Positions 1-64,000 of a stretch of 64,000 nt of DNA are shown here, piece by piece. Both the position numbers and the translations under genes were made by a program. The stretch is from an uncultured delta proteobacterium (GTDB taxonomy: Bacteria > Desulfobacterota > RBG-13-43-22), in contig CAVQFQ010000005.1 in assembly GCA_963711835.1 (NCBI GenBank), positions 96,001-160,000 on the forward strand, read 5' to 3'. Position 1 is the first letter of the stretch, and each line of letters begins with the position of its first letter. The notes under the pieces are model-generated. The model was not told where the DNA came from. It did not search any database and was given only the letters and a program-made list of their open reading frames with translations.

Positions 1-340
1 CCGGTTGCGGGTTGTAAAATCTCCGGATCGCTTCCCAGCCGATTCCGCCCATGGCGGCCAGCAGCAGAACGGAGCTGACCACCGGGGCCAGAATGGTCAC
101 CCTTCGAAAACCATAGGTCCTGGCCGGCGACGGACCTCTGGCGGCCAGCCAGCCGGCGCCCCAGGCCAGGAGCAGGCTTAAGACATCGCTCAGGTTATGG
201 CCGGCGTCGGCCAGCAGCGCCAGTGACCCCCTCAGTATCCCATACCCCGCTTCAATCGTCACAAAAACAACATTCAGCAGGATCGCCGCCGCAAAGGCCC
301 GGTTATAATTTAGATTTTTTTGTGTATGATTGTGAGCCAT
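1..340 (-). CDS. Cation diffusion facilitator (CzcD/ZitB-like) transporter, 5' part, runs off the window edge
   Basis: Manual translation from ATG at 340: MAHNHTQKNLNYNRAFAAAILLNVVFVTIEAGYGILRGSLALLADAGHNLSDVLSLLLAWGA. Contains the CDF motif SLALLADAGHNLSD. Confidence 0.9.
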   Translation of the reverse strand, partial: MAHNHTQKNLNYNRAFAAAILLNVVFVTIEAGYGILRGSLALLADAGHNLSDVLSLLLAWGAGWLAARGPSPARTYGFRRVTILAPVVSSVLLLAAMGGIGWEAIRRFYNPQP

Positions 341-394
341 CCCTCGGGGTCAAAGTGTTACGGTTTTCTATACAAGGTATAGAAAAAATCCTTT

Positions 395-3093
395 TTAGTC
401 AAACAGGGATGAAGTCTTTTTAAACCGACGCTTAAAAAATTTTTCAATTTCCACGGCCCAAAAAACCGTACTGGAAAGACCAAACACCAGGAACAACTCC
501 CCGGCGGTCAGCGGTTCGGTTTTAAACACGGGGTTCAGGGCCGGGATATAAATGGTCGCCATCTGGAGCAGTATGCGTCAGCAGGACGCTGGCCAACAGC
601 GGTTTATTGGAAAAAAGACCTTGCTTAAAAAGTGACTCCCGTTCCGACCGGATAGCCATCACATGGCCGAGTTGGAGAAGACAGAGCGTGGTAAAGACCA
701 TGGTTTGCCAATGGGTATCGCCCTGGTGGATGGCCCCGGCCTGCAGTCCGAGAACCACCCCGGCCATGAGGAGCCCGACCCAGATGGCATGAACGCCCAA
801 TCCCTGGGCGAAGATGCTCTCCCGGGGGTTCCGCGGCGGCCTGTTCATCACGTCCTTCTCAGCCTTTTCAGCCGAAAGGGCCAGGGCCGGCAGACCATCG
901 GTCACGAGATTAACCCAGAGGATGTGAATAGGCAGCAAGGGGATCGGTAACCCCAGAAATGGGGCCAGAAAGAGGGTCCAGATTTCCCCGGAATTCGTGG
1001 TCAGGAGATAGCGGATGAACTTGCGAATATTGTCATAGATCTTGCGTCCTTCCCGCACGGCCTTGACGATGGTGGCGAAGTTATCGTCCATCAGGATCAT
1101 ATGGGAGGCCTCTTTGGACACATCGGTGCCGGTTATGCCCATGGCAATACCGATATCCGCCCGCTTCAGCGCCGGCGCGTCGTTGACCCCGTCCCCGGTC
1201 ATGGCCACGAATTGCCCTTTATCCTGCAGGGCCTTGACGATCTTCAGCTTCTGCTCCGGCGCGACCCGGGCGTAAACCTGTATCTTCTCTACCCGGTTTT
1301 CAAATTCCTCCAGAGAAAGCTGATCGAGTTCCCGACCGGTCAACACGGCTTTCCCGTCCCCCTCGAGGATCCCGATCCGTTTGGCGATTACCCGGGCCGT
1401 CAGCGGGTGGTCCCCGGTGATCATCACCGGCCGGATGCCGGCGGACCGGCACATGGCCACGGCCTCTCCCGCCTCCGGCCGCGGCGGATCCATCATCCCG
1501 ACGATCCCGATTAGAGTGAGTCCCGTTTCGACTCCTTCCGAGATCAACGGGTCCGGAATTTCGTCCCAGATCCGCAGGCCGAACCCCAGGGCCCGCAGGC
1601 CGTCTCCGGCAATCCGGTCGGCGATCTTCAGGATCTGCGGCCGATCGAGATCCTCCGGACCCCGACTGGTGATCGCCTTTTCGGAGCGCTCTACTATTTC
1701 CTCCACCGCCCCTTTGGTGAAGGAAATCACCCGGCCGTTTTCCCAGGGATGGAAGGTGGTCATCAACTTCCGGTCCGAATCGAAAGGGATCTCGGCCAGC
1801 CGAGGGAATTTTTCATCGAGTTTTTCCCTGAGCAAGCCCTTTTCCCGGGCCAGGTTGAACAGGGCCACCTCGGTCGGATCGCCTATGACTTTCCCGGAGG
1901 TATCCAATCGGGCGTCATTGGAGAGGGCCAGGGCCGTAAGCAGCATCCCCAGGGGGTTCCTGCCTGAAAGAGGCACCTCCGCGCTTTCAGGGCCGGCCGT
2001 CGGAAGTTCTTCGGACCGGAACAGACGGCCGTCGGCATAAATTTCTTCCACGGTCATCCGGTTTAAGGTCAGGGTTCCGGTCTTGTCGGAGCAGATATAG
2101 GTAACCGAGCCCAGGGTCTCGACCGCCGGCAGTTTCCTGATCAAAGCCTGTTGTTTGACCAGCTTTTTAGCCCCCAGGGCCAGGGAGATGGTAATGACCG
2201 CCGGCAGGGCCTCAGGGATGGCCGCCACCGCCAGAGAGATGGCCGTGAGCAGCATTAAAAGGGGCGGCTCGCCCCGGAGGAGGCCGGCGATAAAGACGAT
2301 GGCGCAGATGGCCAGAACCGCGTAGGCCAGCTTCTTACCGAAGGAAGTGAGCCGCTTCTGGAGCGGCGTCTTCCCCTCTTCCTGGGCCTGGAGCAGGGTG
2401 GCGATCCGGCCGAGTTCGGTTCGCATTCCGGTGGCCGTCACCAGGCCCTGGCCTCGGCCGTAAGTGACCAAGGTCCCTTTATAGGCCATGTTTCTCCGGT
2501 CCCCGATGGGCAGGTCCTCTTCCCTCAGCGACGTGGTTTCCTTCTCCACCGGCAGGGACTCGCCGGTCAAAGCCGCCTCTTCGGTCCGGAGCTGTATCGC
2601 TTCGATCAGCCGTATATCTGCCGGCACCACCTGGCCGGCCTCCAGGATAACCAGGTCTCCGGGAACGAGCCGGTCTGCGGTGATCTTCTCGGGCCGCCCG
2701 CCTCGAATAACGGTCGCCGAAGGGGCGGCCATCTTTTTCAGGGCGGCCATAGCCTTTTCGGCGCGGTATTCCTGAACGAACCCGAGTACGGCGTTCAGCA
2801 GCACGATAACGGCAATGGCGATGGTATCCGAAGGCTCGCCGATTATTCCGGCCACCACCGCAGCGGCGATCAAGACCAGGATCATGAAATCCTTGAACTG
2901 ATCCAGGAACATCATCCACAGCGATTTGCGTTTCTTCTCGATCAGTTCGTTGGGACCGAAGCGCTCCAGCCTGCTTCCGAACTTCCTCCTGAGTGAGACC
3001 GGTGCTTGCAGATTTAAGCCGATCCCTGACCTCGTCCGAATTAAGCTGATGCCAAACGGAATGGACTCTATTTTCTTCGGTCATTAAATCCAT
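395..3093 (-). CDS. P-type IIA (Ca2+-type) cation-transporting ATPase with two apparent +1 frameshifts (~2970 and ~572)
   Basis: DKTGTLT phosphorylation site, [12 protein letters not shown] and PEALP motifs in ORF 522..2915. The N-terminus (WHQLNSDEV...GLTQEE) is in another frame. The C-terminus ([22 protein letters not shown]...EIEK) resumes in another frame and ends at TAA 395-397. Confidence 0.9.
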
Positions 3094-3115
3094 TGAATTC
3101 TTTCTCACTTTTAGG

Positions 3116-3156
3116 AAAAAAAAGGGCTAACCGATACGGCTAACCCTTTATTTTTT
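3116..3156 (-). terminator. Rho-independent terminator after tRNA-Pro
   Basis: Minus strand AAAGGGTTAGCCG-TAT-CGGTTAGCCCTTT followed by a T run. Confidence 0.8.
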
Positions 3157-3158
3157 AC

Positions 3159-3235
3159 TGGTCGGGACGACTGGATTTGAACCAGCGACCCCCTGAACCC
3201 CATTCAGGTGCGCTACCAAACTGCGCTACGTCCCG
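3159..3235 (-). tRNA. tRNA-Pro (GGG)
   Basis: CGGGACGTAGCGCAGTTTGGTAGCGCA-CCTGA-ATGGGGT-TCAGG-GGGTCGCTGGTTCAAATCCAGTCGTCCCGACCA. 77 nt cloverleaf with encoded CCA. Confidence 0.97.
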
Positions 3236-3318
3236 TTAATCGAATAGTTACCATTTCCAACAGATTCTGTCAAGGATTCGATGGAATTTTTCTTATCATT
3301 GAAGATGGATTTAAGCGA

Positions 3319-4215
3319 TTATCCGGTGAGGATGCGCAGAGCCTCCTCATACTTGGCTTTGGTTTTGGCGATGATTTCCTGGGGCAATGAGGGAGCCGGC
3401 GGCTTTTTATCCCAGTGCAGGGACTCCAGATAGTCCCGCAAGAACTGCTTGTCGAAGCTCATTTGTGGGCCACCGGGTTTGTACTGGGCCTTGGGCCAGA
3501 AGCGGGAAGAATCCGGGGTCAGGACCTCGTCGATTAGGATCACCTTGCCGTTTAAAGCCCCGAATTCAAATTTGGTATCGGCAATGATGATCCCCTTTTC
3601 TTCGCCCAGCGAGCGGGCCTTTTCATAGATAGCCAGGCTGCTGTTGGCCAGATAATGGGCCAGATCCGCTCCCAGGATTTTTACCGCAGCCTTCAGGGTG
3701 ACGTTTTCATCATGGGTTCCCAGTTCCGCTTTGGTCGAGGGTGTAAAGATGGGCTCAACCAGACGGTCGGACTCCTTCAAGCCGGACGGCAATTTGATTC
3801 CGCAGATTTCCCCGGTCTCCTGATAATCCTTCCAGCCCGATCCTGATAGATAACCGCGCACGATGCATTCCACCGGCAGGGGTTTGGTCTTTTTGACCAG
3901 CATGGTGCGGTCCTTGAGGTCTTCTTCGTAGAGCCAACATTCCTTGGGAAAATCCTTGACCTCGGTAGAAACAAGATGGTTGGGAATCAGGGGTTCCATA
4001 ACCTTAAACCAAAATTTGGAAATCCGGGTTAGCAGGATACCCTTTCCGGGGATCGGATTAGGCATGATCACATCGAAGGCTGAAATCCGGTCGCTGGCGA
4101 CGATCAAAAGATTCTCCCCCAGGTCGTAAATATCCCTAACCTTGCCTCGGTTGAACAACTTCAATTTCGGGAAGTTGGTCTCCATCAGTCCTTTCCGCTG
4201 CCATAATCCCTCCAT
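3319..4215 (-). CDS. purC: SAICAR synthetase
   Basis: [35 protein letters not shown] and [10 protein letters not shown] motifs. Start uncertain: the RBS-linked ATG at 4204 is out of frame by one base. Confidence 0.97.
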
Positions 4216-4225
4216 CTAAAGACGC

Positions 4226-4395
4226 TTTCTCACCGCCCGCTCGTCACGCCCATGGCGTGACGAGCTCAAGACGCAAAGACCCCCAAGAGAGATATTTTTC
4301 CTTTGCCTGTGCTTGACAGGCAAAGGGGAAAGAAGCTCGTTTTGCTTTCCGCCCTCTCAGCGGAAAACAAAGACTACTCCTCTTTGCGTCCTTCG
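4226..4395. repeat. REP/MITE-like multi-hairpin element interrupted by the intron; the rest of its right arm is at ~6387-6403
   Basis: Left arm TTCTCACCGC...AAGACGCAAAGAC matches the reverse complement of the rejoined right arm (CTCTTTGCGTCCTTCG|CGTCTCTGCGGTGAAAA). Internal stems GCTCGTCACGCC/GGCGTGACGAGC, CCTTTGCCTGT/ACAGGCAAAGG and TTTCCGC/GCGGAAA. Confidence 0.7.
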
Positions 4396-6385
4396 GTTGG
4401 AGTAGGAATCAGGGTTGCCCCTGACCCCCTCCACAGATCCCAGCGTGCGGGACTACCGCACTGGGCTCCTACCTTGGGTAATGACGTACCGGCCCAAGTC
4501 GGGATAAGGATGATAGATTCGCGGACGGGGTAACCATCGGGATATGAATCGGTTCATACGCTCCCAGTTCAGGCGGTGTCGTTGGCTTCGTCTCTGGAGC
4601 GTTTTGTACCACAGATGACTGACATGATACCTAAAGGCCTCCATTTTATCGCTGTTCCCCGGTACACCATAGTACCGGTAGTGGCCCAGCAGTACCACTC
4701 GAAGCCATTGCCCGACCTCCGGTATGGGGTCGTGAAGCCTTCGTCTGAGTTCCTCCTTCAACTGCCTTCAGCTTTCCTCGGATTCGTTTCCCCATACTTC
4801 GGCGGTTCACGACAAACTTACCGTTTCGGGTCCGTCCGCAGCTATGGGTGAACCCCAGAAAATCAAAGGTCTCCGGCTTCCCTTGGCCCCGCTTGGCCCG
4901 GTTTTCCGCCGCAAACCGCCCAAACTCCAGAAGGCGGGTCTTGTCGGCGTTCAGTTCCAGTCCAAATCGGTGAAAACGTTCTCGCAGCGCTTCCAGAAAC
5001 CGGATGGCCTCTTCCCGATACTGAAAGCCAATAATGAAGTCGTCGGCAAATCGCACGATGATCATCTCCCCGTGGGCTTGCTTTCGTCTCCATTGGTCGG
5101 CCCAAAGATCCAGCACATAGTGCAGGTAGATGTTGGCCAGCAGAGGGCTGATACTCCCCCCTTGCGGCACTCCTTCTTCCGGCAGGGATTTCTTCCCCTC
5201 TTCCATTACACCGGCCTGCAACCACTTCCGTATGTGCCGGATTACCCGTTTGTCCGCTATCCGGTGCTCGACGAACTTCACCAGCCATTCGTGGTCGATG
5301 GAGTCAAAATAACCCCGAATGTCGGCGTCCAGCACCCAGCTTACCTTTCTCGTCATGATCCCGGCCATCAGGGCGTTCAGCGCCTCATGGGGACTGCGCC
5401 CCGGTCGGAATCCATACGAGAAGCCGAGGAAATCCGTTTCGTAGATGCCGTTCAATACCTCCACCAGTGCCCGCTGGACGATCTTGTCCTCCAGGACCGT
5501 CACCCCCAGCGGCCGCTGTCTTCCCATCCGGTTTCGGTATGTAGGCCCTACGAACCGGCTTGGCTCGGTACGCTCCGCGTTTCAGCCGTTCGGAGAGATC
5601 TCTGGAGGTTCTTCTCCCGATCTTCCCCGTAGTGCCGCCACGTCTCCCCGTCTATCCCCGGTGCGGCTTCCCGTTTCAGTTCCCAAGTAGGCCTCCCGGA
5701 GTCGGTCCAGGTCATAGACATGGTGCCAGAGCGCGGTAAACTGCATCCTTCCTATCCCGGCAGGCAGCCTGCCGTATCCGTTCCACCGCACTGGGCAAGC
5801 CATTCAGTTCGAGTTGGTCTTCCTTCCGGATCAATGGTCCTTCAGTGATTCCCATCCCGTCCTCTTCTCCGGCCCTGGGTCCGGTGCTTGTTTTGGTGGA
5901 ACGTCTTCCCCTTGGTCAGGCCCCTTCCCTCCACCTCCTCCGCCAGTCGGATTCTCACCGACTCTTGTTCGGAGGCTTCTCCGGTACCTATGGGCCTGTC
6001 CGACTTCCCCGGTTCGTTCATCGCTGTCGTGTCCCCTTGGGGTTCACAGCGCGTCCCCTGGTTCCATCTCCCAAGGGCAAACCAGGGATCTCCCGGTTCC
6101 CGTGCAGAAAGCTTCCAGACGTGCGCAGGGTCTCCGACCACGCGGGGCCAATACACTTCTCGCCTTAGCGAAGTGCATCGTGTTGCCTTCCGTGCACGTC
6201 GACGCCGTCGGCACCCCGATCTTGAGCCACCTTTCGCGGCTCAATACCTGGCCCGCCTTTTCCCCTGTCAACGCTTCGCCTATGCCCTTACGGACATCTG
6301 CGCATGACTCGGGGCCGATGTGGCTGGCTATGCCTTCATCGTATGGAACTTTCATCCACTACTTTCTGCCGGTCTCCCGGCGCAA
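4396..6385 (-). mobile_element. Group II intron, bacterial class E-like, ~1.99 kb
   Basis: 5' end (G)TTGCGCCGGGAGACCGGCAGAAAG. Domain V GAGCCCAGTGCGGTAGTCCCGCACGCTGGGATCTGTGGAGGGGG. Domain VI ends CCTACTCCAAC. Internal RT ORF. Class assignment rests on recalled consensus only. Confidence 0.93.
4453..5855 (-). CDS. ltrA: Intron-encoded reverse transcriptase/maturase without an endonuclease domain; at least five apparent +1 frameshifts
   Basis: ATG 5855 after AGAGGA. Motifs FTALWHHVY, RPLGVTVLEDKIVQRA, SYGFRPGRS, DADIRGYFD, GVPQGGSISPLLANIYLH, RFADD, FDFLGFTH and maturase GHYRYYGVPGN. Frame breaks near 5750, 5680, 5600, 5525 and 4760. Confidence 0.9.
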
Positions 6386-6482
6386 CCGTCTCTGCGGTGA
6401 AAAAAATGCCTTCGCTTTATTAGTTCCCTCAGCACTTGAACTTTACCATTTTCTTGACCGAATAATCCGGGTGCCTCTTGAA

Positions 6483-7178
6483 TCAGGTAACAACCTCTTC
6501 CTGATAGAAATCGGAAAAGCTCCCAGCCCCGGCCTGTTCGAACTCGCGAATCCAGCTTTGGACCCTCTCTTTGCCGTAGGCCTTTTCCCAACCGGCGATA
6601 ATGATGTCCACAGGGATGTCGGCATAGGTTCCAGAGAACCCCACATACTCCATAAATTTCCTGTTTTCAAGATTAAAGGGTTGGAAGATGGAATCCTCCA
6701 GACCGTTGAATTCCAGGGGTTGCACCTTGTGTCGTTCACACAACTCCTTATTAAAGGCCGGGGTGGCCTTGACCCATATCCCATTCAGATAAAAGTCCAC
6801 ATAGCCATGATAGACAAACAGGTCCGAGGCCATCCTTTCCTGCAATTGACGGGTAAGCAAATGATTGCGGACCGTTGCGAAACCCACCCTGGAGGGAATT
6901 TCCAGGGCCCGTCCCAGGGCGCAAAGCAGGGAAGCTTTGCAGACACAATAACCCTGCCCGCTCTTGAGGACATTGCTGGCCCGGTAATGCTCCGGGAGGT
7001 AAAAGGGATAATAAGGGGTGTAGCGGATGCCGTCCCGGACGGCATAATAGATCTTCACTGCTTTCTCAACAGGGTCCAGGCTATGGTCGGCTGCTTTCCT
7101 GGCATAAGCAATTATGCTGGGATGGTCGCTGTCGATAATTGAGGTGGGCTCAAGATAAGCCGGGTCTATGGTATTCAT
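6483..7178 (-). CDS. Transglutaminase-like family protein
   Basis: YLEPTSIIDSDHP, VRDGIRY, GYCVCKASLLCAL, VRNHL and HGY...ATPAF pattern. Confidence 0.85.
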   Translation of the reverse strand: MNTIDPAYLEPTSIIDSDHPSIIAYARKAADHSLDPVEKAVKIYYAVRDGIRYTPYYPFYLPEHYRASNVLKSGQGYCVCKASLLCALGRALEIPSRVGFATVRNHLLTRQLQERMASDLFVYHGYVDFYLNGIWVKATPAFNKELCERHKVQPLEFNGLEDSIFQPFNLENRKFMEYVGFSGTYADIPVDIIIAGWEKAYGKERVQSWIREFEQAGAGSFSDFYQEEVVT

Positions 7179-7232
7179 TCCTGTTTTATCCTTAACGGCG
7201 TTGGTCTGGGTCGGTGGCTAAAATAGGGAAAT

Positions 7233-8324
7233 TTAATCTCCGAAGCCGATGCCGATGGCCCGGGCGGTTTTGACCCAGGGAGAGTCCAATGGGACGAAGC
7301 GGGTTTTTCCTCCTACGGTCTCCAGAGGAACCGATGTGATCTGGTTGCCCTTAAGGGCTACCATGCGGCCATATTTTTTTTGGGCTGCCATTCTGACGGC
7401 AACCACCCCCAATCGGGTGGCAAAATTCCGGTCAAAGGCGGTCGGGGTGCCGCCCCGTTGCAGATGTCCCAGGACCGACACCCGGCTTTCAATGCCGGTT
7501 TTTCCCTCGATCCGTTCGGTCAACCAGTTCCCGATCCCCCCCAGGCGAATGGGATCCGGACTGCCTAATATCCTTTTTTTGACCATGGCCTTTCTGCCTT
7601 TTGCCCGGGCCCCTTCGGCCACGACGATGATGCTGAAGCGGTGGCCGACCTGAGTCCGCCTATTAACCTGACGGACTATCCGGGAAAGATCAAAAGGAAT
7701 TTCCGGGATTAAAATCACATCGCCCCCGGAGGCCAAACCGGCCATTAAGGCCAGCCAGCCGGCGTAGCGTCCCATGGTTTCCACCACCATGATCCGGTGA
7801 TGGGATTGGGCGGTGGAATGGATCTTGTCGATGGCTTCGGCGGCGTTGGCCACGGCGGTATCAAAACCGAAAGAGAGATCGGTGCCCATCAAATCGTTGT
7901 CAATGGTCTTGGGAATGCCGATCAGGGGCAGTCCTTGGTCCACTAATTTGGAAGCAATGGCCAGGGTGCCGTCCCCGCCGGCGCAGAGCAAGGCATCCAA
8001 TTTAAGCCTTTCGAAATTCCGGATCACCTCCGCCGAGTAATCTCTTGGATTTTCTTTCGGCTGATTCGGATCCGAAAAATGAAAAGGATCGGTCCGGTTG
8101 GAGGTCCCCAGGATGGTCCCTCCCTGATCCAAAATTCCGGCCACATCTTCACCGGACAAGGGGCGGGTTTTATTGAGCAGAAGGCCAAGGAAGCCATCCT
8201 GGATGCCGATTACCTCCAGGCCGTAGCCAAGGATGGCCGTCCGGGTCACCGCCCGGATAAGGGCATTTAATCCGGGACAGTCGCCGCCGCCGGTCAGAAT
8301 TCCGATGCGTTTATTCAAAACCAT
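7233..8324 (-). CDS. pfkA: 6-phosphofructokinase (PfkA family)
   Basis: ILTGGGDCPGLN, GGTILGTS, GGDGT, PKTIDND, ETMGRYAGW and LGHLQRGG motifs. Confidence 0.95.
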   Translation of the reverse strand: MVLNKRIGILTGGGDCPGLNALIRAVTRTAILGYGLEVIGIQDGFLGLLLNKTRPLSGEDVAGILDQGGTILGTSNRTDPFHFSDPNQPKENPRDYSAEVIRNFERLKLDALLCAGGDGTLAIASKLVDQGLPLIGIPKTIDNDLMGTDLSFGFDTAVANAAEAIDKIHSTAQSHHRIMVVETMGRYAGWLALMAGLASGGDVILIPEIPFDLSRIVRQVNRRTQVGHRFSIIVVAEGARAKGRKAMVKKRILGSPDPIRLGGIGNWLTERIEGKTGIESRVSVLGHLQRGGTPTAFDRNFATRLGVVAVRMAAQKKYGRMVALKGNQITSVPLETVGGKTRFVPLDSPWVKTARAIGIGFGD

Positions 8325-8370
8325 GGAGGGAAGCCTTTTGCTGAAGGATCCTGAGTTGCCGGGCAGATCA

Positions 8371-8712
8371 TCAATCCCGGCCGAAGTCATCGGCCAGCCG
8401 CTCGATATCATCCTCTCCGAAATAGTCCCCGGTCTGGATCTCGATAAAAGCCAGGTCCTTTGAACCCGGATTTTGAATCCGGTGCAGAACCCCCTTCGGG
8501 ATATCGACGGCCTCCCCGGCCTTGAGGTCGAGTTGATCTTCATCCCGGGTGACCAGGGCCCGTCCAAAAAGGATATACCAATGTTCGGAACGCCTTTGAT
8601 GCCTCTGGAGGCTTAAACGTTTTCCCGGGTAAACGACGATTCTTTTTACCTTATGATCCGGTTCGTCCGATAGGACCTGATAGAAACCCCAGGGGCGGTG
8701 ATCTTCTTCCAT
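8371..8712 (-). CDS. Stand-alone mannose-6-phosphate isomerase type II cupin domain protein
   Basis: RPWGFYQVL, LSLQRHQRRSEHW, HRIQNPG and EIQTGDYFGEDDIERLADDFGR. Confidence 0.92.
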   Translation of the reverse strand: MEEDHRPWGFYQVLSDEPDHKVKRIVVYPGKRLSLQRHQRRSEHWYILFGRALVTRDEDQLDLKAGEAVDIPKGVLHRIQNPGSKDLAFIEIQTGDYFGEDDIERLADDFGRD

Positions 8713-8784
8713 ATTTTTCTCCTTGAATACCTTATACCACCAGTCCCGGGGTTTTTCCAAATCAAAAAGGGAACGGGCACCCAA

Positions 8785-8901
8785 TAGATTCTTACATCTT
8801 TTAGTCTGAGAATTTATCTCTAACTTTCCAAAATAAGGTGTTGGGGGGACCCCCCAACACCATTTCTTCAAGATGTGAAAAAAATTTAAAACATCTTTGT
8901 T
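8785..8901 (-). repeat. Dispersed repeat family A, copy 1 (empty: no internal cassette)
   Basis: Minus strand GAAGAAAT-GGTGTTGGGGGG-T-CCCCCCAACACC-TTATTTTGGAAAGTTAGAGATAAATTCTCAGACTAAAAGATGTAAGAATC. Flanks match the copies at 19.5 kb and 28.4 kb. Confidence 0.85.
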
Positions 8902-8907
8902 TGGGCT

Positions 8908-9918
8908 TCAGGAATCGCTCTGAAAGGCCGCCATCGCCTCCTGGTAGATACGTTTAAGGTCCCGGCTGTATTTAGGGGAAAAATGGCAGGGAATGAGTTC
9001 CTTGACCCCTCCCTCCCGGCCCAGCCTTCCGGCCTGCCTGGCGGTTAGGTGATGTTTTTCTTCGGCTTTTGACGCGTCTTCCTCTAGGAAGGCCGCTTCG
9101 ATAAAAAGCCGGTCCGAGCCCTGAATCAGATTTTTGATGACGGGGTGGGTCGTTGGGTTTAATTGGGTGTCCACGACATAACTGATCTTTTGCCCGGGTG
9201 TGATCCGGACTACCTTTTTTCTCAACTCCCCCAGGGGAATGGTTCTTTCCCGCCTTCCCCCCTGCCCTGCTTCCGGAATCGGGATTGGAAATGCATCCTT
9301 CTCCCCTCTCCATAGGGCTTCCTTTAGGTCCCTTAACCAGGGCCCTTTGGGAAATCCCAATTTCACCAATTCCGGCTCCAGGATATTGATATGGAACCTC
9401 TCCTCCAGACTGAAGCCCAGACAAGGGATCTTATGGTCCAAAAAGGCGGCTTTAACCCTGAAGGAGTCCTCTTCATGGAGGGTTTCCTGAAAAAAAGGTT
9501 CTTCCTCGAGCCGCTCTCTTTTAAAAGCCCGGGAGGAGCGGAAAAGGGCTTTTCTGAGGAACCCGGGATGGACTTCGATGGTCAATAAATCCAAGGACGA
9601 GGGGAAATTTTCGATGAGATTCCAGGTATAGGCGGAGAGCCGGTTTTCCAACTGGTCGATGAAATGAGGCGGGCCGAAAAGGCGGAGCAGTTTCTCTCTC
9701 CCCAGACAGAGGCGCAGGAGACGATCAAACCCGATAAAATGATCCATGTGGGTGTGGCTGATAAAGATGTGGGAAAGGCGCAGGATTTTGCGGGGAGGCA
9801 CCGTCCCTATTTCACCAAGATCAAAGAGCACGGCCCTGCGGGCAAATTTCATATCAATATAAAGGGTGGGATCGCCCTCCGGCCCGTTTACCAGATAGGG
9901 ATGGAAAAGAGGATTCAT
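8908..9918 (-). CDS. Ribonuclease Z-like metallo-beta-lactamase fold protein
   Basis: SHTHMDHFIG, DHKIPCLGF, EAAF, HHLTARQAG and HFSPKY motifs. Confidence 0.85.
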   Translation of the reverse strand: MNPLFHPYLVNGPEGDPTLYIDMKFARRAVLFDLGEIGTVPPRKILRLSHIFISHTHMDHFIGFDRLLRLCLGREKLLRLFGPPHFIDQLENRLSAYTWNLIENFPSSLDLLTIEVHPGFLRKALFRSSRAFKRERLEEEPFFQETLHEEDSFRVKAAFLDHKIPCLGFSLEERFHINILEPELVKLGFPKGPWLRDLKEALWRGEKDAFPIPIPEAGQGGRRERTIPLGELRKKVVRITPGQKISYVVDTQLNPTTHPVIKNLIQGSDRLFIEAAFLEEDASKAEEKHHLTARQAGRLGREGGVKELIPCHFSPKYSRDLKRIYQEAMAAFQSDS

Positions 9919-9994
9919 GGCCATCCAGTATAAGGCATCCATCCGAATAATTCCAGATCCCAACGGTGAAATCATTTCGGCCCTTAGATGGTTA

Positions 9995-10024
9995 TTGCAT
10001 TTAATCCCGGGAATCGAATATAAT
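9995..10024 (+). promoter_or_regulatory. sigma70-like promoter
   Basis: TTGCAT-18 bp-TATAAT upstream of the 10148 ORF, followed by a perfect 12 bp hairpin CTCATCCGGAAA/TTTCCGGATGAG. Confidence 0.55.
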
Positions 10025-10147
10025 CAGTCCTCATCCGGAAACAATCCTTTCCGGATGAGAGGCCTCAGCCATCAGCACTAAATGGCCCCTTCCCCCCGGG
10101 CGGGGAAAGGGTGGGATGGGAGGAAACGGGAGAGGAGAACAACAACC

Positions 10148-10621
10148 ATGAAACATCTTTCAATCCTTTTTATGGTTTTTTTCCTGGGCCCCTTTTGGAA
10201 CCCAGCCTCCGCCACGAACGTGAACCCTCCGGCGGCCGGCCCGCAAAAACCGGAGACGGCAGTGGAAGAACCCAAATTCAAATCCGGAACGATTCAGAAA
10301 AAAGATAATGCCGAATCTCCCAAGGAAGAAATCAAAGAAGGCGGAAAGGCCGTCGGCCAGGGGGTAAAAGGGATCGGAAAAGGAATCGGTAAAGGGGTTA
10401 CGAATACCGGGAAAGGCGTTAAAAAAGCCTGGACCGGTGAGGAACAGAAAAAATCCGATTCCTCCCCCAAAGAAGATATCAAGGAAGGGGGAAAATCGGT
10501 CGGTCACGGTGTGAAGGATATTGGAAAGGGCATCGGCCAGGGTTTTAAAAATATGGGTAAGGGTGTCAAAAAAGCCTGGACCGGCGATAAAAAAGAAGGG
10601 TCTCCCCCGAAAAAGGAATGA
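10148..10621 (+). CDS. Secreted Gly/Lys-rich protein with two 49-aa tandem repeats
   Basis: RBS AGGAG, signal peptide MKHLSILFMVFFLGPFWNPASA, and the unit SPKE[ED]IKEGGK.VG.GVK.IGKGIG.G..N.GKGVKKAWTG twice at a 147 bp period. Confidence 0.75.
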   Translation: MKHLSILFMVFFLGPFWNPASATNVNPPAAGPQKPETAVEEPKFKSGTIQKKDNAESPKEEIKEGGKAVGQGVKGIGKGIGKGVTNTGKGVKKAWTGEEQKKSDSSPKEDIKEGGKSVGHGVKDIGKGIGQGFKNMGKGVKKAWTGDKKEGSPPKKE

Positions 10622-10716
10622 GGTCTGCCGTGTCCCGACTGCGTCAACTTTTTATGCTTCTGCTGGTATTGCTGCTGGCTTATCTTATCGGCCGGGGTTG
10701 CAGTACGCAACCCTGA
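10618..10716 (+). CDS. Putative small membrane protein (32 aa, or ~58 aa if one base is an insertion error)
   Basis: MRSAVSRLRQLFMLLLVLLLAYLIGRGCSTQP. ATGA overlap with the upstream stop codon. Confidence 0.4.
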   Translation: MRSAVSRLRQLFMLLLVLLLAYLIGRGCSTQP

Positions 10717-10795
10717 CCGACTGCTATCCGGGCGGCCAGGGACTGGCCCCCAGGTCAACTGCTGGAACCGGCATCCCAGACAAGGGAAAGAATAA

Positions 10796-11890
10796 ATGAG
10801 CTCGCCTTATCTTAGGAAAAAAGGGGACCAGGTAAGTCCCTTTTCCAATTACTTCTTCCTGGCTTTTCTGGCCGGGGTCCTTTATGTTTTTTATCTGGTG
10901 ATTCGTCCCTTCCTTAAAGATATTTTTATTGCCATTATGATCGCCATGGTTTTTTACCCGGTTTACCATGTGCTGCAAAAATGGCTTTGGGGAAGGCGGA
11001 TTCCGGCCGCCCTGGCGACCGTCTTGCTCATCGTCGTTGTTTTTCTGGTCCCCTTTACCCTTATCTCGGGCATTGTCGCCGGTCAGTCCCTGGATCTCTA
11101 TAAAACCATCTCAGAAGGTCTTCAGGACGGCAGCCTGAAAAAGACCTTGAATGTAAAAATGATTTACTTTTCCAACCTTCTGGAAAATTGGAATATTGAT
11201 GCCGGCAGTCTCCAACTGGATGAAAAACTGTGGACCGGCCTGAAAAACCTGACGGAATTTATATATATCCAGATGACCTCTCTGGCCAAGGGGGTTCTGG
11301 GGATTCTTTTCGATTTCATCATTATCTTGTTTATCAGCTTCTTCCTCTTAATCGACGGGGAAAAATTTCTCCGGGAAATAAAGATCGTCAGCCCGCTTGA
11401 AAAACACCATCACGAGCGGATCTTAGATCAGGCCGGACGGACCATCAAGGCCACCTTAAAAGGCTCCATTATTGTCGCCTTTGTCCAGGGCCTCCTGGGA
11501 GGCATCGGTTTCTGGATCTTCCAAATCCCATCGGCCGCTTTTTGGGGGTCCCTGATGGTCTTCAGTTCGGTCATCCCCCTGGTGGGCACCAGCATTATCT
11601 GGGTCCCGGCGGTTCTTTACCTGGCCTTCACCTCTTCATTCTGGATGGCTCTGGGGATGGCCTTATGGGGGATGTTGATCGTAGCCGGGGCCGATAATGT
11701 CTTGCGCCCTCTTTTGTTGCGCGGGGAGGCCAATCTTCATCCGTTGTTTACTTTTTTAAGTATCCTGGGCGGGCTCAGCTATTTTGGATTTCTGGGTTTT
11801 ATTTTAGGCCCGGTGGTTCTTTCTTTTCTGATGACCCTCTTTGAGATCTATAAACGGGATTTTTTGTCCGAATCGGTCAAGCCTGATTAA
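10796..11890 (+). CDS. AI-2E family transporter
   Basis: Multi-TM protein with FFLLIDG, QGLLGGIGF, IPLVGTSIIWVP, DNVLRP and GFILGP. Confidence 0.92.
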   Translation: MSSPYLRKKGDQVSPFSNYFFLAFLAGVLYVFYLVIRPFLKDIFIAIMIAMVFYPVYHVLQKWLWGRRIPAALATVLLIVVVFLVPFTLISGIVAGQSLDLYKTISEGLQDGSLKKTLNVKMIYFSNLLENWNIDAGSLQLDEKLWTGLKNLTEFIYIQMTSLAKGVLGILFDFIIILFISFFLLIDGEKFLREIKIVSPLEKHHHERILDQAGRTIKATLKGSIIVAFVQGLLGGIGFWIFQIPSAAFWGSLMVFSSVIPLVGTSIIWVPAVLYLAFTSSFWMALGMALWGMLIVAGADNVLRPLLLRGEANLHPLFTFLSILGGLSYFGFLGFILGPVVLSFLMTLFEIYKRDFLSESVKPD

Positions 11891-12106
11891 CAGGATGCGG
11901 GAAAACTCATTTTTTACAGGTTGCTCAAAAAGGTCCAGATACAAGGCGCCCGAAACTGGGTCCCGCCCCGAAGGGGTGGGAGTGAGCGTTGCCGTGGACG
12001 CGAACAAATTCATTGGAATGAGGCGTACATAGAGGTACGTCGCAATGACGAGGGATGAGGGCAATCACGCGAAGCGCGTGATAGATGGGCCTTTTTCAGC
12101 AACCTG
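11891..12106. mobile_element. Non-autonomous MITE with terminal inverted repeats and TTAA flanks
   Basis: Inner IR ACAGGTTGCTCAAAAAGGTCCA matches the right end at 20/22. A second outer left end reads CAGGATGCGGGAAAA. TTAA at 11887-11890 and 12107-12110. Confidence 0.8.
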
Positions 12107-12132
12107 TTAATTTATTGAAGGGAGCAAGACCT

Positions 12133-12969
12133 ATGGAAAGAAAAATACCGATAGGCTTTATCGGGGGAGGCCACATGGCCGAAGCCCTGATTCAGGGACT
12201 TTTAACCAGCAGAACGATTGCACCGGGCGAATGCTGGGTATGCGACATACTCGAAGAACGTCTCATTCATCTCAAGAAAAAATTTGGCATTAAAGCCATA
12301 AAGGAAGCCTCGCAGCTCCTGGTTTCCTCCAAGGCCATTATCCTGGCCGTGAAACCCCAGAACGTGGCCAAGGCCCTCCAGGCCCTGGCCCCCCACTGGT
12401 CACAGGATAGACTGCTCATTTCCATTGCGGCCGGGATCCCCATGAGTTACCTGGCCCAATTTTTTATGAAAACCCCGCGCCTTATCCGGGTCATGCCCAA
12501 TACCCCGGCCCTGGTTTTGGCCGGTATGAGCGCCCTGGCTAAGAATTCTGCGGCCAAGGAGGAGGATCTGGAGTTGGCGGAAAGGCTGTTCAAGGCCGTG
12601 GGAGAGACAGTGCGTGTGGATGAAGGCCAGATGGATGCTGTTACCGGCCTTTCGGGAAGCGGGCCGGCCTACGTCTTTACCTTTCTGGAGGGACTGGCCG
12701 ATGCCGGCGTCAAAATGGGCCTGCCCAGGGCCCTGGCCCTGAAACTGGCCCTTCAAACCGTCTGGGGCTCGGCGCAGATGGCCCGCTCCCTGGATATCAG
12801 GCTGGGTCAGTTGAAGGAAATGGTGACTTCCCCGGGAGGGACCACCATTGCCGGTCTCCATACCCTGGAAAAGGCAGGTTTCCGAGGCATTCTGATGGAT
12901 GCCGTGGAAGCTGCCACCCAGCGTTCCAGGGAATTACGGGAGCTGCTTGTTAAAGAAACCCGGTCCTGA
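12133..12969 (+). CDS. proC: Pyrroline-5-carboxylate reductase
   Basis: GFIGGGHMA, LAVKPQ, RVMPNTP, TGLSGSGPAY and VTSPGGTT. Confidence 0.97.
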   Translation: MERKIPIGFIGGGHMAEALIQGLLTSRTIAPGECWVCDILEERLIHLKKKFGIKAIKEASQLLVSSKAIILAVKPQNVAKALQALAPHWSQDRLLISIAAGIPMSYLAQFFMKTPRLIRVMPNTPALVLAGMSALAKNSAAKEEDLELAERLFKAVGETVRVDEGQMDAVTGLSGSGPAYVFTFLEGLADAGVKMGLPRALALKLALQTVWGSAQMARSLDIRLGQLKEMVTSPGGTTIAGLHTLEKAGFRGILMDAVEAATQRSRELRELLVKETRS

Positions 12970-13076
12970 AAAAAAGCGAAAAACACAAATGAATTAGATT
13001 GCTGTTTTCTCTGGCGAGTATCATCTTGCTTGTTTCTTTTAATACATATTTTTAACAGAGAGAACAGGAGGCGGAT

Positions 13077-15653
13077 TTGCTAAAAATCATATCCCGTTTT
13101 TTGGCCATTCTATTCGTCATCTTTTTTTAGTCAATAATGCCAACTCTCAATGTCTTTCTTACATTAGGGCCGATTTTCTTAATCCTGAAGGCGTCGAAAT
13201 AGGGAGTATAAGCCCCCTTTGGGTGGTTTACGGGAATAACGTAATTGTCCCGACCCAAACCGGTTTTACTAATTGGATCTTTCAGGCAGCCGCAGCCGAC
13301 ATTAACTATCCCCAAGTTTATCTTGCCTTTGGTTATGAAACCTCCCCGGACAAAACAATTCTATCTCCCCCTTTAATTAACACCTCTCCTCCGCATTTGT
13401 TCTATGCTGAAAAAGCAAATTCCTTACCCATCACTAATATTGGGTGGTTCTTAACGGTTTTTGCATCAATAAATTTAAATACTTCTGTTCAAAATCCTGG
13501 TCCTGTGTCTGATCAAAAAACCTTCAATAGTAATTTAAAATTCATAAAGTTTTCCTCAGTCCCCTTTGGGGTTGATAATGATGGATTGATCCTTAATAAT
13601 CCCCCGGTCGCCCATTTTACCTTTTCACCTCAGATAATTGTCCCTTTTGATAATATTACCTTTGACGGGTCGTATTCCTATGATACCGACGGAACAATCG
13701 TTAAATACATTTGGGATTTCGGAGACGGGACAGTTATTGAAGGAACCGGACCGACTATAACCCACCAATATACCCAAACTGGGGCTTATCCGGTTAAGCT
13801 GACCGTAGTTGATGATAAAGGGGCAGTCGGGATCTATGTTATCTCCTCTTCACTTGTGGATATCTCATTTCGTGATAAAGAAAGGCCCTATACAGATGTG
13901 GTCGGAGCTGTTGGAGACTGGGGCCGCTGAAGTAATAATTCAAATTAACAGAGTCCCTTCGGGTACCAATATCAACGATATACTAATAACCCTTGATCCA
14001 TCAGATGGTACCTTGGAAGGTTCTCCGACCCTTGCGGGTGGGGTTTATAAAAGGACATATAAAGCCCCTCTTAATTATGTTCGAAATGGCAATTCCGATG
14101 ATCTCACCCAAGGTCAGCGGGAAATCACCAGCCTCCAGGTTACGATCAATGGCAAGGAAATTCCTCATCCCACTTTTACTTTAAAAAAGCCGCCAGTTGT
14201 CCTTTTACATGGGATTTGGGACTACCCCTCAACTTGGAGAATACTTGAATCCAGATTAAGATCTAATTACGGATATGAAGATATCATAAATATAGGATAT
14301 TTCAATTCAGCCTCCTTTTCACAGATAAGCGCTGAAGTTCAAAAAAGAATTATAAATGCTATTGTACAGATCAATAAAAAGAACTTTGCCTGCAAAAAAG
14401 CTGATATTGTCGGACATAGCATGGGGGGATTGATCGCCAAATTGCTAAACAATGAAAAGAATATCAGGTCTATTGTTACGGTTGGGACTCCACATTACGG
14501 GAGTCCGCTTGCGGATTTTCTCTGGGGTTTGGTTGATGATGCTGAAAATGACGGAAATGAAAAACTCATCGCAGATATTCTTTCAAATATTGGCCATTCG
14601 GCTACAGATGGAGCGATAAAAGATTTAAGAGTTACCGGTGGGCAACATTGTTCCTATAATCCATGTTTAAATCAGGTTCCCCATCTCGCCCTTGCTGGGA
14701 TCTCAAATCCATTAGATCCTTTTTATTTTGCTTTTCGCCAAGCTTTGTTATTTATTGCCAAAATACGTGGATTTCTAAATTGGTCTGACGACTACTCGAA
14801 ATTAAATGAACTGCTTTTTGATGAACCCAATGACTGGATAGTTTCAATAACCAGCCAATACGGAGATTCTGGGAACAGGAAAGACGAGATGGTTGAGTGG
14901 CATATTAAAGAGCCCCAGAATAGTCTGATAATTTCCGACATTATTAATTTTTTGCACGGGAAACCGCTTTCGTCCGAAAATTTATTGAATAAGTTTAATA
15001 ATTCTTTTTATAAGTTTTCACATAGAGGAAAACCTTCTCTCCCATCAAAAAGAATATCTAATCCAGAAGATTTCCAAATCACCACTCCAATGGAAGGACA
15101 ATTGTTTTCCCCTGGCGATACGGTAACTGTCTCCTTTAGCATAAATTCATTAAATCCCAAGGTGTTAATTGGGGCCTCAACAGGGGAAACTGGATTATTA
15201 AATTCTGTTCCTTATACTTTTTCTTTTCAGGTCAAAAATGATGCCATTGGTCCTCTTGCAATAATTGCGGGGGCTGAAGATAATCAGGGGTTTATTGGGG
15301 AAGCAAAAGTCACCATAAATATTCAAACCACAGCCACTTTGAATGATTTAATTATTTATCCCAACTCAAATCCCTTATATCTCTTAAGCGACATGGAAAT
15401 TCCGTTAGAGGTTTTCGGGCTTTATAGTGATTCGATTGAACGCAATATAACTTCTCCCAACCTTGGGACCCAATATAATTCTTCGGATCCAAACATTGTT
15501 GAGATATCCCCTGAGGGGAAATTAAAAACCAAATCAATTGGAGAAGCCCTCATAACCGTTAGCAGTTCAGGAGTTGCCAAAGAGTTTCAAGTCATAGTAA
15601 TAAACGAGTTTTCTCCAAATAAATTATATTTGCCGCTTATTCTTAGGAATTGA
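13077..15653 (+). CDS. Secreted multidomain protein: signal peptide, PKD domain, alpha/beta hydrolase (lipase-like), Ig-like domains; two frameshifts (~13125, ~13920)
   Basis: RBS AGGAGG plus TTG 13077. PKD motif FDGSYSYDTDGTIVKYIWDFGDG. Hydrolase motifs LLHGIW, GHSMGG, GTPHYGS and NDWIV. Big_2-like YNSSDPNIVEISPEG. Visibly AT-rich relative to the flanking genes. Confidence 0.8.
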
Positions 15654-15668
15654 TATTTTGTTGGACAT

Positions 15669-15753
15669 TAGGGGTACTAACTGGTTAAATTCGGGTTTTA
15701 CTATTTGATCATTTGGATTTGTTTCGAATTTCGAAATTCGGATTTCGAGTTTT
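15669..15753. repeat. Heptamer-type (TTTCGAA/ATTCGGA) intergenic repeat
   Basis: TTTGATCATTTGGATTTGTTTCGAATTTCGAAATTCGGATTTCGAGTTT. Inverted homologue at 60669-60770. Confidence 0.7.
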
Positions 15754-15759
15754 GTTCAT

Positions 15760-18417
15760 TTAAGCCATCATCTCCCTGATCTTCCGGGCCTGATTCGATA
15801 GCTTTTCCATCTTCTTCCCCAAGACAGCTATCTTGTCTTTTTCTTTGGCCACAATCTCCGCAGGGGCCTTCCGTAAGAAATCTTCGTTGGCCAGTTTTTT
15901 CTCCGATTGAGAGGACTCCTTTTGAAGCTTGGCCAGCTCCTTTTCCAAACGCTCCAATTCCTCATCAAATTGAATAATACCTTTTAAGGGCAGGAAGACC
16001 TCGTGGGCCTCGAATACTCCGGCAACCGCATTGGCAGGATTTTGGGCATCCGGCAGGTAATGGATGGCCGACGCTTTGGCCAGGATTAAAATAGGCTCCC
16101 GGTGTTCCTCGATCAAGTCCCTGACCGCAGGTTCGGCAATTCGAAGAAAAATTTCGACTTCCTTGGAGGGCGGAATATTCATTTCTCCCCGCAGATTTCG
16201 GACCTCGGAAATCAATCCTTGAACGGTGGCCATTTCTTTTTCAGCCCCTGGATCTTGGGAAAAGGCGGCTGCCTCAGGAAAGGCTTCCAGCAGGATGCTT
16301 TCCCGGGTATGGGGCAGGGATCGATGAATCTTTTCAGTCACGAAGGGTATGAAAGGGTGGGCTAGCTTTAATATGGCCGACAGGGTGCGGTAGAGCGAGA
16401 CCTGGGTTTCCTCTTTCAGGGACCCGTCCTCCGAACTATACAGAATGGGCTTAATCAGCTCCAGATACCAGTCGCAGAATTCATGCCAGACGAAGTGATA
16501 CAGCTCGTGGGCGGCTTCATTAAAACGGTATTCCCGAAGGCCCTGTTCCACGGCCAGAATAACCCGACCCAGACGGCTCAGCATCCAGCGATTAAGACGG
16601 TTTTCAACTCGGCCGGGCTCCCGGCCGAGATCCGCCGCTCCTTCAAAATGGGACAGGCTGAACCGGGCGGCATTCCAGATCTTGTTGACAAAATGACGAT
16701 AGCCCTCGATCCGCTCCTCGGAGAGCTTGACATCCCGGCCCTGGGCGGCCAGCGCAGCCAGGGTGAAACGGAAGGCATCGGTGCCGTAGCGGTCCATAAC
16801 GATCAGGGGATCTATGACGTTGCCTTTGGACTTGCTCATTTTCTGTCCTTCGGCATCACGGACCAGGGCGTGGATATAGACCTGGCGAAAAGGCACCCTG
16901 CCCATAAAATGAAGGCCCATCATCATCATCCGGGCCACCCAGAAAAAGAGTATGTCAAAACCGGTCACCAGGACCGAGGTCGGATAATAGAAGCTTAAGG
17001 ATTCGGTTTCCTCCGGCCAGCCCAGGGTAGAAAAAGGCCAGAGGGCGGAACTGAACCAGGTGTCCAGGACATCGGTTTCCCGGCGCAGATCAGCCGAACC
17101 GCACTTGGGGCAGGAGGCCGGGGTATGGAGCGAAACGACCACCTCGGCGCAGGCCTCGCAATACCAGGCCGGGATCTGATGACCCCACCAGATCTGGCGG
17201 GAGATGCACCAATCCCGGATCTGGGTCATCCATTCGTAGTAGGTCTTTTCCCAGTTTTTGGGAAAAATTTCGGTTTCCCCGTCCTGGACCGCCTTCAGGG
17301 CTTTTTCAGCTAAAGGCCCTACTTTGACGAACCATTGTTTGGAGAGGAAGGGTTCGATCATGGTCTTACAGCGGTAACAATGTCCGATATTGAGTTGATA
17401 GGGCTCGGTCTTTTCCAGGAGTTCCTCACGGGTCAGGTCCTCGAGCACCTGCCGTCGGCAGGCCATCCGGTCCAAACCCTGATAAGGGCCGGCCTCCTGA
17501 TTCATGCGGGCCTCGGAATCCATGACCTTGACGATCGCCAGGCCGTGACGGCGGCCGATTTCAAAGTCGTTTACATCATGGGCCGGCGTTATCTTGAGTG
17601 CCCCGGTTCCGAAGGCGATATCCACATAGGAATCAAAAATAATCGGGATTTTTCGCCGGGTCAGGGGCAGGTGAACCTCCTGACCGGCCAGGTGCCGGTA
17701 GCGCGCATCTTCCGGGTTGACGGCCACCGCGGTGTCTCCCAGCATGGTTTCAGGACGGGTGGTGGCCACCAGGACATAACCCGAACCCTGAACCAGGGGA
17801 TAGCGGATAAAATAGAGCTTCCCATCATGGGTATCATGTTCGACTTCCAGATCGGAGAGGGCGGTATGACAGCGCGGGCACCAGTTAATGATATAGTCCC
17901 CCCGGTAAATCAATCCTTCCTGATAGAGCCGGACAAAGACTTCCCGGACGGCCCGGGATAAACCCTCGTCCATAGTGAACCGTTCCCGGCTCCAGTCACA
18001 GGAGGCCCCCAGCCGCTTAAGCTGGTTGATGATCATCCCGCCGTATTTGGAGCGCCATTCCCAGACCTTTTCTATAAATTTTTCACGGCCCAGTTGATGG
18101 CGGTCCAGACCTTCCTGGGCCAGCATCCTTTCCACTACGTTCTGAGTGGCGATTCCGGCATGGTCCGTTCCGGGAAGCCAAAGGGCATTATGCCCCTTCA
18201 TTTTGTGATAACGCCAAAGGATATCCTGGAGGGTGGTATTCAGGGCATGGCCCATGTGCAGGGTCCCGGTTACATTGGGGGGCGGAATGACCATAGCAAA
18301 AGGAATCCCTTTGGCGGCCGGTTGGGCTTGAAAGAGATTTTGTTCTTCCCAAAAACCCAGCAACTCCTCTTCCACCTGCCGGGGTTCGTATCCCTTGGGT
18401 AATGGTGTTTCTTTCAT
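15760..18417 (-). CDS. valS: Valyl-tRNA synthetase
   Basis: PPPNVTGTLHMGHA, DWCISRQIWWGH, KMSKS and the C-terminal coiled coil. Confidence 0.99.
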   Translation of the reverse strand: MKETPLPKGYEPRQVEEELLGFWEEQNLFQAQPAAKGIPFAMVIPPPNVTGTLHMGHALNTTLQDILWRYHKMKGHNALWLPGTDHAGIATQNVVERMLAQEGLDRHQLGREKFIEKVWEWRSKYGGMIINQLKRLGASCDWSRERFTMDEGLSRAVREVFVRLYQEGLIYRGDYIINWCPRCHTALSDLEVEHDTHDGKLYFIRYPLVQGSGYVLVATTRPETMLGDTAVAVNPEDARYRHLAGQEVHLPLTRRKIPIIFDSYVDIAFGTGALKITPAHDVNDFEIGRRHGLAIVKVMDSEARMNQEAGPYQGLDRMACRRQVLEDLTREELLEKTEPYQLNIGHCYRCKTMIEPFLSKQWFVKVGPLAEKALKAVQDGETEIFPKNWEKTYYEWMTQIRDWCISRQIWWGHQIPAWYCEACAEVVVSLHTPASCPKCGSADLRRETDVLDTWFSSALWPFSTLGWPEETESLSFYYPTSVLVTGFDILFFWVARMMMMGLHFMGRVPFRQVYIHALVRDAEGQKMSKSKGNVIDPLIVMDRYGTDAFRFTLAALAAQGRDVKLSEERIEGYRHFVNKIWNAARFSLSHFEGAADLGREPGRVENRLNRWMLSRLGRVILAVEQGLREYRFNEAAHELYHFVWHEFCDWYLELIKPILYSSEDGSLKEETQVSLYRTLSAILKLAHPFIPFVTEKIHRSLPHTRESILLEAFPEAAAFSQDPGAEKEMATVQGLISEVRNLRGEMNIPPSKEVEIFLRIAEPAVRDLIEEHREPILILAKASAIHYLPDAQNPANAVAGVFEAHEVFLPLKGIIQFDEELERLEKELAKLQKESSQSEKKLANEDFLRKAPAEIVAKEKDKIAVLGKKMEKLSNQARKIREMMA

Positions 18418-18487
18418 CGTTCTTACTCCGAAATAAACTGCGTCCAAGTCGTCTTAGGAACCGGGCCGTCGATCAGGATCATCCTAT

Positions 18488-18521
18488 AAAAAAAGGGGAT
18501 TAAACACCTTAACCCCCTTTT
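18488..18521. terminator. Terminator-like hairpin between the small gene and valS
   Basis: Minus strand AAAAGGGGGTTAA-GGTGT-TTAATCCCCTTTTTTT. Confidence 0.55.
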
Positions 18522-18540
18522 AAACTTAATAGGCCGGGAA

Positions 18541-18825
18541 TTAATTTCCGGTTCCCTTAAGGGCCTCGATCTCCCGTTGGAGGGCCTTTTCAACTTCGTC
18601 TATCAGTATCTCTCTGATCTGCCCCTTGATTTCTTCCTGGGCGCTGGAACGGATGATCCGTTCCACTTCCTTTCTGACCCATACTTCCAATTTCTTTTCC
18701 ATCTCAGGGGTCAAGCCTAAGACATTGGGATACTCGGCCTGCGCCGAAGATTCCGTCGTTACAGGATTCTCCGGCTCGGCGACCACATCCACTAAATCAA
18801 TTATTTTTGCAGCTGTTTCTTCCAT
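18541..18825 (-). CDS. Small acidic helical protein upstream of valS (PopZ-like organisation, tentative)
   Basis: IIDLVDVV N-terminal motif, acidic/Pro linker and amphipathic C-terminal helices ending EKALQREIEALK. Confidence 0.65.
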   Translation of the reverse strand: MEETAAKIIDLVDVVAEPENPVTTESSAQAEYPNVLGLTPEMEKKLEVWVRKEVERIIRSSAQEEIKGQIREILIDEVEKALQREIEALKGTGN

Positions 18826-18964
18826 GGAGGCCCTCCACCCGGGAACTCCCGGATCCGTCCGTCTTTTTAGATGACTTCAGGAGGATCATATAGTATGTTT
18901 CCCCTGACATGTCAATATCTATTGGATTCCAAAGCACTAAGCGGATTCCGGGCCACAACCTGCC

Positions 18965-19540
18965 ATGGACCTCCTGAGCCTCGACACCAGGTTGTTTTAT
19001 TGGATTAACCAGGGGCATCGCAACGCCCTCTTTGACTGGATCATGCCTTGGGTTACCGAATTTGACCACTGGAAATGGTTCCTATTATCGGCCTGGATTA
19101 TTCTTTTTTTCCTGGGAGACCGGAAGGTAAAAATCAGATTAGGCGTATTGGTTCTTCTAGTGGGGGTTCTGGACTATTCCAATAGTTTTTTCTTTAAACA
19201 CCTTTTCGCCCGCCCCCGGCCCTGTAATTTCCTGACCGGAGTTCATAGCTTCTGGCCCTGCCCCCGCTCCTTTTCCTTCCCCTCCAATCATGCCGCCAAT
19301 ATCTTTGGGGCGGCCTTTTTTCTCGGCTATCTCTACCGGCCTTGGTCCCCACCCTTGCTTTTTACAGCAGCCCTGGTAGGTTATTCCCGGGTTTATGTGG
19401 GGGAGCATTATCCTTTTGATGTCCTGGCCGGAGCCGTACTGGGGGCCATAGGGGCCGGTGCCGCACTGGTCGTTTATATCTGGATGGGGACTTTCCTTAA
19501 GAAAAACCGTAAGGGAAAAATTCTAAACAAAGAACCTTGA
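18965..19540 (+). CDS. PAP2 family phosphatase (undecaprenyl-diphosphatase-like)
   Basis: K...ARPRP, SFPSNHA and SRVYVGEHYPFDVLAG. Confidence 0.95.
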   Translation: MDLLSLDTRLFYWINQGHRNALFDWIMPWVTEFDHWKWFLLSAWIILFFLGDRKVKIRLGVLVLLVGVLDYSNSFFFKHLFARPRPCNFLTGVHSFWPCPRSFSFPSNHAANIFGAAFFLGYLYRPWSPPLLFTAALVGYSRVYVGEHYPFDVLAGAVLGAIGAGAALVVYIWMGTFLKKNRKGKILNKEP

Positions 19541-19808
19541 AAATTTTGGTATCGTGATGAAATGCTGTAGGGGTGCCCTATTTTTTAAGTTGTCCACCCC
19601 CAAGCCATGAATCCCGCCTGGCGGGACAGGCCTTCACCCGAGCGGGAAATGGGCTGGAGTAAATGCCCTGCTATAAAATAAACTTAGTTATTCGGGCCGG
19701 ATTAGGGGCTCTTGGTCACCCTTTGGACAACATAAAAAATAGGGCACCCCTACAGCTAATTTTGGTAAGTTAGAGATAAATTCCCAAACTAAAAGATGGT
19801 AGAATCTA
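19526..19808 (+). repeat. Repeat family A, copy 2, carrying the internal cassette (19564-19756)
   Basis: Arms GCTGTAGGGGTGCCCTATTTTTTAAGTTGTCCA / TGGACAACATAAAAAATAGGGCACCCCTACAGC, then the family-A flank GGTAAGTTAGAGATAAATTCCCAAACTAAAAGATGGTAGAATC. Confidence 0.9.
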
Positions 19809-20285
19809 TTCCGGTGGGAGTTCCCCTGGGCTGATTTTTTTACCCACGTGGGTATCCTTTTCCAGATCAGGGCGCGGGGTTTCCTTTTTCTCCTCTTTTT
19901 TCAAGACATAACCCACATGGCGGATAAGGCCGTCAAAGTCTTCTTTTTGTTTTTTATAGACCTCTTTTACGGCCTCGTCAAAAGAAGCGGCTCTTTTCTC
20001 CAGGTCCTCCAATCTCTTCTTATATTTTAAGAACAAAAAGGCGGCCGCCCCCACCAGGGCCAAAAGGAGCAGGATAAGAAAAATAATAAAAAAAAGGCCG
20101 GCCGGAGTAATGCGGTAATAGGTCACCAGAGGTTGGGTCTGCCAATAGGGAGACCTCCCCGGCCATTGCATCTCCGGCAGGATTCCTCCCTGGGAAAAGA
20201 CCCGGCCCGCTGCCGCCGGGATCAGGGAAATCGCCAAGAAGATAAGGGCCGTCACAGGCACCGGGGTCTTTTTATTTTTTCCCAT
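19806..20285 (-). CDS. Hypothetical membrane protein (signal/TM segment, second TM, coiled coil)
   Basis: Overlaps the CoA ligase stop. Hydrophobic segment LFFIIFLILLLLALVGAAAFLFL followed by a charged helix. Confidence 0.6.
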   Translation of the reverse strand: MGKNKKTPVPVTALIFLAISLIPAAAGRVFSQGGILPEMQWPGRSPYWQTQPLVTYYRITPAGLFFIIFLILLLLALVGAAAFLFLKYKKRLEDLEKRAASFDEAVKEVYKKQKEDFDGLIRHVGYVLKKEEKKETPRPDLEKDTHVGKKISPGELPPE

Positions 20286-21963
20286 GCGCCTCCCCCCCCG
20301 GTTCCGGGTTCTTTTGTTTGACCAGTCTCCTTTTTTCTTCATCCCTAATTTCCCGCCGGAGCAGTTTCCCTACCTTGGATTTGGGGAGCATATCCCTGAA
20401 TTCGATATACTGGGGGATCTTATAAGCAGCCAGCCGTTCCCGGCACCATTTGATCAGCTCTATTCCACCGACCCCTTTGGCATCGCTTTTCATGACCACG
20501 ATGGCCTTAATCCGCTCCCCCACCTTGAGATCCGGAATGCCCACGACACAGGCGCCGATGACCGTTGGATGGTCCTGCAAAACCGCCTCGATCTCCGAAG
20601 CCGAAACCCGGTAACCCTTGTGCTTGATGATGTCGGCCAGACGCTCCACATAGACCAGTTCTCCTTCCGGGGTTCGGCGGACAAAATCTCCCATGCGGTA
20701 ATAGACCTTTTCGTCCCGGTTCATATAGGCCCGGGCCGTTTCATCGGGCTTGTTCCAGTACTGCTTGATGGTGAATTCGGACGTCACGATCAGTTCGCCC
20801 ACCTCCCCGTCCTGGACCGGTTCCAGTGTTTCCGGATCGACTACAAGGCACTCCCTGGATTTCAGGGGCAGGCCGATGGACTGGGGATCCGTCTCCCGGT
20901 TTAGAGGGCTGTAGGTGATATGGCCGGCCTCGGTGGAGCCGTAGACCTGATAAATGGAGACGCCGAAATTTTCCTTCCAGCGGTTGTAGACCTCCAGCGG
21001 CAGGACGTCCCCCCCGCAATAGCAGTATTTCAGGCTGCCGAGGTCGTACCATTCCAGGCGGTCGTTTTCCAAGATCATCCGGTAGAGGGTCGGAACGCCC
21101 AGCAGCCAACGGACCCGGTAGCGGTGGATCGCCTCCAGGATGGCGTCCACCTGGGGAACAGGCATTAAAATGGTGGTGTTCCCCTGGTTGAGCCCTACGG
21201 CCATAAAAAAACCCAAGGCCATGATGTGGAAAAGGGGGTTTACGGCAATATAGGTATCCTGCCCTTCCTGGATGGTTCCCCCCACCACATCCTCCATGAT
21301 GTCCTGGATATAGGAGGTCATCCCAATATGATTACCGGGCACCCCCTTAGGGAACCCGGTGGTCCCGCCGGTGTACAGGATGTAGGATAGGTCGTTCCAG
21401 GGATCGATGGTAACTGTCGGAGGGTTGGGCGGAAATTTCAGCAGGTCTTTGAAGGGGACGACCTTGCTGTCCCGTCCGATTTTGCCGCCGGGGATTTTAT
21501 CAAACAGGGTCCCGATGATCCGCTTCCAAACCGGGAGCAGGTCGGCCAGGTTGGTGACAATGGCCCGTTTCAGATTGGTGTTACCCAGGACCTCTTTCAC
21601 ATACCCGAAATTGGTGTCGTGGCATATGATAGTTTCCGCCCCGGCATCCCGGACCATGTACTCAATCTCATGAGAGGTATAGATGGGGGATACGGGAACA
21701 ACGACGGCCCCAGCTTTTTGAATACCCAGAAAGGCCACCACCCACTGGATGCAGTTGGAAATATAGAGGATGACTTTGTCGCCCGGCTTTACGCCCATCT
21801 CGGCCAGGCCGGCAGCGAAGCGGTCCGCCAGGTCCTTGAGCCGCCGATAGGAAAATTTCTCCCCCAAATAGACCACGGCGGTTTTCCCCGGATACTGCTT
21901 CACTATGGCTTCGAAGCGTGCAAAGACCGGTTCGGCTGGATAATGTTCAGCAGGTATAGGCAT
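20272..21963 (-). CDS. AMP-binding acyl/aryl-CoA ligase
   Basis: YTGGTTGFPKG, PLFH, YGSTE, YRMGD and PKSKVGKLLRR. Confidence 0.93.
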   Translation of the reverse strand: MPIPAEHYPAEPVFARFEAIVKQYPGKTAVVYLGEKFSYRRLKDLADRFAAGLAEMGVKPGDKVILYISNCIQWVVAFLGIQKAGAVVVPVSPIYTSHEIEYMVRDAGAETIICHDTNFGYVKEVLGNTNLKRAIVTNLADLLPVWKRIIGTLFDKIPGGKIGRDSKVVPFKDLLKFPPNPPTVTIDPWNDLSYILYTGGTTGFPKGVPGNHIGMTSYIQDIMEDVVGGTIQEGQDTYIAVNPLFHIMALGFFMAVGLNQGNTTILMPVPQVDAILEAIHRYRVRWLLGVPTLYRMILENDRLEWYDLGSLKYCYCGGDVLPLEVYNRWKENFGVSIYQVYGSTEAGHITYSPLNRETDPQSIGLPLKSRECLVVDPETLEPVQDGEVGELIVTSEFTIKQYWNKPDETARAYMNRDEKVYYRMGDFVRRTPEGELVYVERLADIIKHKGYRVSASEIEAVLQDHPTVIGACVVGIPDLKVGERIKAIVVMKSDAKGVGGIELIKWCRERLAAYKIPQYIEFRDMLPKSKVGKLLRREIRDEEKRRLVKQKNPEPGGEAHGKK

Positions 21964-22065
21964 TTGGGTTTTTGTTCAGTTCAAAAGTTTTGATAAAAAG
22001 AGAATATTAAATGCCGAAGCTTTTGATCTCCTTCTCCTTCGATATTCATTATTCGTCGTCATGCC

Positions 22066-22812
22066 CTACACCCCGAAATAGGCCGAGCGCACGTCCGGAT
22101 TGTCGAGCAGTACCTGGCGCGTCCCCTCCAGGACGGCCGCCCCGTTTTCCAGGATGTAACCGTAATCGATGATCGGGATGATCGGCCGCGCATACTGCTC
22201 GGTCACCAGGATGGTGATCCCCCGCTCCTTATGAATCTCCCGGATGGCCCGGACCAGCATGGCCTGGACCAGGGGACTCAACCCCATCAGCGGCTCATCC
22301 AGCATAAGGATCTTGGGCTGGGCCATGAGGGCCCGGCCGACGGCCAGCATCTGCTGCTCGCCGCCGCTCAGGAACCCGCCCTCCCGGTCTTTCAAGGGGA
22401 CCAGGGCTGGGAAGATCTTGAATACGTATTCCAGGGTTTCCTTCTTCTGCCGGCCCGAGGCCAGGTAGCCGCCGATCATCAAGTTTTCCAGGACCGTGCT
22501 CTCCGGGAAGATACGCCGCCGTTCCGGGCAGAGGACGATCCCCAGTCGTGCCCGCTGGCTGGGCTTGAGTGGCATGATGTCCCGGCCCTGGTAATGGACT
22601 TGGCCCAAGACCGTAATACGCTCCCCGCCGGCCATTTCCTCCTTGCGCTTAATGTCCAGGATGATTCCGGAAATAGTGTACATCAGCGTGGACTTACCGG
22701 CGCTGTTGGCCCCGAAAATCCCGACGATCTGGCCTTCGTCCACCTTCAGGCTGACATTGTTCAAGGCCAGCATATTCTCGTAAAAGACCATCAATCCCTG
22801 GGCTTCAAACAT
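22066..22812 (-). CDS. livF: Liv-type ABC transporter ATPase (LivF-like)
   Basis: GANSAGKST, LSGGEQQMLA and LDEP. Confidence 0.9.
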   Translation of the reverse strand: MFEAQGLMVFYENMLALNNVSLKVDEGQIVGIFGANSAGKSTLMYTISGIILDIKRKEEMAGGERITVLGQVHYQGRDIMPLKPSQRARLGIVLCPERRRIFPESTVLENLMIGGYLASGRQKKETLEYVFKIFPALVPLKDREGGFLSGGEQQMLAVGRALMAQPKILMLDEPLMGLSPLVQAMLVRAIREIHKERGITILVTEQYARPIIPIIDYGYILENGAAVLEGTRQVLLDNPDVRSAYFGV

Positions 22813-23587
22813 AATCGGAAAGGTCCTCTGACCCCAGATAGGCTTCTTTGACTTTTTTATCAGCCATGACTTCATCCGGGGAACCTTCGATCAATTTTTG
22901 CCCGAAGTTGAGCACCATCACACGGTTGGCCACCCGGAACAATTCTTTCAACCGGTGCTCGATCATGATCAGGGTAATCCCCTCCATCTGCAGGCGCTCG
23001 ATAAGGGGGAGCATGCTGGCGATCTCACTCATGCTCAACCCCGAAAAGACCTCGTCACATAGGATCAGCTCCGGCCGCAGGGCCAGGCATCGGGCCAGTT
23101 CCAGCCTTTTCAGGTACCCGGTGGGCAGGGTCGAGGCCAGCTTGTAGGGCACCTGCGAATCCCTCTCAAAACCGATTTCCTCCAGGATGTCGATCCCGAC
23201 CGTGTCCCGGTCCCCCAGTTTTCCGCCCCCTCGCCAGCCACCCTGGCGTCGGGCCCGGGGGGAAAAAAGAGGGACGATCAAATTCTTATAAGCCGGCAGG
23301 CTGTAATAGGGGCGCATGATCTGGAAAGTCCGGGTGACCCCGAGGTCGGCGATTTTATGGGGAGCCCAGTTGGTGATCTCCCTTCCTTTAAAGAAAACCT
23401 TTCCCGAATCCGTCCTGACAAAACCGGTAATACAATTAATCAAGGTGGTTTTCCCTGACCCGTTCGGTCCGATGATCCCCAGGATCTCTCCACGGTTGAG
23501 TTTAAAGCTTACCCTGGACAAGGCCTGGATCCCGCCGAAGGCCTTGCTGACCTCCCGGACTTCGAGAAGGGCCGTTTCCGGATTCAT
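22805..23587 (-). CDS. livG: Liv-type ABC transporter ATPase (LivG-like)
   Basis: GPNGSGKTT, RTFQ, KRLELARCLA, IEH and VKEAYLG. Confidence 0.9.
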   Translation of the reverse strand: MNPETALLEVREVSKAFGGIQALSRVSFKLNRGEILGIIGPNGSGKTTLINCITGFVRTDSGKVFFKGREITNWAPHKIADLGVTRTFQIMRPYYSLPAYKNLIVPLFSPRARRQGGWRGGGKLGDRDTVGIDILEEIGFERDSQVPYKLASTLPTGYLKRLELARCLALRPELILCDEVFSGLSMSEIASMLPLIERLQMEGITLIMIEHRLKELFRVANRVMVLNFGQKLIEGSPDEVMADKKVKEAYLGSEDLSDYV

Positions 23588-24597
23588 ACCTTCACCCACT
23601 TTTCAAACTGGTGGTATTTCCGCTGGGCATAGACCATGATCCCTTCGCTGCGGAAAACGATAAAGGCCATGAGAATCAACGCGTAAAAAACAATCCGCAG
23701 GGTGCCGAAGGCCCGGAGCAGCTCGGAAACGGGTACCAGGATGAGGCTGCCAAGGACCGGACCGACCAGCGTCCCGCCCCCGCCAATGACGGTGGCGGCG
23801 ATAGGAATGATGGAAAAATCCAGGGCCAGGGTGGAGATGCCGGCCCACATATAGATGTGCACCAGATAGGCCCCACCGAGGCAGGCCAAAGCGGAGGAAA
23901 TAAACACGGCCAGGGTCTTGTAGCGGGTGATGTTGATCCCGGAGGCCTTTACAGCCTGGTCGTTGTCCTTGACGGCCCGGAAAACCAAACCCAGGTCGGT
24001 ATTCACCAGGCGACGTAAACCGAACATGGCCACCAGCACGACCAGGATCAGGGAATACTGTTCCACCCAGCGGTTGGGGAAGCTGGAAACGCCCAGGATC
24101 CCGTCGGTGCCCCCGAAAATGTTCAGGGCCTCGATAACCCGCATGGCCAATAAGGGATACATGAGGGTCACGATGGAAAAATAGACCCCCCGCAGCGGCA
24201 AACAGGGCAGGATGGCCAGCGTGCAGAAAACCCCTCCGCCTATGGTGGCCAGGGGAATGGAATAGAGGGGTGACAGGCCGAGTTTGGTGTTCAGCAGGGC
24301 CGCTATATAGCCGCCCACCCCGACAAAAAAAGCCCCCCCCAGGGAAACCAGGCCGACAAAATGGGTCAGGAAATCAAAACTCAGGGCCAGCAGGGCGTAG
24401 ATGCCGACAATGGAGATCACCCGCTGCCAGTAGGGATTGGTAATGACCAGCGGCAGGAGGAGAAGTCCCACGATCAAGACCAGGCGGGGCAGGATCAGGT
24501 AGCCGATCTCCTTGCCGCCGGAAATGGCGTAAATGCCGCTGGTCCGGACTTTGATCCCCCGGTCCAACCGTTCTTTGCGGACATCGGTGCCGGCCAT
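23584..24597 (-). CDS. livM: Liv-type ABC permease (LivM-like)
   Basis: GLVSLG, LRGVYF, AVKDNDQAVKASGIN and IGGGGTLVGP. Confidence 0.88.
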   Translation of the reverse strand: MAGTDVRKERLDRGIKVRTSGIYAISGGKEIGYLILPRLVLIVGLLLLPLVITNPYWQRVISIVGIYALLALSFDFLTHFVGLVSLGGAFFVGVGGYIAALLNTKLGLSPLYSIPLATIGGGVFCTLAILPCLPLRGVYFSIVTLMYPLLAMRVIEALNIFGGTDGILGVSSFPNRWVEQYSLILVVLVAMFGLRRLVNTDLGLVFRAVKDNDQAVKASGINITRYKTLAVFISSALACLGGAYLVHIYMWAGISTLALDFSIIPIAATVIGGGGTLVGPVLGSLILVPVSELLRAFGTLRIVFYALILMAFIVFRSEGIMVYAQRKYHQFEKWVKV

Positions 24598-24599
24598 GA

Positions 24600-25466
24600 T
24601 CAGACGCGCTCCTCCAGTTCCTTCTGGCGGCCAAAGAGTCCCGAAGGTTTGAGAATTAAGGTGATGATGATGGCCAGGATGGCCACCACCATTTGAAAGT
24701 GGGGCTCGAGGTAGACCACGGTCAGGATCTGGGCGAAACCGATGACAAAAGCGGCCAGCACCGCCCCCACCCAGCTTCCCAGTCCGCCGACGATGCACAC
24801 GGCAATGGCCATGATCAGCACGTTGTACCCGGCTTCGACGACGATGTTCCCCAGGGGCAGCAGGGCCACTGCAGCCAGTCCGGCCAGCACCGAACCCAGG
24901 AACATGGACAGGATGGCCATGCGGTCGGAGTCGATCCCCAGCATCATGGCCGCCCGTTCGTCCTGGGCCATGCCGCGCAGGGCCAGGCCGACCCGGTTAT
25001 AATGGGTAAACAGCCAGAGCAGGCCCATGACAACCGCCCCGATGACCACCACAAAAATCCGCTGGTAATCGATCATCACCCCCAGGAGATTGAAACTTCC
25101 GGGGATGAAAGCCGGGAGGGTGTAGGTCATGCCCTTGAACCCTCCCCAGCGCAGGCCCTCCAGGATCGCCAGCCCGATGGCGTAGGAAGCGATGATCTCG
25201 GAAGTTACCATGCCCCTGATGCGGATCAGGATGAAATAATAGATGGCCGCCCCGATCAATCCGATAATGAACAAACCCAGGAGGATGGAAAGGAAGTAAT
25301 TCAGATTCAGGGTGTGAATCAGGCTCCAGACGATAAAGCCGGTGACGATATACAAGGCCCCGTGGGCGAAATTCGGCAGGCCGCTGATACCGTAGACCAG
25401 GGTAAACCCCAGGGCCATCAGGGCCAGGGTGACACTGTTGACGATCCCGTAGACCAGTATTTCCAT
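24600..25466 (-). CDS. livH: Liv-type ABC permease (LivH-like)
   Basis: ALMALGFTLVYG, NFAHG, AQDERAA, VGGLGS and KPSGLFG. Confidence 0.92.
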   Translation of the reverse strand: MEILVYGIVNSVTLALMALGFTLVYGISGLPNFAHGALYIVTGFIVWSLIHTLNLNYFLSILLGLFIIGLIGAAIYYFILIRIRGMVTSEIIASYAIGLAILEGLRWGGFKGMTYTLPAFIPGSFNLLGVMIDYQRIFVVVIGAVVMGLLWLFTHYNRVGLALRGMAQDERAAMMLGIDSDRMAILSMFLGSVLAGLAAVALLPLGNIVVEAGYNVLIMAIAVCIVGGLGSWVGAVLAAFVIGFAQILTVVYLEPHFQMVVAILAIIITLILKPSGLFGRQKELEERV

Positions 25467-25495
25467 AGCCGCCCTAACCGGACTAATCTTGGTTT

Positions 25496-25634
25496 AAATC
25501 CGAAATCCGAATTTCGATCCGCATATTCCCCCCCCCTTGGACCCGCCTGCGGCGGGATTAGGGAGGGGGAGGTGTTCAGATCATCCTTTTTTATCCAGTA
25601 TCCAGTATCGTTGTTAGTCTTTATCCAGTATCAG
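25496..25634. repeat. Composite intergenic repeat (heptamers plus nested hairpins)
   Basis: AAATCCGAAATCCGAATTTCG; a C-rich/G-rich hairpin enclosing CCCGCC-TGC-GGCGGG; ATCCAGT repeats. Confidence 0.65.
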
Positions 25635-25642
25635 TTTTTACT

Positions 25643-26923
25643 CTACTTCTTCATCCAGGGCGGAAGTAAAATCTGCCCGGTGGCGATGGACTCCGGGAAG
25701 ACCACGACCCGTTTGCCCTTTTGCCACTGAAAGATGGTCCCGACAGCCCCTTCCTTGGGATTCAGGCTGGGGATCACCTGGTGGGACTTGGGATCAAAGC
25801 GGATCCGTCCGTAAACCCCCATCAGGTCGGTCTTTTCCAGGGCGGCGATCACCGCGTCGGCCTCCAGGGACCCGGCCCTTTCGATGGCGTCCTTCAAGGT
25901 GTAGACCGCCATGTAGCTGCTGGACGTCCCGTACCCCTCCGGTTCGATCTTCCAGCGCTTGGTGTAGGCGTCATAAAATTTCATGGTCCAGGGCGTGGCT
26001 TTGGAGGGAGCATTCCCGGCGTTGACCACATTGGCCAGGGCGAATTCCCCCTTCCCTTCCGTAGCTTTCCAAAATCCGGGCTGCTCGGCGGGGGCGATGA
26101 TGGAGCCGAAAGGCAAGGCTGCAATTTTGAGATCATACCATTGTTTTAACAGGATAGAACTTTCGGGCATGTCCATCCAGATTAGTATTATCTGGGCCCC
26201 TTCCTTCTTGGCCTTGAGCAGTCCCATGGAAAAATCCGTGGTGCCGGTGGGGTAGATCTCCGGGTTGCCTATCACCGTCCAGCCTTTTTCGGCCATGACC
26301 TTGGCTATCAATCCCCCGCCCCATCGGGCATGGGCCACATCCTGGATCATAATGAACAATTTATTGATATTGTATTTTTTCCCGATCTCAAGCAGGCTGG
26401 GGATCATCTCCCCGTTCACCATCCATACGGCCTCTCCGCTGATCCGGAAGCAGTATTTGTACTTGTCGTATTCTTTCGCCACCCGGGCATGATAGGCCGG
26501 GGTCAGGGCCCCGGTGGTCAGGATGGAAACCTTCTTATATTTGGAAAGCAGGTCCATGGCGGCCAGGGCAGCCTCGGAGCGGACCGGCCCGCCGACGATG
26601 AAATCCGCCTTTTTTTCCAAAATAAGCTTCTCGACCGTCAGCAGGGCGTCACTGACCGGTACCCCCGGTTCCAAGTCGCGGGTGTCGATCACCTCCACGG
26701 CAAAGGGCCGTTTGGTCCCCCCCACCTTCACGCCGCCCTGGGCGTTGATTTCTTCGACGGCCAGCCGGATGGCCCGCTCAGCGTCCCAACCATAAAGAAA
26801 GGCCGTCGCCAGCGGGGCGCCGATGACAATAGGTTCGGCCGCAGCGCTGCCGGCGGCCGGAAGAAATAATCCGGCCAGAAAAAATGCCAGCCATACCCAT
26901 AGGGTGAAACCTTTTGCTTTCAT
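25643..26923 (-). CDS. Liv-type ABC substrate-binding protein
   Basis: Signal peptide, LAVEEINAQGGV, YCFR, GTTDFS and QWQKGK. First gene of the operon. Confidence 0.92.
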   Translation of the reverse strand: MKAKGFTLWVWLAFFLAGLFLPAAGSAAAEPIVIGAPLATAFLYGWDAERAIRLAVEEINAQGGVKVGGTKRPFAVEVIDTRDLEPGVPVSDALLTVEKLILEKKADFIVGGPVRSEAALAAMDLLSKYKKVSILTTGALTPAYHARVAKEYDKYKYCFRISGEAVWMVNGEMIPSLLEIGKKYNINKLFIMIQDVAHARWGGGLIAKVMAEKGWTVIGNPEIYPTGTTDFSMGLLKAKKEGAQIILIWMDMPESSILLKQWYDLKIAALPFGSIIAPAEQPGFWKATEGKGEFALANVVNAGNAPSKATPWTMKFYDAYTKRWKIEPEGYGTSSSYMAVYTLKDAIERAGSLEADAVIAALEKTDLMGVYGRIRFDPKSHQVIPSLNPKEGAVGTIFQWQKGKRVVVFPESIATGQILLPPWMKK

Positions 26924-27129
26924 ACCGTTCCTCCTTATTTGGATTGATTAACTCCACCTAAATAGTAATATTACTGCGGGGCCATCCCGAAAAATGGGAG
27001 GACCTTATCTTTGGATCGTGCTTTGGTGTCGGGTATGATTGGAGCTAAAGGCAACCGCCTCGGTCTTTACCTGACCGGGGTTCTTTTTTTGTATGGTATC
27101 CGGAGCCCCTTTATTTATCAAGCAAATTT

Positions 27130-28173
27130 CTACAGAACGGCCCAGGGTTTGGGCAGAAAGATCTTTTCATAAAGGTTCAGGGCATAACGGTCGGTCATGC
27201 CGGCGATGAAATCGGTCACCTTTTGGACGATGGTTTCCGGCTGTTCCCCGCCACCACTCCAGCCGGTTTCCATCAGAGCGGGTTTGGCCAAGAGGGCCTG
27301 ATACAACTCGCTGATGATCTTCCGGGCTTTTATGAAGTCCTCATGGACCCGTCCGATTTCATAAACCCGTTCATAGAGAAATTCCCTCAAGTGGACCATG
27401 GCCTGGAGGACTTCCTCCCCCAGGGTCAGGCCTGAGAACGGTTCTTCGAGGCTGTGATAGACCAGGTCATGGACCATGGTGTTGATACGCTGGGAACTTC
27501 GATCACCCAGGACCTTCAAACAAAAGGGGGGGATTTCTTCTTCAGCAATGAGGCCGCCCCGAATGGCGTCATCCAGATCATGGCAGATATAGGCGATGAT
27601 GTCGGCCACCCGAACCACCTGCCCTTCCAGGGTCAGGGGTTTTTCAGAGGATTTTTCGGGCAGGATATCGCCCTTGCCTTTGGAATGTTTTAGAATGCCG
27701 TCTCTCACTTCCAAGGTCAGGTTCAAGCCCTGCCCCCCCTTTTCGAGGTGGTCGACAATCCGTAGGCTCTGCACGTGATGCACAAAACCTCCGGGAACAA
27801 TTTGGTTCAGGACCTCTTCCCCGGCATGGCCGAAGGGTGTATGACCCAAATCATGCCCCAGGGCGATGGCCTCGGTCAGGTCTTCGTTGAGACTCAAGGC
27901 CCGGGCTATGGTGCGGGCAATCTGAGAGACTTCCAGGGTGTGGGTCAGGCGGGTCCGGTAATGATCCCCGGTCGGAGCTAAGAAGACCTGAGTCTTATGC
28001 TTCAGGCGCCGGAAGGCTTTGGAATGGATAATCCGGTCTCGGTCCCGCTGAAAGGCGGTCCGGATCGGGCAGGCCTCCTCAGGCCGGAGCCTCCCCCGGC
28101 TGGCGGAACTCCGGGCCGCCAAAGGAGATAACTGATCCTGTTCTTTTTTTTCTATGGTTACTCGGATATCCAT
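27130..28173 (-). CDS. dgt: Deoxyguanosinetriphosphate triphosphohydrolase-like protein
   Basis: [34 protein letters not shown] and [11 protein letters not shown]. Confidence 0.95.
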
Positions 28174-28390
28174 ACCAGGAGGTCCATGGGTTTTCATTTT
28201 TACCAAGAATTTAAAAAAAAACAAGTCTATTTCCTATCTGGTTATTTTTGTTTACAAAAAAGGCGTCCTGGGCTACTCTTAGCCCAAAGCAGTTCACAGG
28301 CAGCCCCCTGATTTTTAGCCGCGGGAATCCGCTTCCGGATCCCCTTACCCCTTCTATTGGAAATCAGAGGAAAAATGCTCAGAAATTACC

Positions 28391-28645
28391 AAGCAAAGCT
28401 ATTTGAAATTTTTTCTAAAGTTCTGAAGAAATGGTGGCGGTGAGTCTTATTTTTTTAAGTTGTCCGAAGGGTGACTAAGAACCCCTAATCCGGCCCGAAT
28501 AACTAAGTTTATGTTAGAGCAGGGCATTCATCCCGCCGAGGCGGGACTTATGGCTTTGGGGTGGACAACTCAAAAAATAAGACCCCCCACCACCTGATAT
28601 TGGAAAGTTAGAGATAAATTCCCAGAATTAAGAGGGATAGAATTT
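28391..28645 (+). repeat. Repeat family A, copy 3, carrying the cassette in inverted orientation (28433-28594)
   Basis: Same flanks as copies 1 and 2. The core GTCCGAAGGGTGACTAAG...GGCTTTGGGGTGGAC is the reverse complement of the copy 2 core, less ~33 bp. Confidence 0.9.
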
Positions 28646-28667
28646 CTTCAAAAATCAAACCGTTTCC

Positions 28668-29747
28668 ATGAGAATCGTCAGCCATTACATTTCGAGGGAG
28701 TTCCTGAAGATGACCGGGCTTTGTCTGGCCATTTTCGTTTTTATCTATTTTCTGGTTGATTTAATGGAAAAATTGAATGATTTTAATCAGGCCGGGGTTT
28801 CCCCCCGTCTCATTATCTGGTATTTTTTATTTACCCTGCCCGCCATCTTTAAACAAATGGTCCCGGTGGCGATTCTGATGGGGACCCAATTGACCTTCGG
28901 ATTCTTATCAAAGAACAACCAGCTCATTGCCTTTAAGTCCAGCGGGCTTAACATGGTCCGTCTCTCCTTTCCAATTATCCTGTTCTCCTTGGCCGCCTCC
29001 CTGATTCTTCTTATCATAGGAGAAGGATTGATCCCTTTTACCAATGCCCGGGCAGCCGAGATTTGGAACATTCAGGTCAAAAAAAAGGAACTCCGGGCCG
29101 TTTTAATTCAAGAGCGAATCTGGTATAAAGGAGATCAGGGCATTTATTCCTTTAACCGGTTCAATTTTAGGGATCAGGTCGCCGAAGGGGTGACCTTCTA
29201 TTTTTTCGACTCCCAGTTCAACCTGACCTTGCGCCTGGATGCCGAGAAGGTGCAATGGAAAAACGGGATGTGGTTTTTTTACAACGGCCTGTCCCAGTCC
29301 TTTCAGGGAGAGGGTAATTACACCAGTCAGCCTTTTGCCGAAAAGACCCTCGTTCTACCTGAAACCCCGGAAGACTTTCGGGTTCAGGAAAAAGGAAGCG
29401 AGGAAATGACCTACGCTGAATTACGATCGCATATCCGGAAAATTGAAAAGGAAGGCTATGAAGCCACCCGCTATCGAGTGGAAAAAGAAATCCGGCTGGC
29501 CTTTCCTTTCGTCTGCCTGATCATGGCCCTGATTGGAATTTCCATGGCTTTACGAAAGGAAAAAGGGATCGGCGTTGCCCAGGGAATCGTGGGCAGCCTG
29601 GCCGTCACCTTTATTTATTGGATCTTTTTCGGCTTCTCCCGCTCCCTGGGAATTTCCGGTATTTTTCCCCCGCTCTGGGCGGCCTGGGCCTCGAACCTCC
29701 TTTTCTTAATGATCGGCGGCTATCTTCTTTTGACCATCCGGCAATGA
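28668..29747 (+). CDS. lptG: LPS export ABC permease LptG
   Basis: YISREFLK, NQLIAFKSSG, periplasmic beta domain, EEMTYAEL, AFPFVCLIM and PPLWAAWASN. Confidence 0.88.
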   Translation: MRIVSHYISREFLKMTGLCLAIFVFIYFLVDLMEKLNDFNQAGVSPRLIIWYFLFTLPAIFKQMVPVAILMGTQLTFGFLSKNNQLIAFKSSGLNMVRLSFPIILFSLAASLILLIIGEGLIPFTNARAAEIWNIQVKKKELRAVLIQERIWYKGDQGIYSFNRFNFRDQVAEGVTFYFFDSQFNLTLRLDAEKVQWKNGMWFFYNGLSQSFQGEGNYTSQPFAEKTLVLPETPEDFRVQEKGSEEMTYAELRSHIRKIEKEGYEATRYRVEKEIRLAFPFVCLIMALIGISMALRKEKGIGVAQGIVGSLAVTFIYWIFFGFSRSLGISGIFPPLWAAWASNLLFLMIGGYLLLTIRQ

Positions 29748-31549
29748 AAGAACAAACCTTTTCTATGATCTTAAGAAGGTCCTTGCCGGCCGTCTATGTC
29801 CTGGCCGCCTTGTTGACCCTGGTTGTTATCTATACCGGCTACTCTACCACGAAAAAGATCCAGGAGACCATCAGCCATCAATTCAATCAGCAACAATTGA
29901 TCCTGGCCCGAAAAATCTCCGATCAGATTCAAAATCAGATCTCCCACCTTCAGATTTCCCTCCTGGGACTAAAAAATATTTCTAAACTGGAAGGGGCAGG
30001 AATCGAGACTCTGGCGGATAAAATATTCCTGCCCAATAAGAAGCTGTTGGGCGGTGATGTCCTGGCCATCCTTTATCTGGATCAGGAGGGAAAGATTATC
30101 GGTCGCATTCAGGATCCTGGCTGGAATCCCGAAGAAATTCCCCTGGCCAAACCCGAAGCGCTCGCTCCTTATTTGCTAACCCCCTTGCTGAGCAATCGGG
30201 TCTGGATGGGATCCACTTTGCTTTTGGATGGCAGGTGGGTTCTGCCTCTGGGGGTGCCTGTGTCCAGGAAAATAAAGGGAAGGGTAGTCGTTCGGGGGGC
30301 CCTGTTCTTTATACTGGATGCCATTCACATTGCCCAAAAAGCTACCGGAGGGGTAATTTCAGGGAGGACCGGCTACGCCTGGATCATCAACCGCGAGGGC
30401 ATCCTCCTGGATCATCACGAAAAGGACTTTATTGGCAAAAGTATTTTTGTCGTCCGCAAGGTCAGAAATCCAAAGCTGTCCTATCAAAAAATCGATGATC
30501 TGACACGCAATGAATTACTTAAGGGAAAGGAAGGCACTTCCACCTACATCAGCGGCTGGCATCGTTCCCAGAAAACAGCCGTAGAAAAGTTAATCGCCTA
30601 TACACCCATTCCTTTCTATGAGACGCCGGAGCGGGCCGGGCGCCCCCAGCCGATACGGAGCTCTGAGCTCTGGTCGGTCGCCCTGGTTGCCCCGGTGGCG
30701 GAAATCTCAGGGCTGGTTCGCAGCCTTAATTTCCAGCAGTTTATCCTGATCGGCATCTTTCAGATCCTAATCATCATGGGAACAGGGTTTTTTGTATTGA
30801 TCTCCAGCCGCTGGTCCCGATATTTATCCCTTGAAGTGGAACAAAAAACCGAGGAGCTGAAAAAATCCCAAGAAAAGCTGGTTCATTCGGAAAGGCTGGC
30901 AGCCGTTGGATCCATGGCCAGCCACGTCTCCCATGAAATAAAAAATCCCTTGATTGCCATCGGGGGTCTGGCCCAACAACTGAAGCGCTCCCCCCATTTA
31001 GATGAAAAAGAAAAGGGGAAACTGGAACTGATTACCACCGAGGTAAGCCGTCTGGAAAAAATCCTGATCGAGGTCAGGGATTTTACCCGTCCGACAACAC
31101 CCAGTAAGGTCAAGGCCGATATAAACCAGGTTTTTAGAGAATTAATACAATTGTCAAGCCCTGTCCTTCAGGAGAACGGCATACAAATACAGGCCAGTCT
31201 GGATGACAGCCTGCCGGCCTTTTGCTTTGATCCGGGGCAAATGAAACAGGTCTTTATTAACCTGATGAAAAATGCGGCTGAAGCCATGCCTGAAGGAGGC
31301 ACCCTCTCTGTTATGACCCGGAAAGAACGCCAGGGCGTCATGATTCAGATAGCGGATACCGGCACAGGTATCGATGCCAAGGTCAAAGAAAATCTCTTCC
31401 GGCCCTTTATGACTACCAAGAAAAAGGGAACCGGCTTGGGCCTGGCCGTATCTTCTAAGCTGATCCAAGACCACAATGGGGATATCAAATTAGAATCCGA
31501 GGTCGACTTTGGTACCACCGTTATCATTCGGTTGCCCCTGGAAGAATAA
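29744..31549 (+). CDS. Sensor histidine kinase with Cache-like periplasmic domain
   Basis: Two TM segments, GRTGYAWII, ERLAAVG...SHEIKNPL, QVFINLMKNA, DTGTG and GTGLGL. Confidence 0.93.
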   Translation: MKEQTFSMILRRSLPAVYVLAALLTLVVIYTGYSTTKKIQETISHQFNQQQLILARKISDQIQNQISHLQISLLGLKNISKLEGAGIETLADKIFLPNKKLLGGDVLAILYLDQEGKIIGRIQDPGWNPEEIPLAKPEALAPYLLTPLLSNRVWMGSTLLLDGRWVLPLGVPVSRKIKGRVVVRGALFFILDAIHIAQKATGGVISGRTGYAWIINREGILLDHHEKDFIGKSIFVVRKVRNPKLSYQKIDDLTRNELLKGKEGTSTYISGWHRSQKTAVEKLIAYTPIPFYETPERAGRPQPIRSSELWSVALVAPVAEISGLVRSLNFQQFILIGIFQILIIMGTGFFVLISSRWSRYLSLEVEQKTEELKKSQEKLVHSERLAAVGSMASHVSHEIKNPLIAIGGLAQQLKRSPHLDEKEKGKLELITTEVSRLEKILIEVRDFTRPTTPSKVKADINQVFRELIQLSSPVLQENGIQIQASLDDSLPAFCFDPGQMKQVFINLMKNAAEAMPEGGTLSVMTRKERQGVMIQIADTGTGIDAKVKENLFRPFMTTKKKGTGLGLAVSSKLIQDHNGDIKLESEVDFGTTVIIRLPLEE

Positions 31550-31586
31550 TCACTCCAAAAGGTAAGAAAAAATTCGAAATCTGAAT

Positions 31587-33528
31587 ATGGGACTGAACCT
31601 TTTTGAAAAAATTATAGAAACTCATCAGGGGAAGAAAAAAGCCGGGCGGGGAGAATCCCTCTCCCTGACCGTGGACCAGGTCCTGACCCAGGACGCCACC
31701 GGAACCATGGTCTACCTGCAGTTCGAAGCCATTGGAATCGATCGGATTCAAATTCCCTTAGCGGTTTCCTATGTCGATCATAATACCCTCCAGGGTGATG
31801 CGAAAAACCCGGACGATCATCGCTATCTCCAAACCGCCGCCGCCCGCTACGGGGCCTACTTCTCCCCGCCGGGCAACGGTATCAGTCACCAGCTTCATCT
31901 GGAGCATTTCGCCAAACCAGGGCAGGTTCTCCTTGGCTCAGACAGCCACACCCCGACCTGCGGCGGTCTGGCCATGCTGGCCATGGGCTGCGGAGGCATT
32001 GATATCGCTGCCGCCATGGCCGGCTTCCCCTACAGCCTTCCCCAACCCAAAGTCAGGAGAATCCGGGTAACCGGGGAATTGAGGCGGCCCTGGGTCACGG
32101 CCATGGACGTAGGTCTGGAGATGCTCCGGCGCCTGACTGTTCGTGGCGGCCTGGGTTGGATCATGGAATATGACGGACCGGGACTGAAGGATCTCAGCCT
32201 TACGGAACGGGCGACCATCTGTAATTTAGGGGCCGAATTGGGGGCCACCTCTTCCCTCTTTCCCAGCGACCGCCTAACCCTTTCTTTTTTAAAGGCCCAG
32301 GGTCGGGCCAAGGACTGGCGGAAACTCCAGGCCGATCCAGATGCCCGGTATGATGAACACCTGGAGCTCGACCTAAGCACTGTGGAGCCCCTGGTGGCCC
32401 AACCTTTCAGTCCCGATCACGTGGTTCCCCTTAAAAAGCTTCAGGGTTTGAAGGTCGATCAGGTCTGTATCGGCAGTTGCTCCAACTCTTCCTATGCCAT
32501 GCTTAAAACGGTGACCGAGTTATTAAAGGGTAATACGGTTGCACCCTCAACCAGTCTTTTGATCAACCCGGGATCACGCCAGGTGCTCCGGGAGCTGGCC
32601 CGAAAAAATGACCTGGAAATTCTGATCGCTTCGGGGACCAGGATGCTGGAAGCGGCCTGCGGTCCCTGCATCGGTATGGGCGGGGCCCCCCCGGACGGAG
32701 GGATCTCCTTCAGGACCTACAACCGGAATTTCAAGGGCAGAAGCGGGACACCGAATGCGCAGGTCTATTTGTGCAGTCCTGTCACCGCCGCACTGATGGC
32801 CATCAAGGGCGAAGTGGTCGACCCCTTTCGCTCCCCTTTTAAACTGCCGAAACGCCTTCGGCCTTTTAAGGCTGAACATCCGGATCCCTTCATTCAGCCG
32901 CCGCCCCGAAATCCCAACCAGGTCAAGGTCATCCGGGGTCCGAACATCAAACCCATACCTAAGCGAAAATCTCTAACCAATGCCTTTCAGGCCCGGGTCC
33001 TGATCAAGCTGGGAGACCATATCAGCACTGATGATATCCTGCCCGGCGGGGCTAAGATCCTGCCGCTCCGCTCCAATATCCCGGCCATCTCCCGCTACGC
33101 CTTCAGCAGGATCGATCCTTCCTTTTCGGAGCGGGCCCATAAAGGCCGGGATGGGATTGATCGTGGGCGGGGAAAATTACGGCCAGGGCTCATCCCGAGA
33201 GCATGCCGCCCTGGTGCCGATGGTTCTGGGTATTCAGGCCGTGCTGGCCAAATCCTTTGCCCGCATCCACCTGAGCAACCTGATCAATTATGGGATTGTA
33301 CCCCTGGTCTTCCAAGATCCGCAGGATTATGAGAAGTTGGCTTTGGAGGATACCCTCGAATTTACCGGTCTGCGCCAGAGTCTGCGGAAAGGGGTGGAGA
33401 TCAAGGCCTTTAATCGTACGAAGATGAGGCACCTGCTTTTCAAGGCCCTTGTTCCAGGGGACAAAACGGCCATCCTTTTATCCGGTGGTTTATTGCCTTA
33501 CTTGAAAAATAATTTGGCTTCTAAATGA
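31587..33528 (+). CDS. Aconitate hydratase (short archaeal/Aquifex-like type); one +1 frameshift at ~33138
   Basis: QDATGT, DHN, GSDSHT, IGSCSN, CGPCIGMG and NRNF motifs. The swivel-domain motif GENYGQGSSREHA is in the next frame. Confidence 0.9.
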
Positions 33529-33619
33529 TCAGGTTAAAACAAAGCGTTAAGGGCGGGTTTAAGCCCATACTGCTGGCCATTCCAGAGAGTCCAAGACCTT
33601 CCCTACCTCATCCGAAAAC

Positions 33620-34573
33620 ATGGCTCAAATAACAATTCCCCACATACTCATCGGCCATGCCTCCTATCCGGACGGCCCTACGGGCTGTACGGTCATCCTC
33701 TGCCCTGAAGGTGCGGTGGCCGGACTGGATATTCGCGGTTCGGCCTCAAGCACCAGACAGACCGACTCCCTCTCCTCCCTTCACCGGGTATCCCAGATCC
33801 ACGGCCTTTGCCTATCCGGCGGCAGCGCCTTCGGCCTGGATGCCGCCGGTGGGGTCCTGCAATATTTGGAAGAAAAAAATATCGGGTTTGACGTGACGGT
33901 AACCAGGGTCCCGATCGTCCCTTCAGCCATCCTTTTTGACCTGGCCTTCGGCAATCCCGCCGTGCGTCCGGACAAGGCCCTGGGTTATCAGGCCTGCCTG
34001 AATGCCTCTGCGGAAGCGGTTCCGGAGGGAAGCGTCGGGGCCGGTACAGGGGCCACAATAGGGAAACTGTTCAGCGTCACCCAGGCCACCAAAGGTGGAT
34101 TGGGTTATACCGAAATCCGGGCCCCAGAAGGCCTGATCGTGGCCGCCCTGGTAGTGGTGAATGCCTTCGGGGATGTGGTTGATTCAGATGGGAAGATTCT
34201 TGCCGGGGCCCGCACCGGACCCAATGATCACACCTTCGCCGGCACCTGGGAGTGTATGAAGCAGGGAGTCCAGCCCAAACAGTTCGTGGTCCAGAACACC
34301 ACCCTGGGTGTTATTTTGACCAATGCCCAACTGGATAAAACCGATGCCCGGAAGCTCGCTCAGTTGGGCCAGAACGCCCTGGCCCGGGTTATTGCCCCTG
34401 TTCACAGCCTCTATGACGGCGACATCATTTTTGCCCTATCGGTCGGGCGGATCGAGGCCGGCCTAATGCAGGTGGGGATTCTGGCCCAGGAGGCCGTTCA
34501 GGAAGGGGTGATCCGGGCGGTGAAAGCCGCAGACGGCTTGGGCCGCCTGCCGGCCTGGAAGGATTTGCGTTAA
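33620..34573 (+). CDS. P1/S58 (DmpA-like) peptidase
   Basis: TGCTV, LSGGSAFGLDAA, GSVGAGTGAT, VNAFGD, NTT and DGD. Confidence 0.92.
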   Translation: MAQITIPHILIGHASYPDGPTGCTVILCPEGAVAGLDIRGSASSTRQTDSLSSLHRVSQIHGLCLSGGSAFGLDAAGGVLQYLEEKNIGFDVTVTRVPIVPSAILFDLAFGNPAVRPDKALGYQACLNASAEAVPEGSVGAGTGATIGKLFSVTQATKGGLGYTEIRAPEGLIVAALVVVNAFGDVVDSDGKILAGARTGPNDHTFAGTWECMKQGVQPKQFVVQNTTLGVILTNAQLDKTDARKLAQLGQNALARVIAPVHSLYDGDIIFALSVGRIEAGLMQVGILAQEAVQEGVIRAVKAADGLGRLPAWKDLR

Positions 34574-34750
34574 GAGAAAACGAACTAAGGGGACGTTGGT
34601 GCAGGGATTGCATTGACAATTCCTGCACCAACGTTATATAGGCCTTAAACCTGAGAGTAGGCTCCCTTTCTTCTCGCTTGAAATAGTCGGCTGTTATGGT
34701 AGGGTTCCGGTTATTAATAAACTCATAAACGGCAAGCCAAAAAGGAAAAT

Positions 34751-35545
34751 ATGGTGAAGAATCCTGTTGATTGGGAAGAGTCTTATGTTATTCGTTCCTA
34801 TGAGGTCGGTTTTCAAAACCGCCTGCGGTTGAGTACCCTGTTCAACATGATGCAAGAAACGGCTTCCAATCATGTCACCCGGTGTGGGGTCGGGCTAAAA
34901 GAATTAAAGACCCGGAACGAGGTCTGGGTGCTTTCCCGACTAATGATTGCCATGGATTTTTATCCGGGTTGGGGTGATGAAATAAGGGTTAAAACGTGGC
35001 CCAGAGGATTCGATCGTCTATTCGCCCTCCGCGAATTTCAAATAAGCAGTTCTCAAGGGAAAGTCCTGGGCCGGGCCACTTCCAACTGGCTGCTGTTGGA
35101 CCTGTCCACCCGAAGACCGAAAAGACTGGAAACCGTTTTTAAACAAATGGCGGTTGCGCCCGAGCAACGGGCCTTGGATCGAAAATTGGGAAAACTTTCG
35201 CGCTTGGCCGATCCCCAAGAGGAAAAAATAGTTGAAGCGGCTTATGGGCAGATCGATTTAAACCAGCATGTCAACAATGCTCAATACATCGGGTGGATTG
35301 AGGATGTTTTCCCTTTTTCCGTTTACCGGGATCGGCATCTTTCCCTTCTGCAGATCAACTTTCTGGCCGAAACTCGGTTCGGCGAAAAAATTAGCCTCTG
35401 CCAAAAGAAGATCGAAGAAAAGGAGGCCTTGATCTATGGCCTAGAGGGGCAAAAAAACGGCGGGCAGACCTTGGCCTTTCAGGCCCGGCTGGAATGGTCC
35501 AAGACACCCATATCGTTCTCATCCGGAAAAAATTTTTTCGGCTGA
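34751..35545 (+). CDS. Acyl-ACP thioesterase
   Basis: IRSYE, QETASNH, WVLSRL, VKTWP and DLNQHVNNAQY. Confidence 0.92.
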   Translation: MVKNPVDWEESYVIRSYEVGFQNRLRLSTLFNMMQETASNHVTRCGVGLKELKTRNEVWVLSRLMIAMDFYPGWGDEIRVKTWPRGFDRLFALREFQISSSQGKVLGRATSNWLLLDLSTRRPKRLETVFKQMAVAPEQRALDRKLGKLSRLADPQEEKIVEAAYGQIDLNQHVNNAQYIGWIEDVFPFSVYRDRHLSLLQINFLAETRFGEKISLCQKKIEEKEALIYGLEGQKNGGQTLAFQARLEWSKTPISFSSGKNFFG

Positions 35546-35591
35546 GAGCTATCAGCGATCGGCACCCTGACTCGCCATGTCCCGGCTTGTT

Positions 35592-37136
35592 TTATTTCTT
35601 TCGAGAACGCCCTCGGCCTTTTCTTTCCGGACGGCCTTCTCGACCTCCCCGTCCGGGTCCGGCCCCAGGTCTGGAAGGCTCGGTCAGGGGTGGTTGGGGC
35701 GGCCGGGTCTGGAGCGTCTTCTGGTAATAATCGTCCAGCAGCATGGCGATCAAAGCCAGCTCGTCTTCGCCTTGTTCCAGACTCCGGGCCAGGGGGATAA
35801 ACCGTTTCATCCGTTCGGCCTGCAGGCTGTCATGGGAGCGCAGATCCGCCTCCAGCAATGCGGTAACCCGTTGTGAGACGATGGCTTCCACATCGACATC
35901 ACCGGGCAGGGGCCGCTCCTGGAGCTCAATGCCGAACCGTTTGGAAATCTGCTTCAACCTGATTTCCTCCAGAGGGGTGACCAAAGCCAGGGCAATCCCG
36001 CTGGCGCCGACCCGGCCGGTGCGCCCGACACGATGGATATAGATCTCCGGGTCCTCAGGCGGTTCGTACTGGATGACATGGGACAGGTCCGGAATATCAA
36101 TGCCTCTGGCCGCCACGTCGGTCGCTACCATTAAACGCAGATCGCCCTTCCGAACCTGAGCCATGACCTTTTCCCTGGCCGCCTGAGACAGGTCCGAGCT
36201 CAACTCATCGGCGTCGTACCCGAAACGCTGCAGGACCACCGTCAGGTAATGAACCATGCTTTTGGTATTGCAGAAAATAATAGCCGAGACCGGGTTCTCG
36301 ACCTCGATGATTCGGATCAGGGCCCGATCCTTCTCCATGCCCGAGGTCACATAGTAAAAGTGCTCCGTCCCGGCCACATGGATCTGGTCCTGGCTGAGGC
36401 TGAGGAATTCGGGCTCGCGAAGAAATTCTTTGGCCAGGCGCAGCACAAAGGACGGAATGGTGGCCGAAAGCATATAACCGTTGATGCGCTTTGAAGGCAG
36501 GTATTCCTGTACCTGCTGCATGTCCGGATAAAAACCCATGGAAAGCAGGCGATCGGCTTCATCAAAGACCAGGACCTCCAGTTGCTTCAACGACAGGGAG
36601 CGTTTCAACAGATGATCCAGAACCCGGCCCGGGGTTCCAATAACCAGTTGAACCCCTTTCTGAAAGGCCTCCAATTGGGGGCCGTAGCCCACGCCGCCGT
36701 AAACGGCAATGGATTGTACCCCCAGGGCTTCACCCAACATTTCCGCTTCCTTGGCCACCTGCTGGGCCAATTCACGGGTGGGCACTAAGACCAGGGCCTG
36801 ACAGGCCGCTTGGCCTGGAACGATCCGGTTCAGGATAGGCAGAAGATAGGCCCCGGTCTTGCCGCTTCCGGTCTGGGACTGGATCATCAAATCCCTCCGG
36901 GCTTGGAAATAGGGAATAGCCTTGGCCTGGACCGGCAATAGCCGGTCCCAACCCGCCTTGGCTGCTGCCTGCCGCAGCCCCTCCGGCAGTTCCTCTAAGG
37001 TGATCTCCGGCAGGGCATTTTCCGGCTCGACCACCTGATTGCCCGGGATATCCGGGGAGCCCTGTTCCCCAACCGAAACTTCTAAGAGGTCTTGGCCGTC
37101 TGATTGATCATCTTTTTTAGAATTATCGTCTCTCAT
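35592..37136 (-). CDS. DEAD-box RNA helicase
   Basis: QTGSGKT, PTRELA, TPGR, DEAD, SAT, ARGID and HRVGRTGR. Confidence 0.96.
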   Translation of the reverse strand: MRDDNSKKDDQSDGQDLLEVSVGEQGSPDIPGNQVVEPENALPEITLEELPEGLRQAAAKAGWDRLLPVQAKAIPYFQARRDLMIQSQTGSGKTGAYLLPILNRIVPGQAACQALVLVPTRELAQQVAKEAEMLGEALGVQSIAVYGGVGYGPQLEAFQKGVQLVIGTPGRVLDHLLKRSLSLKQLEVLVFDEADRLLSMGFYPDMQQVQEYLPSKRINGYMLSATIPSFVLRLAKEFLREPEFLSLSQDQIHVAGTEHFYYVTSGMEKDRALIRIIEVENPVSAIIFCNTKSMVHYLTVVLQRFGYDADELSSDLSQAAREKVMAQVRKGDLRLMVATDVAARGIDIPDLSHVIQYEPPEDPEIYIHRVGRTGRVGASGIALALVTPLEEIRLKQISKRFGIELQERPLPGDVDVEAIVSQRVTALLEADLRSHDSLQAERMKRFIPLARSLEQGEDELALIAMLLDDYYQKTLQTRPPQPPLTEPSRPGAGPGRGGREGRPERKGRGRSRKK

Positions 37137-37489
37137 TATCCGGTTAAACGTTCCTTTCTGCTTTTCTTATTTTTTAAAAAAGTAAATCCGGGGAGGTCCC
37201 CCTTATAGGAGAACCCCAGCCCCTCAACTTTTGAGCGTTATTGAAAATTAATGAGCATTTGGCCGAGATCTTTACCGACATCCTTGGAGTCGTCATCAAG
37301 AAATTTTTCAAACAGGTTTAAAAAAATTGTCTTATACCGGACGAGCATAGTATAACCGTTTAATTTGTCAAGCAAATTATAGAATGACCCCTAAGGTCAA
37401 CAAGACCTCCCTTTTGGATCGGGCTTGACAGGAGCGGCCCCGATACACTAAGATAGGCCTAATACCTGATAATAAAGGGGGGGTGTGTT

Positions 37490-37609
37490 TTGGGCAGGCA
37501 TAAAAAAATCGAACGTACCAGGGAAATAGAACGGAGACGCCGGAGGAGAGAAAAACGGAAAAAGATGGAAGCCAAGACGGCCAAACAAGCCGCCATTCCA
37601 ACCAGTTAG
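37490..37609 (+). CDS. Small very basic protein, 39 aa (DUF6800-like, tentative)
   Basis: TTG start after a G-rich RBS: MGRHKKIERTREIERRRRRREKRKKMEAKTAKQAAIPTS*. Below the ORF-track cutoff. Confidence 0.55.
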   Translation: MGRHKKIERTREIERRRRRREKRKKMEAKTAKQAAIPTS

Positions 37610-37655
37610 CCTACCGAGTTCAAATCCAGGACCTACCGGAAGGATTTCATCCCTA

Positions 37656-38621
37656 TTAAATCTCCGAGGGTTGGGTTTGCCGTATCCTTTGGGAGAATGA
37701 TTTTTCCAGGGTTTTTACCAGCAGGGTCAGGACCGTATTGACGGGCACGGGGATTTTTCTTTTCCGGCCTTCCCGGACAATGACGCCGTTGATAAAATCG
37801 ATCTCCGTCCTCTTCTCCTTCAAGATATCCTGAAGCATAGAGGAAATATTGGACCGGGTCATTTGACAGACCTTTTTGACCCTTTCCAGCGGGTCGGGAT
37901 AAGTAAAGGCAACTGCCTTGGCCCGGCCCACTTCGATGGCCTCCCGGACCGCTTCTTCGAGGATTTCTTCGGTTTCCAAATAATCCAAAAGAGCCCCGTT
38001 GGGCAGGTGAGTCAGGGCGGTGAGGGCATTGATGCCCACATTGACCAGCAATTTGGTCCAGATTAAATTCTCGATCTGTCCGACGATCTGGGTCTTAAAA
38101 CCGGCAGCCTCCAGGATCCGGCTGATTGCGAAAAGATCCTCCTCTTTTTTCGTCTGGCCCTTCTTCCCGGGAAAAGCATAGCCGATAAAGGTGTCCCCTT
38201 CCCCGGCATGGCGGATGCGCCCTGGTCCCAACAAGGTGGCCCCATGTGAGGTAATCCCGGCCAGGATATTTGCCCTGGAGAGATATTCCTCTAAAATCTC
38301 CACATTCCCCACCCCGTTTTGCAGGGTCAACCATAAAGGACCGGAGCCTAAACTGCCGATGTTTTCAACCACCGTTCGCGTATCGTAGGCCTTAACACAC
38401 AGGACGATCAATTGGGACCCGGACAACTTTTCCGGCTCCAGGGTGGCGGGGACCTTCATCCGCACCGACCCCCGGATCCCCTCTATTTTCAATCCTTTTC
38501 GGTTGATAAAGGCGGCCCGTTCGGCCTGGTGGTCCAAAAGGATGACCTCCTGGCCGGCCTTGGCCAGGTAGGCGGCCAGAAGGCAGCCCATAGCGCCGGG
38601 TCCGATGATTCCGATCTTCAC
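37656..38621 (-). CDS. panE: 2-dehydropantoate 2-reductase
   Basis: IIGPGAMG, VKAYD, LQNGVG, WTKLLVN, SSMLQD and TEIDFING. Confidence 0.95.
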   Translation of the reverse strand: MKIGIIGPGAMGCLLAAYLAKAGQEVILLDHQAERAAFINRKGLKIEGIRGSVRMKVPATLEPEKLSGSQLIVLCVKAYDTRTVVENIGSLGSGPLWLTLQNGVGNVEILEEYLSRANILAGITSHGATLLGPGRIRHAGEGDTFIGYAFPGKKGQTKKEEDLFAISRILEAAGFKTQIVGQIENLIWTKLLVNVGINALTALTHLPNGALLDYLETEEILEEAVREAIEVGRAKAVAFTYPDPLERVKKVCQMTRSNISSMLQDILKEKRTEIDFINGVIVREGRKRKIPVPVNTVLTLLVKTLEKSFSQRIRQTQPSEI

Positions 38622-39478
38622 TTGCTTGGCCCTTTCTTTCCGACCCGCAGCTTCTTCAGGTCCTGAGCAGCCATGCCGAAGGAGTAAGCCGGGGAAGGGA
38701 AGGTCCCGGCCTCAACTTCCGTCTTGTAAGCCCCCAAGGCTTCCCGGATAAGGGGATACAATTGGACATATTGTTTTACAAACTTAGGCAGAAACTTCTC
38801 AAACAATCCCAGAAGATCATTGGTGACCAGGACCTGGCCGTCGCATTCGTTCCCGGCCCCGATCCCGATAGTGGGAACGCGCAGGGAGCGGCTGATCAAT
38901 CCGGCCAGCTTGTCGGGGATACACTCCATGACAATGGCGCACGTCCCGGCCTCTTCCAGGGCCAGGGCCGCATCCAGAAGGCGCTGGGCCGAGGCCGTAT
39001 CTTTTCCCTGGACCTTGAAACCGCCCAGCATGGTGACTGTTTGCGGGGTTAACCCGATATGAGCCACCACCGGGATACCGGCCGCCACGATGGCCCGGAG
39101 GGTCTCCACGACTTCCAGCCCTCCTTCCAATTTTACGGCGTCACAGCCGGCCTCTTTCATAAACCGTCCGGCGTTCCGGATGGCCTCTTCCCGATTGATA
39201 TTATAGGACATGAAAGGCATATCCCCTACCAGAAAGGCGTAGCGGGTTCCCCGGCGGACCGCCCGGCAGTGGTGGATCATCTCCTCCATGGTTACCGGAA
39301 CGGTCGAGTCATAGCCCAGCACCACCATGCCCAGGGAATCCCCGACCAGGATCATGTCCAAGCCGGCCTGGTCGATAAAGGAAGCCATGGCCCAATCGTA
39401 GGCGGTCAGCATGGTGATTTTTTGGCCGGCCTTTTTTTTGGCCCACAAATCAGGAATGGACATTTTTTTTCGTTCCAT
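38618..39478 (-). CDS. panB: 3-methyl-2-oxobutanoate hydroxymethyltransferase
   Basis: LTAYD, LVGDSLG, DMPF, VKLEGG, HIGLTPQ and DGQVLV. Confidence 0.98.
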   Translation of the reverse strand: MERKKMSIPDLWAKKKAGQKITMLTAYDWAMASFIDQAGLDMILVGDSLGMVVLGYDSTVPVTMEEMIHHCRAVRRGTRYAFLVGDMPFMSYNINREEAIRNAGRFMKEAGCDAVKLEGGLEVVETLRAIVAAGIPVVAHIGLTPQTVTMLGGFKVQGKDTASAQRLLDAALALEEAGTCAIVMECIPDKLAGLISRSLRVPTIGIGAGNECDGQVLVTNDLLGLFEKFLPKFVKQYVQLYPLIREALGAYKTEVEAGTFPSPAYSFGMAAQDLKKLRVGKKGPSK

Positions 39479-39490
39479 GGGTGCCTCCTT

Positions 39491-39590
39491 AAAAAAGAAA
39501 AACCCCTGCAGCAGCCCCAGGGGTGGTTAAGAGTCTATTAATTTTCCGTCCCAGTCCATCTGCCGGATCCAAGCGGATTCCTTTGTAACA
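39491..39590 (-). promoter_or_regulatory. pan RNA motif-like leader with intrinsic terminator upstream of panB
   Basis: Minus strand CCGCTTGGATCCGGCAGATGGACTGGGACGG bulged hairpin, then CCCCTG-GGGCTGCTG-CAGGGG and a T run just before the panB RBS. Matches the recalled pan motif pattern and position. Confidence 0.6.
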
Positions 39591-39641
39591 AGCCCGGAAA
39601 AATCGAGCTAACGAGGTTCCGAGTTTATTTGATTCAGCAAG

Positions 39642-40532
39642 TTAATTCCCGGCAGCGATCTTGGCCGCCTTGACCGTATTTTTCATCAGCATGGTAATGG
39701 TCATGGGGCCTACGCCGCCCGGCACCGGGGTGATCAGCCCGGCCTTTTCCTTTACCGTTTCAAAATCCACGTCCCCGGCCAGGATGGCCTTGCCCGAATC
39801 GCTCATCCCGATCCGGTTGACGCCCACATCGATCACCGTTGCGCCTTCTTTAACCCAATCCGCTTTGACGTACTTGGCCACGCCCGCGGCCACAACCAGG
39901 ATATCGGCCCGGCGGCAATGTTCAATGATTTTTTCGGGCGGGGTCCCGGTATGGACGATGGTAACGGTCGCATTGGCCCCTTCCTTCTTCTGGAGCATGA
40001 TATTGGCAATCGGCTTTCCGACGATATTGGAACGGCCGACCACGACCAATTCGGCCCCTTTGGTCTTAACGCCGGACCGAACCAGGAGTTCCTGGATCCC
40101 GGCCGGGGTACAAGGAAGATAATCGGCTTCCCCGATCATGAGCTTCCCGACATTGACCGGGTGAAACCCGTCCACGTCCTTTTTGGGGTCAATGGCGAAG
40201 AGGACCTTGGTTTCGTTGATATGTTTGGGAAGGGGCAACTGAACCAGGATGCCGTGGATTTTAGGGTCCTGGTTGTATTGGTTGATGAGGGCCAGGAGGG
40301 CCTCTTCATTAATATCAGCCGGCTGATTGTCTTGAATGGAAAAGAACCCCAATTCCTTGGCGGTCTTCCCTTTGGCGGTCACATAACTGACCGAGGCCGG
40401 GTTTTCCCCGACCAGAATCGTTACCAGGCCCGGGACGACACCGTATTGGGCCTTCAGCTTATCGACTTCCTGTTTCAGTTCTTCGCGGATTTGTTTGGCC
40501 ACTTCAACGCCGCTGATGATTTTCGCAGCCAT
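39642..40532 (-). CDS. folD: Methylenetetrahydrofolate dehydrogenase/cyclohydrolase
   Basis: GILVQLPLP, KDVDGFHP, PCTP, GRSNIVGKP and TPVPGGVGPMT. Confidence 0.98.
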   Translation of the reverse strand: MAAKIISGVEVAKQIREELKQEVDKLKAQYGVVPGLVTILVGENPASVSYVTAKGKTAKELGFFSIQDNQPADINEEALLALINQYNQDPKIHGILVQLPLPKHINETKVLFAIDPKKDVDGFHPVNVGKLMIGEADYLPCTPAGIQELLVRSGVKTKGAELVVVGRSNIVGKPIANIMLQKKEGANATVTIVHTGTPPEKIIEHCRRADILVVAAGVAKYVKADWVKEGATVIDVGVNRIGMSDSGKAILAGDVDFETVKEKAGLITPVPGGVGPMTITMLMKNTVKAAKIAAGN

Positions 40533-40592
40533 GCCTTTCTCCTTTCAAAAAATTTATTTTTGACAACCTCGCCAAAAGTCCTCAGGGCTGTC

Positions 40593-40894
40593 TTATTAAG
40601 GGTCTCAAAATAATAGTGACCAACAGGGACCGGGGGGTCTTCTTTTCTGGGGTTGTCCAAAGGGTAACTCATCGCCCTATCCCGGCCCGGACGGCTAAAG
40701 GGGTTAGGTGCAGGGCATTCACTCAAGTCCGTTTCGGGCATTAGTGTAGGCCTGTCTCTGAATGTGATCCCGAATTTGGCCCGGCAAAGAAGCATTGGGC
40801 TTGAAGGTGGACAACCCAGAAAAGAAGACCCCCCGGTCCCATTTAAGTCAAGCTCCTCAATTTCATGTCAAGACTATTATGAGACCCTTAATAA
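40593..40894 (+). mobile_element. MITE family B, filled copy containing the longest cassette (40626-40840)
   Basis: TIRs TTATTAAGGGTCTCA...TGAGACCCTTAATAA. Inner 33 bp arms GGGACCGGGGGGTCTTCTTTTCTGGG(G)TTGTCCA. Core homologous to those at 19.6 kb and 28.5 kb. Confidence 0.88.
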
Positions 40895-41087
40895 AAAGAT
40901 CGTCGTAAGTACTCTTTTAATTATCAAAGAAAGCCGAAGGGAGTCAATATAAAAGTTGGCCGAATAAAAATCATCCTTTCATAGCCAAGGGAAACCCCCC
41001 AAATGGACTGGAGGACCCCGGACTCAGGTCGAAAAAAATGAAAAATAGGATTTACACCGACAATCGGCTATGCTATTTATTAGGACC

Positions 41088-41426
41088 ATGCGGATACTTC
41101 TCCTGAAATGGGTAATCAATGCCCTGGCCCTGATGGCCGCCTCCTATCTGGTCAAGGGGATTGATGTAGCCGGTCCGGGAAGTCTCATCCTGGCCGCAGC
41201 CTTGCTGGGCATCCTTAATGCCCTGGTCCGGCCCATCTTGATCCTCCTGACACTCCCCATCAACCTCATTACCTTAGGGCTCTTTACCCTGGTCATTAAT
41301 GGTTTCATGCTCTGGATGGTCTCGCTCTTGGTTAAGGGATTCATCCTTCACGGGTTTGGGCCGGCCTTCTGGGGGGCCTTGATCATCAGCCTGGTAAGCT
41401 GGTTTTTGAACTGGTTAATCCATTAA
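41088..41426 (+). CDS. Phage holin family (YvlD-like) membrane protein
   Basis: LGILNALVRPILILLTLPINLITLGLFTLVING. Confidence 0.9.
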   Translation: MRILLLKWVINALALMAASYLVKGIDVAGPGSLILAAALLGILNALVRPILILLTLPINLITLGLFTLVINGFMLWMVSLLVKGFILHGFGPAFWGALIISLVSWFLNWLIH

Positions 41427-41454
41427 AAGGCCTGTTGCGAAAGGATAACAACCT

Positions 41455-42537
41455 ATGGCCCAAATCGATGCCTTTTTCCGGTTGATGCACGAACAGGGGG
41501 CCTCGGACTTGCACATGGTCTCCGGGAGCCAGCCGATCCTGCGTATCCGGGGGGAAATGGAGCGGATCAAGTATAAAGAATTGACCAATGAGGAACTCCG
41601 GGTCCTGCTTTTCGAGATCACCCCGGAAGAAAAGATCAAGCAGTTTGAAGAGACCGGAGATATTGATTTCGCCTACGAATTGCCCGGTGTGGCCCGCTAC
41701 CGGGTCAACTATTTCCGGCAACTCTACGGCATCGGCGGGGTGTTTCGGGAAATCCCCAACAAGGTTCTGACGTTGGATGAGCTGGGGCTGCCCATGGTGG
41801 TCAAACGCCTGGCTTTGCTGCCCAAGGGATTGGTCTTGGTGACCGGGCCTACCGGAAGCGGCAAATCAACCACCCTGGCGGCCATCGTCGATCATGCCAA
41901 CCGGATCCGCAAGGACCATATTATCACCGTTGAAGATCCGATCGAATTTGTTCACCAGGGCATCAATTGCGTAGTCAATCACCGGGAGGTCGGAAGGCAT
42001 ACCCGCTCTTTCGCCGCGGCCTTGCGGGGGGCCTTGCGGGAGGATCCGGATATCATTATGGTCGGGGAGATGCGGGACCTGGAGACTATTTCCCTGGCCA
42101 TCGAAGCCGCCGAAACCGGCCACCTGGTCTTTGCCACCCTTCATACCATCAGCGCCTCCAAGACCGTAGACCGAATTATCGAGGTCTTCCCGGCCTACCA
42201 GCAGGCCCAGATCAGGGCCACCCTGGCCGATGCCTTGCGGGCGGTTATTTCCCAAACTCTCTTCAAACGGATTGATCGTAAAGGACGGGTGGCCTCCCTG
42301 GAGATCCTCATCGCCACCCATGCCGTCCGGAATATGATTCGGGAGGGTAAGACCTATCAGATCCCCTCGGTCCTTCAAACCGGGAGAAAATTCGGCATGC
42401 AGTCCCTGGATGATGCCATTATGGACTATTTGAAAAAGGGCTGGATCTCCGGAGACGATGCCTATATGAAATGCGTTGACAAAGAAAAATTCAAACCCTA
42501 TGTCAGTGAATATCTAACGGATTTTACAGAGGTATAA
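41455..42537 (+). CDS. pilT: Type IV pilus retraction ATPase PilT
   Basis: ASDLH, GPTGSGKST, EDPIE, LREDPDIIMVGEMRD, AETGH, AVRNMIRE and GMQSLD. Confidence 0.95.
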   Translation: MAQIDAFFRLMHEQGASDLHMVSGSQPILRIRGEMERIKYKELTNEELRVLLFEITPEEKIKQFEETGDIDFAYELPGVARYRVNYFRQLYGIGGVFREIPNKVLTLDELGLPMVVKRLALLPKGLVLVTGPTGSGKSTTLAAIVDHANRIRKDHIITVEDPIEFVHQGINCVVNHREVGRHTRSFAAALRGALREDPDIIMVGEMRDLETISLAIEAAETGHLVFATLHTISASKTVDRIIEVFPAYQQAQIRATLADALRAVISQTLFKRIDRKGRVASLEILIATHAVRNMIREGKTYQIPSVLQTGRKFGMQSLDDAIMDYLKKGWISGDDAYMKCVDKEKFKPYVSEYLTDFTEV

Positions 42538-42540
42538 CCT

Positions 42541-43719
42541 ATGCGCCAGGCCGAATTGGATGCCGTCCTCTCTCGCATTGTACGGACCTTTCCCCAAATC
42601 TCGGACATCAACCTGACCGTGGGGCGCCCCCTTCAGGTGGATTCCTATGGACAACTGGTCCCGGTAAAACTGAATCCTCCGATCCCTGCCCTGACCCCTT
42701 TTCAGACCGAGGTCTTTTGTCTCAACCTCCTCCGGTCCGACCGTCGCCTGCTGCAGAATCTCTTGCGGGAAGGCTCCTGCGATTTTTCCTATGAGATCGA
42801 AGAGAAAGTCCGTTTCCGGGTGAACGTTTTTTCCCATCGCAATTGCCTGGGGAGCGTTATGCGGAAGCTGCCGGTCCAGGTCCCGACCATCGAGCAGATG
42901 AATCTCCCCCCGGTCTTTAAAAAAATGGCCCAGGAAAAAAACGGCATCATCCTCTTCACCGGGGCGACCGGCACCGGAAAAACCACCTCCCTGGCGGCCA
43001 TCCTGGAAGAAATTAATGAAAAGCTGGCCGTCCACGTCATTACCCTCGAAGACCCGATCGAATATGTCCATGCCCACAAGAAGGCCACCTTCAACCAGCG
43101 GGAGCTGGGCGGCGATTTTGATACCTACGCCCACGGGCTGCGGGCCGCTCTCCGGCAGGCCCCCAAGGTCATTCTGGTCGGTGAAATCCGGGATCGGGAA
43201 ACCATGGAAACCGCCCTGACTGCGGCTGAGACCGGGCACCTGGTCTTCAGTACCCTCCATACCGTGGATGCCGCCCATACCCTGAACCGGATTATGGGCA
43301 TGTTCCCCCTTGAGGAGGAGAAACAGGTCCGCACCCGGCTGGCCGGGTCTCTGCGCTGGATTGTCTGCCAGCGACTTCTACCCCGCCAGGACATCCAGGG
43401 CCGGTATGCGGTCTTTGAAATCCTGATGACCTCACTCCGGATCCAGGATCTGATCCTTAACGGTGAGTCGGAAGGCAAGAGCTTCTACGAAGTGATCGAA
43501 GCCACCCATGGCTTCGGAGGCCAGACTTTTGATCAGGATATTATCGCCGCCTACCTGAAAGGGATTATCAGCGAAGAAACGGCCATTCTTTACGCCTCCA
43601 GGCGCTCGGCTGTGACCATGGGGGTGGATAAGCTGAAGGCCGGCCGCGGCGAAAAAACAACCGATATTGTCGGGCTGAAGCTGGATACCGATTATGAAAA
43701 AAAGGCTTTCCGTGAATAA
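42541..43719 (+). CDS. PilT/PilU family ATPase paralog
   Basis: GATGTGKTT, EDPIE, LRQAPKVILVGEIRD, AETGH and GGQTFD. Lacks the AIRNLIRE motif. Confidence 0.9.
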   Translation: MRQAELDAVLSRIVRTFPQISDINLTVGRPLQVDSYGQLVPVKLNPPIPALTPFQTEVFCLNLLRSDRRLLQNLLREGSCDFSYEIEEKVRFRVNVFSHRNCLGSVMRKLPVQVPTIEQMNLPPVFKKMAQEKNGIILFTGATGTGKTTSLAAILEEINEKLAVHVITLEDPIEYVHAHKKATFNQRELGGDFDTYAHGLRAALRQAPKVILVGEIRDRETMETALTAAETGHLVFSTLHTVDAAHTLNRIMGMFPLEEEKQVRTRLAGSLRWIVCQRLLPRQDIQGRYAVFEILMTSLRIQDLILNGESEGKSFYEVIEATHGFGGQTFDQDIIAAYLKGIISEETAILYASRRSAVTMGVDKLKAGRGEKTTDIVGLKLDTDYEKKAFRE

Positions 43720-43736
43720 TGTTGAGGAGGGGAAGC

Positions 43737-44204
43737 ATGTCTAACCTCTGGCTGGAGCCGAGTCCGGAAATCCTGAAAGGGAAAAAAGTCCTTTTGGCCA
43801 TGGAACCGTCTTCCATAAATGAGCTTCTTTCCCCGCTTCTGATCGAAGCCGGGGCCCTGCCCAAACAGGTGGGCACGCTGGAGGAAGCCGTCCACACCAT
43901 CCAATTTTCACCGCCCGATTTTATTATTCTTTGTGCCGGTTTTACCACCCACCATCCTCTTCAGAATCCCCTGCTTAACTTTCTCCAAAAAATGCCGGCC
44001 GCCAATCGCAGGAACCTTTTTCTGGTCTGGATCAGTGCCGAAGCAAAAACCAAGGATTACTTATCAGCCTTCGCGCTCAGTGTTCATCTGACGATCCATC
44101 CCGATTACCTGGAGAGTCTGGTGGACCTGATTAACGATTCCTGGAAGGAATGGAAGGAGCTGTACCAGGCTTTCCTTCAAACTCAGGAAGAGGTCTCGAG
44201 ATAG
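43737..44204 (+). CDS. Hypothetical protein, degenerate receiver-like fold
   Basis: RBS GAGGAGG and a KKVLLA...EEAV...PDFIIL pattern. Co-oriented with the pilT pair. Confidence 0.6.
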   Translation: MSNLWLEPSPEILKGKKVLLAMEPSSINELLSPLLIEAGALPKQVGTLEEAVHTIQFSPPDFIILCAGFTTHHPLQNPLLNFLQKMPAANRRNLFLVWISAEAKTKDYLSAFALSVHLTIHPDYLESLVDLINDSWKEWKELYQAFLQTQEEVSR

Positions 44205-44211
44205 GCTGCCG

Positions 44212-44487
44212 ATGGCTTCCCGGACTTACCAGAGACAACTCCGCCTGCAGCATTGTTTGGATACGATCCTGGAGGTACATGAATTTATGGGTGGCCGAAC
44301 GATTCAAAGAGAGATTGTCCAGCAGTTGGAAAACTTAAAGGACCTGATCTCCCATTTTCAACCCCAGGACCTGACTGAGCCGGACCTGCTGAAAATTGAA
44401 GTTTCCACCAACCACCTCCTCCTGGAGCTGACCCATATTTTTCGCCTTAAGAAGTTAGGGCCCCTCCACAGCGGGTTGACTCATTGA
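44212..44487 (+). CDS. Hypothetical protein
   Basis: 91 aa helical ORF in operon position. Confidence 0.55.
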   Translation: MASRTYQRQLRLQHCLDTILEVHEFMGGRTIQREIVQQLENLKDLISHFQPQDLTEPDLLKIEVSTNHLLLELTHIFRLKKLGPLHSGLTH

Positions 44488-44543
44488 AAGCCTCCGGGGC
44501 TTTTTCAGACACCCCCGCTGCCTTTTTTCAGTCCTCCTGACGA

Positions 44544-46046
44544 ATGAGGCAGCTTTTCAACAGCCCTTATTTTAAAACCTATTTTTGTCTTCAGTTGGTC
44601 TTTTTTCTGGGGCGTTCCGTTTATGCCTGGATCTTGCCCCTGAGCCCCCAGGAGGCCTATTATTGGGTTTATACGCTCCATCCCGACCTCAGTTACTTTG
44701 ACCACCCTCCTCTGACGGCCTATACCATTTATCCCCTGACCCGGCTTTTCGGCACCCAGCCCTTTACCATCCGCCTGGGTGGGCTGCTTTATTTTTTCGG
44801 CTTCGGGTGGATTGTCTTCTATCTGGGAAAACGATTGTGGAATGAGCAGACCGGGTTCTTGGCCGCTCTCTTGATCCATCTGCTGCCGACTTTTTCCATT
44901 ACGGCCCTGATCATGACGCCTGACGGGCCGCTCCTCTTTTTCTGGACCCTGGGCCTGCTCTTGGTCCTGAAGGCCTTGCAGGAAAGCCGGGGCTGGTACA
45001 TCGGAGCCGGGTGCAGCTTGGGACTGGCCCTCCTTTCCAAATATACGGCCGTCTTTTTTCCCCTTTCCCTCTTCCTCTTTTTGATGCTTTCCAACGACCA
45101 CCGCCGGCACTTGAAAACCGCCAGCCCTTATTTGGGATTGGCGCTGGCCCTGCTGATCTTCAGCCCGGTCGTCTTCTGGAACACCCGCCACGAATGGGCC
45201 TCCTTTGCCTTCCAGTCTTCCGAAAGGGCGCTGGAAATGAGGCAGTTTTCCTTGAAGGAACTGGTCGCTTTTTTGGGCTCCCAGATGGGCATCCTGACGC
45301 CTCTGGTTTTTTGGGGACTGGTCTGGACCATCGGCTTGGGCCTCAGGCGCTTCTTCCAGCCCGGTCTTTGGGAGGAAAAATTTCTTTTGAGCCAGGGGCT
45401 GCCCCTGGTCCTCTTTTTTACCGCCGTGGCCTTCCTGGAATGGGTCAAGATAAACTGGCTGATCCCGGCCTATGCCCCTCTGATCCTGCTGATGGTCGCC
45501 TATCACCAAAAGCAGTTTTTTAAACAGCCTGGGGTTTATGCCTGGTATGCCAGGTGGGTTTGGATCTTGGCCGGGCTTTTTTTTGTGCTGCTGCACCTCT
45601 GGCCCCTGTCGCCTTTTATCAAGGTTTCAGGCTCCCTGGACACCACCACCGGCTGGCCAGAGCTAGCCTCGGAGGTGGACCGGCATAGACAAGGTTTCCC
45701 AGGCTCCCGGGAACCCTTCATTTTCGCCTGGGGCCACAAAACAGCCTCGGAGCTTCGTTTTTATTTAAAAGGGCGGCCTCCGGTCCAGGCCCAGACGGTG
45801 CTGGGCAAAAAGGCCCTGGCCTATGACTATTGGTTCGATCCGGCGCCGCTGATCGGGCGGGATGCCCTTTTTATCTGGTCGGAATTTGAAAACTTTCCGG
45901 AAGAAAAATCCGGACTCCTGGAGCAGTACTTTGCAAAGGTCGAAAAAGTCCGGCCTTTTACCGTCTATCGTGGACCCCATCCCCTGCGGACCTTTTATAT
46001 CTATCGCTGCTATGGTTATAAGGGCTACGCGTTTAACCGTCCCTAA
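44544..46046 (+). CDS. ArnT/PMT (GT39/GT83-like) membrane glycosyltransferase
   Basis: QEAYYW, SYFDHPPL, TPDGPL, LSKYT and many TM segments. Confidence 0.9.
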   Translation: MRQLFNSPYFKTYFCLQLVFFLGRSVYAWILPLSPQEAYYWVYTLHPDLSYFDHPPLTAYTIYPLTRLFGTQPFTIRLGGLLYFFGFGWIVFYLGKRLWNEQTGFLAALLIHLLPTFSITALIMTPDGPLLFFWTLGLLLVLKALQESRGWYIGAGCSLGLALLSKYTAVFFPLSLFLFLMLSNDHRRHLKTASPYLGLALALLIFSPVVFWNTRHEWASFAFQSSERALEMRQFSLKELVAFLGSQMGILTPLVFWGLVWTIGLGLRRFFQPGLWEEKFLLSQGLPLVLFFTAVAFLEWVKINWLIPAYAPLILLMVAYHQKQFFKQPGVYAWYARWVWILAGLFFVLLHLWPLSPFIKVSGSLDTTTGWPELASEVDRHRQGFPGSREPFIFAWGHKTASELRFYLKGRPPVQAQTVLGKKALAYDYWFDPAPLIGRDALFIWSEFENFPEEKSGLLEQYFAKVEKVRPFTVYRGPHPLRTFYIYRCYGYKGYAFNRP

Positions 46047-46051
46047 ATCTA

Positions 46052-48220
46052 TTAAAAACTGGAGAGCTGCCTCAGCCTTTCCTTTAAAAAACTGTAACGC
46101 CCCTGGGGTTTGTTGTTTTTAATGCCGATGGCCAGGGCCTTTTTGGTCCCGATCAGGATCAGTAAGCGCTTGGCCCGGGTCATGGCGGTGTAAATGAGGT
46201 TTCGCTGCAGGAGGATATAATGCTGGGTCATGACCGGCAGGATCACCGCCGGATACTCGTTGCCCTGGGACTTGTGGACCGAGATGGCATAGGCCAGCAC
46301 CAGTTCCTCCAGTTCATTAAATTCATAAAGGACGAAACGGCCGTCGAAGTTCACCCAGGCTTCCTGGTTCTCGGAGTCAATTTTAACCAGGCGGCCGATA
46401 TCCCCGTTAAAAACCTCCTTTTCATAGTTGTTGCGGATCTGCATGACCTTGTCCCCTAATTTAAAAAGCCGCGGCCCCCGTTGGAGGGTCAGGGTTTCCT
46501 GGTTTAAGCGTTGCTGCAGCAGGAGGTTTAAGTTCTCGGCCCCGACTGCGCCTTTATACATGGGGGTCAGGACCTGGATATCCTGAAAGGGGTCCAGTCG
46601 ATAGCGCTGGGGAATTTTTCCCTGAACCAGTTCCAGGATCCACTGGGCCGCCTTTTCCGGTTCTTCTTGCGGGATAAAGAAAAATTCCTGGTTTCGCCGG
46701 TCTTCCTCCTGGGGAATGATGGGCATATCGCCCTGATGGATCCGGTGGGCGTTGACAATGATCAGGCTTCCTTCGGCCTGCCTAAAAATCTGTTTTAATT
46801 CAACGACCGGGATCCGGCCGGATTGGATCAGATCGGAAAGGACATTGCCCGGGCCTACGGAAGGTAACTGAAAAACATCCCCGACCAGTATGACCACCGC
46901 CTGATCAGGCACGGCCTTGAGGAGATGATGCATCAGGAAGGTGTCGACCATGGAGGCCTCATCCACCACCACCAGATCGGCGTTGAAAGGGTGGTCCTGG
47001 TCCTTCTGAAATTTCCCCAATTTGGGATTATATCCCAGGGCCCGGTGGATGGTGGCGGCCGGGTAATGGGTCACTTCCCCCAGGCGCTTGGCCGCCCGCC
47101 CGGTAGGCGCCATCAAAACTCCCTTTTTCCCCAGCCGTTTAAAGATCTCCAGGATGGAACGAATGATGGTGGTCTTTCCGGTGCCGGGCCCTCCGGTGAT
47201 GATCAGCACCTTGTGTTCCAGGGCCTTTTGGATGGCCTCCTTCTGCTGCTCGGAAAGATGAAGCCGCAAGGCCCCCTCGACCTGGGCCAGGACCGCTTCC
47301 AGACCTTTTTCCTTTTTAGGCAGGCCCTGAAGCAGGGCGGTCACCCGGCGGGCAATGCCTTCCTCGGAAAGATCCAGATAGGGCAGGAAGATCAGCGGCA
47401 GGCCGTCCGATCGGGTGCGCTGCTGAAGCTGATGCTCCTTCAGCAGGAGCGCCAGGGTTTCCTTGACCAGGGACTTGGGGATCTCCAGTTGGTTCGAGGC
47501 TGATTCCAACAGCTCTTCTTCCGGAAGGCAGGCATGCCCTTCATCGCTTTTTTGCTGCAGAAAATAAATCAGCCCGGCCTGCCGGCGGACCGGGGCCTCC
47601 TTGGCAATACCCATCTTCTGGGCGATCCGATCGGCCGTCAAGAATCCCACCCCGAAGAGATCGGCGGCCAGGGCATAGGGATTCTCTCTGATTTTACTGA
47701 CGGACTGCTGCCCGTAGGCCTTGAAGATCTTAAAGGCCAGCCCGGTCGTCACCCCGTGGCCCTGTAAAAAAATCATGATCCGCCGGATTTCTTTCTGCTC
47801 CTGCCAGGCGGCTTTAATCTGGACAATGCGTTTGGGGCCAATGCCTTCCACCTTGGCCAGCAGGCGGGGTTCTTTTTCAATTACGTCCAGGGTCTTGAGG
47901 CCGAACTGTTTAATGATCCGCTTGGCCATCTCCGGGCCGATGCCCTTGATCAACCCCGATCCCAGATAGCGTTCAATGCCCAGGACCGTGGCCGGGACCT
48001 GGGATTCATAGCTTTCAACCCGGATCTGAAGGCCGTAGCGGGGGTGCTGCTCCGTGCTGCCGGTAATCTTCAAAATTTCGCCGGGAGAGACAGAAATGAG
48101 ATTTCCAATGATAGTGACCAGCTCTCTCAGGCCCTTGACCTTTAACTTGGCGATGGTAAAGTGGTCGGCTTCGTTAAAATAGGTCACCCGCTCCACCTGG
48201 CCTTCCAGGGTGATCGGCAT
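46052..48220 (-). CDS. recD2: ATP-dependent RecD2-like DNA helicase
   Basis: YLGSGLIKGIGP, ENPY, GGPGTGKTT, APTGRAAKR, DEASM, VGPG, FNGDIG and HKSQG. Confidence 0.95.
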   Translation of the reverse strand: MPITLEGQVERVTYFNEADHFTIAKLKVKGLRELVTIIGNLISVSPGEILKITGSTEQHPRYGLQIRVESYESQVPATVLGIERYLGSGLIKGIGPEMAKRIIKQFGLKTLDVIEKEPRLLAKVEGIGPKRIVQIKAAWQEQKEIRRIMIFLQGHGVTTGLAFKIFKAYGQQSVSKIRENPYALAADLFGVGFLTADRIAQKMGIAKEAPVRRQAGLIYFLQQKSDEGHACLPEEELLESASNQLEIPKSLVKETLALLLKEHQLQQRTRSDGLPLIFLPYLDLSEEGIARRVTALLQGLPKKEKGLEAVLAQVEGALRLHLSEQQKEAIQKALEHKVLIITGGPGTGKTTIIRSILEIFKRLGKKGVLMAPTGRAAKRLGEVTHYPAATIHRALGYNPKLGKFQKDQDHPFNADLVVVDEASMVDTFLMHHLLKAVPDQAVVILVGDVFQLPSVGPGNVLSDLIQSGRIPVVELKQIFRQAEGSLIIVNAHRIHQGDMPIIPQEEDRRNQEFFFIPQEEPEKAAQWILELVQGKIPQRYRLDPFQDIQVLTPMYKGAVGAENLNLLLQQRLNQETLTLQRGPRLFKLGDKVMQIRNNYEKEVFNGDIGRLVKIDSENQEAWVNFDGRFVLYEFNELEELVLAYAISVHKSQGNEYPAVILPVMTQHYILLQRNLIYTAMTRAKRLLILIGTKKALAIGIKNNKPQGRYSFLKERLRQLSSF

Positions 48221-48284
48221 CTTCGGTTTTAATGGGTTTTCCAGGGGGTGCCTTCTTTTATCTCGATGTTGCGAAAGTTGAGGT

Positions 48285-50378
48285 TTATTTTCCCAGGACC
48301 AGCCGCACATCCAGAACCCGGCAGCCCTGACCGGCGTCAAAAACCATGATGGGATTGATATCGATCTCGGCGATCTCGGGGAAATCAACCAGCAACCGGG
48401 AAAGGCCCAGGAGGGTTTCAACAATGGCTTCAATATCGGAGGGTTTTTGGCCCCGTACTCCTTTCAGGAATTTGATCCCTTTGATTTCTTGGATCATGGA
48501 GCGGGCTTCGATACGATTTATGGGAGCCACCCGCAGGACCACATCGCCGATCACTTCCACATAGATGCCCCCGATGCCGAAAAGCATAACCGGCCCGAAG
48601 TTGGGGTCCTGTTTCCCCCCCAGGATAACCTCCCTTCCCCGGGGGCTCATTTTTTGTAAAACGACGGTGAAATCTTCCATCCCGCCCGGTTCCCGCTGGG
48701 CCACCTCCTGCATCTGATAATAGGCTTGCTTCAGATCCTCGGCATCCTTGATGTGAAGGATGATCCCGCCAATATCGAATTTATGGGCTACATAGGGGAT
48801 GGCCAGCTTAAGGGCCAGGGGATAGCCCAGGGCTTCCGCTTGTTGGAGGGTTTGATCCAGGGATTGGGCCAAGGCAAAGGGAGCCACTGGAAAGTGATAG
48901 TGGCTCAGGACTTCCAGGCCTTCAAAAAGATAGAGGGGCCGGTTGGCGGCCTTGGCCCTTTCAAACACCTGACTGACGGCTGCCCGGTCAGGTTTCCTTT
49001 TCCTGACCTCGCTTTTTAATCCCTGGACCTTTTGCCGGGTAAACCGGAGCGACAGATAAAGGGCCTGGGTGGCCTTTTCCGGGGAGAGGAAGATGGGCAT
49101 GCTGAATTGTTTCTTGATGTAGGAGATCTCCAGGTCGTCGGAAAAGATGCAGACCGCCACGGGTTTTTGATACCGCAGGGTCAGTTCTTCGGCTTTTTCG
49201 ATTAATTTCCGTGAACCTTCCTTCTCACGGCCTTCCCGGTAGCCGTGAATAAGCAGGACCCCGTCGATGTCTTCCCGCTTCAAAGTTTCTTCGACGATCT
49301 GGACATAGATCGGCAGATCAAACAAGTCTCCCAGATCCAGGGGGTTCGACAGCTTGATGACGCTGGCCCGAAGGTGCTTCTCAATTTCCTCCAAAAAGGT
49401 GCGGGGGAAGGCCGGCAGATGAAAATCGTATTTGGAACAGGTATCGGCTGCAATAACGGCATGTCCCCCGGACCGGGAGATAACAGCCAGGCGGTTTCCC
49501 TTTAAGCGCGGCAGGGTCAGGATTTTGAGGTAATTAATGGCCTCCTCGAAGTCTTGGACCCGTATGGCCCCGGCCTGTTTCAAGGCGGCCTCGACCACGT
49601 TATTATCCGACAGCAGAGCGGCCGTATGGGAGAAAGCGATCTGAGCACTGACCGGGGCGATGTTGGACTTTTGGACGACAATGGGTTTGGTGGAGCGACT
49701 GATGATTTCCAGCAGTCGTCGGCCGTTGGTCAGGCCCTCCAGATAAAGGCAGATCACCTCGGTGCCGGGATCCTGGATGAGGTATTCCAGGAGGTCGTTT
49801 TCATCCACGTTCAGTTTGTTGCCCATGCTGACAAATTTATTGATCCCGATATTTTCACTGGCCAGGAAGCCGATGTAGCTCAGGCCTACTCCGCCGCTTT
49901 GGGCCAGGATGGACACATGGCCCAACCTCATTTCCTTGTGCATGGCCATAAAGGGCAGGCAGAGCCCGTTCTCCATGTTGATATTCCCGATGCCGTTGGG
50001 GCCGATAAAGCGAATTCCATAGCGGTTGGCCACCGAGATGAGTTTCTCCTCGAGTTGGGCCCGTTCCTGGGAGAATTCCCGAAAGCCTCCCGATTCGATC
50101 ACCACCCGTTTAATCCCTTTCCGCCCGCACTGATCCAGGATATCGGCGATGGTCAGGGCCGGGGTTAAGATAACCGCCAGATCGATTTCAGCCTGGACCT
50201 GACCAAGGTCGGGAAATATTTTTTGCCCGTAGAGGACCCCTCCTTTGGGGCCGACGGCATAGATCTCCCCGGTAAACTGAAATTCAATCAGATTGGAGAT
50301 GATATTTCTTCCCAGATTGTCGGCCGAGTTCGAAACCCCGATAACGGCCAGACTTTTAGGATAAAAAAATTTTTCCAT
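48285..50378 (-). CDS. Acetate/acyl-CoA ligase (ADP-forming) family, fused alpha-beta
   Basis: PKSLAVIG, GPNGIG, QSGG, GNKLNV, SHT and an ATP-grasp region ending EIDINP. Confidence 0.88.
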   Translation of the reverse strand: MEKFFYPKSLAVIGVSNSADNLGRNIISNLIEFQFTGEIYAVGPKGGVLYGQKIFPDLGQVQAEIDLAVILTPALTIADILDQCGRKGIKRVVIESGGFREFSQERAQLEEKLISVANRYGIRFIGPNGIGNINMENGLCLPFMAMHKEMRLGHVSILAQSGGVGLSYIGFLASENIGINKFVSMGNKLNVDENDLLEYLIQDPGTEVICLYLEGLTNGRRLLEIISRSTKPIVVQKSNIAPVSAQIAFSHTAALLSDNNVVEAALKQAGAIRVQDFEEAINYLKILTLPRLKGNRLAVISRSGGHAVIAADTCSKYDFHLPAFPRTFLEEIEKHLRASVIKLSNPLDLGDLFDLPIYVQIVEETLKREDIDGVLLIHGYREGREKEGSRKLIEKAEELTLRYQKPVAVCIFSDDLEISYIKKQFSMPIFLSPEKATQALYLSLRFTRQKVQGLKSEVRKRKPDRAAVSQVFERAKAANRPLYLFEGLEVLSHYHFPVAPFALAQSLDQTLQQAEALGYPLALKLAIPYVAHKFDIGGIILHIKDAEDLKQAYYQMQEVAQREPGGMEDFTVVLQKMSPRGREVILGGKQDPNFGPVMLFGIGGIYVEVIGDVVLRVAPINRIEARSMIQEIKGIKFLKGVRGQKPSDIEAIVETLLGLSRLLVDFPEIAEIDINPIMVFDAGQGCRVLDVRLVLGK

Positions 50379-50428
50379 GATGCCTTCTCCCCTTCGATCT
50401 TCCACTCGTTACCCTCTTCCGGCAGCCT

Positions 50429-51358
50429 TCATTCCGGAAATTCGGTCAAGGCCGTGCTTAGGTAGCGTTCACCGGTATCGGGAAAAATCACTACGATTAA
50501 TTTTCCTTTGTTTTCGTTTCGCCGAGCCACCTCCAGGGCCGCCCAAAGAGCCGCTCCGGAGGAGATGCCGCAGACGATCCCTTCTTCCCGGGCCAGGCGC
50601 CGGGCGGTCTCCAGGGCCTCCTCATTGCCGACCGGGATGATCTCATCCAGGATCTTCCGGTTTAAAATCTCCGGGATAAAACCGGCCCCGATCCCCTGGA
50701 TTTTGTGAGGACCGGGACTGCCGCCCGAGAGGACCGGGGAATCCTTGGGTTCCACGGCCACGACCCGAAAAGTGGGTTTTCTGGATTTCATAATCTCCCC
50801 TACGCCGGTAATGGTCCCGCCGGTTCCGACCCCGGCCACCAGAATATCCGCCCGGCCCTCGGTATCCTGCCAGATCTCTTCGGCCGTGGTTCGGCGATGG
50901 ATTTCGGGGTTGGCGGGATTCTTGAACTGCTGAGGGATAAAAGAACCGGGCGTCTGTTCGGCCAGTTCCGAGGCCGTGCTAATGGCCCCTTTCATCCCTT
51001 GACTGCCCGGCGTCAGGACCAGCTCGGCGCCCATGAGTCGCAGTAGTTTCCTCCGTTCCAGACTCATGGTTTCGGGCATGGTCAGGATCAGTCGGTAGCC
51101 TCTGAGGGCGCAGACCAGGGCCAAGCCGATGCCGGTATTTCCGGAAGTGGGTTCAATGATCACGCTGTCCGGGGTAAGAGCGCCTTCTTTTTCTGCGGCC
51201 TCGATCATAGCCAGGGCGATCCGTTCTTTGACGCAGCCCAAGGGGTTAAAAAACTCCAGTTTACCCAGCACCTCGGCCAGGCACCCCTGGGTGATTTTGT
51301 TTATTCGGACTAAAGGTGTTTTTCCAATGGTTTCGGCTATGTCGTTAAAAATTTTCAT
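50429..51358 (-). CDS. cysK: Cysteine synthase A
   Basis: IGKTPLV, NP...[29 protein letters not shown] and DTGERYLST. Confidence 0.97.
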
Positions 51359-51565
51359 CAATCCCCCCGGGCCTCAGTCAGGCAATAATTCGCCAATACC
51401 AAAACTTTTGAACGATCCTAAATTATTGGATTTCCGGATGCATATTTGGGTAGTTTAAAAAATAATTGGATCGGGGTCAATCGTATAATCAGCCGGCCTT
51501 CTTTTAATTTAGCTATTGACAAGACAGGCAAAGGATCCTATGAAAATCAAATTGCCTTTAATGCC

Positions 51566-51657
51566 TTATTAAGGCCTCAAAATAATAGTGACCAACAGGT
51601 TCCATTTAAGGCAAGCCCCGCAATTTCAGGTCAAGACTATTATGAGACCCTTAATAA
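51566..51657 (+). mobile_element. MITE family B, empty copy (92 bp)
   Basis: TTATTAAGGCCTCAAAATAATAGTGACCAACAGG-TTCC-ATTTAAGGCAAGC...CAAGACTATTATGAGACCCTTAATAA. Collinear with the 40593 copy but lacking ~210 bp. Confidence 0.88.
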
Positions 51658-51680
51658 GTTGGAAAACAGAGATTAGAACG

Positions 51681-52589
51681 ATGAGGCCCTTGTTCAAAAA
51701 ATCGATCCCCCCGGCGATGCTTCTCAGTATTTTTTTTGTATTTATGCTGCCTGCCGGCGCTTGGGGTAGCACCTGGCCCCTCTTTGCAGAGGTCCAGGGC
51801 GGGGCGTATTGGCATAAAGTGCAAAAAAAAGAATCGCTCTATTCCATAGCCGGCCGTTTCGGATCCCGTTGGGAATACTTGGCCCGCCTCAACAGATTCG
51901 TTCCTCCCTACGGCCTTTCGGTCGGCCAGCAGATCCTGGCTAATAACCGTCACATCCTTCCCAATAACCTTCTGGGCGAGGGGTTGATCTTAAACCTACC
52001 CGGTCATATGCTTTATCTGTTCCAGAACGGCCTGCTGATCAAACGCTATCCGGTGGGGATTGGAAAACCGGATTGGCCCACCCCCAGCGGGACCTTCAGC
52101 GTTATCGGGAAGGTTCGCAACCCCATCTGGACCGTACCGAAATCCATCCAGGAGGAATTTAAACAGGAAGGTAAAGCGGTTCTGGAAAAGGTGCCCCCGG
52201 GTCCGGATAACCCCTTGGGGAAATACTGGCTTCCCCTCTCAGTCGGAGGCTATGGTATTCATGCCACTATCTGGCCTGAAAGTATCGGACACTCGACCTC
52301 CCACGGTTGCATCCGGATGTTGACGGAAGATATCGAAGACTTGTACGAACGTCTGAAGCCCGGGTTGCCGATTAAGATCGTCTATGAACCTCTAAAAATG
52401 GCCGTCACCGCCGATCAAAAAGTTTTCCTGGAAGCCCACCCCAACACCTACCAGAAAAATATTTCCTACTGGACCAAGGCCCAGGAATTAGCCTCCTGGC
52501 ATCAGATCGGCAATCAGATCAATTGGGCCAGGGTCCAGGAAGTCCTCCAGGAAAGAAACGGCATCGCCGAGGAAGTAACCTTGAAATAA
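51681..52589 (+). CDS. LysM-containing L,D-transpeptidase (ErfK/YkuD family)
   Basis: LysM (HKVQKKESLYSIAGRF), YPVGIG, NPLG and YGIHAT...SHGCIRM. Confidence 0.93.
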   Translation: MRPLFKKSIPPAMLLSIFFVFMLPAGAWGSTWPLFAEVQGGAYWHKVQKKESLYSIAGRFGSRWEYLARLNRFVPPYGLSVGQQILANNRHILPNNLLGEGLILNLPGHMLYLFQNGLLIKRYPVGIGKPDWPTPSGTFSVIGKVRNPIWTVPKSIQEEFKQEGKAVLEKVPPGPDNPLGKYWLPLSVGGYGIHATIWPESIGHSTSHGCIRMLTEDIEDLYERLKPGLPIKIVYEPLKMAVTADQKVFLEAHPNTYQKNISYWTKAQELASWHQIGNQINWARVQEVLQERNGIAEEVTLK

Positions 52590-52615
52590 AAAGGGGGCCT
52601 TTAAGCCCCCTTTTT
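52589..52615. terminator. Bidirectional Rho-independent terminator
   Basis: AAAAGGGGGC-CTTTAA-GCCCCCTTTTT between convergent genes. Confidence 0.8.
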
Positions 52616-52688
52616 AACAGCCCTAACTAAGGTCTTTCCATCCGGAACGATTCAATTTCCAGATGCAGCCTTCAGCATTAACCGTCAA

Positions 52689-54044
52689 TTACCAGCGGAG
52701 GATGAAATCCATCTGGAATCGTTGTTCCGGGTCTCCATCCGGCATTTCTTTCGACCGGGTGACCCTATCGGTCATGAAGAAAGAACTGCGGAAATCCACA
52801 TTCTTCAGCAAACGGTAGGTAAACATGGCTTTCCAGCCCTGCCGGTTGGCGAAATAGAAGTCGCCGTCGGCAAAGGCCCCCACCACCGCATCCGCCTTAA
52901 TCATGGAGTATTTAAAAAACAGTTCCCAGTCGCCCGGCTTGACCGTTTTGTTGAAGATAAAACCCAGATTATAGGCGGTATCCTCTTTCACGTCCTTAGC
53001 GATGTTTTGGACATATTCTCCAAAGAACCGCAAGGGGCACTTACCGATCCTGAAATCCAGATAGGTGATGGCATCCAACAGCCTATAGTCATACTTGAGG
53101 GTGCCGGCCGGAGTGAGGCTGTTCCCAAACCCTCCCCCGAAAGAGGTGGATCCGATCCTTGAACTTGCCATCCCCCAGTAATCATAAAAACTTCCGGCCA
53201 GGGTCCATTTGACCGGGCCGAAATCGGCTTCGAAACCGGCCTGATACAAATAAAGCATGGCATCGGCTTTGGTGGACTGTTCACTCACGACGAACTGGCC
53301 TAACCCGACAAAAGGCTGAAAGGGCTTAAATTTACCGCCTTGTAGGTTTCATAAAAACCTTCCATGGCCGTGTCGGGATCAAACATGATATCCGTGTGGA
53401 TAAAAGGGGGTTTGAATTTCCCGCCATAGAGAGCCAGCCCAGGCAGCCACTTGGGATTGTATCGGGCATAGGCCAGAAGTTCATAATCGGGATTCTGGGT
53501 CCATTCATGTCCGAAGGTATAATTGGAAACCGTAGTCGTATTGTCGGTCGAACCAGACAGGGGTGAACTGGAACCGATGGAAAAGATGGCATGCAGGTCT
53601 TCACTGACAGTGCCGTCGGCTACGAAGCGCAAGCGGTACCGAAACCGGTTTCGGTCGATGGTGTTTACTTGTTTATAAGCGGATCCTACCTGCTTATATT
53701 CAATCCGGTTAAACAGCCCTTCATAGCGCAGTCTCAGATCCCCGCTTAACCATAAACGCTTGGTCCACTCGGGCAGGGAATCCTTCACCTGATCTTTAAC
53801 CTCTTCTTTTACTGCGGCCCTGATATCCTCTTTCCTGGGAGCGGCCGAAACATCCATCTTTTGTTGAAGTTGCTGTTTTAAGGCCTCGATTTCCTTTTGC
53901 TGGTTCTGGATGGTTTGGCTCAACTGCTCGATCTTATCAAGGATCTCCTTATCAGTGGCCGCAAATCCAGCGGGTGACCAGAGGAGCGTTCCTGCAAAAA
54001 AAAGAATACCCCAGAAAACACCCAAAAATTTTTTTTAAAGTCAT
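52689..54044 (-). CDS. Putative outer-membrane porin with N-terminal coiled coil; two frameshifts (~54030, ~53340)
   Basis: Signal peptide, coiled coil, LSGDLRLRYE, RNRFRYRLR, GGKFKPPF, DAVVGAFADGDF and C-terminal RFQMDFILRW. Split over three frames. Confidence 0.82.
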
Positions 54045-54202
54045 CTTTTCTCCTTTCCCTCCTTTTAAGGTGTTGCCTATCCCCGATGTTATCTTCAAAA
54101 TGGGGGGCGCTTTGACCGCGTCCTTATAATGCTTAGTCACCTCCCTTTTTTCCCTGGTAGATTGATTAAGGTTGATTTGCCATAAAATTTCTATTTAACT
54201 TC

Positions 54203-54219
54203 ATCAAGATTTATGCCAA
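54203..54219 (-). promoter_or_regulatory. sigma54-like -24/-12 promoter for the porin
   Basis: TTGGCATAAATCTTGAT, a GG-N10-GA variant of TGGCAC-N5-TTGC. Confidence 0.4.
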
Positions 54220-54406
54220 TCTCTCCAAAAAGCTATCTTATTGTTTTTACATAAATTTAACTCCCGTGTGACGCATGTTTTTTCTTACTGCTTTGAACAA
54301 TCAGACACAGTGTAACCTATTGAATGACAAGATCGGGTTTGATTGAGAAGGGTGACTTATTTCCTGCTCTTGACTTCCACCCCCTGACCGGTTAGACTTT
54401 TTTACC

Positions 54407-54655
54407 ATGCGCCAAACGTCTGGTTCTGAAGCAGAGAAAAAGCCGCCCCATAAAATGGAAATCTTTAAATCCTGGTGCAAGGGATGCGGCATTTGTACGG
54501 CCTTCTGTCCTAAAGGGGCCCTCAAACGGGACGCCGAGGGAATCCCCTTTCTGGCTGATCCCGAGGCTTGTGTCGGGTGCCGGCTTTGTGAATTGCTTTG
54601 TCCTGATTTCGCCATCTCGGTTAAAGAGCGTGAGAAATATAAAAACGAAACCTAG
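54407..54655 (+). CDS. korD: 2-oxoacid:ferredoxin oxidoreductase delta subunit (2x[4Fe-4S])
   Basis: CKGCGICTAFCP and CVGCRLCELLCPDFAI. Confidence 0.9.
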   Translation: MRQTSGSEAEKKPPHKMEIFKSWCKGCGICTAFCPKGALKRDAEGIPFLADPEACVGCRLCELLCPDFAISVKEREKYKNET

Positions 54656-55775
54656 CCGGGTCTTTTGGCAGGGAAACGAGGCCATTGTCGCCGGGGCCCT
54701 GGCTGCCGGGTGTCGTTTTTATGCCGGCTACCCGATTACCCCGGCCACCGAAATCATGGAGATCATGGCCCAGAAGATGCCGGCCCTGGGGGGTGCTTTT
54801 ATCCAGATGGAGGATGAAATCGCCAGCCTCGGGTCGGTCATCGGGGCCTCCCTGGCCGGCTTGAAGGCCATGACGGCCACCAGCGGTCCGGGATTTTCCC
54901 TGATGCAGGAGAACCTGGGTTTTGCCTGCGTAGCCGAGGTGCCCTGCGTGATAGTTAATGTCATGCGCGGCGGTCCCAGCACCGGTCTTCCCACCAGTCC
55001 GGCCCAGGGAGATGTCCTCCAGGCCCGCTGGGGCACCCACGGGGACCACCCGATGATCGTTCTTTCCGTTTCCACCACCCGGGACTGTTTTTTTGTCACC
55101 GTTCAGGCCTTTAACCTGGCCGAAAAATACCGTACCCCGGTCATCCTTCTTTCTGATGAAGTGGTTTCCCATACCCGCGAGGTCCTGTTGCAGCCCTCTC
55201 CCGGAGAGGTCCACCTGGTAGACCGGATCCGCCCGACTATGCCTCCGGAATGGTTTGTGCCTTTTGAGACCCAGGGAAGGCTGGTGCCGGCCATGAGCGC
55301 TTTTGGAGATGGATACCGCTATCATGTTACCGGGCTGGTTCATGATGTCCGCGGCTTCCCAACCAATCGTCCCGAGGAAGTAGCCGCTTTCCAAACCCGT
55401 CTCCAACAAAAAATCAGTGAAAATTTTACCGATATTCAGTGGGTGGAAACCACCCAGGTTGAAGACGCGGACCAGGTGGTGATTGCTTATGGGGCTGTGG
55501 CCCGTTCGGCCCTCCATGCCGTTCGTCAAGCCCGGGAAATGGGCCTTAAGGCCGGACTGCTGAAATTAATCACCCTCTTTCCTTTTCCCCGGGCCGCCGT
55601 AGAAGAGGTGGCCCTGACAGCCAAAACTCTCCTGGTCCCGGAAATGAACTGGGGGCAGATCTCCCGAGAGGTTAAAAGGGTCAACCGGGGCCGGAGCCGG
55701 GTCAGCACCTTAAATAAATTCGACGGCACCCTGATCACCCCCCGGGAAATACTGAAAATGTTGACGCAGCAATAA
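54630..55775 (+). CDS. korA: 2-oxoacid:ferredoxin oxidoreductase alpha subunit
   Basis: GNEA, YPITPATE, QMEDEIA, TSGPGFSL and RGGPSTGLPT. GTG start at 54630. Confidence 0.93.
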   Translation: MRNIKTKPSRVFWQGNEAIVAGALAAGCRFYAGYPITPATEIMEIMAQKMPALGGAFIQMEDEIASLGSVIGASLAGLKAMTATSGPGFSLMQENLGFACVAEVPCVIVNVMRGGPSTGLPTSPAQGDVLQARWGTHGDHPMIVLSVSTTRDCFFVTVQAFNLAEKYRTPVILLSDEVVSHTREVLLQPSPGEVHLVDRIRPTMPPEWFVPFETQGRLVPAMSAFGDGYRYHVTGLVHDVRGFPTNRPEEVAAFQTRLQQKISENFTDIQWVETTQVEDADQVVIAYGAVARSALHAVRQAREMGLKAGLLKLITLFPFPRAAVEEVALTAKTLLVPEMNWGQISREVKRVNRGRSRVSTLNKFDGTLITPREILKMLTQQ

Positions 55776-55779
55776 GTCC

Positions 55780-56655
55780 ATGAAAGACATTACCAAACTC
55801 ATCCACCAGTATCTCCGCCATGATAAAAAATTCCCCCATCTCTGGTGCCCGGGATGCGGCAACGGGATCGTCCTGGGGGCCTTGATTCGGGCCATTGATT
55901 CCCTGGAATACGGCAAGGACGAGATCGTCTTGGTTTCGGGGATCGGTTGTTCGGGGCGGATGAGTGTTTATGCCGATTTCAATACCCTCCATACCACCCA
56001 CGGACGGGCCTTGACCTTCGCCACCGGCATCAAACTGGCCAAACCGGAATTGAAAGTCATTGTCATTATGGGAGATGGGGACGCCCTGGCCATCGGCGGC
56101 AATCATTTTATCCACGCGGCCCGGCGCAATATCAACCTGACCGCCCTGATCATCAACAACAGTATCTACGGTATGACCGGCGGGCAGCATTCCCCGGCCA
56201 CCCCCTACGGGAAGATAGCCACCACCACGGCCCTCCATAATATCGAGCCGGCTTTTAATATTTCCGAACTGGCCGTCACGGCCGGGGCCTCTTTTGTAGC
56301 CCGAGGGACGGCTTTCCATGCCCAGCAACTTTATCAACTGATCGCCAAGGCCCTCCGAAAAAACGGCTTTTCTTTGGTGGAAATTATTACCCACTGTCCC
56401 ACCTTTTACGGCCGCCGGAATCAATTGGGCTCGGCCGTAAAAATGATGGAATGGCAGCGGGATCAGGCCCTGCCGGTAGAAAAGGCCTCCCAACTGACTC
56501 CCGAAGAAAGGGAAGGGAAATTTACCATCGGGGTCTTGATGGACAAGGAATTACCGGCCTTTCTGGATGAATACCGGAAGGTCCAAGAGCATGCCCGGAC
56601 CCTGCAGGAAGCGGATCTGCGCAAGGCCAAAGGAGACCATGGTCCCACGCTATGA
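55780..56655 (+). CDS. korB: 2-oxoacid:ferredoxin oxidoreductase beta subunit
   Basis: WCPGCG, SGIGCS, HGRA, GDGD...IGGNH and YGMTGGQ. Confidence 0.95.
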   Translation: MKDITKLIHQYLRHDKKFPHLWCPGCGNGIVLGALIRAIDSLEYGKDEIVLVSGIGCSGRMSVYADFNTLHTTHGRALTFATGIKLAKPELKVIVIMGDGDALAIGGNHFIHAARRNINLTALIINNSIYGMTGGQHSPATPYGKIATTTALHNIEPAFNISELAVTAGASFVARGTAFHAQQLYQLIAKALRKNGFSLVEIITHCPTFYGRRNQLGSAVKMMEWQRDQALPVEKASQLTPEEREGKFTIGVLMDKELPAFLDEYRKVQEHARTLQEADLRKAKGDHGPTL

Positions 56656-57208
56656 AATTCGCCTGAGCGGTTCCGGAGGACAGGGATTAATCCTGGCCGG
56701 ATTAATCCTGGCTGAGGCTGTTGCCCTCTGGGAAAACCGCTATGTGGTCCAGTCCCAGAGCTACGGTCCGGAAGCCCGGGGTACGGCCTGCCGATCCGAT
56801 GTCATCATCAGTGATGAGGAAATTGATTTTCCCAAGGCCCTCCATCTGGATGTTTTGCTGGCCATGAATCAGAAAGCCCTGGATAGTAATTTTCTGGATC
56901 TTAAGGAAAAGGGATTGTTGATTATCGATGCGGACCTGGTTAAGGATCTGCCAACCACCCAGGCGGTTTCCCTGCCCCTGACCGGTCTGGCTCAGGAGGT
57001 CGCCCAAAGCCCCCTTTCGGCCAACATGGTTGCCCTGGGGGCCCTGGCCGTTTTAACCCGGCAGGTCTCCCTGCCTGCGCTTCAGAAAACGATGGCGGTC
57101 CATTTTAAAAAGGAAGGGTTGGAAAAAAACAGCCAGGCCCTTAAGGCCGGGGCCCGCCGCGCCCGGCGTTGGCTTTCGGAAAATTCCGCGAGGTCGGACG
57201 GAGCTTAA
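56639..57208 (+). CDS. korC: 2-oxoacid:ferredoxin oxidoreductase gamma subunit
   Basis: SGSGGQG, QSYGPEARG and ANMVALG. Confidence 0.92.
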   Translation: MVPRYEIRLSGSGGQGLILAGLILAEAVALWENRYVVQSQSYGPEARGTACRSDVIISDEEIDFPKALHLDVLLAMNQKALDSNFLDLKEKGLLIIDADLVKDLPTTQAVSLPLTGLAQEVAQSPLSANMVALGALAVLTRQVSLPALQKTMAVHFKKEGLEKNSQALKAGARRARRWLSENSARSDGA

Positions 57209-57896
57209 AAATAGGCTTACGGGTGATTTCGACCAAGTTAGCAGCGATCTCCACGGCCCGGCCTTCGGGGATACCGATTAAGAATTCATTTTTCCCCAAG
57301 AGGGAGAAGGTCCTGTCCCCTACCCCGTTGAGCGTCAGGTTGATTTTGCGCTGCAGATAAGGGTAGGCGATGCCATGACCGCAAATGCACTGATAGCCTG
57401 TCCCCAGGGACAAGAGATCCCGTTCACCGGACCGGTATTGGTTGGCGGTGAACAGCCACCGGGTCTGGTCCGCATCGCATTTGAAAAGGATCACATCAAC
57501 ACCCATAACGGCTTTTTCCAACGGACTCAGGGCAACGGCTCTGGTCTGAGCGGCCGGCAATTGAAAGCCGTTGGAAAAATAGCTCCGGGCCGCCTCCCGG
57601 CTTTCAAAAACCCCCATCTGAACCGGTTGCCGGTAGGTTAAGGGCAACGCCGATTCTCCCTTAAATCCTAAGGCGGTTAAGCCCATGACACACGACAGGT
57701 CTGCCCGGGTGCAGTAAACACCCTTCCCCTTAAAGGCCTCCATTACGGCAAAACAGATACCGGGCAGAGGGGCCTCCGGCCTCTTGAAAAGAACCGGCGT
57801 CTCTTCATTCTTTTTAATAATCTTAACAGCCACCGGGTCGGACTTGAGTTTGAGAATCCGACGGTACGTTCGAGCCAACTCCTGAAGGTTTTCCAT
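57141..57896 (-). CDS. DUF169 family protein
   Basis: PVAVK, C...C..G..ALG, LSPLE, DVILF, CICG and GDR. Confidence 0.75.
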   Translation of the reverse strand: MENLQELARTYRRILKLKSDPVAVKIIKKNEETPVLFKRPEAPLPGICFAVMEAFKGKGVYCTRADLSCVMGLTALGFKGESALPLTYRQPVQMGVFESREAARSYFSNGFQLPAAQTRAVALSPLEKAVMGVDVILFKCDADQTRWLFTANQYRSGERDLLSLGTGYQCICGHGIAYPYLQRKINLTLNGVGDRTFSLLGKNEFLIGIPEGRAVEIAANLVEITRKPIFKLRPTSRNFPKANAGRGGPRP

Positions 57897-57943
57897 AGGG
57901 CTCGTTCCTTTTGTTAGAGGCGAGAATGAATCGGAACAACCGA

Positions 57944-58267
57944 TTATAAAAGCGGTTTAACGGCCTTTTTTTTGCGATCGCCGAGCGGGATGACCTTTCC
58001 CGGCCCGGCCGAAGGTTGGGGTCCGGATTCTTCCGCCGGCGTTTCCACCCGGACGATTCTAACGGGTTTGCCCCCCATGGTGAACTCTTCTCCCTGAATA
58101 TATTCCGGCAGAAGAATCCATTCCCCTACCGATAGCGGGACTTGCAGGATTAAAAATTTCATTCGAACCCAGCCGCGTTTAATGTCCGGAAAGATATCCT
58201 CGATTCGGGCAAAAAAGGCCGGCTGGTTTTCCAGGTAAATCAGGATAAGATCGTTGATCCCGGTCAT
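57944..58267 (-). CDS. Conserved hypothetical protein
   Basis: FFARIEDI.PD.K.GW, LQVPL and FTMGG; looks like a conserved deltaproteobacterial family. Confidence 0.7.
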   Translation of the reverse strand: MTGINDLILIYLENQPAFFARIEDIFPDIKRGWVRMKFLILQVPLSVGEWILLPEYIQGEEFTMGGKPVRIVRVETPAEESGPQPSAGPGKVIPLGDRKKKAVKPLL

Positions 58268-58342
58268 GTTAGCGGTGCCCCACCTGAAAAGCAGCGCTTT
58301 TTATCATGAAGCTTTTCCTCACCGTTGGCCACCTCTAAGAGG

Positions 58343-58915
58343 CTAACTCCAGATCTCCTTGTTGGCCAGAGAACGGTTGATGCTTTTGGGTGGGTTCTGA
58401 CCTTTGTTGTTGGTCACCAAAGGCAGTTTAGTTTGAAAACCAAATTTTACTTTCAGGAGTTGATTGACCAATTCCGGGACTAGACCGTCCACATTCCCCC
58501 CCAGGGAGGCCGCTTCTTTGATGATCGTAGAACTGATATAAAACCATTTATAATCCGTCATCATAAAAATAGTCTGGACTTTCCTGTTCAGCTTTCGGTT
58601 CATCAGGGCCATTTGGAATTCATACTCGAAATCCGACAGGGCCCGGAGTCCCCTGAGGACGATATTAGTCTCCTGCCTTTCCACATAGTCCACCAGGAGG
58701 CCTTGAAAATGATCGATTTGTACCCGGGGGTAATCTTTCAAAACCGTCTTTAACATGTCCAGCCGTTCATCCAGGGTGAATAAAGGCTTTTTCTCGGGGT
58801 TGACGGCGATAGCTACCACTATTTTATCGAAAATCTGAAGACTCCGACGGAGCAGGCTCAGATGGCCGTTGGTGATAGGGTCAAAAGATCCCGGATAGAT
58901 GGCTAGGCGACTCAT
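58343..58915 (-). CDS. coaD: Phosphopantetheine adenylyltransferase
   Basis: YPGSFDPITNGH, RGLRALSDFEYE and ISST. Confidence 0.98.
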   Translation of the reverse strand: MSRLAIYPGSFDPITNGHLSLLRRSLQIFDKIVVAIAVNPEKKPLFTLDERLDMLKTVLKDYPRVQIDHFQGLLVDYVERQETNIVLRGLRALSDFEYEFQMALMNRKLNRKVQTIFMMTDYKWFYISSTIIKEAASLGGNVDGLVPELVNQLLKVKFGFQTKLPLVTNNKGQNPPKSINRSLANKEIWS

Positions 58916-58921
58916 ACCGTT

Positions 58922-59479
58922 TCACCTTTCACTGCGTTGATAAAATGAAATGCAAGTCCGGCCGTAAGCACGTTGTTCCGACAAACCCCAACCGGTAACG
59001 CTTTCCGGGACGGATTCTCCGGCTTCATGTTCCAAGACCAATAGCCCCTGTTCGGAAACAAGGCCTTTCAGCAAGACAGCGGGGACCATCTTCTGCCCCC
59101 ATCCCCGCCCGTAGGGAGGATCCATAAAAAGGAGGTCAAAGGGGTCTCCGGCCTGGGCCAAAAAACCCACTCCCCGTCTCAAGTCCCGCTGAATCACCCG
59201 GGTCCTGGCTTCCAGATTCAAATGCCGGATATTTTTTCGGATCAAATCGACGGCCGGCTTGGAGGAGTCCACAAAAACCGCTGCGGCCGGCCAGCGGCTC
59301 AAGGCCTCCAATCCCAGGGCGCCGCTGCCGGCGAATAAATCGGCCACTTTTAAAAAAGGACCGCGGAGCTCTAATATACTAAACAGGGCCTCCCGAATCC
59401 GGTCCTGAGTGGGTCGAATACTTTGACCGGGAAGCGCGGCCAGGTGAAATCCTTTATGAGAACCGGCGATAATACGCAA
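58922..59479 (-). CDS. rsmD: 16S rRNA m2G966 methyltransferase
   Basis: MRIIAG, RPTQDRIREALF, DLFAGSGALGLEALSR and DPPY. Confidence 0.95.
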   Translation of the reverse strand: MRIIAGSHKGFHLAALPGQSIRPTQDRIREALFSILELRGPFLKVADLFAGSGALGLEALSRWPAAAVFVDSSKPAVDLIRKNIRHLNLEARTRVIQRDLRRGVGFLAQAGDPFDLLFMDPPYGRGWGQKMVPAVLLKGLVSEQGLLVLEHEAGESVPESVTGWGLSEQRAYGRTCISFYQRSER

Positions 59480-59612
59480 CTATTATAAACTCCCTGCCCG
59501 GGTTCGGGCTGCCGGCGTTTTGGCGGACAATCCTTGAAATCAAGACCCCTGAAGCCCTTTGGGAAGATTTAATATCTTAAGAGACACCCTCCTGACTCCT
59601 GTCTTCCGGTGT

Positions 59613-60620
59613 TTATTGCCGAGCCCAGAGCTCGGCGATCTGGACGGCGTTGGTCGCCGCTCCCTTGCGGATATTGTCGGATACAATCCAGAGGACGATC
59701 CCTTTATCCGTGGAAATATCCTCCCGGATCCGGCCGACGAATACCTCGTCCCGGCCTTCCGCCCTGATCGGCATCGGGTATTTTTTGGCGGCCGCATCAT
59801 CCACTACGATCACACCCGGCGCAGTTTTGAGCAGATCCCGTACTTCCTGGGGATAAAGTTTCTTTTCGGTTTCTATATTTACGGCCTCGGAATGGCCGTA
59901 AAAAACCGGCACCCGTACGGTGGTGGCGGCTACCTGAATGGACTCATCCTCCAGGATCTTTCGGGTCTCGTTGACCATCTTCATCTCTTCCTTGGTATAA
60001 TCGTTTTCCAGGAAAACATCAATATGCGGCAGGACATTATAAGCGATCTGATAGGGGTAAACCGTGCTTTCCGGGGTTTTCCCCTCCGAAAGGGCCTGAA
60101 TCTGGTTTCGTAATTCAACAACCGCTTTTTGCCCGGTGCCGGAAACGGCTTGATAGGTGGACACGATTATCCTTTTGATCCGGGCCCGGTCATGGATGGG
60201 TTTAAGGGCCACCACCATCTGGATCGTCGAGCAATTCGGATTGGCGATAATCCCCGGACCCTTCAAAATCCGCTGGGGATTGCACTCCGGAACCACCAGG
60301 GGGATCTCGGGATCCATGCGAAAGGCGCTGGAATTGTCAATCACCACGCTGCCGGCCCGGGCCGCCAGCGGTGCGAATTTCAGACTGGTTGAAGCCCCGG
60401 CTGAAAACAAGGCGATCTCGATGCCTTGAAAAGAATCTTCCTTCAACTCTTCCACCGGAATCTCCCGGCCTTTAAAGGGCAGGGTCTTGCCCAGCGAACG
60501 GGCCGAAGCCAACAATTTCAGGTTTTTGACGGGAAAATTCCTCTCTTCCAAACAGCGAATCATCTGATTCCCCACTGCGCCGGTTGCCCCGGCGACAGCC
60601 ACATGCCATAATTTGCTCAT
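59613..60620 (-). CDS. asd: Aspartate-semialdehyde dehydrogenase
   Basis: GATGAVG, DNSSAFR, NPNCSTIQ, STYQAVSG and DNIRKGAATN. Confidence 0.98.
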   Translation of the reverse strand: MSKLWHVAVAGATGAVGNQMIRCLEERNFPVKNLKLLASARSLGKTLPFKGREIPVEELKEDSFQGIEIALFSAGASTSLKFAPLAARAGSVVIDNSSAFRMDPEIPLVVPECNPQRILKGPGIIANPNCSTIQMVVALKPIHDRARIKRIIVSTYQAVSGTGQKAVVELRNQIQALSEGKTPESTVYPYQIAYNVLPHIDVFLENDYTKEEMKMVNETRKILEDESIQVAATTVRVPVFYGHSEAVNIETEKKLYPQEVRDLLKTAPGVIVVDDAAAKKYPMPIRAEGRDEVFVGRIREDISTDKGIVLWIVSDNIRKGAATNAVQIAELWARQ

Positions 60621-60668
60621 GGGAATTCGTTCTCCTTCTCGACTTGTGACTGGAAAATACTACTTCTC

Positions 60669-60770
60669 AGTACCCTAAATTCGAAATACGAAACCCGAAA
60701 TCCGAAACAAGCACAAAATTCAAAAATAGTAATGATCAAAACAAGCTTGTTTCGAATTTCGAAATTGAAA
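60669..60770. repeat. Heptamer-type (AAATCCG/AAATTCG) intergenic repeat with inverted halves
   Basis: AAATTCGAAATACGAAACCCGAAATCCGAAACAAGC...GCTTGTTTCGAATTTCGAAATT. Confidence 0.75.
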
Positions 60771-60797
60771 ACAAAAAATCAACTATTTTGTCAGGGC

Positions 60798-61868
60798 CTA
60801 CAAATACGAAACGACCAAATCCCCCACCTCCCGGGTGGTGAAGCCCATTTTACCGGCCGTCAGATCTCGGACATCCTTCTGAACAACCGATCGGACCGCC
60901 TGGTCCACTTTATGGGCGGCCTTCTCCAAACCCAAATGGGCCAGCATCATCTGAGCCGCCATGACGGCCGCCAGGGGATTGATCTGGTTCAAGCCCGTAT
61001 ACTTCGGGGCCGAGCCGCCGATGGGCTCGAACATGGATACCCCGTGAGGGTTGATATTGCCGCCGGCGGCGATACCCATGCCTCCCTGGATCATGGCCCC
61101 CAGGTCTGTAATGATATCTCCGAACAAGTTATCGGTGACGATGACATCAAACCATTCGGGGTTTTTGACCATCCACATGGAAACCGCATCCACGTGGGCA
61201 TAATCGGTCTTCACCTCGGGATAATCGGTTGAAATTTCCCTGAAGACCCGCTCCCAAAGATCAGAGGCAAAGGTCAGAACATTGGTTTTGCCGCAGAGCG
61301 TCAGCTTTTTTCTCCGGTTTCGTTTCCGGCAAAACTCAAAGGCATAACGCAGGCAGCGTTCAACCCCTTTCCGGGTGTTGATGGATTCCTGAATGGCCAC
61401 TTCATCGGGAGTACCTTTTTTCAAAAATCCCCCGGCTCCGGCATAAAGTCCTTCGGTATTCTCCCGGACCACCACAAAGTCAATATCCGCCGGCCCTTTA
61501 TCCTTCAGCGGGGTTTGGACTCCCGGGAAAAGGACTACCGGTCTTAAATTGATATACTGATCCAACTCGCGGCGGAGCTTCAACAAAAGCCCTTGCTCCA
61601 GAATGCCGGGCTTTACCTCCGGGTGGCCGATGGCCCCCAGATAAATGGCATCGGCCTGTCTTAACTCGTCCAGAACTGAGGGCAGCAGGATCTCGCCGGT
61701 CTTCAGGTAACGATCCCCCCCCAAATCATAAGGCCTGAAATCAAAGGATATCTTTTCCCTGAGGGCAACTTCCCGCAGGACCTTCAAACCCTCGGCGACC
61801 ACTTCCGGGCCGGTTCCATCTCCCGGGAGGACTGCGATTTTATATTCATTTTTCAAGCTGCTGGCCAA
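60798..61868 (-). CDS. leuB: 3-isopropylmalate dehydrogenase
   Basis: [27 protein letters not shown] and EPIGGSAP. In the leu operon. Confidence 0.95.
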
Positions 61869-61869
61869 G

Positions 61870-62412
61870 TTAATGCCTTTTCCTTTCCTGTTTCCCTTGG
61901 ATCTTGGACCGAGGTCCCCGGTCCCTTTGCTTTTTCTTAATATAAGCGATCAATCCGCCCTCATCAAGTAATTGCTGCATAAAAGGCGGAAGCGGTTCAA
62001 CCTGGAAGATTTCCCGGAGGGTCAGGTCTTCGATGATCCCCTTTTTGGAATCGATCCGGATCTGATCCCCGGTTTGGATCCGCTGCGCGGCCTCAGGGCA
62101 TTCAAAAATAAGCAGGCCCATGTTAAAGGCGTTCCGGTAGAAAATACGGGCGAAGGTTTCGGCCACCACGCAGGAAATACCGGCCCCCTTGATGGCCAAG
62201 GGCGCATGCTCCCGCGAGGAACCGCTCCCAAAATTTTTTCCGGCCACCAGGATATCCCCCTTCCGGATCTTCCTTGCAAAATCCGGATCAGCGTCCTCCA
62301 GACAATGGCGCCCCAGTTCCTTGGGGTCCGAGGTAGTCAGGTAACGGGCCGGAATGATGACATCCGTATCCAGGTGATCGCCGAATTTCCAGGCCCGGCC
62401 CTCAGCCTTCAT
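61870..62412 (-). CDS. leuD: 3-isopropylmalate dehydratase small subunit
   Basis: [20 protein letters not shown] and FARIFYRNA. Confidence 0.96.
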
Positions 62413-63694
62413 TTCGCTTTCCTTTCTTAAAACCCGGCAGGGCCTCCACCGGCCCGATCCTCCCTAAAACGGCCGAGGCCGCTGCTATGGCGGGTCCGGA
62501 CAGATAAACTTCGCTTTGCGGATGCCCCATACGCCCCACAAAATTCCGGTTGGTCGTGGCAATGGCTCTTTCCCCTTTGGCCAGAATCCCCATATGTCCG
62601 CCCAGGCAGGGACCGCAGGTCGGGGTGCTGACAATGCCGCCGGCCTCTAAAAAAATTTCGACCAGACCCTCGACTATGGCCTGACGATAAATCCAGGGTG
62701 TGGCGGGAATAACAATCAGTCGGACCCCCGGAGCCACCTTGTGCCCCTTCAGGATCCCGGCGGCGATCCGCAGATCTTCCAAACGCCCGTTGGTGCAGGA
62801 TCCGATCACGGCCTGGTCAATGGGCACCCGACCGCACTTGGAAATGGGCCGGGTCTTTTCCGGAAGATGGGGAAAGGCCACCTGGGGTTCGATGGCCTTT
62901 AAGTCGTATTCCCGAATTTCCCTGTACCCTGCCTCGGGGTCGGAGCGGTATATCCGCCCTTTTTTTTTCGACCTTTCTTTAAGGTAACGGAAGGTCGTTT
63001 CGTCCGCTTCAAAAAGGCCGGCCTTGGCCCCGGCTTCGATGGCCATGTTGGACATGGTAAAACGGTCGGCCATCGAGAGCCCGGACAGGGCCGGGCCGCT
63101 GAATTCCAAGGCCCGGTAAAGAGCGCCATCCACCCCGATATCCCCAATGGTATAGAGGATGAGATCTTTTCCAGAAACCCAGGGCCGGGGACGGCCATGA
63201 TAATACAATTTGATCGACTCCGGGACCTTGAGCCAGGTGGTGCCGGTTATCCAGGCTGCGGCCAGATCGGTACTGCCCATGCCGGTGGCAAAAGCGCCCA
63301 GGGCCCCGTAGGTACAGGTATGACTGTCGGCTCCGATGACCAGATCCCCCGGCAGGACCAGACCCTTTTCCGGCAGCAGGGCATGCTCGATGCCCATTTC
63401 CCCCAGTTCAAAAAAATAGGGGAGCTTCTGCTCCCGGGCGAAAAGACGCATCCGGCGGCATTGCTCGGCAGCCGGGATATCTTTGTTGGGCACAAAATGG
63501 TCCGGGACCAGGACCACTTTTTTTCGATCAAAGACTTTTTTGCCGCCGGCCTGGCGAAAAACATCGATGGCAATCGGGGCCGTAATATCATTGGCCAGGG
63601 TCAAATCCACTTCGGCCTCGATCAATTGCCCGGGATGGACTTTTTTATGGCCGCTGTGGGCCGCCAGAATTTTTTCGGTGATGGTTTGGGGCAT
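62402..63694 (-). CDS. leuC: 3-isopropylmalate dehydratase large subunit
   Basis: [30 protein letters not shown] and TNRNF. Confidence 0.97.
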
Positions 63695-63702
63695 AATAAG
63701 AA

Positions 63703-63812
63703 AGCGTTCAGCGTTCGGCGTAAGCAAAAAGCAATCAGCATTCAGCGGTTCGCAGGTTGGTTTTCTTTTTTTTTGCTAATAGCTGACAGCTAACTGCTGA
63801 TTGCTGGATGCT
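63703..63812. repeat. Heptamer-type (TCAGCGT/GCTGACA) intergenic inverted repeat
   Basis: AGCAATCAGCATTCAGCGG...GCTAATAGCTGACAGCTAACTGCTGATTGCT. Confidence 0.7.
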
Positions 63813-64000
63813 ATGAAAGTCGTTTAATCGGATTCTTCTTTAATGACTCCAGCCGGTTCAGGGCATTTAAATAAGCTTTGGCGCTGGCGGTAATGATATC
63901 GGAATCGGATCCCTTGCCCAGGGCCACGATCCCCTGTTCTTCGATCCGGACGTTAACCTGCCCCTGGGCATCCATGCCGCCGGTAATGGCATTGACGGAA
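63811..64000 (-). CDS. leuA: 2-isopropylmalate synthase, 3' end only
   Basis: SVNAITGGMDAQGQVNVRI...GKGSDSDIITASAKAYLNALNRL (regulatory domain), stop TAG at 63811-63813, upstream of leuC. Confidence 0.92.
   Translation of the reverse strand, partial: SVNAITGGMDAQGQVNVRIEEQGIVALGKGSDSDIITASAKAYLNALNRLESLKKNPIKRLS

Follow-up and report, generated by a model that had tools for sequence, protein, structure and literature searches.

A shared inner passenger in putative composite MITEs with ends of different IS families in a Desulfobacterota genome

Several described systems come close to the elements analysed here. The bacterial MITEs Correia/NEMIS, RUP, ERIC, bcr1 and Chunjie of Geobacter are, in the accessible part of the source (PMC3184786), short, non-coding, intergenic and present in high copy number, and they combine IS-derived ends and family-type target duplications with a hairpin-forming interior. 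The present elements are likewise built in all of these respects. Unlike those MITEs, as far as that part of the source describes them, they carry one conserved interior in several apparently unrelated shells, including one without terminal repeats, and this interior has inner arms of its own, flips, and keeps a fixed spacing of boxes. MITE interiors are usually seen as remnants of one parent IS; here, one interior of fixed geometry is kept across four genera while the ends have switched between unrelated transposase families.

Two further systems deserve comparison. MITEPpu9/ssr9 of ISPpu9 is, according to the available sections of its source (PMC12288879), likewise non-coding and carried along by a transposase that acts in trans. 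However, ssr9 is a proven RNA flanked by the boxes of its own IS110, whereas the interior described here has no IS110 homology, has unrelated ends and is known here from DNA alone. The TIRtrons (TIRYT, TnpA-Y1 subclass 2.1) have, in the portions of PMC3733652 and PMC6006769 at hand, inverted repeats of similar length that are copy-specific yet matched inside each copy and carry a GGGG(A/T)C-like motif; in sequence, only this motif is shared, and we found no Y1 gene flanked by the inner arms of our elements. The open-access literature yielded no account of this family of interiors, or of an interior common to several IS families.

The window, as we call the whole stretch of DNA that was analysed, comprises 64,000 nucleotides from the genome of an uncultured delta proteobacterium (G000 in our naming). 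Its repeats consist of three nested layers: an outer shell of about 30-70 bp per side, a pair of inverted arms, and a core, the last two of which form what we call the passenger. As a whole, they are best explained, with a probability of roughly 0.6, as composite, non-autonomous MITEs with a shared fold-back DNA passenger. To judge from their sequences, the outer ends, of unrelated IS families, would likely supply movement in trans. The inner passenger probably forms a fold-back in its DNA, in which one 32-33-bp arm would serve as template for the other, and such fold-back copying would also flip and sometimes delete the core.

Anatomy and distribution

The features of the window are as follows.

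8785..8904, minus strand: core-less shell A, with only the outer 12 bp per arm left as a short hairpin; likely a collapse product
19523..19808, plus strand: copy 1, whole composite element in shell A, without terminal inverted repeat, CTA at both junctions
19564..19596, no strand: copy 1 left arm, 33 nt, inverted-repeat pairing
19589..19731, minus strand: copy 1 core, 143 bp, in the opposite orientation to that of copy 2, with a mini-hairpin (19611-19627) in place of part of the core
19724..19756, no strand: copy 1 right arm, inverted-repeat pairing
28389..28646, plus strand: copy 2, whole composite element in shell A
28433..28465, no strand: copy 2 left arm, imperfect partner of 28563-28594
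28459..28569, plus strand: copy 2 core, 111 bp, with a mini-hairpin (28530-28548) in place of the right half
28563..28594, no strand: copy 2 right arm, imperfect partner of the left arm
40599..40888, plus strand: copy 3, whole composite element in shell B, ends matching an IS630-family element, TA at 40597-40598 and 40889-40890
40626..40658, no strand: copy 3 left arm, inverted-repeat pairing
40652..40815, plus strand: copy 3 core, full length (164 bp), symmetric boxes at 40682-40688, 40710-40716, 40749-40754 and 40778-40784
40809..40840, no strand: copy 3 right arm, inverted-repeat pairing
51572..51651, plus strand: core-less shell B with IS630-type ends; likely a collapse product

A preliminary description of the window had reported these three copies, and all three are present with core and arms. 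Its arm pairs (CCCTAT/ATAGGG, TCTTAT/ATAAGA and TCTTCT/AGAAGA) were confirmed, the arms being complementary within each copy, and its statement that there is no credible open reading frame agrees with the lack of a Pfam match for the 106-aa frame that overlaps the passenger. The arms of copy 1 (19564-19596/19724-19756) are 97% complementary over 33 nt; those of copy 3 (40626-40651/40815-40840) are 100% complementary over 26 nt, and pairing then continues inward past a 1-nt bulge to GTTGTCC/GGACAAC. Although the flanks of copies 1 and 2 point the same way, the core of copy 1 is on the minus strand and hence inverted within a host repeat of the same kind. The genes around the copies are ordinary ones (PAP2, HD hydrolase, LptF, FolD, holin-like protein). 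An isolated end of shell C, with a few bases of the arm, lies at about 51365-51418 on the minus strand, some 150 bp from the core-less shell B.

The preliminary count of three proved far too low: an iterated profile search found 134 separate passenger loci in this genome, 105 of them near full length. Both arms are present in 118 of the 133 loci examined (one contig-edge copy was dropped), and by flank class these two-armed copies divide into D (45), C (30), A (20), B (17) and singles (6). The typical passenger is gene-less and measures about 215-230 bp, with arms of 32-33 bp and a core of about 165 bp. The arms end sharply on the outside and measure 31-34 bp in 106 of the 118 copies; of 88 metagenome copies, 70 have arms of 31-33 bp. 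GGGTC and TT(G/T)TCC are conserved within otherwise variable arms. The core has four short boxes in mirror arrangement, at a spacing of about 23/22/32/24-26/23 nt in the 150 of 199 cores that could be parsed. While the spacers between the boxes vary freely and core variation is high (mean column identity 68%), box sequence and spacing are kept across the four genera. The top peaks show no AA/TT periodicity of 10.5 bp. The structure may resemble integron attC sites, invertase sites or Tn3 ends. The inner AGGG/CCCT stem, which the preliminary description considered to be kept, is indeed present in the three window copies; among 63 family members, however, only 63.5% of cells pair and the outer pair is kept in 15.

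The cores of copies 1 and 2 are shortened, to 143 and 111 bp as compared with 164 bp, and in both a small TCCCG..CGGGA hairpin substitutes for part of the right core half. The genome contains 79 such mini-hairpins, and 36 of 118 cores have one, often in place of core sequence; they are a third mobile layer. The one long copy, a candidate for an autonomous form (G000:C10:53482-55974), turned out to be a DDE element of two ORFs, for an HTH protein and a PF01609 protein (L025:408-2555), unrelated to the passenger and inserted with a 9-bp duplication inside the mini-hairpin of a core.

A sequence-only model of the passenger gave hits in 20 of 21 family genomes, with each of the four genera represented. 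Outside the family, 146 genomes of the phylum were searched with tighter filters and 15 scored candidates apiece, and 0 had a hit. Among GTDB contigs, a pattern scan picked up 21 stretches; these came from three assembled genomes, by their titles two delta proteobacteria and one member of the Pseudomonadota. Of 121 stretches picked up in metagenomes, 88 had both arms, and the viral contigs searched gave 0 matches. One divergent passenger of sister-genus type, beside a shell-G-like end, was noticed in this genome (L078, G000:C17:767739-767903) and reflects either transfer or contamination of the bin.

Shells and their relation to IS ends

One of seven shell motifs lies within 100 nt of 252 of the 259 copies with arms, as against 5% of 400 random windows; the two host repeats of the preliminary description were thus too few. 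Two shells originate from known IS families. The ends of shell B match a 351-aa IS630-family element of a relative (L453, also L463): compared with the left end of the L453 element, 28 of 31 nt are identical at the right end of the shell and 23 of 28 nt at the left, with end scores of 25 and 18, respectively, against a shuffled maximum of 14. IS630 duplicates TA, and TA stands at both ends of 13 of 15 shell B copies. Shell G, from two sister genera, matches the ends of ISL3-family elements (L423, L430, L436 and L439) at 82-84% over 32-44 nt (E 2e-5 for 82% over 44 nt); ISL3 duplicates 8 bp. Unlike shells B and G, these autonomous IS630 and ISL3 elements contain no trace of the passenger, and neither kind was found in the present genome.

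The other shells are less readily placed. At its termini, shell C agrees with ISDesp5, an ISH6-family element, at 11 of 14 nt, a tentative assignment from a comparison by eye. An 8-bp duplication is seen in 22 of 27 shell C copies, and its AA....TT type is like AANATNTT in the accessible part of the ISDesp5 source (p-MULT 2; PMC3942029). No ISH6 locus with shell C ends was found in the family. Shell D has an 8-bp duplication in 26 of 38 copies. Terminal inverted repeats together with a target duplication are seen in shells B, C and D, but not in shell A, which has no terminal inverted repeat; of 12 shell A copies, 7 have CTA at each junction. No autonomous IS with homologous ends, and no parent among the transposase loci examined, was found for shells A, D, E and F, and the parent of shell A was likewise not found in five IS-rich relatives. 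Going by their end sequences, then, the shells appear to come from unrelated IS families, at least two (IS630 and ISL3) and probably three or more.

The composite elements, at about 260-390 bp, non-coding and dispersed, have the size and copy number of MITEs. The passenger alone does not behave as one: no target duplication was seen by eye at its arm ends, and nearly all of its copies lie inside shells. Since no transposase that matches shells B, C or D was found in this genome (89% complete), current mobility is only putative. Two side observations concern shell A. In a metagenome locus (L354), two shell-A elements are joined end to end via a single CTA, as in the junction of a circular intermediate, and at L486, L488, L490, L493 and L508-L511 the right end of shell A lies next to short tandem-repeat arrays, and no core of the passenger is present there, so that shell A may be a carrier of cargo in general.

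The same core type occurs in two shells: eight C-shell copies fall inside a well-supported clade of D-type cores, with near-identical cores in the two shell types. Most of these eight belong to one C subfamily, so there were maybe only one or a few transfer events. The D-type cores in C shells have the inner 24 bp of the arm in common, which would permit homologous exchange, and the passenger would pass between shells by recombination through its arms. Considering both the D-type cores in C shells and the unrelated shells, the idea that the module changes hosts is supported, and the earlier claim of a mobile, non-coding, hairpin-forming module within different host repeats holds in this form.

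Probable arm copying, core flips and probable core loss

The preliminary description read the covariation of the arms as compensatory change, and stated that G-U pairs favour one strand. Private substitutions, however, are found on both arms in 24 of 58 cases, as compared with 0 of 34 for the outer repeats of the same elements (p=2.7e-6), and among arm mismatches 39 are G-T and 43 A-C (p=0.74), so that neither strand is favoured. Because of these two results, the arm covariation is likely due to DNA copying of one arm from the other and not to RNA pairing, and selection on an RNA need not be invoked. The strand preference also disappears on folding, which is lower for the plus strand in only 11 of 21 cores. 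There is a caution here for RNA discovery: arm-to-arm DNA copying yields strong covariation without any RNA selection.

The core flips repeatedly. Both orientations occur in all four main shells (34/11, 26/4, 9/11 and 14/3, with a few weak calls), and on the core tree flips recur, with 7 changes for 8 inverted D copies. In the inverted D copies, a one-base bulge of the inner arm (scored by eye) follows the core in 8 of 11, stays with the shell in 2 and is erased in 1; the bulge mostly travels with the core, which places the flip exchange mostly within the arms. Core orientation is unbiased both with respect to the genes on either side (33 vs 36) and with respect to GC skew (45 vs 45).

Cores are probably also lost. 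Against 112 filled shells there are at most 29 complete core-less shells, some of them doubtful. The core-less shells mostly keep bases of the outer arm, and their deletion junctions are of several kinds, a combination that fits hairpin collapse; some junctions were seen twice. The core-less host repeats of the window retain outer arm bases as well and look like products of such collapse rather than targets before insertion. The core-less A shells do not form a clade in a tree of 88 columns that has almost no support.

Template switching has reportedly been described as inverting spacers. In the available part of the source, it also corrects the arms of inverted repeats in bacteria (PMC5941160), and we consider that replication template switching is quite probably the copying step here. 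By itself, template switching leaves the presence of a 32-33-bp arm in every shell without explanation, and it explains neither the near-absence of the passenger outside shells nor the persisting box mismatches.

What the passenger may be

How could a passenger outlast its shells? One possibility, which we put forward tentatively and would not quite bet on, is that the symmetric boxes with their fixed spacing are a cis DNA site that would favour copying of the carrier shell. The excess of filled over core-less shells would suit it. Shells do not strictly depend on the passenger, however: junctions without a core recur in some cases, and so do the shortened cores of 111 and 143 bp (four occurrences each), which speaks against the need for such a booster. 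These same core-less and shortened forms would suit a neutral origin, in which an old hairpin MITE was nested once and then spread as junk by ectopic recombination and gene conversion; so would the high variation of the core and the 24 bp of inner arm through which D-type cores could have entered C shells by homologous exchange. We nevertheless give neutrality little chance, considering that box sequences and spacings are kept across four genera despite the divergence of the spacers, that shells of unrelated families have no homology outside the passenger, and that the shorter core-less forms have not taken over. A bolder alternative, rather unlikely on present evidence, sees a hyperparasite of transposons: a fold-back module that captures any IS ends (IS630, ISL3, ISH6-like or non-TIR), replaces the transposase gene and is spread by the captured enzymes, outliving each shell across a whole bacterial order. 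If the passenger does boost mobility or capture ends, it would be a portable cis element that works with several transposases.

Perhaps, instead, the passenger is itself a mobile element that parasitizes transposons with an enzyme of its own, for example a single-strand HUH nuclease of the TIRYT type, which would recognise the 32-33-bp fold-back, insert into an IS and leave only the IS ends. The sharp arm length, constant across shells of unrelated sequence, the retention of GGGTC and TT(G/T)TCC in variable arms, the near-confinement of the passenger to IS-derived ends and the strong enrichment of the mini-hairpin in cores would all be in keeping with such an enzyme. This genome has nine long or broken Y1 (PF01797) genes of the TIRYT type (L001-L011, e.g., C12:141793 and C17:498780), and eight of these nine are flanked by 17-28-bp inverted repeats with GG(G/C)G(A/T)C-like starts that differ between copies and match within a copy. 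Nevertheless, the 12 Y1 loci of this genome and 29 of the family have no similarity to the core, and the passenger arms miss the consensus GGGG[AT][CG]A[CG] at position 7, reading GGGTC(T/C) at a place 8-9 bp inside the arm end rather than outermost. Y1 genes also occur in 21 of 21 family genomes, one of which has no passenger match; the arm ends lack a duplication (by eye); and no recurrent enzyme neighbour emerged when the 40 largest clusters of 578 adjacent ORFs were read by eye. Nor do the elements resemble REP/REPIN sequences, which are marked by a GT[AG]G tag at the base of a short palindrome and by a flanked RAYT gene, since GTAG is found only in some shell-A arms and the nearest Y1 gene of this genome is 3.7 kb from any copy. 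An enzyme of the passenger's own is thus improbable in our view, and the composite MITE with a fold-back passenger is preferred. Searches with the core against other loci were equally negative: family IS110, Y1, IS256, IS1595, IS4/IS5 and IS66 loci (165 loci, best E 0.066), 33 ISL3/ISH6-type loci (best E 0.74) and 30 IS630 loci gave no match.

The preliminary description favoured a different reading, that the core is a structured RNA or an orphan bridge/seek RNA of IS110/IS1111 elements acting in trans. Some of the evidence would suit an RNA. The conserved symmetric boxes pair in 94% of cells, the central stem has some double changes, and one coordinated four-position box switch between genera fits two small hairpins; at the pair 36-68 (CG 46, GC 15) it suits these more than a long rod, and it represents a single lineage event. 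Shell A, with its CTA junctions, its lack of terminal repeats and the end-to-end junction of L354, is like a circle-forming element, and in ssr9/MITEPpu9 there is precedent, in the available text of PMC12288879, for an IS110 transposase that moves an RNA cassette. The guide hypothesis found no further backing, however. The core has no similarity to 30 IS110 loci (best E 1.3) from 14 of the family's genomes plus the two of G000, and matches of the variable segments to their own flanks, the only flanks that the comparison covered, do not exceed those reached with shuffled sequence (6.4-6.5 vs 6.4-6.7 nt, n=147). Moreover, the same core sits in DDE-type shells, which need no guide. As for an RNA of any kind, folding of the core alone gives z scores of -0.92 (plus) and -0.76 (minus) over 21 cores, and copy 3 scores -0.63 and +0.39; covariation is strongest at a pair in an arm (3 events, 100% paired); and there is no strand or orientation bias. 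The passenger matches no known Rfam family at the gathering threshold: Rfam 15 gave none for the window copies, and ten other copies gave only sub-threshold miRNA-type hairpins and a neighbouring tRNA gene. Copy 3 is covered by contigs from three sediment metatranscriptomes; as assembled contigs on a multicopy repeat, these allow no inference about a transcript. A promoter scan of copy 3 gave two hits, neither of them entirely within the element. Altogether, an RNA function for the core, whether as a guide or otherwise, strikes us as very doubtful.

OMEGA and retron readings were also considered, and were dropped because no TnpB was found in this genome and its only reverse transcriptase is a group II intron protein; an IS1182-type DDE_Tnp_1_6 was not found in it either. 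The intron lies in the window, on the minus strand at 4646-6352, with an Rfam match to D1-D4 at 6128-6352 and the reverse transcriptase at 4646-5527. Elsewhere in the window, at 10316-10587, two 125-nt direct repeats that are 74% alike stand 147 nt apart inside an open reading frame of 179 aa.
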